From Octopus vulgaris (lineage: Eukaryota), in the NCBI GenBank assembly GCA_951406725.2, contig OX597838.1:27962001-28026000 (forward strand): a stretch of 64,000 nt of DNA. Direction: 5' to 3'. A program made the position numbers and the translations under genes. Position 1 is the stretch's first letter; the number at the start of each line of letters is the position of its first letter. Shown in pieces: positions 1 through 64,000 of this stretch. The notes beneath the pieces are model-generated. The model was not told the origin of the DNA. It worked only from the letters and a program-made list of their open reading frames with translations, and ran no database searches.

Positions 1-699
1 CATATCATGGCACTGTTGTTTATGACGATGAGGGTTCTAATTGATGTGTTAAAACACTTTTCTTATCAGGAATAATTTTAGATATCATTGTCCGTCTTAA
101 ACTTTACACACATGCTATCACAACCATCATTTCTCCTTTTTCATAGCATTTGATCATCACCTTCCAAAGAAAGAGCGAGGCACTTAGGACCACCGGGACT
201 AGATTTAGCAGTAGGACCTTTGTTGGGGGACATGGTATATGAGAAAGCATAAATTTATATACAGTAACTGCAAACACGTATTTTGAATTTTCTGGTATGA
301 ACTACAATGTTATTTTGCTGTGGAATACTGGAAAACTGCTTATGAAAGCTATGTAAATAAGTGTAAATATTGTAACTATTTATATCTTAAAAAATTATCA
401 GCTTTTATCTGTTTCAATAAATGATTTGTATTTTATTTGATTTTATTTGATTTTTCTACTTCAGTATTGGTGTGTAGGAATTTTAAAAAATTTGGATGCT
501 TTTGAATATCTTTGTTGAGACTGACATAAAGTCTGCAAAATCAACTCATGTTGAAGTTTATAATTTTCTTCCTTTTATTTCTTAAAAAATAAAACAAATG
601 AAAAAAATGATGTGAAGTTGAAAAAGGCCTAACCTACAAAACCATGTAGGTTGTGGTATGCTTGGTTTTAAAATTATGTATATGTGTGTGTTTGACCCT

Positions 700-1041
700 G
701 TCAGTGCTGGTGCCATGTGAAAAGCAATGGTGCTGATGCCATGTGAAAGGCATGGGTGCTGGTGTCACGTGAAAAGTGCTGGTGCTATGTGAAAAGCACC
801 CAGTACACTCTGTAGAGTGGACAGTTTGACAGGTGTTGGCAAAGGCCAGGAACCACACGAGGTTCCATTGTCTGCTTTGGTAAAGTCTTTACAGGGCATC
901 CAGCTGAAAAGACTATACCAAAGCAGACAATGGAACCCTCTGTGGTTCCTAGCTTTTCCAACACCTGTCAAACTGTCCAACTCATACCAGCATGGAAAAC
1001 AGACGTTAAATGATGATGACAATGATGACGATGATGATGAT
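700..1041 (+). mobile_element. RTE-LINE 3' UTR-derived repeat with (GAT)n tail
   Basis: Tandem tgctggtgccatgtgaaaag units, agggcatccagctg core and catggaaaacagacgttaaatgatgat tail. The same sequence follows RTE coding remnants at 48233 and 51650. Confidence 0.7.
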
Positions 1042-1047
1042 AATATA

Positions 1048-1571
1048 TCGTAAATCTTCAAGTATAATCCACATTTTTTCCCCAAAATTTAATGGTCAAA
1101 ATCCCTAGTGTGTACTATAAATGAGGTTAAAAATGAAAAATATTTTCTAAGCAATATCCGAGTCTCTATTTACTGTCCAGCAATGTTTATTCAGACGCAT
1201 TTTGTGATGTTGGGCGTGAAAATACCTTAAGCTAAGCCTGAAAGCAATGAAGTCATAAAAGAATCATCCATAACTTGCAGTAAGCAACATTTATTAAAAT
1301 AAAAGTATTCAGAACACAGAATAACATGTAACAAAAACAATTTGCAAACATATATTCACATTCCCATATAACAGTTAAGAACATCACCATTATTATATTA
1401 CGCATGTGTGGAAGTGTTTGTTCAACAAGGTGCTGCTGGCTTAATTACACATGACTCAATTTAGAGAAGGCGTGCGTATTATACACAGGGTTTAGGTTTT
1501 TCAGAGGTACATCCCCCTAAAAATCTCCTGCATATTATACTGAAGGGTGGACTATACTCGAGGATTTATTG
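1048..1571. mobile_element. Non-autonomous Tc1/pogo-type DNA transposon
   Basis: Imperfect TIRs tcgtaaatcttcaagtataatccac / gtggactatactcgaggatttattg, TA on both flanks, and subterminal tgcgtattatac-like repeats. Confidence 0.65.
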
Positions 1572-1652
1572 TATTTGTTCCTACATATCTTTCACTATAG
1601 TACTTACTGATGCTTCTTAGGTCCAACTTTTCTCTCAAGGTACTTACACTCT

Positions 1653-1810
1653 AAGGCTACCATTTGTTTCATGTTAAGAAGAGTAGGAGTATCTGAGTAT
1701 CTTAACACCTCCAGGAGGCGACCAGCTTTCTCCATGTGATCGGCTTGAAAAATTGTTAAGATACTTGGATATTTTCCTACTCTTCTTAACATGAAACCAA
1801 TGGTAGCCTT
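1653..1810. repeat. Inverted repeat, ~55-bp arms with 46-bp spacer
   Basis: aaggctaccatttgtttcatgttaagaagagtagga...cttaaca (1653-1707) is the reverse complement of tgttaag...tcctactcttcttaacatgaaaccaatggtagcctt (1754-1810). Confidence 0.85.
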
Positions 1811-3380
1811 GATTCACAAATAAAGAAATTATTTATCCACCAATTCGGTGTTGAACACTCATTCCAACGTTCTACATTTACGTATATATATATGCACACA
1901 TATATACACATACACACACATATATATATATATATTTATATATACATATATAAACACACACACACACATATATATATATGTAAATACATGTATGTATCTA
2001 TGCATATATATATATATGTCTATATATGTACCTTGCAAGTTTACTTTGTCTCTCTCTCTCTACACACACACGTATATGTCAATATATATATATGCACATA
2101 TGTATGATGTAATAAATGGGCATGTACACATATATACACGCAATGAATATACACATGTACACACAAATACAGTATGCTTAGAAACACCGAAATATTTGTG
2201 TATAACATTTTCCGAATATGTAGTAGTGCATAATAGCAATATTCCATACGTAAGTTTTAATTAAGAACAAGTAAACAATTAACAGCGAATACATGTATAG
2301 CAATTAAAATTTGCCTCTTATCTCGTTATATTTATTGTGTATGTGTATAAATACTTATTATCTGTATAAATTATTAACTCGCACGGATAAACTGCTGTGA
2401 CAACACATACGTGCATGATCACACACAGATATTACGCACATGTGTGTTGCAATCGTCCTGGAAATATATATTAACAAATTTCATAAGAAAGCGGTAAACG
2501 TTACCAGTAAAGAGGGCGAGAGAGAGAGATAGAAGGGGGGGGGGGGGAGAAAGAAAGAGAGAGGCAGAGAGAGAACTGTAGTTTAATATTTTTGTCAAGT
2601 TAAAGTGTTTGGGTCTTTTCTAGTCTATCCTTCTGGTTTAAGTGTTTAGATTTAGATTTTTCTTTCACCACAAAAAGTTCTCTGTCAGTCAGCAACATCT
2701 CAATTAATATAGCCATTAAAACGGACAGCTAATTATCCCTCTTCTTCCCCGCCCCGCATATACTTATGTATATGACACGCATATATGCATACATAAATAC
2801 AAAAAAACACATATACGTTATGTGTATATTCATGTATGTACAGATGCTCTTTTAACGCAGAAATAGTTTGTATTCTTTCTTCTATTTTCTCTCGCTTTCT
2901 CTCTTATTTATTTATATTGCCGTTGTCTACCCGGCTGTCTATCTCATTCCCTCACTAACTTTTGTTTTCCTTCTCCGTCTCTTCTCACACATAACTTAGC
3001 CTTTCTGAGTCACTCTCTCTCTCTTTCCCTTTCTTTCTCTATAATGTAGTTGTCCACACCTCTCTATCTCGCTTCCTTACTTTTATTTTACATATCTCCT
3101 CCATTATCGCCACCCTCCCCTAATATCCTTTCACTTCTATCTGTCAATCTATTTCTCTTTCTCTCACTCCCCTTTTTTACTAACCTTTCTATCGTTCTCA
3201 CTCTCCTTTTCATTTCACTCCGTCACTTTCGTTTTTCTCTTCCTCTTCCTCTCACACACAACTTACTATTTTTTTTTGAGGCACCCTCATTCCCTCTCAC
3301 TTACATCACTCCGTGTCTCTCCTATTTCTTTCTTTCTTTCTCTTTCCATCCATTACATCTATCTATCTATCTCGTCTCCC

Positions 3381-3505
3381 TCCCTCACATTTATCTATCT
3401 GTCTCTCCCGATCCCCTCCCTCCCTCACATTTATCTATCTGTCTCTCCCTATCCCCTCCCTCCCTCACATTTATCTATCTGTCTCTCCCTGTTCCCTCCC
3501 TCCCT
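3381..3505. repeat. 40-bp tandem repeat (about 3 copies) within a pyrimidine-rich tract
   Basis: tccctcacatttatctatctgtctctccc... recurs at 3381, 3421 and 3461. Confidence 0.85.
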
Positions 3506-3514
3506 CTCTCTCTC

Positions 3515-3565
3515 ACTACTGGCTTCCGGCGCCTCGACTCCATCTAACATGATGGCGGAGCACTC
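3515..3565 (+). promoter_or_regulatory. Putative core promoter/TSS region of the Mondo gene
   Basis: ETS-type CTTCCGG at 3523-3529 and YY1-like ATGGCGG at 3552-3558, at the end of a long polypyrimidine tract, with locally raised CpG ~400 bp upstream of the ATG. Confidence 0.4.
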
Positions 3566-3824
3566 TCTACTCGATCCTCTCTACGACTACAAAACATTCA
3601 CCGTTGAATTACAACTTTGTGCATTTTTTATAACATTGCTCGCGTGTACCTGCCCAACCTCAATGAAATCAAGTGACATTCTAGCCAAGAATTTTGGCCG
3701 AATCTTCGCTAAATACCAATCCGTGAAGCACTTTTCATGCGTCTTTTTCACGCTATCTTTGCTACACTGAAATATTTTGCGAAAAGGTTGTTAAACACCG
3801 AATGACTTCTTTCTCTTTTAACTT

Positions 3825-3861
3825 CTTCTCTTGCCTTTTTTTTTTTTTCTTTGTTTTACAG
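3825..3861 (+). promoter_or_regulatory. Candidate splice acceptor in the 5' UTR (polypyrimidine tract + CAG)
   Basis: cttctcttgcc(T)n ctttgttttacag ends at 3861, 80 nt before the ATG. Confidence 0.45.
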
Positions 3862-3941
3862 ATGAATTATTTTGACTTAGTTTAAAACAAAGGCGGGGTG
3901 AAAATTTATTTTTTATCTTGAAGTTACGATTTTGTTATGTG

Positions 3942-4570
3942 ATGGCCATTGATGATATATTGCCGACAAAATCGAGACAGAAAATGTTAGATACTCGCCG
4001 TTTGTTCAACGCGAATATGGATACGACAACTACGACTAGTGCTATTGGAAGTTCAGCAAGTCTTGATACTGGCAACATCAATGATAATCAAAATGCAATA
4101 GAAACCCTCTTGAAAAACAGCACCAATTTTGAATTAATCATGCCTTCAACTTCGTCGGTGTCTGGTGCTAGAAGTGGCCATATTGCTCTTGACGCGAATG
4201 TCAACAACAATAACGACGGCACTCACAACAACAACATGATTTTCTCTGGAAACTTAAACCTAAGTAATAACTTTAACATTGATAACATGAACTTTACCTA
4301 CGAGGAAACAATTCACAGTGGTCACTTTATGCTAAGTCAGGTCCACGATGACAAAACTGCAGACGATTATGATGATGAAAATACTGTCAAAGAGGAGAAA
4401 GACGCTCAGTCCTCTTCGACGGGCCTCAATTTTCTCAGTTCTTCGACCTCCCACGAAAATGTTGGTGCTACAAATTTGGATTTTAGGGACTATAGTGCTA
4501 CACAGTCAACACTTTTCTCCATTGACGGTTCTCTTACCAAACTATTCGAGTGTATGACCTTAGCTTACAG
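3942..4570 (+). CDS. MLXIP: First coding exon of a Mondo-family (MLXIP/MondoA, MLXIPL/ChREBP) glucose-sensing bHLH-Zip transcription factor; ends in a phase-2 intron
   Basis: ORF 3918-4574 contains EETIHSGHFMLS (Mondo conserved region 1) and SIDGSLTKLFECMTLAY (MCR2). The first in-frame ATG is at 3942 in a gtgATGG context. TAC AG|GTGAGT donor at 4570/4571 matches the LAYS|G junction known from vertebrate MLXIP. Invertebrates have a single Mondo gene, so the paralogue name is nominal. Confidence 0.92.
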
Positions 4571-5019
4571 GTGAGTCTCGAAATTGAAACTAGTACTTTA
4601 TTAAACTAAAATTAATTATGTATATTTTTGATAATTGCCCCTGTTTCTACGAAGTTTCATTTTTCTGAAAAAAAAATCCTTTCTTTTTTACTTTTTCACT
4701 CCATTCTAGTCCATTTCATTCCCTTAAAAGCCTGAACTCTGTACGCAGAGGGTTAACACAGACGATCTCAATATCAAACCAGCTGATTTTTTACTCTGGC
4801 AGCGGTTTGACCTCTCCTCTTCCTCAGCTTCTACCATTCTCGCTAGTTTATTATATAATATATCTACACACCCTGCTGTATGTATTCCTATACGCACACA
4901 CTCAAATGTATACCCTTATATATAACAACATAAATAATATATAAACATATGCATATATACATACATATATGCACATACCTACACCTATATGTATATATAC
5001 ATGCATATATGGGTACAGT

Positions 5020-5077
<58 letters not shown>

Positions 5078-5657
5078 GCACATACACACATAGATGTTTG
5101 TATATACATCCATATATTTACACAGTTTGTTTAATTACTTTTTCACACGTTACCCTATTTTTTTTTTCAAATCGTCTGCATTAAAACAAAAAGAAAAGAA
5201 AACGGTTAAAGCATTAAAAAATGCGCTTTTAATGCAAAACAGGCAAAGTGCGCTCGAGGTGTTGGGGGAAGTGAGGCCAGGGGTTGCTCTGTGTCTGCTG
5301 AAATCACTTGTTGCAAATGCTGAGTTACAGAAGAAAAAAAAAAATGAAAAGTGTTTAATCTCGTAAAAGCTTCCATAGTGAAATTTAAGACAATTTAGTT
5401 GCTCGTATTTGTTGTTTTGGCCCAATAATAGTAGTTTTGTTATTAGACATTCACACACATAACGTTGCCCCGATTGCCTTCTGTAAGGGCTGATGTTTTT
5501 AGCAGCAGTCGATGTAAACATGGTGTGTGTGTGTGTGTGTGTGTGTTATAAACGCGCACGCGCGCTCACATTATCTACCCTCCCCCCACACATTAGTGTA
5601 CATGTATACACGTATACTTCAAATTGTATGTATTGAATGTGTAAGCGCGCACGAGTG

Positions 5658-5690
<33 letters not shown>

Positions 5691-5748
5691 GCGACGGAAA
5701 AGTATACTAGAACCGTAAGATTGCCATATATATATATATTTACATATA

Positions 5749-5999
5749 GGTATTACTTAAGAAGAGTGGTCCCGGTGCGCGCACTTGCGTACTCGCGCAT
5801 CCGCTCTAGCTAGTCGTGACTAGTCGATCCTACAACGACTACCCAGCAAAATGAATAAAACACAAAAACAAAAAATAATTTTTTAAACAAAGTAAATAAA
5901 GCAAAAACACAAAGTAAGGATCGACTAGTCACGACTAGCTAGCGCGGATGCGCATGTACGCGAGTGCGCGCACCGGGACCACTCTTCTGAAGTAGTACC
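5749..5999. mobile_element. GC/CpG-rich MITE with ~80-bp TIRs (Harbinger-like ends)
   Basis: GGTATTACTTAAGAAGAGTGGTCCCGGTGCGCGCAC...GATCCT mirrors AGGATC...GTGCGCGCACCGGGACCACTCTTCTGAAGTAGTACC; ATA on both flanks; A-rich spacer. Confidence 0.75.
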
Positions 6000-6064
6000 A
6001 TATATATATATATACACACACACACCCACAAATATAATCAGTCGTCTAAGAATCCACGAGCTAG

Positions 6065-6107
<43 letters not shown>

Positions 6108-6960
6108 TGGGCAATATTTCGGCTGTTAAAGATTGCTGCATGCATGTATGTATAAATGTATGCTTGCGCGTGTGTACATGTGTAAACGTATGCTTATAAT
6201 TATGAATATTGAATGTGTGAGTGTATTCGACTAAACGCATGCTAAAGTGTGTATAAACGTATACGTATAAATGTATGTCAAATGCATATGTGTGTGTGTA
6301 TATTAAATGTTTTGGTAATTGTGTGTGTATAAATGAATGCATAATTGCGAGTGTACATTCAATGTTCATGTGTCGTTTTCGGCGTAACCCCAACCCCCAA
6401 ACACCGGGTGTACATAGTCTATACTTTCGCCAACATGTATGTGTAAACGTATGTGTGTGTGTGTGTACAGTATATGCAATAGGTGTGTCTGTGTGTGTGA
6501 ATATGTATAAAAATAATGTATACAGATGTACGTGTATGTAATGTTAGCGGCTGTTTGCAGTGTGTATTATATATAACGAGCGGGTGTGGTGGGGTGCTTG
6601 ACGAGCGAGTATATATATCTACGTAAGTGTGTGCGAGGGATATTATTATACTTGTACTTCTAAACACTGACATACATACAAATGTTTATGTATTTATGCA
6701 TCTATGCGCGCGCAGGCTTCACGTTGGGGGCTCTAAACAGGTTATTTGCCTCGGTTCACCTTGTTTTCTTTTTACCTGCCGTAAACTTTGTTACTATATC
6801 TCCTACCTACTACTGCTTACACAAAAAAGGTGAGGAGGACGAAACCGTGTGTTCCTTTTAATCCCCCACAACGTTTCGAAATCTGGGAGTCGAGTTCCGA
6901 CCGCGCTTCTGGATCCTAACCTTTTATTTTTTTTTTTGATAGGGGAACAATTTTGGGTTT

Positions 6961-7279
6961 ATACTCTTTACTCTTTTACTTGTTTCAGTCATTTGACTGC
7001 GGCCATGCTGGAGCACCGCCTTTAGTCGAGTAAATCGACCCCGGGACTTATTCTTTGTAAGCCCAGTACTTATTCTATCGGTTTCTTTTGCCGAACCGCT
7101 AAGTGACGGGGACGTAAACACACCAGCATCGGTTGTCAAGCAATGCTAGGGGGACAAACACAGACGCACAAACACATATATATATATATATACACATATA
7201 TACGACAGGCTTCTTTCAGTTTCCGTCTACCAAATCCACTCACAAGGCATTGGTCGGCCCGGGGCTATAGCAGAAGACC
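6961..7279 (-). mobile_element. SINE family A, 5'-truncated copy
   Basis: Reverse complement of the body and (GTAAAAGA)n tail of the copy at 36366-36770. Confidence 0.85.
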
Positions 7280-7828
7280 ACACACACACACACAGTCGTG
7301 ATAGTTTAACACGCCTGCTTTTACACACACACACTCACATTCTTACACTCATACTCGCACACCCTCCTACGTGCTCACATTCACTCACGCACAAAGTTCT
7401 ATCTCTTACCTCTGCCCTTGTTTCTTGTGAGTTCTTTTGAAAAATAAAGCAATAACGATAATGAAAGCCGATGTCAGTTTCTAAGGTTCATAGTTCGAAT
7501 TCATTCTCTTGGCACTTATAACCGATGTCATCGTCATATCTCGGTCAAAGAGTTGCAACCCGCTGAGCAAAAAAAATACTTGGGTGATTATTCGTAGTTG
7601 GTGTTTATTCCCCCACTTACCAATCCTGATCGAACAGACCCTGTGATTATAAAACATTTCAACCGTGACCACTCCGTCTCTCGAGAATATTAAGGACATT
7701 TTTCTCTGTATTTTCCTTTTTGTTTTTAAGGCAGTATGGTGTGAAATGAGAATTTTGGCTGTTATCTCTAGCAGATTGAACAACCACGTAGTCGTCCTTG
7801 CTGGTTTGGTGTTTATTGTTGTTAATAT

Positions 7829-8035
7829 GGCCAGATGGCAGAATCGTTAGCACACCGGGCGAAATGCTTAGCGGCATCTCGTCCATTTTTACGTTTTGAA
7901 TTCAAATTACGCCAAGGCCGACCTTGCCTTTCGTCCTTTAGGGGTCGAAATAAAGTATGAGTTGAGCACTGGGGTCGATGTAATCGACTACCTTCCCCCA
8001 AACTAGTTGGCCTTGTGCTAAAATCTGAAATTAAT
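7829..8035 (+). mobile_element. SINE family B, older copy
   Basis: ggcagaatcgttagcacaccgggcgaaatgcttagcgg...ggggtcga...cactggggtcgatgtaatcgac matches many copies in the window. Confidence 0.75.
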
Positions 8036-8039
8036 ACTA

Positions 8040-9050
8040 TGAAGTTGAGTAAAAAGTAAGCAACGTTTCAAACCATGAAGAATTTGTACTGGATTTTTGA
8101 TGAGTTTTGAAAATGGTTTAAACGATTTTGCAGTGGAGACCTGAGCCTTGAAGATTGAGTATAATGGACATCCATTTGTCATTGATGACGGTCAATTAAA
8201 GACCGTCATTGAGAAAGATCCGCATAAAATCACTCGAACTGGCAAAAGAACTTCAAATTAGCCAGAAAACTGCCTGCAACCATTTGCATGTGATCAGAAA
8301 ATCAAGAAAGCTCGACAAATGGGTAACACACGATTTGAATGAAAATCAGAAAATGCACAGATGTGAAATTTGCTTGCTGCTTCTTCTCCATAACCAGACT
8401 GATTCATTTCTTGACCGTATTGTAACTTGCACTGAAAAGTGGATTCTGTACAATAATAAAAAACATTCTTCACAGTAGTTGGACCAAAATGGGGCAGCGA
8501 AAACCTTCCCTAAACCTGAGCTCTTCAAAAAGGTTATCGTGACTTGTAGTGTATTGCTGGACTCATCCACTATAACTTCTTAAAACCTGGAAAAATCATT
8601 ACTGCAGAAACATATTGCCATGAAATTGCTGAAATGAATGAAAAACTGCTACTCCACCATTCCAGCCTGGTCAATAGAAGCGGGCCAATCATTCTTCATG
8701 ACAATTCTCGACCATATTTCACTAATGATGCTCCAGAAGTTAATGGAACTTGGCTACGAAGTTCTTCTCCACCCAGCTTATACCCCAGACCTTTCTCCTA
8801 CCGACTACCATTTCTTCAAGCACCTTGATGGTTTCTTGCGAAGAGAAGGAGTTCAAAAATCAAACTGATGCTGAAAGCACATTCAAAGAGTCCATCAGCT
8901 CCTGAACTCCAGATTTTTATGTTACCAGAATAAACAAAAATCTGTTGATTGTAATGGTATTTACTTTAATGAATAAAATTTCCGCATTGTTGAAATATAT
9001 TGTGATGAATTTCATGCTTCAAAACATTGCTTACTTTTTACTCAGCCTGA
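8040..9050 (+). mobile_element. Degenerate mariner transposon with transposase pseudogene
   Basis: TIRs (gagtaaaaagtaagcaacgttt / aaacattgcttactttttactc) flanked by TA. Frameshifted motifs WVTHDL, FLDRIVTCTEKWILY, IILHDNSRP and HPAYTPDLSPTDYHFF correspond to mariner WVPHEL, TGDEKW, HDNARPH and YSPDLAPSDY. Confidence 0.92.
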
Positions 9051-9617
9051 TATTAAAGCGGCGAGCTAGCGGATTTGTTAGTACATCAGACAAAATCCTT
9101 AATTGCATCTCTTCCGCCTCTATACTGAGTTCAAATATGGCCAAGGTCATCCTTGCTTTTCATTTTTTTAAAAATAAAGTAACTGTCATGTACTGGGCCA
9201 GTGTAATTGACTATTCCCCTTCTTAGATTCCTGGCTTTGTACCAAAATTTGAAACCATGGTGAGTAGAACAGTCTACTCCTCATGGATTTAATAAAGTTT
9301 GATTTCATGCACTTGTTGGAGGTACCCATGCTTTTAGTAGAAGGTGCTGGACAGAAAGATATTCCTAAAGCACAGGAGCAAAAAGCACAGCTGTCTGAGG
9401 TTCAATAACATTCAAACTGAGTAAGATTCTAACATCAACTTAGAATTTTGTTAAAATAAGAAAGTTCTAGTTGTTGAAAAGTTGGCTACTTTTGGAAACA
9501 TTTGGATGTCCATTCATTTGATGAATTTAAAACCAAAGCATCTCAGAATCTATCTGACCCCAAAAGAAGTTGGACCCCATATCTACTGCTCTCAGAAGTA
9601 TCTCCACCAATAATTAA

Positions 9618-10026
9618 CCCATTAGCATTTAAGCCAGCCATATCAGGCTTAAATATTTTACATGTATTATGACCAAATTCAGCTTTAAACACCTAGTGTA
9701 TAATCATTATAAAAATATATCACCACATCATTAAAATCTAGAAACGGTGAGATAATGCATGATTAACCCTTTCATTACTGTATTTATTTTGAGATGCTCT
9801 GTATTTCTTTCAATTACGTTAAATATAACAAAGAATTTAATAAAGTAACTTAGTTATCATTAAGCTAGTGTTAGGAACATAAATTGTGACTAAGGTTTGG
9901 TGGAAGATTTTAATTCAGAACTTTTGAAAACAGAACATTTGTTCTACAGAGCCAGAGCTGGTTTCAATTTGAATAATTTGAATAAATAAGCATTATGCTG
10001 GGCAGAATAATTTGAATGCTTAAGGG
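9618..10026. mobile_element. piggyBac-like MITE family 2 with a truncated family-1 MITE nested at an internal TTAA (9767-9966)
   Basis: TTAA-CCC...GGG-TTAA outer ends. The inner element starts at gattaa|ccctttc and matches 33863-34083. Confidence 0.75.
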
Positions 10027-10190
10027 TTAAGCTTAGTACTTTGAAGAATGATTCAGGTGGCTCATTGTGCCTTCCCATTCACAGATTGGCTCATCAAAGG
10101 CTCTGTGGAATGATCATTATCAAGCATTCTTCTGTGTTGTCCAGCCTTCTCTTTGCGTTTCTGCTGTGAGTTTTTCTTTGGCTCACCTTT

Positions 10191-10515
10191 GGCACTCTGT
10201 CAGTTATGATGACAAGGTTTCCAATTGATCTGATCAACGGAACAACCTGCTCATGAAGTTAATGTCAATGTGGCCTGAGCACTTCACAAACATGTATACC
10301 CTTAATGTAGTTCTCAGGATGATTCAGCTTGACACAGTGTAACAAGGCCGGCCCTTTGAAATACAGGTACTACTCATTTTTGCTAGCTGAGTGGACTGGA
10401 GCAGTGTGAAATAGTTTCTTGCTCAAGGATACAGCACATCGCCAGGAATTGAACTCATGACCTTGCAATTGTGAGCCAAATACCCTGACCAGTAAACCAC
10501 GTACTTTCACTGGCT
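10191..10515 (-). mobile_element. tRNA-derived SINE family D (older subfamily)
   Basis: Minus strand reads gagttcaattcctgg...tgtatccttgagcaag...ccagtccactcagct, like the head of 51028-51358. Its tail also occurs at window positions 9-45 and ~54345-54520. Confidence 0.65.
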
Positions 10516-11271
10516 TACCTTTACATAGAATATAACTAGATATATTGTACATCTATCCTTGTTTATCACAGGAGTTTAAAAAAAAAATCACCTCTATGCA
10601 CTTTTGTAAACCGAATGAATGGTAGATTCATTGGCATCTAACCTATGGCCAACAGCAGTGAAGCTTCTACTATCAAATATTTTCTTGATCATCTCTACCT
10701 TTTCCTGTAGGGAATCCACTCATCTGTGTTGTCTTTTAGGATCAGGCACCTTCGTGTTTTCTCTCTTGATGGGCACAAGTACTGTAAATCCATAGAAAAA
10801 CTATTGCAGCCTCACAGCTTAGTTATGTAAACACAAGTGATAGTCAGTGTGTTCTGGGTAGCTGAGCATTGTGGGTGGCTGCTGCAGTGTGTTTTTGCAG
10901 CACAAGCAGTCTTCGATTGATCACCAACCTATGTTATCAGAGATCAATTCACAATAACTGTAACACTGTTCACAATTGAGCTTGCGTATCCTCACAGATC
11001 CGTGCTGACTGAATCAGTGACAAGAATATACTACAATTTAAATTCTTCAATCCAAATCCTCTGCAGGTATTCCATTGTCCATTTGAGCAGTGCACCTATT
11101 TCTAAACACCTCACTTTTATCTGGCTGTTAGGAATAAATGCCAGATTATTTACAGATGTTAGGCATCATGGACCAGTGTTTGCTCTAGGAGGAGAGCTTC
11201 ACCAGAGAGGTTCACTTTATGTCACGAAACCGGAACCTTTCAGAAGCACTTTAGAGCATTAAATTATTAAT

Positions 11272-11572
11272 TATATTACGGAGATGTACTTGCATAGCAA
11301 GTGACTTGATCTGAGATCGTGTGCTAGAACGAAAACAATTGCAGCATGGAAGGTGTTTATAAGCCATTTAAGAAACACGAAAACCGTTAGATTCACTTCA
11401 ACATTTAAATTTAATTTGTCAAAATATTTTCGTCGCTTTGAGACCGCGACCGGTTCACCGACAAAACTTCGTGCAGCACGAAGCTTTGTCAGTGAACAGG
11501 TCGCGGTTTCAAAGTGACGAAAATATTTTGACACAAATTAAATTTAAATGTTGAAGTGAATCTAACGGTTTT
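11272..11572 (-). mobile_element. Penelope/retrozyme-like terminal repeat with an inverted duplication (palindrome 11380-11572)
   Basis: ~95-bp arms centred on cttcgtgc-a-gcacgaag (11475), each carrying a hammerhead-like fold. Inverted partial terminal repeats plus minimal hammerheads are typical of Penelope-like elements. Confidence 0.55.
11487..11533 (+). ncRNA. Candidate minimal type-I hammerhead ribozyme, G3:C8 core variant
   Basis: TGTCA [GTGAACA] G GTCGC-ggtttcaaa-GTGAC [GAAA] ATAT TT TGACA: stem I, 7-nt core, stem II, GAAA, palindromic mini stem III, NUH = UUU. Confidence 0.5.
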
Positions 11573-13176
11573 ATTATTTATAGTTATCGTTATACCAAGC
11601 AGACTCTACTATCAACTCGTGACCCTTTTTTTTTTTTATTCACATATAAGTTCAGCCATGGTTGTGTAGTAATAAGTTTGCTTCTCATCCACATGGTTCC
11701 CGGTTCAGTGTCACTGCATGATACCTTGAGTAAATGTCTCCTGTAATAGTCACAGGTTGACCAATGCCTTGTGAGGGAATTTGGTAGACAAACTAAATGT
11801 TTGTGTTGGTCACTTCACCACTGCTTGACAACTGATGTTGGTTTCTTTGCATCCCTGTAAATTACCAATTTGGCAAAAGAGACCGATTATAAGTAACAGG
11901 CTTAAAAGAAAAAAATGTACGAATGATTAAGAAGTTTGCTTGGCAACCACATAGTTTCAGGTTCAGTCCCACTGTGCAGCACCTTTGGTATCTCCTACTA
12001 ATTTCCTGAGTTTCCCAGAGACTTGTGAATAAATTTGGTAGGCAGAAACTGAAATGAAGCCTACCATGTGTATATGTATACTCCCTCCACACACAACAAG
12101 CTTCCCTGAAGTTTGTCTACTAATTCCATTCACCAAGCTTGCTGCTATAGTTGAAGGCGCTTGCCCAGGAAGCCATGCTGTGGGATTGAACTTGAAACCA
12201 CACGGTTGTGAAGTGAACTTCATGACATCACACCAATTGCTTGCTCCTGTAATAGTTGCCCTAAATAAGGGTGCTGGGCTGGGAGCAGAACGATTATCAC
12301 ACTGGAAAAAAAGCTTAGCGGTTTCTTCCAGTTTTGCATTTTGAGTTCAAATGTCGCAGGGGCCAACTTTGCCTTTCATCCTTTTTGGTGGTGGGGCAGG
12401 GTCGATAAAATAAGTACCAGTTAAGCACTGGGATCAATATAATTGTCTAGCCCCCTCACTCAAAATTGCTGGCTTTGTGCCAAAATGTGAACCAATATTT
12501 GTTCTAAATACTGCCATAAAAGATTATCTCTTGCTCCATGATTAATCACCTTATTTAACATGCTTAGGTCTGTTAATATTTTCTTAATACAGAGTATATT
12601 CTAACATATCAGCCGATAGATTTAATCGCATGTTCGATATGGCAAAACTAAAATGAAAAACGAAAATATTGTTCCAAAATATTGTACTTTTACTGAATGA
12701 ATTCATCTGACAACAGCTGTTGTTTGTTCAGGTCGACTTGATAGAGATGACATATAAGCAAAAGCAGGTCAGCTGTGACCACCTCCATTTTTTTTTTTAT
12801 AGATGCATCCAGGACCAGATTATGTAACAAACCCCTTTTCTAATTTAAATTAGCAGGGTGTGATTTGATAGAGATTTTGGTTGCTATTTTTAAGCAAGCT
12901 GGGTGGCCATATTTGGAGGCTTTGCTGTTGGTTTGTGGAAAGGTTAGGCAAAGGAGCATTGAAGAGTAAGTCCTGGAACCAATAAGTGATCCTGATCACC
13001 TTATCCCTGAACCGGACTCAGGTTTATTGCAAGGTTGTTCAAGGGGAAGGGACACATTGAATGCATTAAACCCAGTACTTGACTGCTACTTTATTTTATC
13101 AATTGTGAAGGGACGAAAGGCAAAGTTGACCTAGGCAGGATTTGAACTCAAAATGTTAAGAACTGGAAGAAATACC

Positions 13177-13392
13177 TATTTCTATTTCTTTACTACCCAC
13201 AAGGGGCTAAACACAGAGGAGACAGACAAAGGGATTAAGTCGATTACATCGACCCCCGTGCGTAACTGGTACTTAATTTATCGACCCCGAAAGGATAAAT
13301 TGGCCTCAGTGGAATTTGAAATCAGAACGTAACAGCAGACGAAATACGGCTACGCATTTTGTCCGGCGTGCTAAGGATTCTTCCAGCTTGCT
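13177..13392 (-). mobile_element. SINE family B, young-tail type
   Basis: Matches 28621-28853, including the tagccccttgtgggtagtaaagaaata tail. Confidence 0.8.
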
Positions 13393-13486
13393 TGTAATAA
13401 TAATTTTTTCTACTGTGGGCACAAGGCCTGAATTTTTGAGGGGTGGAGGCTTGTTGGTTACATCAATCCCCAGTGCTCAACTGGTA

Positions 13487-13678
13487 CTTAGCGGTATTTC
13501 GTCTGCATTACGTTGTGAGTTCAAATTCCGCCGAGGTCGACTTTGCCTTTCATCCTTTCGGGGTCGATAAATTAAGTACCAGTTAAGCACTGGGGTCGAT
13601 ATAATCGACTTAATACCTATGTCTGTCCATGTTTGTCCCCTCTATGTTTAGCCCCTTGTGGGTAATAAAGAAATAGGT
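13487..13678 (+). mobile_element. SINE family B, 5'-truncated, inverted relative to 13177-13392
   Basis: gagttcaaattccgccgaggtcgactttgcctttcatcctttcggggtcgataaattaagtacc...gccccttgtgggtaataaagaaatagg. Confidence 0.8.
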
Positions 13679-13965
13679 TACTATTGTTAGTATATCAAGC
13701 AGTGGAGCTAGCTGAGACAGTAAGAATGTTTTACATTTGGTGGGGGCTGGTTGATTACATTGATCCGAAGAGGATGAAAGGCAAGTTGATCTTGACAGAA
13801 TTTGAACTCAGAACATAAAGATGGACAAAATACTCAGTGGCATTTCATCTGGTATACTAATGATTCTGTCAGCTTACTACCGTAACAACAATAACAACAG
13901 TAGCAATAATAATAATGCTTCATTTGATTGATCAAATCATCAAGCAATAATTATTAATTGCCTTA

Positions 13966-14356
13966 CTGGCACTTGAGCCCCGTGCTAGTAGGGTGCTAAG
14001 AGAACCATCCGAGCGTAATCGTTGCCAGAGTGGCTAACCGGCTTCCATGCCGGTGGCATGTAAAAGGCACCATCCGAGCGTGATTGTTACCAGCATCACT
14101 TTACTGTCACCTGTGCTGGTGGCATGTGTAAAAAGATTTGAGCGAGGTTGTTGCCCGTAACCACGTGACTGGCCCCTGTGCCGGTGGCATGTAAAAGCAC
14201 CCACTACACTCTCGGAGTGGTTGGTGTTAGGAAGGGCATCCAGCTGTAGAAACTCTGCCAGATCAAGATTGAAGCCTGGTGCAGCCATCTGGTTCGCCAG
14301 CCCTCAGTCAAATCGTCCAACCCATGCTGGCATGGAAAGCAGACGTTAAACGATGA
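13966..14356 (+). mobile_element. RTE-LINE 3' UTR-derived repeat
   Basis: Tandem ggtggcatgtaaaa units, gagtggttggtgttaggaagggcatccagctgtagaaac core, and gacgttaaacgatga end. Confidence 0.8.
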
Positions 14357-14779
14357 ACAAGCAGTGAAGCTAGCTGAAACAGTAAGACTGCTTTACATTC
14401 AGTTTCATCCCACAGGGATTTGAGTTCAAATTGCAGCAACAGACTCACAGAGCTAAGCATTTTGTCCAATATGTTAACGATCCTGCCAGCTCGCTGCCTT
14501 GTTTTGAAAATAGCTATATCCAAATATATTTTGTTTCCCATACTTACCTTCCTGTTTTGTTGTAAGAATTCATTGTTTTCAATAGTTCAGCTGCTATTAT
14601 AATTGCTGCAAGCAGCTGTTGATTTGAAAAAGATAGCTAGGAGTGTATTTAAGCAGCTCTTCTGCTTCCATTAGTCTTTGTGTGTGTGTAGTTATGTGAT
14701 GGTGCATATCTGTTTCTTGGTATATTTCGTTTTGGGATTTGGTTTGCAAGATTCTTTATATGAGTTCGTGTGTTGAAGC

Positions 14780-15004
14780 ATATTCTGTTGTGTCTGAGGA
14801 GAGTCATTCTCTTTTAGTGCCTTATTATTTAACACACTCAAGACTATTGAAAAGGTCAAGACTATTGAAAAGGTTGCAAGATGCAATGAAAATTTTAGAA
14901 ATTAATAAAAATAAAAAAAAGAAATAAGTGGAAATTTTACCGGTGAGTGTGTTAAATAATAAGGGACTAAAAGAGAATGACTCTCCCCAGACACAACAGA
15001 ATAT
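14780..15004. repeat. Inverted repeat, 61-bp arms with 103-bp spacer
   Basis: 14780-14840 versus 14944-15004 with about 3 mismatches; an 18-bp direct duplication (caagactattgaaaaggt x2) lies at the inner edge. Confidence 0.85.
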
Positions 15005-15242
15005 TTCTTGGTATGTTTTAGTGAAAATATTTGGCCAATGAGGCACAAATGCACAGATTGTATGTGAGTATCTTGAAGCTACAGTTATGTCAAAATGATA
15101 CTTAAATTAGTGTTAGGGGTTTCTGTTGCTCAAGGCTGATCATGCCCTGACATACATATGTATGTAGAACTGGCTGTGTGATTGAGAAGCTTGCTTCCTA
15201 ACCATGTGGTCTCTGGTCCAATCCCACTGTGTGGCATCTTAA

Positions 15243-15463
15243 CCCTTTCGTTACCAACCCGGCTGAAACCGGCTCTGTCTCTGTAGTACAAATGTCTTGC
15301 TTTCAAAAGTTTTGAATTGAAATCTTCCACCAAACCTTAATCACAATTTATGTTCCTAACACTAGCTGAATGATAACTAAGTTATTTTACAAAATTCTTT
15401 GTTATATTTAAAGTAATTGAAAGAAACACAGAGCATCTCAACAGAAATACAGTAACGTAAGGG
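15243..15463. mobile_element. piggyBac-like MITE family 1, inserted in a SINE-A head
   Basis: TTAA TSD; CCCTTTCGTTAC...GTAACGTAAGGG TIRs. Confidence 0.88.
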
Positions 15464-15719
15464 TTAAGCAAATGTCTTCCATCATAGCCCCAGGCTGACC
15501 AAGCCTTGAGAATGGGGTTTGGTAGATGGAAACTGGAAGACGCCTGTCATGTGTGTGTGTGTGTGTGTGTATTGGTGTTAGGAAGGGCATCCAGCTGTAA
15601 GAACTGCCAAAACAGATACAAAAGTCTGGTGCAGGTTCCTGTCTGGCCAGCTTCTGTCAAACTGTCCAACCCAAACCAGCATGGAAGGTGGACATTAAAC
15701 GATGATATATATACATACA

Positions 15720-16258
15720 TGGTGGCTGCCCCCTCGTTATCGAGTATGGCCATTGCACGAAGCTTAATCAATGTTGCTATCGTGCAATGCCTGTGCAAGA
15801 AGATTTTTTTTAAGGTGAGTAAAGGCTGTGCACTGAGTCAATCCCACTCACTAAGCAACAGCAGCCATAATCCGAAAAGAAGACGAAGTCGACATCATCG
15901 GTAACCACTGAGCCGCAGGTTTTATTTTGGAGTTATCCCAGTTACCTGAGTTACCTTCTCCTAGAAGGATGTCCTAACAAAGGCTAGGAGTCCTTCACTC
16001 CCAATGGTTTAACCGCGCGATCGGGTATTCAGTCTGATTATTTCTATGTCCCTGCGCATGATACAGCCTTAAGACATTTATTGGATGGCCTTTGACTGTC
16101 AAGAGTTCCTCCGCCCTTTGACGGGTTTTGTTTTTCATCCTGCAGAGTGTCCAATAAACACCCTCCTCACCAAGCAAGCTTGGTGGGGTTGCCGGTTTAG
16201 TCGCCGATGACCCAACCATGCAACAAGTTGTACTGGGTTACATGTTACCAGTAGCACT
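15720..16258 (-). mobile_element. Probable non-autonomous RTE derivative (5' UTR-like sequence)
   Basis: GC-richer non-coding island; the minus strand carries ggcgactaa and ctaggagaaggtaactc motifs that I associate with RTE 5' UTRs (from memory, not searched). Confidence 0.4.
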
Positions 16259-16339
16259 CGAAAGTGACCTGACATAATATACATACATGCATACATACCA
16301 ATGTCAACATGGAATAAGTATATTAAATGATGATGATGT

Positions 16340-16584
16340 GTTTGCGTGTATCCTTGTCTTGACATCACATGATGGCTGAAAATGAGCATCACTATCATAC
16401 AAGCAGTGTTGTTTGTTTCCAAGCTTCTGTGGAAAACCTGTCTGGCCATGGGGAAATATTACCTTATATGGAAACAGGTGAGAGTTGATAACAAGAACAT
16501 CCATATGAAGAAAATCTGTCTCAACAAATTCTGCCTGACCCATGCAAGCATGGAATAGTTGATGTCAAATGATGATAGTGATGA
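16340..16584 (+). mobile_element. Old SINE-like repeat with RTE-type (GAT)n tail
   Basis: ggaaacaggtgag...agaaaatctgtctcaa...cccatgcaagcatggaa...atgatgat; related copy at 45420-45592 and a fragment at 25430-25495. Confidence 0.6.
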
Positions 16585-19137
16585 AGCCTGGTAGTTGTTC
16601 CTGCATGTGAGTCCTCCTCCTCCATGCCACAAATGTTACTAAACTAAACTAGTGTTAGGAATATAATTTAAAAAGGTTCTTGCATAAAATTATGATGATG
16701 GTAAGTTTAAATTATCAATATAAAAATACTTTAAAACAAGAGGTTTTATATCATAGGACCAAGAGGGATTTTAGACTGGCTGGTGTAAAAAAGGGGTCAA
16801 ATTCTAAGCCTTAGAGAATTAGCATGTCCACTAAATAAAGACTAGATCCCTATAATCTTGAACATGAACAGTTTTTTAAATTCAGTTGTTGGCCATGTAT
16901 AGGTCTCGTCATGTAGAACTGACCATGGTTAATCATAATGGTTGTCATCAGTGGTGACTCTGGCACATGGGCTGTTCGGGCTTAGCCTGTGTATAAATTT
17001 AATAAAGTGAACGTGTATTTGCAAGCTGGTTTAATTTCTGCCAACACTAACTTCAAGTGTGTAATTGCAGCCAATAACTCGGGCTCCTTTTATTGTGCCT
17101 GGTTGCAGTTCATTTATTTTCGTTCAGTGTCTGGTGGTCATCTTAGAGGTGCCCTGTGTCAAAATATATCATTTGTAGCAGACGTTCTCTTGACATTGTT
17201 CACACGTGTTGAATCGTGCTCAAAAGTTACAGTCTGAGTTATTTATAATTGTAAAAATTAAAAGCAATTCAAATTCAATGTTTTCTTGAAACAAATTTCT
17301 ATAGAGATTAGAATTTAAATTCCAGTCTATGAAAAGTTTCCGTTCTACAATATTCTTAAAAGGATGAATTTATCCAGCACCTCGGGCTAATACAAACGAG
17401 CCTGGTAGGTGTAAAAAAAACTAGCTGGCATCTCTTGTCAAGAGTACAGGCGACAGTCAGATCGCTGATGTTGTGCACTCTGCTGTCATTATTTGATTAC
17501 TGTTATTCTGTGTGTCTGTGTGTAAAGATCAGTTGTGTTTTGCAGGGTTGCTTTATTTTAACCCTTAACTTAGAAATGGAGAAAGACATAATGCTAGGAT
17601 ATAAAAAAATAAGCCATTTGGGGCTAGAAATATTGTGGAAAAACATGAAGTTCTTTGAGCAGGCACGAGTCTTACGCGAAATCTGTGATGAGCCCAAGTG
17701 ACGCTGATGACCTGGAGTTGCCTCTGATTGTCATCATTTAATCACTGGTATCATTGTCTTCATTGCTGTCATTAACATTATCATCACTATTGTCATCGTC
17801 ATTTATTGTCATATTGTGACAGGTTAGTGTCATTTCAATGGGTGAAATCGCATTGTGCAGAACCAGTTTTCTATTCAAGTAATAAGTTCAATGACATTAC
17901 AAACTCAGTGTTTCTTTTATTCAAATTTGTAAAGTGTTGCGTTTTGTTATTTAGCTTCAGTAGTAAACAGTTGAAGTTCTGAAAATACCCATTGACAAAA
18001 AAATAAAAGGCAGAAAAAGATATTGGCTCTTAGATAAACTATTTAAAAATACTCCAGATGAGTTCATTGTGTAACACTTACATAATGAGCAACAGCTAAT
18101 TAAGAAACATATGTAGTTTACATTTTACCCATTCCACACCCTTTATTTGGATTTTTATTTACATTTTTTGTAGCATTAGTTGCTAACAGTGAGCTTATCT
18201 ATATGTGTGTATCTGTGTGTTTATGTGTATCTCTCTCTCTGTATGTATATATATATATATATATATATATAACTATGTGTGTCTTTGTGTCTCTCTGTGT
18301 TTGTCCCCCACCACACACACATGAAATTTTAATAGGAAGTTTTAATTTAGATCAAAACCTAAAGTTTGTAACAAAGCAAGGGCAGTCTTGGGGGCAGTTT
18401 GGCCTCAAAAGGGTTTAAAATAATTTTACTCTTGTTTTGGGGGATATTTTCTGATACATTTTTTTCCCCTTGTATTTTAAATTGTTTCTTTGGAATTAAA
18501 GACAGGCTTTTGTTGCTCATGCTGAACTCAATTCTCATAGTGAGTGTGTAGTATGTTGACACCACCACCTCCACCACCCGACACAGTACCAATTAGCATG
18601 AAATTGGAACAGTTTATAAAATCAGACTCAGCAATTATGTGGCAAGTCAGATTATATTACAGCTTAGAAACTTACGTCAAAAGTAGGGAACTGACTGTAT
18701 GCATTTCCTGTGGCCTGGTTGCTTTGCTATGAAGTGGATTTAATTTTTTTTGTTTTATCTATCTAACAATACATTCACCAATTTTTTTCTGTTGTTGAAT
18801 ATTCTTGCTATTAATAACGATGAATAACACTAATTATTACTATTTATAATTCAGTATTTTAGTATTATTATTACTATAACTGTTGTTATCAAGATGGCAT
18901 GGTCACAGAATCATAAGTGCGCTGGGCAAAATACTTGGTATCATTTCTTCCAGCTCTTTATATTCTGAGTTCAAATACTACTGGGGTCAGTTTTACCTTT
19001 CATTCCTCCAGGGTTGATAAAATTCAGTGCCAACCAAGTACTGAGGTTGATGTAATTGAACACTCTCTCTTACAAAATTTCTGGCCTTGTGCCTCTATCA
19101 GAAATTATTGTTGTTATTATTATTATTATTATTATTC

Positions 19138-19570
19138 AAGGCCTCATCAACTTTTTCAAGTTTCACTTGAAAAGGAAGATGAGGTTAGAGAGGAGAGTGC
19201 TGTCTGATAGCAAGTTTTCTGAAAGGTGGGTGAATTGTGCAAGAATGGCCAGTATAAATGGACCAATTCTGAGGTCTGAGGTTTCGCCTGTAATTGAAAC
19301 AGGTATTATAAAAAGAGAAAGGGGTTCTCTACCCCACTTTTGACCAGGCTCCCGTGGCTTTTATGGGTTTTTCCACGCGAGACCTTTTCTTTTTTCGAAG
19401 CATCTCCTCTATTGGGAGTTTTTCGTTGTTAAAATTTTTTATTGTTAAACTGCTTTTCACTCGTTTTATTTTTTTCACAAATGGACAAAACCTTTTGTAA
19501 CCTTTTGTCCTGTTTTGTCCCTTTATGTTTTCCAATCATATTTGTCGGCCCTTGTGGCCAATAATAGAAT
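19138..19570 (+). mobile_element. 3' end of a Tx1/L1-like LINE (ORF2 C-terminus + 3' UTR) inserted in (ATT)n
   Basis: QGLINFFKFHLKRKMRLERRVLSDSKFSERW resembles Tx1-type ORF2 ends; T-rich UTR ending ggcccttgtggccaataatagaa; ATT repeats on both sides. Confidence 0.55.
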
Positions 19571-19585
19571 TAATTATTATTATTA

Positions 19586-19976
19586 TAGGGTGGCAAGCTT
19601 GCAGAATTGTTTGCGTACCTGGTGAAATGCTTAGTAGTATTTTGTCTGTCTTCATGTTGTGAGTTCCAATTCTGTACCAGTTTAGTGCTGGGGGTTGATA
19701 TAATCAGTTACCCCCTGTCCCCCCCAAATTTCAGGCTTTGTGCCTGTAGTAGGAAGGATTGTTAAGTCAGCAAGCTGGCAGAATCATTAGCACACTAGGC
19801 AAAATGCTTTGCAGTGTTCATCTGTCTTCACATTCTGAGTTCAAATTCCAGCGAGGTCGACTTTACCTTTCATCCTTTCAGGCTCAATTAAATAAGTACC
19901 TGTCACACACTGGGGTCAGTGTAATCGACCCAATCCCTTCCCCCAAATTTCAGCTCTTGTGCCTATAGTAGAAAGG

Positions 19977-20008
<32 letters not shown>
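19586..20008 (+). mobile_element. Two tandem old SINE-B copies with (ATT)n tail
   Basis: Two successive caagct(t/g)gcagaat...ttgtgcct(g/a)tagtag units. Confidence 0.7.
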
Positions 20009-20720
20009 CTCAAGAATGTAATGACATGAATAAAGTAGATTGGCATCCACCAGGCTACAATACAGAGCTTAAACTCAGGGCTTGCCATTTTTTGCTTTAT
20101 GATACTCATAAACACAGTATACGGTATTTTTTGTCCTACTAGTTTCAATCACTGAATCATGGCCATGCTGGGGCACCACCTTCTAGGATAGTGATGGGGG
20201 AAACCCTATGACAAGTGTGTTTGCAATGATACACGGCTAATTTTTTTGCAGGTGACACATGGACTGAAAAAAAAAAAGAAAAAGCATCTCCCTACAATGT
20301 CATGTTATAAAAAGCTTATCTGTAAGCATTTGTCTAAACAAACAGATATGTGTACATATCAATGGACACTCTGATAAGAGGATTATTAAAAGAAATTAAA
20401 ATTTCGATCCATCGGATTAATATGGTTTTGCCATCGTTGTTCTAGATTATATCTGATTACATTGATCTCTTCCATCTGTTATCACCTTAGTACTTTTATT
20501 GATTGGAATGTATTTTTTTCATTGATCTTGGAAGGATGAAAGGTAAAGTGAACGTGGGTGGGATTTGGTTTCAGGATGGCATGGAATGTAACCAAATACC
20601 ACATGGTATTTTACTTAATGCTCTGTTGATTCTGTCATTCACCTGCCATACAATAACAATAATCCTTTCTATTATAGGTACAAGGGCTGAGATTTTTGTG
20701 GGGAGGGGACTGGGCAATTG

Positions 20721-21960
20721 TTGGGTTGGCAACTAAGTTCCGGCCATTTTTTAAAATTAAAATTTTTTAAAAGGTTTAATAAAAAGTAACAACTAATTAA
20801 TCAATAATGTATTCACCCTTGTTGTTTACAACTTCTTCCCAACATTCAACAAGATTTTCAATACCTTGTTTGTAGAAATCACCCGATTTTGACTCGTAAA
20901 ATTGATCCAACCAAGCTCTCAATTCTGCATCAGTATTGAACGAAACTCCTCGCATAGCATTTGAAAGCGATCGAAAGAGTGGAAATCCATTGGTGCTAAA
21001 GCAGGAGAGTACGGCTGGTGTGGCAACACTTCCCAGCCATGCGTTTGAATGGCTTCCTTGGTCATACTGGCAATATGAGGGCGGGCTTTGTCGTGCACCA
21101 GCAGAACTCCATGCTACTGATTAGGTCTTTTCTCTTGAATAACCATGTTGAGTCATTCTATCTGTTGAACATAGAGTTCCATGTTGACCGTTTGGTTCCA
21201 TTTAAGCAATTTGTAATGGATAATCCCTTCCCAGTCCCACCATACGCACATCGTTTCACGCACGGTGTCACTTGTTTACTGGGGCTAATCCATTCCTCAT
21301 GATGCTTCATATTGATGTACAGGCACCATTTTTCATCGCGAGTAACAATTCAGTAAAGAAATCGTTGCTTGTGTCCATGAGTTGAATGGTGACGAGCAAG
21401 CAAACCAGCAGAGATTGTAGCTCGTTGATTTTTGTTATTGTCACTTAAAGCATGCAGAACCCATGCTCCATACTTCTGAACCTTTCCCATTGAGTGAAGA
21501 TGCTTCTCTATAGCAGTGTGGGAGCATTCTATTTTCTCTCCCACTTCCCTTGTTATTTGACGAGAATTTTTGTGAAAAAGTTGGTTTAATCGCTCTTCAT
21601 CGAACTCAACTGGACAGCGTCTTTGAGGTCAAAATTTCCATTTTTGAACTTGGCATACCAATCATGAGCAGTTCTTTCAGCTATGGCACCCTCTCTGTAC
21701 ACAGCACAAATGTTGCGAGCAGCTTCTGTGACCTTAGTACCTTGATTAAAAGCAAAAAGAAGGATGTCGAAAATGCTTGTTTTTCTTAACTTGATATTCC
21801 ATTTTAATGATCTGAAAATAAACAAAAATTAACTAAAAAAAAAGAATAGATTCTAAAATGATTCAAAAATAGAATTCTCAAAAAAAATAGACTCAAAAAT
21901 TAAAAAATGCAATAAATTCCAAAATTTAAAAAAATGGCGGGTACTTAGTTGCCAACCCAA
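20721..21960 (-). mobile_element. Degenerate mariner (mellifera-subfamily-like TIRs) inserted in a SINE-B copy
   Basis: TIR TTGGGTTGGCAACTAAGT at both ends; minus-strand fragments EAARNICAVYREGAIAERTAHDWYAKFKNGNFDLKD and HLHSMGKVQKYGAWVLHAL. Confidence 0.92.
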
Positions 21961-24900
21961 TATATCAACCCCAGTACTCAATTAGTATCGACTCTGAAAG
22001 GCAAAGTTGACCTTGGCAAAGTTGACTCAAAGTCCAAAGATCTAGAAGAGATGCTGCTAAGCATTTTGTTTGGTATGCTAATGATTCTGCCATCATCGTT
22101 TAACATCCACTTTCCATGCTGGCATGGGTTGGATGGTTTGACAGTTGTCTGTTGTGGTATGGTTTCTATGGCTGGATGCCCTTCCTAGCACCAGTGGTCA
22201 TTCTACAATAGGCACATGGCCTGAAATTTTGTGGATGGGGCTAGTTGATTACATTGACCCCCAGTGCTTGACTGGTACATATTTTGTTGAACCTGAACAG
22301 CTGAAAGGCCAAGTTCACCTTGGTGGAATTTGAACTCAAGATGTAAAGACAAATGAAATGCCACTACATATTTTGCCTGACATTCTAACGATGTAGGCAA
22401 AGTAGGCACTGCCTACCTTGAATAAAATAAACTGATAGCAGCATTTTCCTTTTATGGCAAAATATGCACCTAATTCAATAAAATTATAAAGTTTAGTCTG
22501 ATTACTATACATAAAATGCAAAATATTTTACATTTTTGTAGATTAGGTAGGCATAATTTGTGCCTGCTTTTTAATCTCTGTATTTAAGCTGTGCATAGTA
22601 CTGCTGTAGCACACGTGCTGCGTACACTCCTACAACACTGTTTTCTTTACGTGCTGTAAAAGCAGAAATAAATCTGCCTTCAACTCAATGGTATGCCTGT
22701 GTTTTGCTTATTTTTTATGTGTTTTTACTACATAAAAATCACCAACTGTCTACCCTGAGTAAATAATGATGGCACATGCCTGACATACACACACACTTGT
22801 GCATATACAATAGGCTTTTTACAGTTTCTACCTACCAGATCCACTCAGAAGGCTTTCATCAGCCTGAATTTTTTGTAGAAGATTCCACGTGGTGGAACTG
22901 AACCGAAAACTATGTAGTTATGAAGTGAGTTTCTTAATCACACAGATACATCCGTGGCTATGGCCGTACCAGCACCTATGGAAATCATTGGTAATATTGC
23001 TTTAAATATTGTTTACTCCCAGGACAGTCCTGATTGAGCAGATATCCTCATGATCATCATTTAACATCCATGTCTGATGCTTGTATAGATTGGACAGCTT
23101 GACGGGATCCAAGGAGCCGAAGAACTGCAGTGTGATCCAGTATCTGCTTTGGCATGTTTTCTACTGCTGGATACCCTTCCTGACCCCAACTACTTCATAG
23201 TGTAGTGGGTGCCTTTTTTGTGACACCAGCACAAACGAGGTCACCAGGCAGGTGGCACATCAGACAAATTCCAACCTTGACCTTTCCTATCTTTTTAACA
23301 CCGAACATACTCTGCCCCTCAGTGACAAATGATGATAATGGCTATAGTGTCTGCATGCCTTGACTGAGACTGATCGTTAGAGGTGGTCAGCATTTGTGAG
23401 GGGTGTGGTTGTTGTTGTTGAGCAACAAGGTGGGTAAGGGTGATTAGGTGATGGTCTAGGGCTTAGGGGCAGGAGACCCCAGACCTTGGAAAAAACAAAA
23501 AAAAAACCTTGGTTGTCTTGTTGTAGTTGAGGGCTCTTCGTTGACGCCCGACACCACTGGGAGGTGGCCCTTGAAGTCGCTGGCAATGGAGATCTCCAGG
23601 TCCAAATTCTTGAACGGCTGAGGGGTGTGGTGAACTCGTTGGTCAGAGCTGGCTCAACCCATCCCAGGTGAATGCTGTCGCTAGTATGTGTCTTTTTATT
23701 CAAGCAAAGTGCATCTAGGATTACAGAGAGCTTAGATCTGAGCAAGATCGAGCTGTTTTTTGTAGATCAAATGCCCAGTAAGAAGTTCTCTCTTTAGCTT
23801 CATTCATGCTATTAATATCCATTAGAAAGTATGTATGTATATTTAAAAGATAGTTTGTTTTTATCTGTTTCTGCTGTTCATGCAAACTCTTTCCTACATC
23901 AGCTCTGTCTATTGAAAAGTAGAACACAACATTGTAATATTTAGGTCGAAAGGAGGTAACTTCTTTTGTACTTTTTGCAGGCAATTTTTTTTTCCTTTTT
24001 AAATAATTCCTTTAAAGAATATAAACCAAGCATAATTCTTGAGTCACTTATGGAACCTCTATGTAATCACTCGACTTACTAGAAATAACAACCTTATCTT
24101 CCTCAATTCACTTTAGGCACTATTAACAAAGAAATAAAAGAAACCACTAAGGATAGTGTAGTCTTAGGTATACAACAACATTGGAATAGTCATGCTTGGA
24201 ATATCTTTGATTATAATCTATAACCAATAAAGTATCAGATAGAATATCTTGGGTAATTTGCTCTAACTTCAAGTTGTGCCTGGGTCAATTTTGATTTTCA
24301 TTCTTCTAGGGTCAATCAAAAAATTACCAATCGAAGGAGATTAGAGTAACTGTAGGATACCTTGTGGTATTTGTTTCAACTTTGTATTTTGAGTTCAAAT
24401 TCCTCCTGGCACCATGGGTACTTTTAGTGAAATATACTTTTTTTCTTCTCTAAGCATTCAGGTTAGATTTTTGGTTTGTGGATACCTTCCTTTGTTCATT
24501 CTTTCCTTCCCCTTTCTCACCAGTCTTGGTGGTTCTGTTAGGGGGTCATGGGCACTGCTTTCCTCTCCCCTTAACTAAAAGATAAAAGACAAAAAAAAAA
24601 AAAACCCAAACCCTCTCTTAAGTCAGTTTAATTAAGGCTGACCTGGCAACAACAATTTCATCCTCTCCCCTACACCTAACCTATATTTGATCTTTCCTTC
24701 ATAATTTCAACATTTATCCCACAATGCACAGAACATTCCACACATAGAAGGAAATCAGAAAATGTTGACATTTTATTACAGACAACAATAAAAATACATC
24801 TAAAGAATGTTGTTGCTTAGAACCAGGTCAGCTGTCATTGAATAGGTTTGCAGTTTATGACCAAAAGCATTCCAACCTTGACCATCACGTCTTTTTACAT

Positions 24901-26249
24901 ATCAGGGACTATGGTGAGTCTTATGTACCCCACTTCTTTATTTCAGGCAATAGGATGTGATTTGAAGGAGATTGGCTGCTATTTCTATTGGATTGGTCAA
25001 CAAGATTTAGAGCAGCAGCTCTCTATCATTTTTTGCCTATGGACCCCATTTGATTTCTGTTTTACTCTCATGAATCCTTATAGCTACTTGAAGGTTTAAA
25101 AACTAAATATTATTTGGAACTGTATAAATAAAATTAAAATATTTTGTGTATTGCACAAGCATAACCAATTTATTACACTTCAGCAACAAACTCCTATATG
25201 GGCCCTCAAGGGTCATGTGGACCTCCAAGGGTCATGCGAGCTCTGGTTGAGAATCACTTATATAGAGGATTACTTGTTTGATTTGTCTAAAGAATGTGAT
25301 TGGAATAGCTGTCGTTTTGACTGTATGGAAGTTCTGTTGTGAACAGACTTGTTGTTTATCTGTATGTTAGTCCTCTTTGAATAGATCTACCGATTAACCT
25401 TTTAGCATTCACATTATTCTGTCAGAAGTAAACAGGTGAGGGTTGTTGACATGAGGTCCATCTGGTTGTAGAAAATCTGCCTCAATGAATTCTGTGTCTT
25501 TGGCAGCAACATCCTTAAGGGAATGTTAACAAGTTTTGCACATCACGCAATTGATGAACTGTGGGGATAAAATCTTCAATATATCGATAGGAAGAAATAT
25601 GGGCTCTGCTGACAGAGTGACCTCTGCTGTTTGATGGGGTTTGATGGTGAGGCCCTTATCTTGGTTGGGTTCAAGGTTAAGGTGAGTATCGTCCACTACA
25701 ATCGCAACTCTCTCTATCTCTCTCCCCCCAGTATAATTCTATCAGAGATCAAGGCACAGGAGTGTAACAAAAATTTGAACACTTCAAGTATTAATTGAAG
25801 AATGAACTGTAAACCTTTTGTATCCATAAGTATTTAAAATAACTCTTGTAGGAAGTAACTACTGTATGTTTATGTATGAATACATTTGTGTATGCATGGT
25901 ACATATGGCATGTATGTATAATAAATTTATATTATGGATAAATAGCTTTTTTTTCCCCCCCACCACTCCTTAGCATAATAAAGAGTCAATTGTTTGACCA
26001 TTTATGGTTTCGAAGTATCAATCAATGAGTAGACACTCCTATTGATTTCAAGGAGTGTGTGTGTGTGTGTGTGTGTGTTGGGGTGGCAAAGAGGTGCAGG
26101 TTATGGTATTTGTCTTTTCCAAGGTCGTTAGTGACGTAGGTGAAGTAACCATAACTGATTTTGCACTGAAGAATTAATTCGCAAGAAGCTTATGTTCTGC
26201 TCTACCGGCCTTGTCTAAACATAAACAATAATGAATTATGTGTATGTGG

Positions 26250-27260
26250 TGTGACTGTTGTCAGCTCTGGTCTGTTCTGATCAAGTAGACCTCTCATTGG
26301 AAGTGCTCCAGCTCGGACCACCTTGTCCTTTTTAGCGCCATCTCTGGCTACATTATTTGGCCCTTTAACATTTAGATTACCCTGTCAAAAATATTGCTTA
26401 TAATTCACATTGTCTTCAATTAATAATGCATTAGCTCACACTTTTGAGATTTCAGTGATGTGTTCATTTTTAAAGGCATTGCAGGATATGTGTGAGAGGC
26501 AAGACCTGGTCAGTTTGAACATAAAATAGATTTGAGCTGTGTATGGCCTATTTAAATGTTGAAGGCTTAATGCATCCTTTGTTTTTATAAGACATAAGGG
26601 TTTGAGTTGAGAAAATTTAGCTGCTGTTGCAAACAGGTCAAGCAATCACATTAAGATCTCTCACATTGACTTGGGTGTGTCTATGATGTATATAATGTTG
26701 TTGCTTAACCCCCAGATCAACCTTGATTCAACGGTTCAGTGGCATTCTGTCTTGTCAGATTCTCTGGTGTTATGTGTCTCAGACCATGTTACCCATATTT
26801 TCTTTTTAAGATGGTAGGATGTAATTCGAACATTGGCTGTTATTTCTAGCAGATCAACTGGCCACATTGACAACTGTATAGTGTTGTTGTTAACCCTAGG
26901 TTGTCTCTTTTTGAACAGACCTCTGATCAAAAGTATTCTACTTATGATCATCCCATCTATTTTTGTGACATCATGCATCTTGGATTACCCTAACATCTTC
27001 TAATATAACCTTTCTGTTTTTTTCAATAGTAAGATTTAGCTGCTTTTTCTAACAGATCAAGTAACTTTAGAGACCACTGTTTGTGTGTTGTTCAGCCCAG
27101 ACTAATTATGATGATCCCAGCTATTTTTCAACCATAATGTATCTTGGACAACCTTCTCTAATATGCTCGAATATGTTGTTCTGCCCCTCCCCTGCCAATA
27201 ACAGAGATATAGCTGCAAATATTGAGCAGGTCAAGGCTACCATGAAGATGCATCCCTATG
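26250..27260. repeat. Cluster of ~4 diverged copies of an old ~190-bp dispersed repeat; the first is interrupted by a family-2 MITE remnant (~26361-26570)
   Basis: Recurrent ttgttg..taaccc.agg..gacct.tgatcaaa..attccagc..tgaccatc...ggctgctatttctagcaggtca units; also near 7600, 12715, 24810, 38970, 47230 and 56555. Confidence 0.55.
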
Positions 27261-27434
27261 AGTTTTGAATAAATTGTTTTGGCAATGTGTGTAGGATCTG
27301 GAAGTTTCTCCAAATTTAGCAAGTATCTTGAGGATTATTTGAGCAAATTACTTGTAGGAGTTGGTTTCTTAGTTACAGGCTGGAAGAAGTTTGACCTTTT
27401 ATGCATTATTGAAAACCTTGTGGATAGTGCTCAT

Positions 27435-27697
27435 GGGGTAGAAAGGGCTCCTTAGCCGTAGTGAAGGCAATCTATCTAGGGAGATAACCTTACAATAAAT
27501 CACTCGGTCCGTTGCTTAGAAATACTGGGTTGACGTCCAGCGGGAACAGCTTTGTTTCATGGAGGAGGAAAGATCTTCTTTAGTACTTGGTTGTACAATG
27601 CTTTCCAATGTGTGTAGTAGTGTCGCGCGCACACATTATTAGCCATTTGAAAAGACTATGAAAGTCTCGACCACGGTCGAACAATGATGATGATGAC
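27435..27697 (+). mobile_element. Short non-autonomous retroposon with RTE-type 3' end
   Basis: GCTCAT TSD (27429-27434 and 27698-27703); ends gtctcgaccacggtcgaacaa(TGA)n; second copy at 38401-38664 (-). Confidence 0.8.
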
Positions 27698-28124
27698 GCT
27701 CATTGAAACGGTACCAGAAAATGGTAATAAGAATAATGATAGTGAAGAGATTTGTGCAGTTACAAATCAGCCTTGTTACCTCGTTAGCATATTGGCATAC
27801 AAGTGACAGCATGAGATTTTTTTTTGTCAGCTGTGAGTGTACTGAGGTCCGTCTATGATTGTGTGGTTAAGAAATTTGCTTTTCAATCATATGGTTTCAG
27901 GTTCAGTCTCCCTAGGTGGCACCTTTGGGCAAGCATCTTCTACTGTAGCTCGAGGTCAACCAAAGTCTTGTGAGTGGAGTTGGGAGATGGAAACTGAAAG
28001 AAACCCATTGTGTGTGTGTGTGTGTGTGTGTATATAAGCAAAAATTTAGATTCAGATGAATTAGGTATTTGAGGCACCAGAATTTAGTACGGTATTATCC
28101 ATACAGTTTCAAAATAAAGTGATT

Positions 28125-28170
<46 letters not shown>

Positions 28171-28591
28171 CTTAGTTAATGATTAAAATTATTTTTCTTG
28201 TGGCAACTATGAGAAACAATTTTAAACATGTTTCTGCATTATTTTGACTCTTCAGGGAAGCATAGCAAACATCATAATTGTCGAAGTATAGCTGAGTTAA
28301 CTATACAAATTAGTTTATTTTTAAGCTTTATCTAGTACATTTCATCATTGTTGTTTGCAGAGGATGAAAGGTGAAAGTGGAGAATTTGTATGATTAATTG
28401 ACGGAATGTTCTTCTTATATTAGCTTGCAGTGTTAAGATCACCTCCTTAGTACGTTTTATTTATTATTTTGCACATTACTTAATAATCGTTATGTTTTAT
28501 CTTATATTTAATCTTTCTATAATAGGTAATTTTTCTAAATGGTATAATTTAATTTTTCGTTATTGAATAGATAAAAGGTGTTTTTTTTCTA

Positions 28592-28620
<29 letters not shown>

Positions 28621-28626
<6 letters not shown>

Positions 28627-28853
28627 TCTTTATTTCCCACAAGAGGCTAAATATAGAGGGGACAAATAAGGACAGACAAATGGATTAAGTTGATTACATC
28701 GACCCCAGTGCGTAACTGGTACTTAATTTATCGACCCCGGAAGGATGAAAGGCAAAGTCGAGCTCGGCGGAATTTGAACTCAGAACGTAACGGCAGACGA
28801 AATATGGCTACGCATTTCGCCCAGCGTGCTAACGGTTCTGCCAGCTCGCCGCC
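28621..28853 (-). mobile_element. SINE family B, full-length young copy within (TA)n
   Basis: Minus strand: ggcggcgagctggcagaaccgttagcacgc...gagttcaaattcc (pol III B-box-like)...aataaagaaa. Confidence 0.85.
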
Positions 28854-28888
<35 letters not shown>

Positions 28889-29527
28889 CATGTATGTACA
28901 CACTTGTGATTACTTATTGCTGAGAAAAATATGGTTGGCTCTACTACACCATAGTTTCACACAGAAAAACAAGCCTTTTAAACACACACACACACAAATC
29001 CTATGCAACAACACACAATAGCATTAAGAGCACCTTTATGGAACTAAAGGATGTTATTGCTTGTGACGTTTATGTAACGATAATTCAAGAGACAGGACAT
29101 AGGACTGTCACCATTCCAAATGATCTTCCGATTAGATTAGATCGGCTGTTTTGTAGTAATGCACATGTTTTGTGTGTGTGTGTATGTCTCTGGTAACATG
29201 CATAAAAACTTGTAATCTATAATTAGGTATCACAAATGTCACTTGTAAACTGTTTAGTAGCTCTTGTCAACTGGGTCACTTAAGTGGATATTAATAATGG
29301 CTTTCAATTTTGGTACAAGGCCAGCTGTTTGGAGTGGAACAGTGGGTGGGGGACTCACTCACTTACAGCGACTCTAGTACTTGACTGGTTCTTATTTTAC
29401 CAGTCCTGAAAGGATGATAGGTAAAGTCGACTTCAACAGAATTTGAGCTTAGAATGTAAACAGCAGAAAGAAATACCACTAAGCATTTTGTCCAACATTT
29501 TAAATTCTGTAAATTCACTGACTTTAA

Positions 29528-29749
29528 CCCTTTCGTTACCTTATTTATTTTGAGGTGCTCTGTGTTTCTTTCAATTAATTTTAAATATAACAAAGAATTT
29601 AGTAAAATAACTTCGTTATCATTCAGCTAGTGTTAGCAACATAAATTGTGACTAAGGTTTGGTGGAAGATTTTAATTCAATACTTATGAAAACAAGACAT
29701 TTGTACTACAGAGCCAGAGGTGGTTTTGGCTGGGTTGGTATCAAAAGGG
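29528..29749. mobile_element. piggyBac-like MITE family 1
   Basis: TTAA-CCCTTTCG...AAAGGG-TTAA; internal sequence as in 15243-15463, opposite orientation. Confidence 0.88.
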
Positions 29750-29964
29750 TTAAGTGGAGGATTTTAATGACCCTTTCTACTTTATGTACAGGGCCCAACA
29801 AATTGTAGGAGGTGAGCAGTCAATTCCATCAGTCCTCAGTACTCAACTGGTACTGGCTGTATTTGAACTCAGAATGTAAAGACACAAAATGCCTCTAATC
29901 ATTTTGTCCGGCACCCGAATGACTTTGCTAGCTTGCTGGCTCTTATTGCTTCTGATCTTAACTG

Positions 29965-30463
29965 ATTGGAAGTGTTATCCTTCACATGTTTTGTCTTGGT
30001 ATAAAAGATGGGCTACAGCAAATATTCTGCTCAACAGCATAGATTTGCTTGTCAGTTGTTTGACTTTAACCAGTTGGGCATGTCCCTTTGTAGCTGACGA
30101 TATGTGCGTCTCTGATCACGAGCGGAAGTAATGGGGGAGCACCATAGCCATGTATTGTGAGGAATTCTTTGGGGTTTGAATAATTCACCCTGGAAACATG
30201 GGTATTTCATCATCCTTAAACAACCCTTATTCAGGGACCTTTTGAGCGGGATAGGCTACTCGACCTGAAGAAAATTCTAACTGGGCCCCACCTGCAAGGT
30301 CATGCACTGTTTTCTTTGATATGAGATCACCATTTCACATAAGTCTGGTTGTGATGCATGTACCTAGTGTACCCTTATCAGACGGCTAGTCATGATGAGT
30401 ACATTGGGCTTCATATATTTGTACCCCAGTGTCACTTTGATGGCATGCATTGCTCTTTCACTC

Positions 30464-30498
<35 letters not shown>
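29965..30498 (+). mobile_element. Unclassified ~500-bp retroposon-like element ending in (AAT)n
   Basis: Discrete non-coding segment of balanced composition terminating in ctcttt cactc(AAT)n; single copy in this window. Confidence 0.4.
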
Positions 30499-30499
<1 letters not shown>

Positions 30500-30745
30500 T
30501 TCAAATTTTGGCACAAGGCTAGCAAGTTTGTGGAAGTGTTAATTCGATTACATAGACCCTAGTGTTTAACTGGTACTCATTTTATCAACCCTGAAAAGAT
30601 AAAAGGTAAAGTCAACCCCTTGTGAAATTTGAACTCAGAACGTAAAGACGGCTGAAAATGTCACTAAGTATTCCACCTGGCATGCTAACAATTCTGCCAG
30701 CTTGCCACCTGAATGATGGAGGTGGTGGCAGTGTTTTTGTTTTAT

Positions 30746-30961
30746 GCCAGCCTCGCCTGGCACCAGTGCAGGTGGCACGTAAAAAGCACCCACTACACTC
30801 ACGGAGTGGTTGGCGTTAGGAAGGGCATCCAGCTGTAGAAACATTGCCAGATAAAACCGGAGCCTGGTGCAGCCTTCTGGCTTCCCAGATCCCCGGTCGA
30901 ACCGTCCAACCCATGCTAGCATGGAGAACGGACGTTAAACGATGATGATGATGATGATGAT
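30746..30961 (+). mobile_element. RTE-LINE 3' UTR-derived repeat, young
   Basis: CpG-intact ggcacgtaaaaagcacccactacactcacggagtggttggcgttaggaagggcatcc...ggacgttaaac(GAT)n. Confidence 0.85.
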
Positions 30962-31368
30962 CAGCAGAATCTTAAAGGTATTAGTGGGGAAGGGTCGGGG
31001 AGAGCGCAAAAAAAACCCCAGAAATCACACATCCTGACATTTGTTCCAGCTCTTTATATTCTGAGTTCAAATCCTACCCTGGTCAGCTTTAACTTTTGTC
31101 CTTTTAGGTACAACAAAGTGGTAGCCGAGTGTTGAGAGGTGGTTGCCCCACACACGTGCACCGCCAAAATTTCTGGGCCTTGTGACCTGAATTAGAAACA
31201 ATTATTCTTCTGTTTAGAATTATTTTTTTCATCCACTTTTTCCACTTGAGTTTTTCACAGCTGCTATTTATAGTTTTCCCTTGTTTGTTTTCGTCACTTG
31301 TTTCTTTTTCTATTTTCTTTATTTTAGATTTAATCTTTTGATATATCTGTTGCTGTGTGGAAGGGAAG

Positions 31369-31652
31369 CATGTATGTATAAACTTGTATGTGTGTGTATG
31401 TATGTGTGCGTGTGTGTATGTATGTATGTGTGCGTGAGTGTGTGTATGTGTGTGTGTGTGTGTGCATGTGTGCGTGTATGTATGTGTGCATGTATATGTG
31501 CGCATGCGTGTGTGTGTGTGTATGTGCGTATGTGTGCGTGTGTATGTGTGCGCATGCGTGTGCATGTGTGTATGCGTGCGTGTGTGTGTGTATGCGTGTG
31601 TGTGTGTATGTGCGCGCGCGTGCGTGTGCATGCGTGCGTGTGTGTATATGTA
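31369..31652. repeat. Degenerate (TG/CG/TA)n purine-pyrimidine alternating tract
   Basis: ~280 bp of mostly alternating RY dinucleotides. Confidence 0.9.
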
Positions 31653-31906
31653 TAAAGTGTAATACTGATATTACAAGAGTCTGAAGTGGAGGAAGTTAGT
31701 GATTTCCTATCACCTTGCAGCCAGAGCTTAGTAAAACTGTGTTGTAAGTATAAGTATATTGAGGTCTAACAATTGGCTATTGGTTCTATTAGGGCCAAGT
31801 GGAGTTTACATATATGAACATTTCAAAATTTAATGAAAACACGACAAACAGAAAATTTATATACGAGAGAGAAAGCACTGTCGCTATTGTGTGTGTGTGT
31901 GTGTAC

Positions 31907-32293
31907 AGGTGTGGCTGTGTGGTAAGAAGGTTGCTTCCCAACCTCATGGTTCCAGGTTCAGTCTCACTATGTGGCAGCTTAGCACTTTAGTCAAGCCTTG
32001 GACCAGCCAAGGCCTTGTTAGTGTATTTGGTTGATGGAAACTGAAAGAAGCCTGTGCCGGTGGCACGTAAAAAAGCACCATCTGATCGTGGCCGTTAGCC
32101 AGCCTCGTCTGGCACCTGTGCCGGTGGCGAGTAAAAAGCACCCACTACACTCATGGAGTGGTTGGCGTTAGGAAGGGCATCCAGCTGCAGAAACATTGCC
32201 AGATCAGATTGGGCCTGGTGCAGCCTTCTGGCTTCCCAGACCCCAGTTGAACCGTCCAACCCATGCCAGCATGGAAAACAGACGATGATGATG
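31907..32293 (+). mobile_element. Chimeric SINE-A head joined to RTE 3' UTR
   Basis: SINE-A sequence up to ggaaactgaaagaagcctgt continues directly into gccggtggcacgtaaaaaagcacc...gatgatgat. Confidence 0.7.
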
Positions 32294-32920
32294 ATATATA
32301 TATATATAGGGTTGGTGGATAATTATTGCAGCTTTTTTTCAACAAATTTTACTCAACAAAAACAATAACAACATGTAATAAAAACATCATTAAATGATTA
32401 TTCCGGAGCATATTCACCATCTACTTCAATTACTGCTTCCTGTTTGCTTGGTAGGCGGTCAGATTGTCACTTAAAGATGTTTTTGTTAAATATTATTGTT
32501 TTTGTTGAATAAAATTTGTTGAAAAAAGAACTGCAATAATTCTGCACCAACCCAACACACACACGTGCACACACACACGCATAATGACACGTGTTTTTGT
32601 CCCCACCACTGCTTGACGACTGATGTTGGTTTGTTTATGTCCCCCTAACTTAGTGGTTCGGGAAATAGACTCCAATAGACAAAGTACCAGGCTTAAAATG
32701 AGTTCTGGAGTGGATTTGCTTCAAGACAGTGCTCCAGCATGGCCACAGTGAAATGAGGGGAAACAAGTAAAATATGTATATATGTAAAATAATACATGAA
32801 CACTCATGTGTGTGACCCCCGGGGGGGGGGGGGGCTTCCATTCATTATTGTCAGTGAAAGCAAACTGTAGCGGAAGGGAATGGAAAGGAAGACATCACTG
32901 GATTTGGAACGTGTTCCCTT

Positions 32921-33069
32921 ACTGCTGCTGCTGCTACTACTACTACTACACCACCACTACTACTACCACCACTGCTACCACCACCACTGCTACCACCACT
33001 ACTACTACCACCACCACTGCTACCACCACCACTGCTACCACTACTACTACTACTACCACCACCACTACA
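32921..33069. repeat. Compound trinucleotide repeat (CTG/CTA/CCA)n
   Basis: Direct reading; explains the poly-T/H/G/S ORFs. Confidence 0.9.
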
Positions 33070-33809
33070 GTTAATGTTGACATGGACTACCACTACAACT
33101 GTTACCATCACTGCCTCTACTCTTACTCTCACCACTGTTGCCATTACAACTGTTTAGTCCACCACCACTGCTGCTGTGACCCCCACTCCTAACCTCAACC
33201 CATTCACGACCACCACCTTAGAAAGCACTGTTTTACTTTGTATTTTTTTACTTTTTGTTTGTTCTTTAGCCAGAGTGGGTAAATTGATAGTTTTTTATTC
33301 CCCCCTCCTCCTCCTCCGTCTCCTCCTCCTTTTCTTATTTTCTTCTCTTTTTTTTCCCTAGGGTGTGGTTACACATTTGTAGAGCCTGTCTACTTGACGA
33401 TATATCATGCACGTTTGTCCTAAACATATTTGATACAGTTTACTTTCCAAAATATTGCTGAGAGCTATGAGAATGTTGTTATTTTGGGTGGAATGGAGAG
33501 GGATTAAACAGGGAAGATGTTTTTGTTTCAGCTACTCTTCACTTTGTCTATGAAGATAGAAGCTGATAGATACGTGTTGGCCACTTGCTCGGGAACGAAA
33601 TTTGCTTAAGGGGTCTAAAAAAAAAACCCCACCCAAATCCTATATGGACACTCAGGGGCCATATAGACTCTGGTTGAAAACTGCTGCTCTAGGCTCTTGA
33701 GTCACTTATGTAGCTTCCCAACTAAAAAAAAGAAATAAATGTGCTCTTCTTTGAGTATTGACTTCTGTTTCTCCTACTAATCTTATCTATCCAGGAGAGT
33801 ACGTATACG

Positions 33810-34428
33810 CTTTCACTTGTTTCAGTCATTTGACTGCGGCCATGCTGGAACACTGCCTTTAACCCTTTCGTTACTGTATTTATTTTGAGATGCTCTGTGT
33901 TTCTTCCAATTATTTTAAATATAACAAAGAATTTAGTAAAATAACATCGTTATCATTAAGCTAGTGTTAAGAACATAAATTGTGACTAAGATTTGGTGGA
34001 AGATTTGAATTCAAAACTTATGAAAACAAAACATTTATACTAAAAAGCCAGAGCCGGTTTCAGCCAGGTTGGTAACGAAAGGGTTAATCAAGCAACTCGA
34101 CCCCGGGACTTATTCTTTTGTAAGTCCAGTACTTATTCTATCGGTCTCTTTTGCCGAACCGCTAAGTAATGGGGACATAAACACACCAGCATCGGTTGTC
34201 AAGCAATGCTAGGGGGACAAACACAGACACACAAACACACACACATACATATATATACATATATACTACGGGTTTCTTTCAGTTTCTGTCTACCAAATCT
34301 ACTCACAAGGCTTTGGTTGGCCCGAGGCTATAGTAGAAGACACTTGCCCAAGGTGCCACGCAGTGGGACTGAACCCGGAACCATGTGGTTGGTAAGCAAG
34401 CTACTTACCACACAGCCACTCCTGCACC
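33810..34428 (-). mobile_element. SINE family A, full length, interrupted by a family-1 MITE (33863-34083)
   Basis: SINE-A sequence resumes after the duplicated TTAA; the MITE has CCCTTTCGTTAC TIRs. Confidence 0.88.
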
Positions 34429-34535
34429 TAGTGGGACTGAACCCAGAACCATGTAATTGCATGTATATATGTGTATACATATAAGAATAATAATGATAAT
34501 GAATTTTTTGTATACAGTACAATAATATATTTGTA

Positions 34536-34706
34536 CAGGGTGGGTCAGAATTCATGACTCATTAGTTTTATTTCTTACCTTGCTTACTTTGTTGTTATTG
34601 TATTGTTTAAATTTACCTTATTTCTTAATATACACATTATTAATAAATATATCAATATATTATTTAATATAGCTAATAAGTAAGTCCTGAATTCTGGCCC
34701 ACCCTG
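34536..34706. mobile_element. Tc1-like MITE
   Basis: TA-CAGGGTGGGTCAGAATTCATGACT...AGTCCTGAATTCTGGCCCACCCTG-TA. Confidence 0.85.
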
Positions 34707-35243
34707 TATAATGCAATGCGTGTGTGTGTATAAATACACATTTTTCTATTTACTCATTAAATTCTGTAATGGAGAGCAAGTGCCTGTAAACACTTAAGGG
34801 GCTTTGTGGTGACTGCTGACCTAGAATAGTGAAGTAAGACCCTACTCTTCTGGAGTCATTGAGTCCCATTAGGGTAACATGGTACATACTATGCTGCCAC
34901 CACATGACTTGATACTACTTAGCTTTTACTTCATAGTAATTTGAAATCATATACTAGTTATAATTATACACCGTCTAGTTTAATTATTACTCCTCGTGTA
35001 ATTGGGAGTACAATGCAGCAATAACAATGAATAATAGTTGTTTCTAATTTAGGCACAAGGCCAGCGATTTTGAGGGGAGCCATGTGGGGTGGGGGCTAGC
35101 TGATGCCATTGAAACTGGTACTTAACTGATACTTTATTTTATTGGTTCTTGGGTGACAAAAGGCAAAGTTGACCTTGCTGGGATTTGAGCTTCTTAAACG
35201 TAAAATGGTGGAATAAATACTTCAAGGTATTTTTATCCAATGA

Positions 35244-35618
35244 CTAGCAGTATCGCCCGGCGTTGCTCAGGTTTGTAAGGGAAATAACTATAAAGCATTT
35301 TTAGAGAGTTATAGCAAAAAAATGGGGAAAAAATGATGGTAAATTTTTTTTTTGAGAGTTAAAAAAGGTGGAGTTGCGTCCCCTAGACGGTCTGTGCTTT
35401 GGGTTTCTGATTCTCAACCCCATGTCGAATTTATCGATTTTTTTCAGAACTGGGGGAACTTTTCAAAATTTTCGCTGCGTTAGTTTTGAATTATGACATT
35501 GGGCTATGTGTGTGTCAAGTTTCATCAGAATCGGTTGAAAGCCGTGGTCAGAGTGAGGGTACGAGAAAACAGACACACAGAAAACGCACAGACAAACTGC
35601 CGTTTATATAGAGAGAGA
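35244..35618 (-). mobile_element. Non-autonomous Helitron
   Basis: Minus strand begins TC and ends with a cctgagcaacgccgggcg hairpin + CTAG, between A and T; same 3' end as 40577-40971; interrupts a SINE-B remnant. Confidence 0.8.
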
Positions 35619-35649
35619 TTCTGCTCGTTCAGTACCCTTAATAATGATG

Positions 35650-36080
35650 ATTTCTGCTAAAGGCACAAGGCCTGAAATTTGGGGAGAGGGGAATAATCGA
35701 TTACAGTGACCCCAGTGTTTCACTGGTACTTAATTTATCAACCTCAGAAGGATGAAATGCAAAGTCAACCTTGGCAGAATTTGAACCTGGATTGTAAAGA
35801 CGGACGATATGTCGCTAAGCATTTTGCCAGTGTGCTAACAGTTCTGCCAGCTTGCTTCCTTAATAATAATTTCAAATTTTGCCACAAGGGCAGCTATTTT
35901 GTAGGAGGGGATGTGTCGATTACACTGACTCCAGTGTTTAACTGGAATTTAATTTATCGACCCCGAAAGGATGAAAGGCAAAGTTGACCTCAGCAGAATT
36001 TGAACTCAGACCAGAAAAACAGACGAAATGCTACTAAGCATTTTACCTGCTGTGCTAATGATTCTACCAGTGCACCACCT
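35650..36080 (-). mobile_element. Two tandem old SINE-B copies
   Basis: Two successive cacaagg...cgattaca...aaggatgaaa.gcaaagt...ctaagcatttt units. Confidence 0.75.
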
Positions 36081-36086
36081 TACACA

Positions 36087-36327
36087 ATCATCATCATCAT
36101 CACCATTGTTTAATGTCTGCTTTCCATGCTAGCATGGGTTGGACGATTTGACTGAGGTCTGGCGGACCAGATGGCTGCACCTGTCTCCAATCTGATCTGA
36201 CAGAGTTTCTACAGCTGGATGCCTTTCCTAACTCTAACCACTCCAAGAGTGTAGTGGGTGCTTTTACGTGCTACTGTCACGGGGGGGCCAGTCAGTCGGT
36301 ACTGGCAATGGCTATGCTCAAATGGTG

Positions 36328-36328
<1 letters not shown>
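36087..36328 (-). mobile_element. RTE-LINE 3' UTR-derived repeat
   Basis: Reverse complement of the family seen at 14190-14356. Confidence 0.8.
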
Positions 36329-36365
<37 letters not shown>

Positions 36366-36367
<2 letters not shown>

Positions 36368-36770
36368 CGCAGGAGTGGCTGTGTGGTAAGTAGCTTGCTA
36401 ACCAACCACATGGTTTCGGGTTCAGTCCCACTGCGTGGCATCTTGGGCAAGTGTCTTCTGCTATAGCCCCGGGCCGACCAATGCCTTGTGAGTGGATTTG
36501 GTAGATGGAAACTGAAAGAAGCCCGTCGTATATATGTATATATATATATATATATATGCGTTTGTGTGTCTGTGTTTGTCCCCCTAGCATTGCTTGACAA
36601 CCGATGCTGGTGTGTTTACATCCCCGTCACTTAGCGGTTCGGCAAAAGAGACCGATAGAATAAGTACTGGGCTTACAAAGAATAAGTCCCGGGGTCGATT
36701 TGCTCGACTAAAGGCGGTGTTCCAGCATGGCCGCAGTCAAATGACTGAAACAAGTAAAAGAGTAAAAGAG
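36366..36770 (+). mobile_element. SINE family A, full-length young copy (tRNA-derived head, internal (TA)n(TG)n, (GTAAAAGA)n tail)
   Basis: A-box-like TGGCTGTGTGG and B-box-like GGTTCAGTCCC; at least 8 near-identical copies in the window. Confidence 0.9.
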
Positions 36771-38400
36771 TATATATCAATAACATACATACAACTAAAT
36801 GTATAGATACATAATGAAATACTTTTAGTGAATTTAAATTAGACGATTGCGGCAAATTGTTTAATGTTTTATACGTTAGACCAATTTGTTTCACTCTTCT
36901 GGGATCACATCAGAGTAATTGTCAAGTATTGGGGAATCAATCAAATTGACTTCACCTTTCACTCAAAGTTTTGCCTTTCTTGGAAATCACTACTACCACC
37001 ACCATTACTACCACTACTACTACTACTACCGCTGTTTTAAATATTTCAGTGTATATGACACAGACGTATTGTTATATCTCCCTCTGCTACTTTTAAACAC
37101 TCACAGTCACTCACTCACAAACATGAATATACTCGCATGCATAAATGCATATGCACACTTACACATGCATGCATGTATTTACACATAAACACACATCCAT
37201 ATGCATGCACAACACTCACACATACACAATTAAATGCAGTTTTATACACATACACACACACACACACATCACTATTTCAGCTCTTTATTATATTTATTTT
37301 CCCAGTTAGCCAACTGCCTGACCTGGTTTCAATTCCTGAATCTTGCTATTTTACTTCAATTATGTTGATTGTTGATTCCATTAAGAAACAAGAAAGAAAA
37401 ATCACACGGCTAGTCAGGAAATAAAAACCCCAAACAAAACAAAAATATCTTGGGTTTTTTTTGTTTTGATTCTCACCTAGAGATTAAACTATGTCTTTTG
37501 ATTCTCCAAATGTTATTCAAACACAACAAGCACACACACACACACACCAGTGCTTCTTTTTGTTATTATATATCCACCCCTTTCTATGCCTGACCTCTGT
37601 TATGATGCATTTTGTCCCCCCCCCCTCACACACACTTTACCTTGGTTCCCCTATCTACCCGCCTAGCCATCCTCAATTCTCTACCTCTACCTGCTATTCT
37701 CTCTCTATGTATCTCTTATACTTCAGGGGTATACCTTGCTATCTTATTGCTACCATTCTTTCCCCACTTTCATACTGGGGTACCCATGTTTCACCTCTAC
37801 AACAAGACACCTGTACCTGTCTTTCTTTACATCGTTAGCCTCTCTACACCCGGCACAATGTCACTTCCCTCAAAACTGCATCTGCATTCTGCGACGGGTC
37901 TTGTCTTGCATGTTACTTGGTGACCCCACTAGTGCTAGTGCCACAAGAAAAGCAGCCAGTGCTTCCTGTAAAGTGGTTGGCATTAGGAAGGGCATCCAGC
38001 TGTAGAAACCTTGCCAAAGCTGACAATGGCAACCAACACAGCCGTCAGGCACTGTTGAACCATCCAAACTATGCCAGCAAGGGACATGGACATCAACTGA
38101 TAACAATGATAATATAACTGATCTACAGTAGTATTTAGTTTTCATACTAAGGTTTATTAAGGGATATATACCCAAAAGGTTTAGTCATCACTGTGGTTAT
38201 AAATTAAATTGATGACTAAAATCTGGGAGTGTTTCAAATTGTAAACTTTTGTATATATGTACACATTTATTCCATCAGTATTGTATATTTTCTGTTCTTG
38301 TTTCTAACAGGATATGAAATTCAAATAATTCCAAACACACACACTCATTCAAATATTTATATATGAGGTGATAGTGGACCGAGATATGTGGTGCATTGCT

Positions 38401-38664
38401 ATCATCATTATCATTGTTCGACCGTGGTTGAAAGTTTCATAGTCTTTTCAAATGGCTAATAATGTGTGCACGCGCCACTACTACACACATTGGAAAGCAT
38501 TGTACAACCAAGTACTAAAGAAGATCTTTCCTCCTCCATGAAATAAAGCTGTTCCCACTGGACGTCAACCCAGTATTTCTAAGCTACGGACCAAGTGATT
38601 TATTGTAAGGTTATCTCCCTAGATAGATTGCCTTCACTACGGCTAAGGAGCCCTTTCTACCCCA
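38401..38664 (-). mobile_element. Second copy of the short RTE-tailed retroposon
   Basis: Reverse complement of 27435-27697 with few differences. Confidence 0.85.
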
Positions 38665-39373
38665 GGGCTCAAGAAGACCCACACATCACAGCAGAACTGA
38701 GATCTTAAAACCAAGGTGTCGCATAAAAAGCATTGGTGTGGGTGCTGATGTCATGTAAAAAGCACTGGTGATGGTGCCACAAGAAAAAAGCACCCAGTAC
38801 ACTCTGTAAAGTGGTTGGCATTAGGAAGGGCTTCCAGATTATGGAACCTGGTGTGGTCCCTGGCCTTGCCAGTTCCTGTCAAGCTGTCCAACCCATGCCA
38901 GCATGGAAAACACATTACATGTTGATGATATGTTTCTGTGTTGGCATGTATGTGTTTGCACACATACACACCTGTTGATTAACCTAATATCAACCTTCAT
39001 CTGTCATATCTTTGATCAAGATGTCCCAGTTATGAACGTTTTGTCTTTTATTCAAGCATAGTAATATGTCTACAATGATATTATCCAAACTCCCCTCTAT
39101 CTTAAAGACACTAGGATGTAATCCAAGGAAAATTTGGCTCACGCAGTTGTGTTGGAGCGCCTCCCTTCTTGGTTTAACCCTTTTCTGTGGGAATCAGCTA
39201 TATCCACTCATATTTTTGTTATCCTTAACTGCAGAAAGCAATTTTTCTTATACAAGTCTATCTTTTGTTGAGGAATATCATAGTTGAAACTATCCTCTGT
39301 TGAGATGCATCAAGTTAATTGCGGTTATGTAACTTGCAGAAAATGCCAATTCTATTTTTTAGTAGATATTTAA

Positions 39374-39593
39374 CCCTTTAGCATTCAAACCGGCCATATC
39401 CGGCCAAAATAGTCTACCTGTTTTATCTTCAAATCAGTCAGATCTGGCCTCTCACACCTATCCTACAATGTCATTTTAAAAATAAACAGTCACACCATCG
39501 AAATCTCGAAACTATATGATAGTGCATGATGAATTCAAAATAATGTAAATCAATAAGCATTATACTTGTAAGATTAATCTGAATGCTAAAGGG
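39374..39593. mobile_element. piggyBac-like MITE family 2
   Basis: TTAA-CCCTTTAGCATTCA...TGAATGCTAAAGGG-TTAA. Confidence 0.88.
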
Positions 39594-40576
39594 TTAATAT
39601 TACTGAAATAAGCACGGAATTTAAATTTGCAATTAAAAGGTTAATATACCTAGAGTGATGGGTTCTGCTCTTGTTATTAATTCACAATTTGCAAGGTCGG
39701 CTTTGCTTTTCATCCTTTTGGGGTCAATAAAATAAGTACCAACTGAGTACTGGGGTCGATGTGACCAAATTGCCTCTGCCCCCAAATTTCAGGCCTTGTG
39801 CCTTTAGTTGAAAGGATTATTATTAAGAACAGTATATTTATGTATAGGTTTGTGTGTGTGTGTGTGTGTATATATATACATATATGTATATTTATTCGTC
39901 CACTCTGCAGTGTGGTTGGTGTTAGGAAGGGCATCCAGCTGTAAAAGTTCTGTCAAAACAGTTGCAGAAGTCTGGTGCAGGCTTCCTCCTGGCCAGCTCC
40001 TGTCAAACTGGCCTACCCATGCCAGCATGGAAAGTGGATGTTAAGCGATGATGATGATGATGAAAGAACCTAATGTTCAGTTCAGGGTATTGTATATAAA
40101 TGGATTTGTCCGTAGTCTTACAACATGGCTACTGTTGTTTCAGCAAAGCAAATATTCTCTAAGCTCATCTGAAATATGTTTTCTCTGACAAATGCTTAGG
40201 GAAAACTTTATGTTGAAAATGCTGTGGTTATGTTGTACAAATATGAATGATTTTGTTTATTATCTAGAGTCAGAGGGTACCACCTTAGCTGTGAAAATAC
40301 TCCTGTGTATATGTGTATATTTTATATGTGTGTGTCTTTGCACTTGTCTGACAACCAGTGTTGGTTTGTTTACATCCCCATAACTTAACACTTCAGTAAA
40401 AGAGATCAATAAAGTAAGTGCCAGACTTCAAAAATGAGCTCTGAGGTTGATTTGTTTAACTGTACCCTTCAACATGGTGCCCCAGCATGGCTGCAGTCCA
40501 ATGACTGAAACAATAGATAAAAGGATGTAAAGCAAAATTTAGTAACCATAGCAACAATATAGTCTTTTTGTTGTAA

Positions 40577-40971
40577 TCTATATATATATATATATATAAA
40601 GCTGAAGTTGTCTGTGTGTGTGTGGCAGGTTTGGTAGCCTTCAACTAACACTATCTCCTCCGAGACCCTGCGGCGCAAGTTGACCAAAACTGAGAGTATG
40701 CTAGAAGAAGGCTTGCTCTTCATTCCGTAGAAGAAAAAATTCAAATCGGACCGTGTTAAGACCAAAAATTATTTACATCAAAAAGGTGCTTTTTTCTATG
40801 AAAATCCCTATTTTTAATGATTTTTTTTTTACTGCTGTGTCACCATTTCATGGTGTATTTCAACCAGAAAAATGTCCACTTAAAGAGAATAACAAGCTAC
40901 ATAATGCAAAAGTCTGCCGTTTTAAGCACAACTAAAAAACAAACCCGAGCAACGCCGGGCTATACTGCTAG
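40577..40971 (+). mobile_element. Non-autonomous Helitron
   Basis: A|TC start, subterminal hairpin CCCG-agcaacgc-CGGG, CTAG|T end, no TSD. Confidence 0.85.
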
Positions 40972-41440
40972 TCTATAATAATATTTATCTGTCTGTCTCT
41001 AAAGTGTGAATTATTAAGATTGGTGTTGATTTGAAGTTTTTGAGTGAAAAATAAATAAATAAAAAAAAACCATGAATAAAATCAACAGAAAAGAGATATT
41101 GCATGAATAAACCTGACATGCATTATTTACAAGTGATTTTTTGTTGTTGGGTCAAGTTTTTTAAAAGCAGTGCAGTTACTTTACACCGTGGTGGTGGTGG
41201 CAGGGATTAGAACAATCGCTAGGTGTTAAGTTTAAAGAAATAAAGAAAAAAATTATAAAAATGCGTTTTCTGTAGGCACAGATGTGGCTGTGTGGTAAGC
41301 AAGTCACTTCTCAACCACATGGTTCTGGCTTCAGTCCCACTGTGTGGCATCTTGGGCAAATGACTTCTATTATAACTTGGGGATTTGGTAGACAGAAATT
41401 GAAAGAAGCCCATCATATATATATATATATATATATATAA

Positions 41441-41681
41441 TCGTTGCTATTATGTTAAACTGTTGTATGTCCAAATTTTGTCCAAATGCATTTTTTTCAA
41501 TATTTACTTTTGTTTGTAATAGCTGGTTCTTTTGGTCAAACTATTGTATCTTCAGATGCCAAGATATCAGAAATTGTCAAAATGTAGTACAACAGTTTTG
41601 CTATGGAATGGTGAAACTATTTTTTGTTCTCTGAAAAAGCAATGTTTTGGACTTACAACACTTTTGCATAATAGCAACAGG
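41441..41681. mobile_element. MITE-like element with ~35-bp imperfect TIRs
   Basis: gttgctattatgttaaactgttgtatgtccaaa versus ttttggacttacaacacttttgcataatagcaac. Confidence 0.6.
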
Positions 41682-41939
41682 ATATCTCTTTCTCTGAAAC
41701 AGAGGCGACTGAAGAAGGGGAATTTTTCTTGTGTTGTATGTCCTGTACTCTATTTTTTCGTTGTTTAAGAAAAATATCCATTTCCTTGGTTTTGTGTTTA
41801 TGTTTTCGTTTCTCATTGTGTTCGACGTTTTATTGGTGTCCTGTACCCATATATGCATGTATATATATATGTAGGTATGTACATATATGTATGTATATAT
41901 GGATATTTATTAATTTGTTATTATATATATATATATATA

Positions 41940-42193
41940 TGGCTCCTGTGCAGGTGGCACATAAAAAACACCATTTGAACATGGCCGTTGCCAGTACCGC
42001 CTGACTGGCCCTCATGCTAGTGACACGTAAAAAGCACCTACTACATTCTCGGAGTGGTTGGCATTAGGAAGGGCATCCATCTGTAGAAACTCTGCCAGAT
42101 CAGATTGGAGCCTGGTGCAGCCATTTTGTTCGCCAGTCCTCAGTCAAATCGTCCGACCCATGCTAGCATGGAAAGCAGACGTTAAACGATGAT
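41940..42193 (+). mobile_element. RTE-LINE 3' UTR-derived repeat
   Basis: Same core and gacgttaaacgatgat tail as 13966-14356. Confidence 0.8.
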
Positions 42194-42411
42194 TATATAT
42201 ATATATGTTTATTTATGTTTTGAATGGAAAGAGGTTGCTCTTTCACAGGGAGGCAATTTATCCAAGCGTACACCTGTTTAACTCCATATCGCTTAATATA
42301 CTTAAAATTCATTTGTGTTAGTATTAGTGTTAACACTTACGAAGTTCCAGTTGTCATTAGAGATGTTTTTATCCATTCGATATAGGAGAACAGAATTTTA
42401 ATAATATAATA

Positions 42412-42707
42412 ATAGGAAAATGGGGAGTTTGGACACAGAAAAAAAATCAATCTATTTATATAATAGTCAATTTCATATTGCCTATATATGTTTCAATCTC
42501 TTACCTTCATTCATATTTTGCAATTAAGATTGCATTATGCATTTAAAAGGTAAGAGATTTTTTACTTTGAAATGCCTAATGCAATCTTAATTTCAAAATA
42601 TGAATGAAGGTAAGAGATTGAAACATATATAGGCAATATGAAATTGATTATTATATATAAATAAATTGATTTTTTTTTCTGTGTCCAAACTCCCCATTTT
42701 CCTTATT
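42412..42707. repeat. Foldback palindrome with ~140-bp arms; a third arm copy lies at 45026-45183
   Basis: ggaaaatggggagtttggacacagaaaaaaaatc...gcattatgcattt is mirrored by aaatgcctaatgc...ctgtgtccaaactccccattttcc. Confidence 0.88.
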
Positions 42708-42708
42708 T

Positions 42709-42755
<47 letters not shown>

Positions 42756-44009
42756 TGTTTGTGTATTTGTATGCCACCACTGCTTGACAACTGGTGTCTC
42801 AGACCCCACAACATAGCATTTCAACAAAAAAAGACAGATAGAATAAGTACAAGGTGTAAAAAAATTAAGTCCTGGGGTTGATTTGTTTGACTAAAATACC
42901 CTTCATGGCAGTGCCCCAGCATGGCCATAGTCAAATGACTGAAACAAGTGAAAAAATAAAATGAAAGTTAAAAGATACATGCCTTGTTTCTACAAGTTTT
43001 AATTTTGCCATCTTCCTTGCTCCTGCTATCTTTATAACCCTCATCATCATTTAGTGTCCCTTTTTCCTTGCTTTCCAAGCAAAGTCGCAAAGTAATATCT
43101 CTCCATCTCCAGACATTGTTTTCATGGAAGACTGGAATTGAACAGCCTTGCTTGTATGATGGTGATTCTCGTTTATGACCATCACCTGATGTCAAAGTAA
43201 GGATGTACAAAAGCGTACATGTACACACACATACACACGCGATAGGTAGACAAACTGAAAGAAACCTGTCCTTTGTGTGTGTGTGTGTGTGTGTCTTTAC
43301 ATGACTGGCACCTGTACTGGTGGCGCATAAAACCACCCTTGTCAGTGGCACGTAAAAAGCACCCATTACACTCCTGGAATGGTTGGCGTCAGGAAGGGCA
43401 TCTAGCCGTAGAAACCATGTCAAATCAGACTGGAACCTGATGCAGCTATCTGGCTTACCAGTTCCAGTTGAACCATCTAACCCATGCCAACATGGAAAGC
43501 AGACGTTAAATGATGATGATGATATATATGTATTGGTATATATAGCAAAAACAGTTAGGTTTCTTTAACATTTTACATAGTTCAACATACACAAGTGAAT
43601 GGGTGAAAAACAATATAGGAATTGTGAAAGAAGTTTCTCTAAAACTAGTTTTTAAACATCAAATGTCTAAGGCGGTCCACCAGAATAAAATAGTAATCAA
43701 AGGGGTCCCTAGATCCAAAATGGTTGTGTACCCCCTGGTCTAGATTTAAGGTAGTCAAATTGTATTTACCCTTTTGATACTAATACATCTGAGACAGCTG
43801 CTGGCTCTACAGTACAAACTTCCTGTTCTAAAGTGATGTAAATTAAAACCTATCAAATTTCATGTTAATTGATATTCTAAATGACTCATTTAATAATGAC
43901 AGTTATCTTTATTTAAATTTTCACTGTCTGCAAAATAATTGAAATTGTCAGAGTATTTCAGCAGAAATATGGCAGTGAAAGGTTTAAGCTTATTTTAGTG
44001 CCACTGGTT

Positions 44010-44600
44010 CCCTAGTTACTTAGTTTAGTATTTATGTGATAAGCCCTATTTATTTAGTGCCCCTAGTTACTTAGTTTAGTGTTTATGTGATAAGCCCTAG
44101 TTATTTAGGGCCCCTAGTTACTTAGTTTAGTATTTGTGATAAACCCTAGTTTTTTAGTGCCCCTAGTCACTTAGTTTAGTATTTATGTGATAAGCCCTAG
44201 TTATTTAGGGCCCCTAGTTACTTAGTTTAGTATTTGTGATAAACCCTAGTTTTTTAGTGCCCCTAGTCACTTAGTTTAGTATTTATGTGATAAGCCCTAG
44301 TTATTTAGTGCCCCTAGTTACTTAGTTTAGTATTTATGTGATAAGCCCTAGTTATTTAGGGCCCCTAGTTACTTAGTTTAGTGTTTATGTGATAAGCCCT
44401 AGTTATTTAGTGCCCCTAGTTACTTAGTTTAGTATTTGTGATAAGCCCTAGTTATTTAGTGCTACTGATTCTCTATTTAGTGCCACTGGTTCCCTAGTTA
44501 CTTAGTTTAGTATTTATGTGATAAGCCCTAGTTATTTAGTGCCCCTGGTTCCCTAATTATTTAGTGCCTTTGGTTCCTTAGTTACTTAGTTTAGTGTTTG
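44010..44600. repeat. Minisatellite with 51/49-bp unit, ~10 copies plus degenerate ends
   Basis: ccctagttacttagtttagtatttatgtgataagccctagttatttagtgc starts at 44010, 44061, 44112, 44161, 44212, 44261, 44312, 44363, 44414 and 44492. Confidence 0.92.
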
Positions 44601-44979
44601 ATCATGTAATGAGCCAATCTGTGATTCCCAGCTCAAGTGGCATGAATAAATGAACGGAAAAAAGTTACTAATCAAATCAAGTAATTAAAAAATCAAAGCC
44701 CTATCATAATGATTTTTATTCTCGCTTCACTGATCAGTGTTAGGTGTGATGTGTCTATACGTGTTTCAATCTGATAAAAACTTGCAAGTCTTGTATTAAA
44801 AGAGTGTTCATTCATTCTGCACAGACTGTGTATGTGTGTGTATATGGCTGTGCAGTTAAGAAGTTCACTTCCCAACTACATGGTTTTAGGTTCAATCCCA
44901 CTTCAAATACTTTGGCACTTCTACTATAGCCCCTAAGTGATCAAAGCCATGGAAAGTGAAAGCCTGTCTTATGATTTTA

Positions 44980-45025
<46 letters not shown>

Positions 45026-46236
45026 AAATAAGGTAAATGGGGAGTTTGGACACAGAAAAAAATCAATTTATTTATATATAATAATCAATTTCATATTGCC
45101 TATATATGTTTCAATCTCTTACCTTCATTCATATTTTGAAATTAAGATTGTATTATGCATTTCAAAGGCAAAAAAATCTCTTATATTTTCACTCTATGAA
45201 AGTTGCAAGTTACAAGTGGTGTTGCTATTATTTGTCAACAAATTGTCTGTTTGCTTTATGCCTTTGAAGATGTATGAAATGAGAGGTCCCTAACTTGAAA
45301 AATGGCTAAGGGTTAGTGTCAGGATGAACATCAGGCTGTAAAACAGTGCCTTGATAATGAATTGATCTGACCCATGCAAGCATAGAAAAACGTGTATAAA
45401 ATGAATGAAGAAATATATTGTGTGTGTCTCCTTGTTTGGAATAGTTGTAAATGATTATCACTGTCATATAATTGGCCTTGTTTGGAAATGGGTCAAGGTT
45501 GGTGAGGAAGGGCATCTGGCCATAGAAAATCTGCCTCAATGAAGTCTGACCCATGTGAGCATGGAAAAGTGGATGTTAAGATGATGATGAATGGTGTGTG
45601 TGTGTATATGAGAGTAAGAGAAGTTTGGCAATACAAACAAGAAAATAAAACTCAAGACATGAGTGTGTGTGTGTCTGTGTGTGCATATAGACAGACATAC
45701 CATAACAAACCATTGTGTAGCCTGTATGTAGACAGATGTAGCTAAGTAAAACTGTTTAATCTGTAACATCATTGAAAGAAAGACGTGTTTGTGAGTCTGA
45801 AAGATGTTTGTTATGTAAGAGATACAATCCTCATAGATTTGTGTGCGGATCTTATCAGCAATGTTTTCAAACCATAAGCTCTATTTTTGGTAGATTCTTC
45901 AGAAATCATGTAATGATGCAGTTGTATCTAATTAAAATTACTTCAGCCTGCTTACACATACATAAGCCTTGAGTTTGCCCCGTTGCTGGAACTTGTCAAC
46001 AAGAGCCATTTTAGCCAGCTAGAAATAATAGCTAACTTATTAAGTCAATGTTGCTGTGAGTGCGATATCATTTGTATGATGTGGAAAATATTCTCACAGC
46101 ATTGCCCAAACGATGTTAGCATCAACTTTAATTATTCACTTAAGGCTAGGTCCCTGTGCTGTCCGTCCTCTACAAAAATCATGCCACATCACAATACTAA
46201 GAGAAATTTCATTACAACTGGTTCTGCTCTCTTTAA

Positions 46237-46447
46237 CCCTTTACTGTTCACATTATTCTACCAAAATTAAGGTTTTTTCATCCACATTGCCTTGAACTAA
46301 TCATGCATTATCTTGTAGCTATGAGATTTTGATGAGGTAGCGGTTAATTTTTTAAATGATATTGTAGGGTTGGTGTGAGAGACCAGATCTGGCCATTTTG
46401 AACATAAAACAGGGAGAATACTTATGGCCGGTTTAAATGCTAAAGGG
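46237..46447. mobile_element. piggyBac-like MITE family 2
   Basis: TTAA-CCCTTT...TAAAGGG-TTAA; reverse orientation of 39374-39593. Confidence 0.82.
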
Positions 46448-46730
46448 TTAATATCATGCCAAAACAAATAAGGGAAGAAAATCTCATAACATTCAGATGG
46501 TTCCTGGATGATTATCTCCCACAAATTCCAGATAAGCCATCTACACCTGGATATATCTCTGCAAACACCAACTCTTTACTTGAATGGACTTGGTGCCCAT
46601 AGAATGACTATAATATGAAACATTATTCAATATCTTTTCCAGATGGTGCTATTATGTTAATTTTGTCCTAGGCCAATTCTGGTTGAAACTTATGTAACAA
46701 AAGGAACACATTGGATTATATTGTATAGCA

Positions 46731-46895
46731 CAGTGGTTCCCAACCTTTTCACTACCAAGGACCCCTTTAATTTAAATGAATTTTCCCACGGATCCCAGGA
46801 TATTGAAAGGTCTGTCAGCTTGGTATGTTCACGGACCCCCAGTACTACCTTTGCGGACCACCAGGGATCTGTGGACCATAGGTTGGGAACCACTG
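46731..46895. mobile_element. hAT (Charlie/MER5-like) MITE
   Basis: TIR CAGTGGTTCCCAACCT / AGGTTGGGAACCACTG; 8-bp TSD gtatagca/gtacagca. Confidence 0.88.
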
Positions 46896-47032
46896 GTACA
46901 GCATCTGAAATATATTAACTAGAAAACACTGGTGTGGTGGTCATGGCTGAGTACCTTTTGATCATTAATCTGCTTGATCAAGACTACCTTGGGCTAAACA
47001 ACAGCAACAATTAGTTTCTTCATTGTCATCTC

Positions 47033-48234
47033 CTAGTCCAGGTATGTCTGTGTGGTCAAGAAGCTTGCTTCACGACTACATGATCTTGCGCTCAGTCCCA
47101 TTGCAGGGCACTTTGGACAAGAGTCTTTTAGCATAACCTTGGGCCAACCAAAGCCTTAGGAGTCGATTTGATAGACAGGGTTAGCTTTTCATTTAACTCT
47201 TTCATAGTAGATAAGCATATTATTGATACTTGTTGTTTATCTCCATATTAGCTCTGATTAAAAGCATTTCAGCAGTTTCTCACCTGGATTTCTTTTCATA
47301 ATCTAACTAGGACTACATTACCTAATGTAACTAGGACTACATTACCTAATGTAACTAGGACTACATTATCCAATGTCTTTTTTTTTTAAAGACAGTTGGG
47401 TATGATTTGAGGTGAAATTTGCCAACTATATCTAGCAAGTCAACTGTATAGGAAGGTCCTACAATCACTTGATTTGAGCTGTGTTGTGGTTGTTAAGTAG
47501 CCCCTTTCAGCCCTTAATAACAAGTGTCATTATATTGTTCTTATAAACTTCTGAATATTTTGTACGGTCCTTGAGTCAAACTACAAAACCTTTCATGTTA
47601 AAGCTCTGCAATGTATGTGATGAAACTCTTCCTAAGCCCACTTACCTTGGTTGAACTGATGTTTGCCCTTCAATCTTTGCACTGATGGTTGCCTCCTTTT
47701 CTGGGACCCTGTTGTTGTACATGTATCCGCCCATACACCCTAGACTGCATAACCACAAATGTAGGGCCATTTAGCTGATAGACAAAGCTTCACACACCAA
47801 CAGGCTACACAACTAACAGCTTAAATCAGTGATTTCTGATTCTTTAATCTTGCATGCTGTGTATCACCATTGTGGCTAAGTTCCCCAAATACATCCACCT
47901 CATCTCTTCCTCCTTTGTACTGTTTTACATTTCAGTCCTCACCACAGCAGAAGTGGTAAGGCCTCTCTGCTTGGTGAAGGGGATTGGCCTGCAAGATTCT
48001 TGTAAAGAAAGCACGCTAATATGGAGATAAACAACAAGTATCAATAATATGCTTATCTACTATGAAAGAGTTAAATGAAAAGCTAACCCTGTCTATCAAA
48101 TTAACTCCTAAGGCTTTGGTTGGCCCAAGGTTGTGCTAAAAGACCCTTGTCCAAAGTGCCCTGCAATGGGACTGAACGCAAGATCATGTAGTCATGAAGC
48201 AAGCTTCTTAACCACACAGACATACCTGGACTAG
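47033..48234. repeat. Local inverted duplication with 220-bp arms (47033-47252 and 48015-48234)
   Basis: Arms are nearly identical and include both a decayed SINE-A head and its non-SINE flank. Confidence 0.9.
47304..47375. repeat. 24-bp tandem repeat x3
   Basis: taactaggactacattacctaatg at 47304, 47328 and 47352. Confidence 0.85.
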
Positions 48235-48638
48235 CTGTGTAAAGAAGTGCTGATTTCACTGGAGGGAACCTGCGGTAGAGGTAGATCCAGAAAGACATGG
48301 GACATGGTGGTGAAGCATGATCTTTGAACTTTGATCCTCACAGAGGCAATGACTAGTGACTGAGACCTTTGGCAGTGTGCTGTGCTTGAGAAGACCCGTT
48401 AAGCCAAAAGCATGCCATTTGAAAAGCACTCATGTGGGTACCACGTAAATGTGCTGGCGTGGGGGCCATGTAAAAAACACCAAGGACACACTGTAAAGTG
48501 ATTGGGATTAGTAAGGGCATGCAGCTGTAGAAACCATGCCAAATCAGAGACTGGATCCTGGTACTACTCTCTGGCTTACCAGCTCTGGCTAAACTGTCCA
48601 ACCCATGCCAGCATAGAAAACGGATGTTAAATGATGAT
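48233..48638 (+). mobile_element. 5'-truncated RTE LINE (ORF C-terminus + 3' UTR)
   Basis: Matches 51786-52156; encodes a decayed EGTCGRGRSRKTWDMVVKHDL...AMTSD.DLW segment. Confidence 0.82.
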
Positions 48639-48810
48639 TAACTAGAGCTCATTGTTTCTCTGCTTAGACATCCCTTACAAGTGTTGTCCTGTAGAAATTT
48701 AAGCAGAATGTAAACCACATTGGTTTAATAAATCTAGGAGAGCCTACAGCAGACATGAGTGCTACTCTTTGTTCTCTGATTAAATATAAAATCTGGAAAC
48801 GGAGCTTTAA

Positions 48811-49254
48811 CCCTTTAGTATTTAAACCAGCCATATCCGGCCAAAATATTTAATCTGTTTTATGTTCAAACTGACCAGATCCAGGTCCCTCACACCTACC
48901 CTACAATGTTATTCTGCATTAGGTAATTACAACATCAAGATCTTGAAGATATGAGATAATGCATGATTAATTCAAATCAATGGGAATCAATAAGCATTAT
49001 GCTTGATTGAATAATCTGAGCACTAAAGGGTTAACCCTTTAGTATTCAGATTATTCTATCAAACATAATGCTTATTTATTCACATTGATTTGAATTAATC
49101 ATGGCTTATCTCATAGCTTCGAGATTTCAATGATGTGATTGATTGTTTTTAGAATGACATTTTAGGGAACATGTGAGAGGTCAGATCTGGCTGGTCTGAA
49201 CATAAAACGGGTGGAATATTTGGGCCGGATATGGCCGGTTTAAATGCCAAAGGG
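48811..49254. mobile_element. Two family-2 piggyBac-like MITEs in inverted orientation sharing one TTAA (49031-49034)
   Basis: TTAA-48811..49030-TTAA-49035..49254-TTAA; the second element is the reverse complement of the first. Confidence 0.88.
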
Positions 49255-49745
49255 TTAAAGAGTTACTGCTTATTAGCTTCAGCTTTATTGTGTGAATCAT
49301 TTGGAAGAGAATGCTCCCAACACCTGAATAAAATGTAAAAATTTAAATGCCTCCTAATCTCTACAGGACTTTTGATGGGTAGCGTATAGTTGTGGGCTCA
49401 TGGTATTAAACAAATGAGATAGGAATTAGTCCTTAGACAAAAGGAACAAATTGATCCTGCTCTACCTACGTAATCCCTTTGGCACATTTGGAGGCCTGGG
49501 TTTCATTCTGATACCATTGTGTGAAGTGGATGGGTTGAATAGATTTTCTTTTGTATAGAATGTCTGGAATGCTGGTTAGCTATGGGTCATACACCTAGAT
49601 CTGGCATCAGTTCTTGACATCCAGGTGTACTGTGCCTGAAAGCAGTGTAGAATAAAGTGTTAACAACCTAAGAGTAGGGTCTTATCTACTTGGCCACATC
49701 TCATTCTCCCTGAAGAGGTCGATCATTAAGTCCTGTTTCCATTAA

Positions 49746-49965
49746 CCCTTTCGTTTCCAACCCGGCTGAAACCGGCTTTGGCTCTGAGTACAATTGCCTT
49801 GTTTTTATAAGTTTTGAATTAAAATCTTCTAATAAACCTTAGTCACAATTTATGTTCCTAACACTAGCTGAATGATAACTAACTTATTTTATTAAATTCT
49901 TTGTTACATTTAAAGTAATTGGAAGAAACATGAAGCATCTCAAAATAAATACAGTAACAAAAGGG
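49746..49965. mobile_element. piggyBac-like MITE family 1
   Basis: TTAA-CCCTTTCG...AAAGGG-TTAA. Confidence 0.88.
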
Positions 49966-50292
49966 TTAAGTTCTATTCCTGTTTTTAGGGCACTTCTGTG
50001 AGCTAACAAATGTTCCAACTATGTAGAGCAATAGGCTCTACATATGCCTCACAAAAATTCCTTTCCACTCCTCTTTGTTTTGGGTTCAACCTACTGAAAG
50101 TTGACCGGCTTTCATAATTTCTTCAAGGTCAGTGAATAAACAGCATAAACATATTCGAAGTTGATGCGTGCAGCTCTGGGTACCCTGTCTGCGAAAGTTA
50201 GTAGCTTTGTAGGTTAGGTAAATGAAATGATCACAATCATTCTCATCAATGTCATTGTTATAAATATCCCTTTAGTTTGGCATTAAGTACTA

Positions 50293-50480
<188 letters not shown>

Positions 50481-51027
50481 GAAGCTTAAAATAATTATTA
50501 TTCTGGTAGTAAAAGTACAAGCAGCAACATGACTGTTATACCAGTAAATGATGTGTCTACTACCATACTACTACTACTACTACCACCAGTTATGAATACC
50601 AATTATTTATAGTGTTTCTGCTTTGCTTTCTTCACCAGATCATTTCTGCAATTGTTATTAATTCTCGGCTGCTATTAGATAGTTACTAGGGAAGAGAGAG
50701 AAGGGGGGGCGGGAGGGAGGGAGGGAGGAGGTAGTCAATGAATGCAGCATGTTGTGATGTAAACCTGTTGAATATGCAGTGGAGAGAGAGAGAGAGAGCA
50801 CTTTGTTGGAGTGGGAGAGGACGAAGTGATGATATGCTGGCTCCTTTGTTTATCTTAACAATAGTCTCAATTTGTGTGCGTGTTTATAGTTCCATGCTCG
50901 TCTTTCCATATTGTGTGTTTTTTTTTTTAAATACATATTTTGCTATTACATTCCTTATTACCAAACTATATCAGGTTACATACACACGTACATACATACA
51001 CACACATATATATATATATATATATAT

Positions 51028-51358
51028 GGCTCAGTGGTTAGAGCGTCGAGCTTACGATCGTGAGGTTGTGAGCTCGAATCCCGGACCGGGCTGCATGTTG
51101 TGTTCTTGAGCAAGGCACTTTATTTCACGTTGCTCCTGTTCACTCAGCTGTAGAAATGAGTTGCGACGTCACTGGTGCCAAGCTGTATCGACCTTTGTCC
51201 TTCCCTTGGATAACACTGGTGGTGTGGAGAGGGGAGGCTGGTATGCATGGGCGACTGCTGGTCTTCCATAAACAACCTTGCCCGGACTTGTGCCTAGGAG
51301 TGTAACTTTCTAGGTGCAATCCCTTGGTCATTCATGACTGAAGGGGGTCTTTACCCTT
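51028..51358 (+). mobile_element. tRNA-derived SINE family D, young copy
   Basis: A-box GGCTCAGTGG, B-box-like GCTCGAATCCC, then tgtgttcttgagcaaggcacttt central domain; CpGs intact. Confidence 0.8.
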
Positions 51359-51365
51359 TTTTATA

Positions 51366-51592
51366 TATTTCTTTACTGCCCACAAGGGGCTAAACATAGA
51401 GGGGACAAACAAGGACAGACAAAGGGAGTAAGTCGATTACATCGACCCCAGTGCGAAACTGGTACTTTATTTATCAACCCCGAAAGGATGAAAGGTAAAG
51501 TCGACCTCGGCAGAATTTGAACTCAGAACGTAACGACAGACGAAATACCGCTAAATATTTCACCCGGCTCGCTAACGTTTCTGCCAGCTCGC

Positions 51593-51593
<1 letters not shown>
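51366..51593 (-). mobile_element. SINE family B, young copy
   Basis: Matches 28621-28853. Confidence 0.85.
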
Positions 51594-51649
<56 letters not shown>

Positions 51650-51650
<1 letters not shown>

Positions 51651-52156
51651 GGATGTGCAATGTCAGTGTGCATGTTCAACAGTGTAAGCATCTTGAGAGA
51701 AAAGTTGGGCATAAGAGACATCAGATGTGGTGTGCAAGAGAGGTGACTGCGCTGGCATGATCATGTGATGTGTATGGACGAGGACAGCTGTGTAAAGAAG
51801 TGCTGATTTCACTGTGGAGGGAACCTGTGGTAGAGGTAGATCCAGGGAGACATGGGACAATGTGGTGAAGCATAATCTTAGAACGTTGATCCTCACAGAG
51901 GCAATGACTAGTGACTGAGACCTTTGGCGATGTGCTGTGCTTGAGAAGACCCATCAAACCAAGTAAAGCAGTTATGGCAGATACTGGTGGCATGTAAAAG
52001 CACCCATTACACTCTAGGAGTGGTTGGCATCAGTTTCTAGAGCTGGATACCCTTCCTATATTAAATCAGACTGGAGTCTGGTGCTGCCTTCCAACTTGCC
52101 AGCCCTAATCAAACCATCCAACCCACACCAGCATGGACAGTGGCCACTAAATGATA
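51650..52156 (+). mobile_element. 5'-truncated RTE-clade LINE (decayed ORF C-terminus + 3' UTR)
   Basis: Across frameshifts and stops: WMCNVS...LREKLGIRDIRCGVQER.LRWHDHVMCMDEDSCVKKC...GRGRSRETWDNVVKHNL...DLWR, the typical RTE C-terminal signature. Confidence 0.85.
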
Positions 52157-52328
52157 ATTTTATTTATTTATATATATATATATATATGATTTCACTTAGC
52201 CAAACCAATTCTAGTAGCCAGTTGTTAGAACTTACACACACACACACATACACACATACACACACACACACATACACACACACACACATACACACACACA
52301 TACACACACACACATACACACACACATA

Positions 52329-52553
52329 TGAGGGGGTGTGCTGAAAAGTTCCTGCCATTAATGGTGTCATGAAAGGCCTGGTTGGAGGCCCAACCTTCTG
52401 AGTTCTTTTACAGGGTTTAGAAAAGCTGAAGGATCCTGTAATAAGTAATAAGTATGTGAATCCAAGAGGGAAATACGTTGGATAAAATCGTAATTAGCTG
52501 ATCTTCCTGTATTTTCTTTAAGTCAAAGCCAGGAATTTTTCAGCACCCCCTTG
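52329..52553. mobile_element. Mariner-derived MITE
   Basis: TA-tgagggggtgtgctgaaaagttcctg...caggaatttttcagcacccccttg-TA. Confidence 0.8.
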
Positions 52554-53095
52554 TATGTATGTATGTATGTATATATAATCATCATTGTCGTTTAATGTTT
52601 AGTGATACAAGCTGAAAAGACTGAGGCTGATCCATTGACCTGATGAAACAAAATGTTTTGAAATGTAATAACCAATCAGAAATCGTCTTTCAGTACATAT
52701 ACTGATGCAGTAGTTTTAGGCATTTAGTTCTTTCTTTTCTACAAGCACCCTTCAATTTCAATCTGAATATAAAAAAAAAAATTTAGGTCTTTTTGGCTAC
52801 ACATATCAAAGCACTTCATTGCACATTAATCCAGTTAATTGCGCAGAAAATAAGTACCAGCTTTATGTGAGTGCAGTCTTTTCTCCTTCCAGCTGTTACA
52901 TTGTGAATGTGGGTTAGGTAAATTAAAAATAATTATGATCATTTTTGTTTGGTGTCATTGTCAAATGTTAGGAGATCAAATGCTGGGAGAGTCGATTGTG
53001 TGTGTATGTGTCTGTCTGGTATTGATTACATAGGCACCTGAAACAATTAGTGAAAGCATGGTACATATGCTCCATGCCCATATTTATGAGTGATG

Positions 53096-53390
53096 ACTGG
53101 TCATCACTCATTGTTCGACCGTGGTCGAGACAATGGAATTTACCATGCTACGCCAGACTTCACGGTCCATCATGGCATTACGAAGGTCCCGTTGCTGGAT
53201 GCCTGTATCCCTGGAGATTACATCAGGGTAGGAGAGTGTGCACCCTCTGGTATTGCGAGTAGATGGCTTCCAGAGGAGAAGAGTAGAAATTACCTCTTTT
53301 TCAGCTCTACAACAATGTCCAGCAAACTGGACTCTCTTACCTTTCACAAGAAATTACACAGGTGGTAGTTTCCCATATATTTGCATTTGA
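53096..53390 (-). mobile_element. 3' end of a second RTE-like LINE family
   Basis: QIYGKLPP...KRVQFAGHCCRAEKEVISTLLLWKP...YPDVISRDTG...MMDREVWR; the ORF stops directly into a TGA-repeat tail. Confidence 0.8.
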
Positions 53391-55821
53391 CTGGTAGGTT
53401 TTTATGGTTGGAATGGCATCCAGCTGTGGAAACCATGCCAAATCAGTCTATGGAACTTGGTGTGGCTCCTTGCTTTGCCAGCTCCTATCAAACCATCCAA
53501 CCCATGCCAACATGGAAAACGGATGTCAAATGATGATGAGCAGCTTTGGTTAGAGAAGGTTTTAGCCACATCACAGCTTCCTTTTAGTTTCCACTCCATT
53601 GCTTCATACTCAATCTCTGAGGTCAACCTCCCTTGACCAGGAATGGTTTCATGTGTTCTCTTGGTGTTTCAGAAGCATTGTAGAAACTTGATAGTGCAGG
53701 GCTGCTAGCTCTACACCTTTCTCAGCTGGGCTTGGAACAAGCTATGGTAGTCTTCATAGCATGGAGAAAGTCCACAGAAACTAAAGTACTAGCTTGTGAT
53801 TACACCTGGGGACAACAGCTATCCATTGCCAAAGACTGAGAGAGATGAGGATCTTTTGGTGTCCTATGCTCCATAAGGAGTTAAAGGATTAAGAAGATAA
53901 ATCTAGCATTTTGAAAACACTCTCCCATCAAAGCCAGCTTTTTTGTGGGCTCTTGAATCAATTTCAGACTGCTTTCTGATTATGGGCTGCATTTTGTTGC
54001 TGTGTAGCTTCTATGATAGATCTGTTTTAGTAGACTCACAGTCAAAGGTGTTCCGTTCATGAACAACCAGTCATTTTTTGTATGGTGCAAACATGGCCGT
54101 GTGGTTAAGAAGCTTGCTTTGCATTCATGTGGTTTCAGGTTCAGTCCCACTGCACAGCACCTTGGGCAAGTGTCTTCTACTTTAACACCAGGCTTACCAA
54201 TGCCTTGTGGGTGAATTTGGAAGATGGAAACTGCATGGAAGCCTGTTTGTGTACATGCACATACGTGTGTGTGTGTGTGTGTATATATACATGCACATAC
54301 ACGTGTGTGTCTGTGTGTTTGTGTTGGGCAGTTAAAGTATGATAGAGGGGCATCTGTTTATGACAAGGGATCCAGTTGTTTGATCAACTGAACTTCCAGG
54401 TCATAGAATCAGCATATAAGTGGCAGAGTATTCCACAGATACTTGTACCATTAATGTAATTCTCAGGCAGAATGAGCATGACACTGTGTGGATAAATCTA
54501 TACCATGTGAATTACTGGTACAATCTGACATTTTAGGTCTACCTAGTTTTTCATTCACAAGGTATAGGTCGAGCCAAGGTTGTAGAAATTGATGCATACC
54601 CAAGATGCTGTGTGGTGGGATTGAACCCTGGAACATATGGGCTGCAAAGTGAACTTTGTAACCATTCATCCAAAGTACTGTACTTTAATAATAAGGCCTG
54701 CTAATCAGAGCTGCCCTAAAGGTAAACAACAAAATCTATGATAATCCTAAGTTTTATGAGAATTATTTACATATTTTGCTTTTCTTCGCTGTTGTGGTTG
54801 ATGAAATACTTATTTCCGTCACTGCCCTTCCCTATCTGTTGGATTCAGTCATCAATAACAATTTTGTTAGATTTGGGAAGAGCACATGGTTGTTATAGGA
54901 CTCCCAGATCAGCTCTGATTCAGCTCACTTACTATCTAAATCATTCTAATTGTGACCACCTCATCTTTGTTATTTATTTATTCAGGTAGTATGGCTGTGT
55001 GCTTAAAAAGTTCACTTTGGGGCTATGTAGATGGGGGTTCTGTCCCACTGTGTCGACACTGTCAGCTGGGATTCCGTACTATAGCTGTGGGTTGGACAAT
55101 GTGATATGGAATTGGTAAACAAAAACTGAAGAGGCTTGTAGTGTGTATCATCACCATCATCATTAGTAAGGGGTCTCTTATTTCACATGATTTTGAAGGA
55201 ACAGTGTCAGTGGATGATGACAATATTACTACTTATACCTTATAAACATACAATCACGCACACATGCATGAGCACATAATCATATGCATGTGCATGCATG
55301 GGCATAGCTGTGTGGTTAGGGAGCTTGCTTCCTAGCTACATGGTTTCGGGTTCAGTCCCACTGCGTGGCACTTTGGGCAGGTGTCTTCCCCTATAGCCCC
55401 GAGTTGATCGAAGCTTTGTGATTGAATTCGGTAGGTGGAAGTTACTGCCGTGTGTGTATGTGTGCGTATAGCTGCTCAGTGCCTCTCCGAAAGAGAGAGA
55501 GGGATACATACATCATACATACATACATACATGTGTGTGTGTATGTGTGTATATGCATACATACATATATGCATACATACATATATGCATACATAAGGTG
55601 TGTGTGTTTATTTTTTTTTAAAGCTTAAACAATACAAGTTATAAAGTAATACAGTTATTATTTATGGATACTAACTTTTCTCCAAATACTTTCTGGGGAA
55701 GGGCTCACAATCCTGAAATATTGAAGTATCAGGTAAAACTATCCACCTGTATTATTTTGTAACTTGCATTAAAAAAAATGAGCAAAAATATTTATCTGCT
55801 TCATGAAAACTATACTAGTCA

Positions 55822-55890
<69 letters not shown>

Positions 55891-55893
55891 GTA

Positions 55894-56295
55894 GGCATAG
55901 GAGTGGCTGTGTGGTAAGTAGCTTACTTATCAACCACATGGTTCCGGGTTCAGTCCCACTGCATGGCACCTTGGGCAAGTGTCTTCTACTACAGCTTCGG
56001 GCCAACCAAAGCCTTGTGAGTGGATTTGGTAGATGGAAACTGAAAGAAGCCTGTTGTATATATGTATGTATATATGTATGTGTGTGTGTGTGTATATGTT
56101 TGTGTGTCTGTGTTTGTCCCCCCCAACATTGCTTGACAAGCGGTGTGTTTATGTCCCCGTAACTTAGCAGTTCGGCAAAAGAAACTGATAGAATAAGTCC
56201 TGGGGTTGATTTGCTCGACCAAAGGCGGTGCTCCAGCATGGCCACAGTCACATGACTGAAACAAGTAAAAGAGTAAAGAGTAAAAGAGTAAGAGT
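55894..56295 (+). mobile_element. SINE family A
   Basis: Near-identical to 36366-36770. Confidence 0.88.
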
Positions 56296-57389
56296 ATATG
56301 GTGGTTGTCTACTCTTTATGCAGAGTTTGACTCCCTCCTGTACCTACACCTGAGATCCATCATGGCATCTGATGTGGCTTTTAAACCAGACAATGTTCTG
56401 AAAAGACACCCATGTATTCTGTACATTTGATTTGGACCATCAAGAGCAGCAGATAACAATGGACTTCTTTAAGTTTCTGTTAACCAATACAATGTATATT
56501 CTTAGAAAATGGTCATGAAAGGGTTGATGGTAACAAGGGGTTGGCATGAACCAGTGAGGGAGCCTTTTTGTAGTTGCTTGATCTGCAAGTAATAGCAACC
56601 AAATTTCAGGCAACCACATGCTATTTCTTCAAGAAAGGAAGGACGCCTTGATCATTGTAGTGGTAGATATGTACATGAGAAGACCAAGATGAGGTTGGTC
56701 GTAACTGAAATGCTTTTGATCATGGACCTACTCAGTCAGATTTGACCTGGGATTAAACAGTAATTTTAAAGAAAATGCTAAAAAAAGAAGGGAAAAAATT
56801 GGTTGTGGATTATAAGAAGCATGCTTTGTAACCACTTGGCTTTGGGTTCAGTTCCACTGTATGGCACCTCAGACAAGTGTCTTTATTATCACCCAAGGGC
56901 AACCAATGCTTTGTGAGTGAATTTGGCTAACAGAAACTGTGTGGAAGCCCATCATATGTGTATCTTTGTGTTTGTATATGTCCCTTTTACGTATGTCCTC
57001 CTTCTGACTGACAACTGGGGTTTGTTTAATGTCCCCATTGTGCAACTAAGAGGTTTGGCAAAAGAGGCCAATGGAATAAGTATCAGATTTAGAGTACCTA
57101 GTGGGAGTGATTTGTTTGACCCTCCCTTCAGCAAAGTGCCCTAGCATGGCTGCAGTAGAATGACTGAAACGAGTAAAAGATGGAAGATAACTGGGGGGCA
57201 AAATCTTGGCCTAAATTAATCAGCTGTTTTCATATTTTAACTTGACAATTGTTTTAGCCAATGGATTTCAGAGGTCAGGAGTACACAGCAGTTCTTGTAA
57301 AAAAAACAAACAAACCAAAAAACAACCCCCCACTCTGTCTTTCTCTCTCTCATTGTTGTCATATGGAATGTTAAAAATCTAATGTCATA

Positions 57390-57780
57390 GGCGAAGGAGT
57401 GGCTGTGTGGTAAGTAGCTTGCTTACCAACCGCATGGTACCGGGTTCAGTCCCACTGCGTGGCACCTTGGGCAAGTGTCTTCTACTATAGCCTCGGGCCG
57501 ACCAAAGCCTTGTGAGTGGATTTGGTAGACGGAAACTGAAAGAAGCCTGTCGTATATATGTATATATATATATGTATGTGTGTGTATGTTTGTGTGTCTG
57601 TGTTTGTCCCCCTAGCATTGCTTGACAACCGATGCTGGTGTGTTTGCGTCCCCGTCACTTAGCGGTTCGGCAAAAGAGACCGATAGAATAAGTACTGGGC
57701 TTACAAAGATTAAGTCCCGGGGTCGAGTTGCTCGATTAAAGGCGGTGCTCCAGCATGGCCGTAGTCAACAAGTAAAAGAG
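57390..57780 (+). mobile_element. SINE family A
   Basis: Near-identical to 36366-36770. Confidence 0.9.
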
Positions 57781-58222
57781 TATAGTTTCTATACCTCATC
57801 TCTGTAAATAGCCATGATATGGCTGAGTGTCCCTAAGGTGTATTGAAGTAGTGTCTTTTGAGTTGAAGCTCATGGGAACAACTGTTCATACATTCTTCTA
57901 GGAACTATACCTCATTGTGTTTGGAGGAATAGGCGGCAGAGTGTATAATTTTAATGTTCATTTCTCATGCATTAGATGAAATTTGTCAAGGCATATTTTT
58001 TAGGGTTGGATTCACAACTAATCCTTACCTGTTTTTAAGTGAGGTAATATAATCCTTTGATCACAAACAACATATTGGTTTCACATGATTTCACAGATTA
58101 GATTGCAAATGAAAGGCACAACTTGTATGTGGCATTCAGTTACAACTAGCATGCAAATGACAAGGAGACATGAACTATGCACACACACACACACACACAC
58201 ACACATTGGTACAAAAATATGT

Positions 58223-58682
58223 ACTCTCTTTTACTTGTTTCAGTCATTTGACTGTGGCCATGCTGGAGCACTGCCTTTAGTCGAGCAACTCGACCCCGGG
58301 ACTTATTCTTTGTAAGCCCAATATTTTGAATAATTTTCCCGTTCACAGCTCTTCAGGAATGTTTCTTTATCGAACGTTGGGTCTATCGGTCTCTTTTGCC
58401 TAACCGTTAAGTAACGGGGGACATATACACACCAACATTGGTTGTCAAGCAATGCTAGGGGGACAAACACAGACACACAAACATACATGCACACACACAT
58501 ATATATATATACATATATATGACGGGCTTCTTTCAGTTTTCGTCTACCAAATCCACTCACAAGGCTTTGGTCGGCCCGAGGCTATAGTAGAAGACTCTTG
58601 CCCAAGGTGCCACGCAGTGGGACTGAACCCGGAACCATGTGGTTGGTTAGCAAGCTACTTACTACACAGCCACTCCTGCGCC
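58223..58682 (-). mobile_element. SINE family A with a ~60-bp foreign insert (58321-58382)
   Basis: Reverse complement of SINE-A; atattttgaa...cgttggg replaces gtacttat. Confidence 0.85.
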
Positions 58683-59898
58683 TGTATATATTTATATTTT
58701 GAATAGTATTGCCCAGGTGTCAAAACCACAGGCATATCTGTTTGGGCAGCTGATGATGAGCATACACATGTTCAATTGTGAATTTCTTATATTTTAGTCT
58801 TGTTATTCTGGGGGTTGTCCCTTCATTCTTGTAAAGTGAAAAGTGTTTGTGGATTCATAGCTTGTGGGGATCGCTACTTTGGCATCGTTTGGTTTTCTTC
58901 ATAGGTAACCTAATTAGGCATTGAACAATGCTTAGATATTGGTGTCTAGTTTGTTTATATATATATATATATGTTATATTATGCTCACATGCACTAGATT
59001 TGCTACCTGGCATTACCTGGTAAATAGCAGTTTATTGAATGGGAATCATGTTACTTATAAATATGTCTTTAATCTAAATTCTGGGTTTCTTTTTAAAACC
59101 CTGTAGAATTTAAATCAGCCAAATCTGGCCCAAATTTCTACCTGTTTTATGTTCAAACTGGCCAGACCCAGCCTCTCGCACCTACCCTACAATGTCATTG
59201 AAATCTTTGTCTGAAAAGGGGTATTGATAATGCTGTCTGAATTAAAGAAGACAACTCCACCTTATTGACTGAAACTGGAAAATTCCTATTCTGTATATAT
59301 CATCATTTAACATCCTGCTTTCTATACTGGCATGGGTTAGATGGCTTGACAAGGACATAGCCAGAAGGCTGTGCCAGATTCTGTGTCTGCTTTGGCATAG
59401 TTTCTACAGCTGAGTGCTCTTCCTAATGCCTACCATCTAACATGATAGGTGTGTGTATGGGTCTTTGTGTCTGTGTTTGTCCCCCACACTCACCTACTTC
59501 ACCAATTGACAACAGTTGGTGGTTTGTTTACATCCCCATAACTTTGCTGTCCAGCAAAAGAGACTGATAAAATAATTACCAGGCTTAAAAAAAAAGAAAG
59601 AAACTAATGGGATTGATTCATATGACCAAAATTCTTCAAGGCAGTGCCCCAGTATACCTGCAGTCTAATGACTCAAATAAGATATATTAGACACACACAC
59701 ACATACACGGGCTTCTCTCAGTTTGTCTACCAAATCTACTCATGCAAATTTTCTAGAACCAGGAGGCACTTCTCCAAGGTACTGTGCAATGGTATTGAAC
59801 CTGAAACTACATAGTTACAAATTTCTTTCTTTAACAATACAGCCATAATGACACTGAGATTAGCTGCAGTAGGGCCAGTGTCCAGTGTTAGATTGTTA

Positions 59899-59932
<34 letters not shown>

Positions 59933-60344
59933 CATCATCATCATTTAACGTCCGTTCTCCATGCTAGCATGGGTTGGACGGTTCAACCGGGGATCTGGGA
60001 AGCCAGAAGGCTACACACACACATGTATGATGGACTCTCCCTCGAAGATGATGTTGAAGTATGGGTGTTCAGCTGTTGCTGAATGACCTGCACATTATAA
60101 TTTGTTTATAATGATTGAATGCATGTGCTGCATATTAGCTCACTCCTTCCATCGGATTGATGTGGCCTGAAGAAGTGCATGGTGTACCATGCATCAGATG
60201 TCGAAGTGATTTCAGAGCAATGTGAGATGAAGTGGTTTGCTCAAAAGCTCAACTACCCCACCCAGTCTAGGGGTTGACACCACGATCTCACAATCCCGAG
60301 TACAACACACACCCTAACCACTTAGCCATGTGTCCTCATGCATG

Positions 60345-60532
60345 CATACACAACACACATACACAACACACATACACAACACACATACACAACACACATA
60401 CACAACACACATACACAACACACATACACAACACATACATACACACACATGCACACAACACACACACACACACACATACACATACACACACATACACATA
60501 CACACACATACACATACACACACATACACACA

Positions 60533-60603
<71 letters not shown>

Positions 60604-60622
60604 ACACACACACACACACACA
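60345..60622. repeat. 13-bp (caacacacataca)n repeat grading into (CA)n
   Basis: Direct reading. Confidence 0.9.
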
Positions 60623-61762
60623 ATCTGTAAATAATGCCCTGATATTAAGACTATTTTCTTCAGTCAATACATATTATTTACAGAATTGTCACTCAGTACT
60701 GACTGTGTTTCGGCAAAAGAGACCGATAGAATAAGTACTGGGCTTACAAAGAATAAGTCCCGGGGTCGAGTTGCTCGATTAAAGGTGGTGCACCAGCATG
60801 GCCGCAGTCAAAATGACTGAAACAAGTAAAAAGAGAAAAAGAGAAAGAGAGTACTGACTGCAGTACTTGGTGGGTTCTTTATTTTTATCAATCACAAGGA
60901 GATGAAAGGAAAAGTTGACTTTGATAGAATTTGGTGAATTCCAGCAGCACAGTATAGAAATGTTCCAGTAATTCTTGTAATCCACTCCCTTCTGTGTTGG
61001 TGGTGGCAGTTATGTTTCAAGGGAAACTGTTTTGACAATCTGTTATTTAATATAGAAATGACTAGCATGTTTATTATTTGTGTTCCATCACATCCTGCTT
61101 TGTGTAATCCTGTTCAGAGAAGATGGCCTTCAACCCAAACTGACTGAGATCATGTAGGATTGTTTTGGTCTTAAACAATTATTATAGAAGCAGGCTTGGC
61201 TGTATCATTAAGAAGCTTGCTTTGTATCCCTATAATTTTGGGTTCAGTCCCACTGTGCAGCACCTCGGGCAAATGTTTTCTACTAGAGCCTTGGGCCAAC
61301 TATTTCCTTGTGAATGAATTTAATAGATAAACTGTGGAGGCCCACTATCCTTAAATCCTGAAAAATGTTTTAGCCCGAAGGCTGCGGCCATGCTGGGGCA
61401 CCACCGCTGAGTGATGTCATTATGTGTGTCTTTTTATTCTATGTTTGACCTCCCATATTGTTCGACGACTGATGTTGGTTTGTTTATGTCCCTTTAACTT
61501 AGAGATTCAGTAAAATAGACCGACCAATAGAATAAGTACCGGACTCAAAAAGTAAGTATTGGGGTTGGAGGTATTGATTTGTTTTGACTAAATGCCTTCA
61601 AGGCAGTGACTTGGCATGGCCACAATCCAATGACTAAAACAAACAAAAGATAAAAACATTAAAAAAACCCACTCATTCTGTTTCTACTTTAAATGTTTGT
61701 AATTTCGTATATATTTTCAGTCTGGATGAATGTTTTAGGAAATTCATATTATTCATTTATAA

Positions 61763-62135
61763 CAGTGGTTCCCAAAGTGGGCAGTATTGCCCTTTTGAGG
61801 GTGGTGGAAAGTTCGAAGGGGGCATTGAAGAAAAGTGGGGGATAATGGGGAAGCAATTCATGTAAAAAGTGGGGTGATCATTGGGTAGCGATTCATGTAA
61901 AAACAACAAAATAATAGGTTCATTACTCATTACTCATTACTCGTTTACTCGTTTGACTGTGGCCATGCTGGAGCACCGCCTTTAATCGAGCAATTCGACC
62001 CCGGGACTTATTCTTTGTAAGCCCAGTACTTATTCTATCGGTCTCTTTTGCCGAACCGCTAAGTAATGGGGACATAAATACACCAGCATCGGTTGTCAAG
62101 CAATGCTAGGGGGACAAACACAGACACACAAACAC

Positions 62136-62188
<53 letters not shown>

Positions 62189-62513
62189 TACATATATACG
62201 ACAGGCTTCTTTCAGTTTCCGTCTACCAAATCCACTCACAAGGCTTTGGTCGGCCCGAGGCTATAGTAGAAGACACTTGCCCAAGGTGCCATGCAGTGGG
62301 ACTGAACCCGGAACCATGTGGTTGGTAAGCAAGCTACTTACCACACAGCCACTCCTGCGCCTATTGGGTGAAGTTTTATTTGTGAAATACAGTTGTTTTG
62401 AATTTGCTTCAGAATGAGGTCTAATGTTTGAGATGGTCAGTTGGAGTGGGGGCACTAGGAATGTGGCCTGGGTGTCAAGGGGATAACAGCCAGAAAATGT
62501 TTGGGAATCTCTG
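61763..62513. mobile_element. Old hAT-like element interrupted by a SINE-A copy
   Basis: CAGTGGTTCCCAAA...TTTGGGAATCTCTG termini; imperfect 8-bp flanks atttataa/atttaaag. Confidence 0.55.
61941..62361 (-). mobile_element. SINE family A
   Basis: Reverse complement of 36366-36770. Confidence 0.88.
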
Positions 62514-62827
62514 ATTTAAAGGTACTGCAAAGCTCAGAACTGGACTCTATCTAGCATTGATGATTTGTAACTTTGGGCAATAGTAACATGTCAAAGGCTG
62601 TTCAAGATGTCTTTATTGTCTTAAAGGCTCTTAGGTTGGCAGATTGGCAGAATTGGTAGAGCGTCAGACAAAATATCTTGTATCTGTTCCTGCTGTTAAC
62701 CCTTTAGCATTTAAACTGGCCTATCCAGTCCAAGTTTTCTATCTGTTTCATTCTTAAACCAGCCAGATTCAAACTTTCATGTGTACCCTACAGTGTTATT
62801 CTAAAAATGAGCAACTGCAACATTATA

Positions 62828-63239
62828 GGCACAGGAGTGGCTGTGTGGTAAGTAGCTTGCTTACCAACCACATGGTTCTGGTTTCAGTCCCACTGCGTGG
62901 CACCTTGGGCAAGTGTCGTCTACTATAGCCTCGGGCCGACCAAAGCCTTGTGAGTGGATTTGGTAGACGGAAACTGAAAGAAGCCCATCGTATATATGTA
63001 TATATATATATATATATATGTGCGTATATGTTTGTGTGTCTGTTTGTCCCCCTAGCATTGCTTGACAACCGATGGTGGTGTGTTTATGTCCCTGTCACTT
63101 AGCAGTTCAGCAAAAGAGACCGATAGAATAAGTACTGGGCTTACAAAGAATAAGTCCCGGGGTCGAGTTGCTCGATTAAAGGCGGTGCTCCAATATGGCC
63201 GCAGTCAAATGACTGAAACAAGTAAAAGAGTAAAAAGAG
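62828..63239 (+). mobile_element. SINE family A
   Basis: Near-identical to 57390-57780. Confidence 0.9.
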
Positions 63240-64000
63240 AATTGGAAAAACTGAAGCTACAAAATAATGTGCGAATACATAATAATCAGTGAATATTTAA
63301 CGAGCATCTATATGCAAATTATTTGCTCAAGTAATTAAAACAAATATTTAAATTGACAGACACATTTAGTGTCTGTCAATTAATGATCTGAAAAAGATTT
63401 AAACAAGAAAACAAACTTCACAAAATGAACAGTATCCACTTTACGAGGCTGGTGTTTGCTGCTGTTGATGGAAACGGCTTTATAGACAAGAGAGGAATAA
63501 ATAAAATATGAAGATACAGTTATGTTTGTTTTGCTATTTTCAAGAACATCATAATGTAGACATGTACAATTCTAATCTCTTGTGTTGTAGTACTTGGAAT
63601 GGTTCCAATATTTTCTAGTTTCAGAAGCTTGTTGCTTTATGCCTCAAGGTCACTACAGCATCTTTTCACCGAGTTAATCATGAACCCTGAAAATTTCTTC
63701 AGATCTTGAGTGACAGCTACACTATCTTACCTTCTTGCTCTGTGTGTGTGTCTGTCTGTCTGTTTGTCTCTCATACACACATATATATATATATGATGAA
63801 ATATTGTATCAACCAGATTATTGGATGTGGCTATACACTGCTAGTCACAATGTGCTTTCTTGCATTATTGTAACTTTCGAAGGATACCCCGCTGCTGGCT
63901 AGACAGGCAGGCCAATATTCCCCCTGGACGGGTTGCCAGTCCATCACAGGGTTACCTATTTACAACTGAGTGGACTGGAGTAATGTGAAACTAAATGTTT

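What the first reader, a model, noticed from the sequence alone, without database searches (positions are those of the whole stretch)
11380..11572. Palindromic element carrying a non-canonical (G3:C8) minimal hammerhead ribozyme on each strand
Seen: the + arm reads TGTCA-GTGAACA-G-GTCGC(ggtttcaaa)GTGAC-GAAA-ATAT-TT-TGACA (11487-11533). The - arm (11415-11465) reads TTTGTCG-GTGAACC-G-GTCGC(ggtctcaaa)GCGAC-GAAA-ATAT-TT-TGACAAA. This is type-I hammerhead topology: stem I, 7-nt core, stem II, GAAA, palindromic mini stem III, NUH. The core is GUGAACA instead of CUGANGA. Known: C3 and G8 form a tertiary Watson-Crick pair and the G3:C8 swap is a compensatory change. Minimal hammerheads with a palindromic stem III that act as dimers are typical of Penelope-like terminal repeats and metazoan retrozymes, and Penelope insertions often carry inverted terminal duplications. 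Inference: this is a Penelope/retrozyme-type family with a covariant hammerhead that CUGANGA pattern searches would miss. Stem differences between the arms (G-C vs G-U) keep the pairing. The - arm has lost A9. The intact + copy is sense to the Mondo pre-mRNA, though the palindrome could sequester it.
Basis: partly seen in the sequence, partly recalled or inferred. Interest (0 to 1): 0.85.

Follow-up and report, generated by a model that had tools for sequence, protein, structure and literature searches.

The report
Swapped-core hammerhead in octopus retroelement stub
This palindrome is a short two-armed leftover of an abundant Penelope-like jumping gene, and each arm carries a small hammerhead-type RNA motif whose two paired core letters are swapped relative to sister elements, so it likely still folds as a self-cutting RNA in the parent element, although cutting is untested and this copy is predicted to be locked in a hairpin.

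Summary
[quoted passage not shown] The motif is a type-I minimal hammerhead with core G3...C8. It sits where sister families and metagenomic relatives carry C3:G8 or U3:A8; 13 of 13 family representatives keep a Watson-Crick 3:8 pair. G3:C8 is known from laboratory double mutants (partial rescue). I found no natural report, but could not read two key papers. Cleavage is not shown. Copy 5' ends cluster about 15 nt upstream of the hammerhead, often with an extra G (cap-like), with no excess at the predicted cut site. The copies therefore likely come from capped, uncleaved RNA. In 37 of 42 palindromes one arm ends near +206 and the other near +148, and this copy's arms belong to different sub-lineages, which points to two priming events and sometimes two RNA templates. 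It is not a retrozyme or a DNA-transposon TIR. In Mondo-sense RNA the 95-bp hairpin is predicted to bury the motif. The scan noted this motif twice before elsewhere in this genome.

The parts
11275..11478 (-). Long arm: pLTR of the Penelope-like element, from just after the inferred transcription start to the distal end site (about +206), followed by AT-rich flank
   Evidence: 87% identity over 206 nt to the pLTR upstream of the ORF in L248; family boundaries
11476..11572 (+). Short arm: inverted second pLTR copy, ending at about +102; carries the loop-T/CA-insertion haplotype of a minor sub-lineage
11485..11535 (+). Minimal type-I hammerhead motif, G3:C8 core (core 11492-11498, stem II 11500-11518, palindromic stem III 11522-11527, predicted cut after 11528)
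11415..11465 (-). Second hammerhead motif, G3:C8, with A9C and a G-U pair at the base of stem I; predicted cut after 11422
11275..11367 (-). First ~30 codons of the element's ORF (ATG at 11367), part of the pLTR
   Evidence: translation matches the ORF start in L248
11275..11333 (-). 'Tail' between the two preferred end sites (about +148 and +206), present on one arm only
   Evidence: bimodal 3' ends; one long and one short arm in 37 of 42 palindromes
4257..4571 (+). Open frame with Mondo-like motifs (host gene; the element lies downstream, before the next exon I found)
   Evidence: motif scan with recalled motifs; later exons on the same strand in L508, L509, L511; Pfam gave no hit

Best explanation
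The palindrome is a stub insertion of the pseudo-LTR of a Penelope-like retroelement (Neptune/Nematis type), and the motif on each arm is that element's minimal hammerhead with a natural G3:C8 swap that likely preserves the core's tertiary pair and would cut only as a dimer or with the element's protein. Shown: the parent architecture (pLTR with hammerhead, ORF with RT, linker Zn-finger-like motif and GIY-YIG, 3' UTR of about 1 kb, pLTR), thousands of copies, covariation of positions 3 and 8 across related families, and the distribution of copy ends. Inferred: the element is transcribed from a start about 15 nt upstream of stem I. The capped, uncleaved RNA is reverse-transcribed from two internal sites (about +148 and +206), one on each nicked strand of an AT-rich target. 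The two cDNAs, sometimes from two different RNA molecules, are joined at their far ends to give the head-to-head stub. Inferred: two RNAs held together could pair through the 6-nt palindromic stem III and form the active dimer, at a step after or apart from copying. Predicted: this genomic copy is inert in the Mondo-sense intron RNA because the arms form a 95-bp hairpin.
For: Walking upstream from the repeat reaches RT and GIY-YIG frames, with an inverted 5'-truncated copy in L062. There is a 1,025-aa open frame with YVDD, a Cx3CxxC linker and Pfam GIY-YIG. 23 of 30 endonuclease loci have the G3 core in the downstream flank. L247, L248 and L251 show the same pLTR upstream of the ORF. Within the family G3 is in 76 of 79 and C8 in 81 of 84 arms, the young subfamily changes loop II but not core or stems, and no other letter reaches 3% at either position in four runs labelled as three other organisms. 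Sister families in the genome have C3:G8 and U3:A8 (28 of 30 copies). Across 13 family representatives the 3:8 pair is Watson-Crick in 13 (C:G 8, U:A 4, G:C 1; shuffle p 0.0002), against 3 of 13 for neighbouring positions (one search agrees). The base before the start is G in 57 of the first 100 listed truncated copies, where the element has C or T. 3' ends are bimodal, with one long and one short arm in 37 of 42 palindromes. The window's arms carry different haplotypes. PMC11167929 (parts 1-2 of 4 read) reports for a lizard Poseidon element two internal initiation sites, extension of both strands, uncleaved RNA as template, protein-assisted cleavage and partial rescue by C3G/G8C.
Against: No cleavage is shown: 3 of 37 5' ends between -35 and +8 fall at the predicted cut (p 0.47). 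A small G3:G8 sub-lineage with different 3' junctions exists (L047, L055, L056, L058; L089 runs off the locus), so an intact pair is not needed in cis for new insertions. G3:C8 occurs in one lineage only, so it is one evolutionary event, and the 13 rows are related by descent. The family is too young for within-family conservation to single out the motif. U17 and the G3:C8 pair are both sub-optimal by laboratory data (PMC8495972 passage for G3:C8; U17 recalled). Most palindromes have concordant arms at the main subfamily sites (0 of 42 and 1 of 37 discordant), so two templates are shown only for a few.
Confidence: 0.8

Rival explanations
1. The motif descends from a hammerhead but is catalytically dead or nearly so. 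G3:C8 arose by drift through an unpaired intermediate, and the element spreads without it.
For: No genomic trace of cutting. Copies derive from uncleaved RNA. A G3:G8 sub-lineage made insertions. Hammerhead mutants did not affect insertion in vitro in PMC11167929.
Against: Two transversions that restore exactly the 3:8 pair, with all other core letters, both stems and a perfect palindromic stem III kept across subfamilies that differ 10-15% in protein, are unlikely without selection.
Confidence: 0.14
2. The repeat is a non-autonomous retrozyme-like or SINE-like unit that replicates through hammerhead-cut circular RNA.
For: Short copies far outnumber ORF-bearing ones (9,090 anchor matches; 13 family hits for the ORF N-terminus). 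One junction recurs in five loci, so a stub can re-amplify. L042 and L060 show local tandem copies.
Against: The unit is the pLTR and ORF start of a coding element. Copies are dispersed singles or head-to-head pairs, and their ends sit at the inferred start and the two internal sites, not at the cut site.
Confidence: 0.04
3. The palindrome is a DNA-transposon terminal inverted repeat (MITE) and the hammerhead look is chance.
For: Long inverted repeat in AT-rich DNA; fold energy z only -1.1; no Rfam hammerhead hit.
Against: The arms join head-to-head at variable points and have unequal ends. The sequence continues into RT-endonuclease frames. Rfam also misses the canonical relatives (0 of 4).
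Confidence: 0.01

Closest known systems
Minimal type-I hammerheads (min-HHR) of metazoan Penelope-like elements (Cervera and de la Pena 2014, PMC4209133; main text parts 1-2 of 4 and supplement file 2 part 2 of 3 read)
   Same: In the pLTR; one extra nucleotide between 9 and 10.1; G10.1-C11.1; GAAA; short palindromic stem III; predicted dimer requirement; thousands of dispersed single motifs.
   Different: Core is G3...C8. The parts read report C3-G8 and a U3-A8 covariant only. The extra nucleotide is G, where their >80% consensus has H.
Poseidon element of Anolis (PAc; Frangieh et al. 2024, PMC11167929; parts 1-2 of 4 read)
   Same: Two internal reverse-transcription start sites inside the ORF start defining a tail; AT-rich targets; uncleaved RNA as template.
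   Different: There C3G/G8C is an engineered mutant with partial rescue; here it is the natural state. This element has the Zn-finger-like linker of Neptune/Nematis, and its hammerhead lies about 55 nt upstream of the ORF start instead of overlapping it.
Neptune and Nematis clades of endonuclease-bearing PLEs (Craig et al. 2021, PMC8557442; passages read)
   Same: C-terminal GIY-YIG, CX2-5CxxC linker, (TA)n targets, partial tandems, inverted 5'-truncated copy, tail at one end.
   Different: Tail is about 57 nt instead of 30-40; clade not resolved between the two for lack of reference sequences.
Animal non-LTR retrozymes (bioRxiv 10.64898/2026.07.22.740005; abstract only)
   Same: Hammerhead-bearing short repeats derived from PLE pLTRs.
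   Different: Retrozymes are tandem non-coding arrays; these copies are dispersed stubs of a coding element whose ends do not map to the cut site.

Membership tests
Endonuclease-bearing Penelope-like element | Single ORF with RT and GIY-YIG endonuclease | tested here: met
   1,025-aa frame with YVDD; Pfam PF01541 above cut-off. Pfam gave no RT hit; the RT call rests on motifs and on homologues labelled RT-domain.
Endonuclease-bearing Penelope-like element | pLTR in partial tandem flanking the ORF | tested here: met
   Same repeat upstream (L247, L248, L251) and downstream of the ORF
Endonuclease-bearing Penelope-like element | Inverted 5'-truncated copy and one-sided tail | tested here: met
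   L062, L093-L098; 37 of 42 palindromes
Neptune/Nematis clades | CX2-5CxxC linker before a C-terminal GIY-YIG | tested here: met
   Cx3CxxC at 896, YIGET at 934 of P0002
Neptune/Nematis clades | RT phylogeny with named reference elements | not testable with these tools
   No named PLE references on hand; tree holds unnamed relatives only
Naiad | N-terminal endonuclease | tested here: not met
   Endonuclease is C-terminal
Minimal type-I hammerhead of PLEs | U4 G5 A6, G12 A13 A14, A15.1-U16.1, H17 | tested here: met
Minimal type-I hammerhead of PLEs | Literal C3 and G8 | tested here: not met
   G3 and C8
Minimal type-I hammerhead of PLEs | Watson-Crick pair between 3 and 8 | tested here: met
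   G:C here; 13 of 13 across families
Minimal type-I hammerhead of PLEs | Stems I and II, extra nucleotide after 9, G10.1-C11.1, palindromic stem III | tested here: met
Minimal type-I hammerhead of PLEs | Self-cleavage as a dimer | not testable with these tools
   Needs an assay; indirect junction test negative
Rfam hammerhead families | Covariance-model hit | tested here: inconclusive
   No hit, but 4 canonical or U3:A8 relatives are also missed
Non-LTR retrozyme | Tandem non-coding monomers delimited by the hammerhead | tested here: not met
   Dispersed single or head-to-head copies of a coding element's pLTR; ends not at the cut site
DNA transposon / MITE | Fixed terminal inverted repeats around an internal region | tested here: not met
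   Variable central junction, unequal arm ends

The most novel reading that the evidence does not exclude
This is an active natural G3:C8 hammerhead, the pairing so far known only from engineered mutants, and the Penelope-like protein carries two copies of its RNA into each insertion event, priming one on each DNA strand at two different internal sites; that paired state is where the minimal hammerheads dimerise and cut. The head-to-head stubs with one long arm, one short arm and sometimes two haplotypes are the genomic record of it.
Probability: 0.3. Interest if true: 0.7.

Novelty: new variant of a known kind. Interest (0 to 1): 0.42.

Why it matters
A natural G3:C8 core extends the known 3:8 covariation of hammerheads (C:G, U:A) to a third Watson-Crick pairing and shows that searches fixed on the canonical core miss whole families of thousands of copies. 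Three related families in one genome with three pairings give a ready comparative set for testing what hammerheads do for Penelope-like elements, which is still open. The stubs also map the element's likely start site and its two priming sites from genome sequence alone, and hint at two RNA templates per insertion. For the host gene the copy is most likely a neutral intronic hairpin.

Tried and rejected
Cleavage trace in copy junctions: three inverted arms in the first sample seemed to start at the cut site, but over 250 arms only 3 of 37 ends in the -35..+8 range fall there (p 0.47), and one of these is explained by the self-complementarity of stem I. Within-family selection test on double mutants at 3 and 8: discarded, because 17 of the 30 fetched loci belong to other, older families. 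A3:U8 family: a genome pattern gave 183 matches against 278 for the control, so none was found with that pattern. Splice-acceptor reading of the 5' hot spot: the upstream sequence resembles a branch point and acceptor, but copies keep the AG and add a G before it, which fits a capped start better. Rfam: uninformative. Expression: no RNA holder listed, only contigs. One search had a pattern one letter too long and found 2 matches; redone. Literature: Lunse et al. 2017 (about 150,000 PLE hammerhead variants, recalled) and Przybilski and Hammann 2007 are not held, so a natural G3:C8 may be reported there.

Full report
Observation. On the plus strand stem I is 11485-11491 with 11529-11535, the core 11492-11498 reads G3 U4 G5 A6 A7 C8 A9, one G follows, stem II is 11500-11518, G12 is 11519, positions 15.1-16.1 form a perfect 6-nt palindrome and U17 is 11528. 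The minus arm is the same motif with A9C and a G-U at the base of stem I. The fold energy alone is unremarkable (z -1.1) and Rfam gives no hammerhead hit, but Rfam also misses 4 of 4 related loci with canonical or U3:A8 cores.

The repeat. The plus arm has 2,375 first-look candidates in the 2.8-Gb genome. A 21-letter pattern with positions 3 and 8 free has 3,890 exact matches (reversed control 0); 92 of the first 100 listed are G3:C8 (counted by eye). An anchor just downstream has 9,090 matches. The family unit runs from the palindrome centre to window 11275. The genome encodes at 99-100% identity a protein that NCBI labels Octopus vulgaris.

The parent. Walking upstream through a microsatellite-rich stretch of about 1 kb reaches GIY-YIG and RT frames; L062 also has an inverted 5'-truncated copy. 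[quoted passage not shown] 23 of 30 endonuclease loci carry the G3 core in their downstream flank. L247, L248 and L251 show the same repeat upstream of the ORF, which starts inside it (window 11367 on the minus strand). This is the pLTR-ORF-pLTR plan with inverted copy and one-sided tail described in PMC8557442 (passages read), and the linker places it with Neptune or Nematis. I could not resolve which.

Is the swap real covariation? Within the family G3 is in 76 of 79 and C8 in 81 of 84 arms from 97 arms taken in genome order. The young subfamily changes loop II and flanks but not core or stems. No other letter reaches 3% at either site in four runs labelled as three other organisms. The family is young, so this conservation alone proves little. 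The cross-family comparison is what counts. A sister family at 57% protein identity has C3:G8 at the same place, a third at about 50% has U3:A8 (28 of 30 copies), and older families share this motif's stem letters with pyrimidine 3 and G8 (15 and 13 of 17 loci; that search excluded G3 and C8). Of 31 metagenomic relatives, 8 gave a clear motif downstream of the endonuclease (5 C3:G8, 3 U3:A8). Two more (L318, L321) were dropped for uncertain register, and the rest lacked downstream sequence or a recognisable motif. Over 13 representatives the 3:8 pair is Watson-Crick in 13 (shuffle p 0.0002), against 3 of 13 for 3:7 and 3:9, and stems I, II and III covary. An independent alignment of 15 rows gives CG 8, UA 4, GC 2, UG 1 and beats all slid controls. 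The rows are related (tree): C:G and U:A alternate several times, G:C arises once.

How the stub formed. In the 97 arms most 5' ends lie between -6 and +19 of one site about 15 nt upstream of stem I (the peak at +17 is partly an alignment artefact) and 1 lies at the predicted cut. Among the first 100 of 1,003 truncated copies starting there, the preceding base is G 57, C 29, A 9, T 5, where the element has C or T; several have G directly after a (TA)n flank (counted by eye). An added G is the known trace of copying a capped 5' end (recalled), so I infer a transcription start and an uncleaved template. 3' ends are bimodal: 38 of 97 at +145-152 and 48 of 97 at +203-206, the reference ending at +206. 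In 37 of 42 palindromic loci one arm ends at the far site and the other at the near site, and none has two long arms (five of these share one junction and are not independent). This matches two internal initiation sites and extension of both strands reported in vitro for a Poseidon element (PMC11167929). Arms usually agree at the main subfamily sites (0 of 42 and 1 of 37 discordant), but L139 and L141 have different loop-II types, and the window's plus arm has a loop-T/CA-insertion haplotype (7 of 8 insertion-bearing copies, itself included) while its minus arm has the major one. Two RNA templates is the simplest reading for these; later gene conversion is not excluded. The window's short arm ends early, at +102.

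Does it cut? Not shown. Over 250 arms from all fetched loci (a mixed, partly selected set) 3 of 37 ends between -35 and +8 fall at the cut (p 0.47). A G3:G8 sub-lineage with different junctions shows that the pair is dispensable in cis for insertion. In favour, C3G/G8C partly rescues activity in the laboratory (PMC11167929; PMC8495972, one passage), and in the young pLTR transcript stems I and II are predicted to form with probability 0.93 and 0.996. The palindromic stem III is too short for a monomer, so a dimer or protein help would be needed, as for other PLE motifs (PMC4209133).

This copy. A Mondo-like gene runs on the plus strand: motifs at window 4314-4570 and later exons about 170 kb on (motifs recalled, Pfam blank). 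So the plus arm is sense to the intron RNA. The whole palindrome folds at -135 kcal/mol with zero probability for the hammerhead stems, so this copy is predicted to be inert.

Novelty. Natural U3-A8 is reported (PMC3088659 section 8; PMC4209133). Searches for G3-C8 and its spellings and for C3G with G8C, for octopus with Penelope and hammerhead, and broader ones returned only engineered cases. The part of the PMC4209133 supplement that I read lists none; its file 1 could not be searched. Lunse et al. 2017 and Przybilski and Hammann 2007 are not held, so a prior natural report cannot be excluded. Other papers seen: PMC6765202, PMC3884650, PMC6962438, PMC6155905 (passages only). Two earlier notes of this scan describe the same motif elsewhere in this genome. 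I looked at them after forming my reading. One mentions an indirect hint of cutting, which my junction test did not give; the other mentions all three other pairings, of which I found C:G and U:A but no A:U family.

Verdict. A real natural variant of a known kind: the G3:C8 minimal hammerhead of a Neptune/Nematis-type element, here in a palindromic stub. Interest 0.42.

Noticed in passing
window 14721-15004: A stub of the U3:A8 sister family: motif at about 14856-14900 on +, with a duplicated 5' piece and an inverted segment at 14721-14840. It is decayed in stem II.
   Followed up: partly
L471-L496 (17 of 30 loci): Older related pLTR families with the same stem letters as this motif but pyrimidine at 3 (15 of 17) and G at 8 (13 of 17); 8 of 17 are U3-G8 wobble. 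The search excluded G3 and C8, so the states are selected.
   Followed up: partly
L047, L055, L056, L058, L089 (contig C16): G3:G8 sub-lineage with different 3' junctions; long old-subfamily copies are over-represented on C16 (16 of 40 hits).
   Followed up: partly
L116, L120, L160, L162, L166: Five palindromes share one central junction and the same arm differences: a stub that seems to have re-amplified as a unit.
   Followed up: no
L186-L215: A very young sister family with many 1,310-1,312-aa open frames and a C3:G8 core with C at position 9.
   Followed up: partly
L024 2397-3095 (-); L061 about 8200-8900: Pieces of another Penelope-like type: a GIY-YIG-like frame after an Asn-rich linker, and an RT N-terminal piece in a complex palindrome; resemblance to the Hydra clade is recalled, not tested.
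   Followed up: no
L198, L268, L272: Canonical minimal hammerhead motifs of other repeat families turned up in flanks.
   Followed up: no
window 11637-11990 and at least 15 other places: Abundant SINE-like repeat family right beside the element and throughout the window.
   Followed up: no
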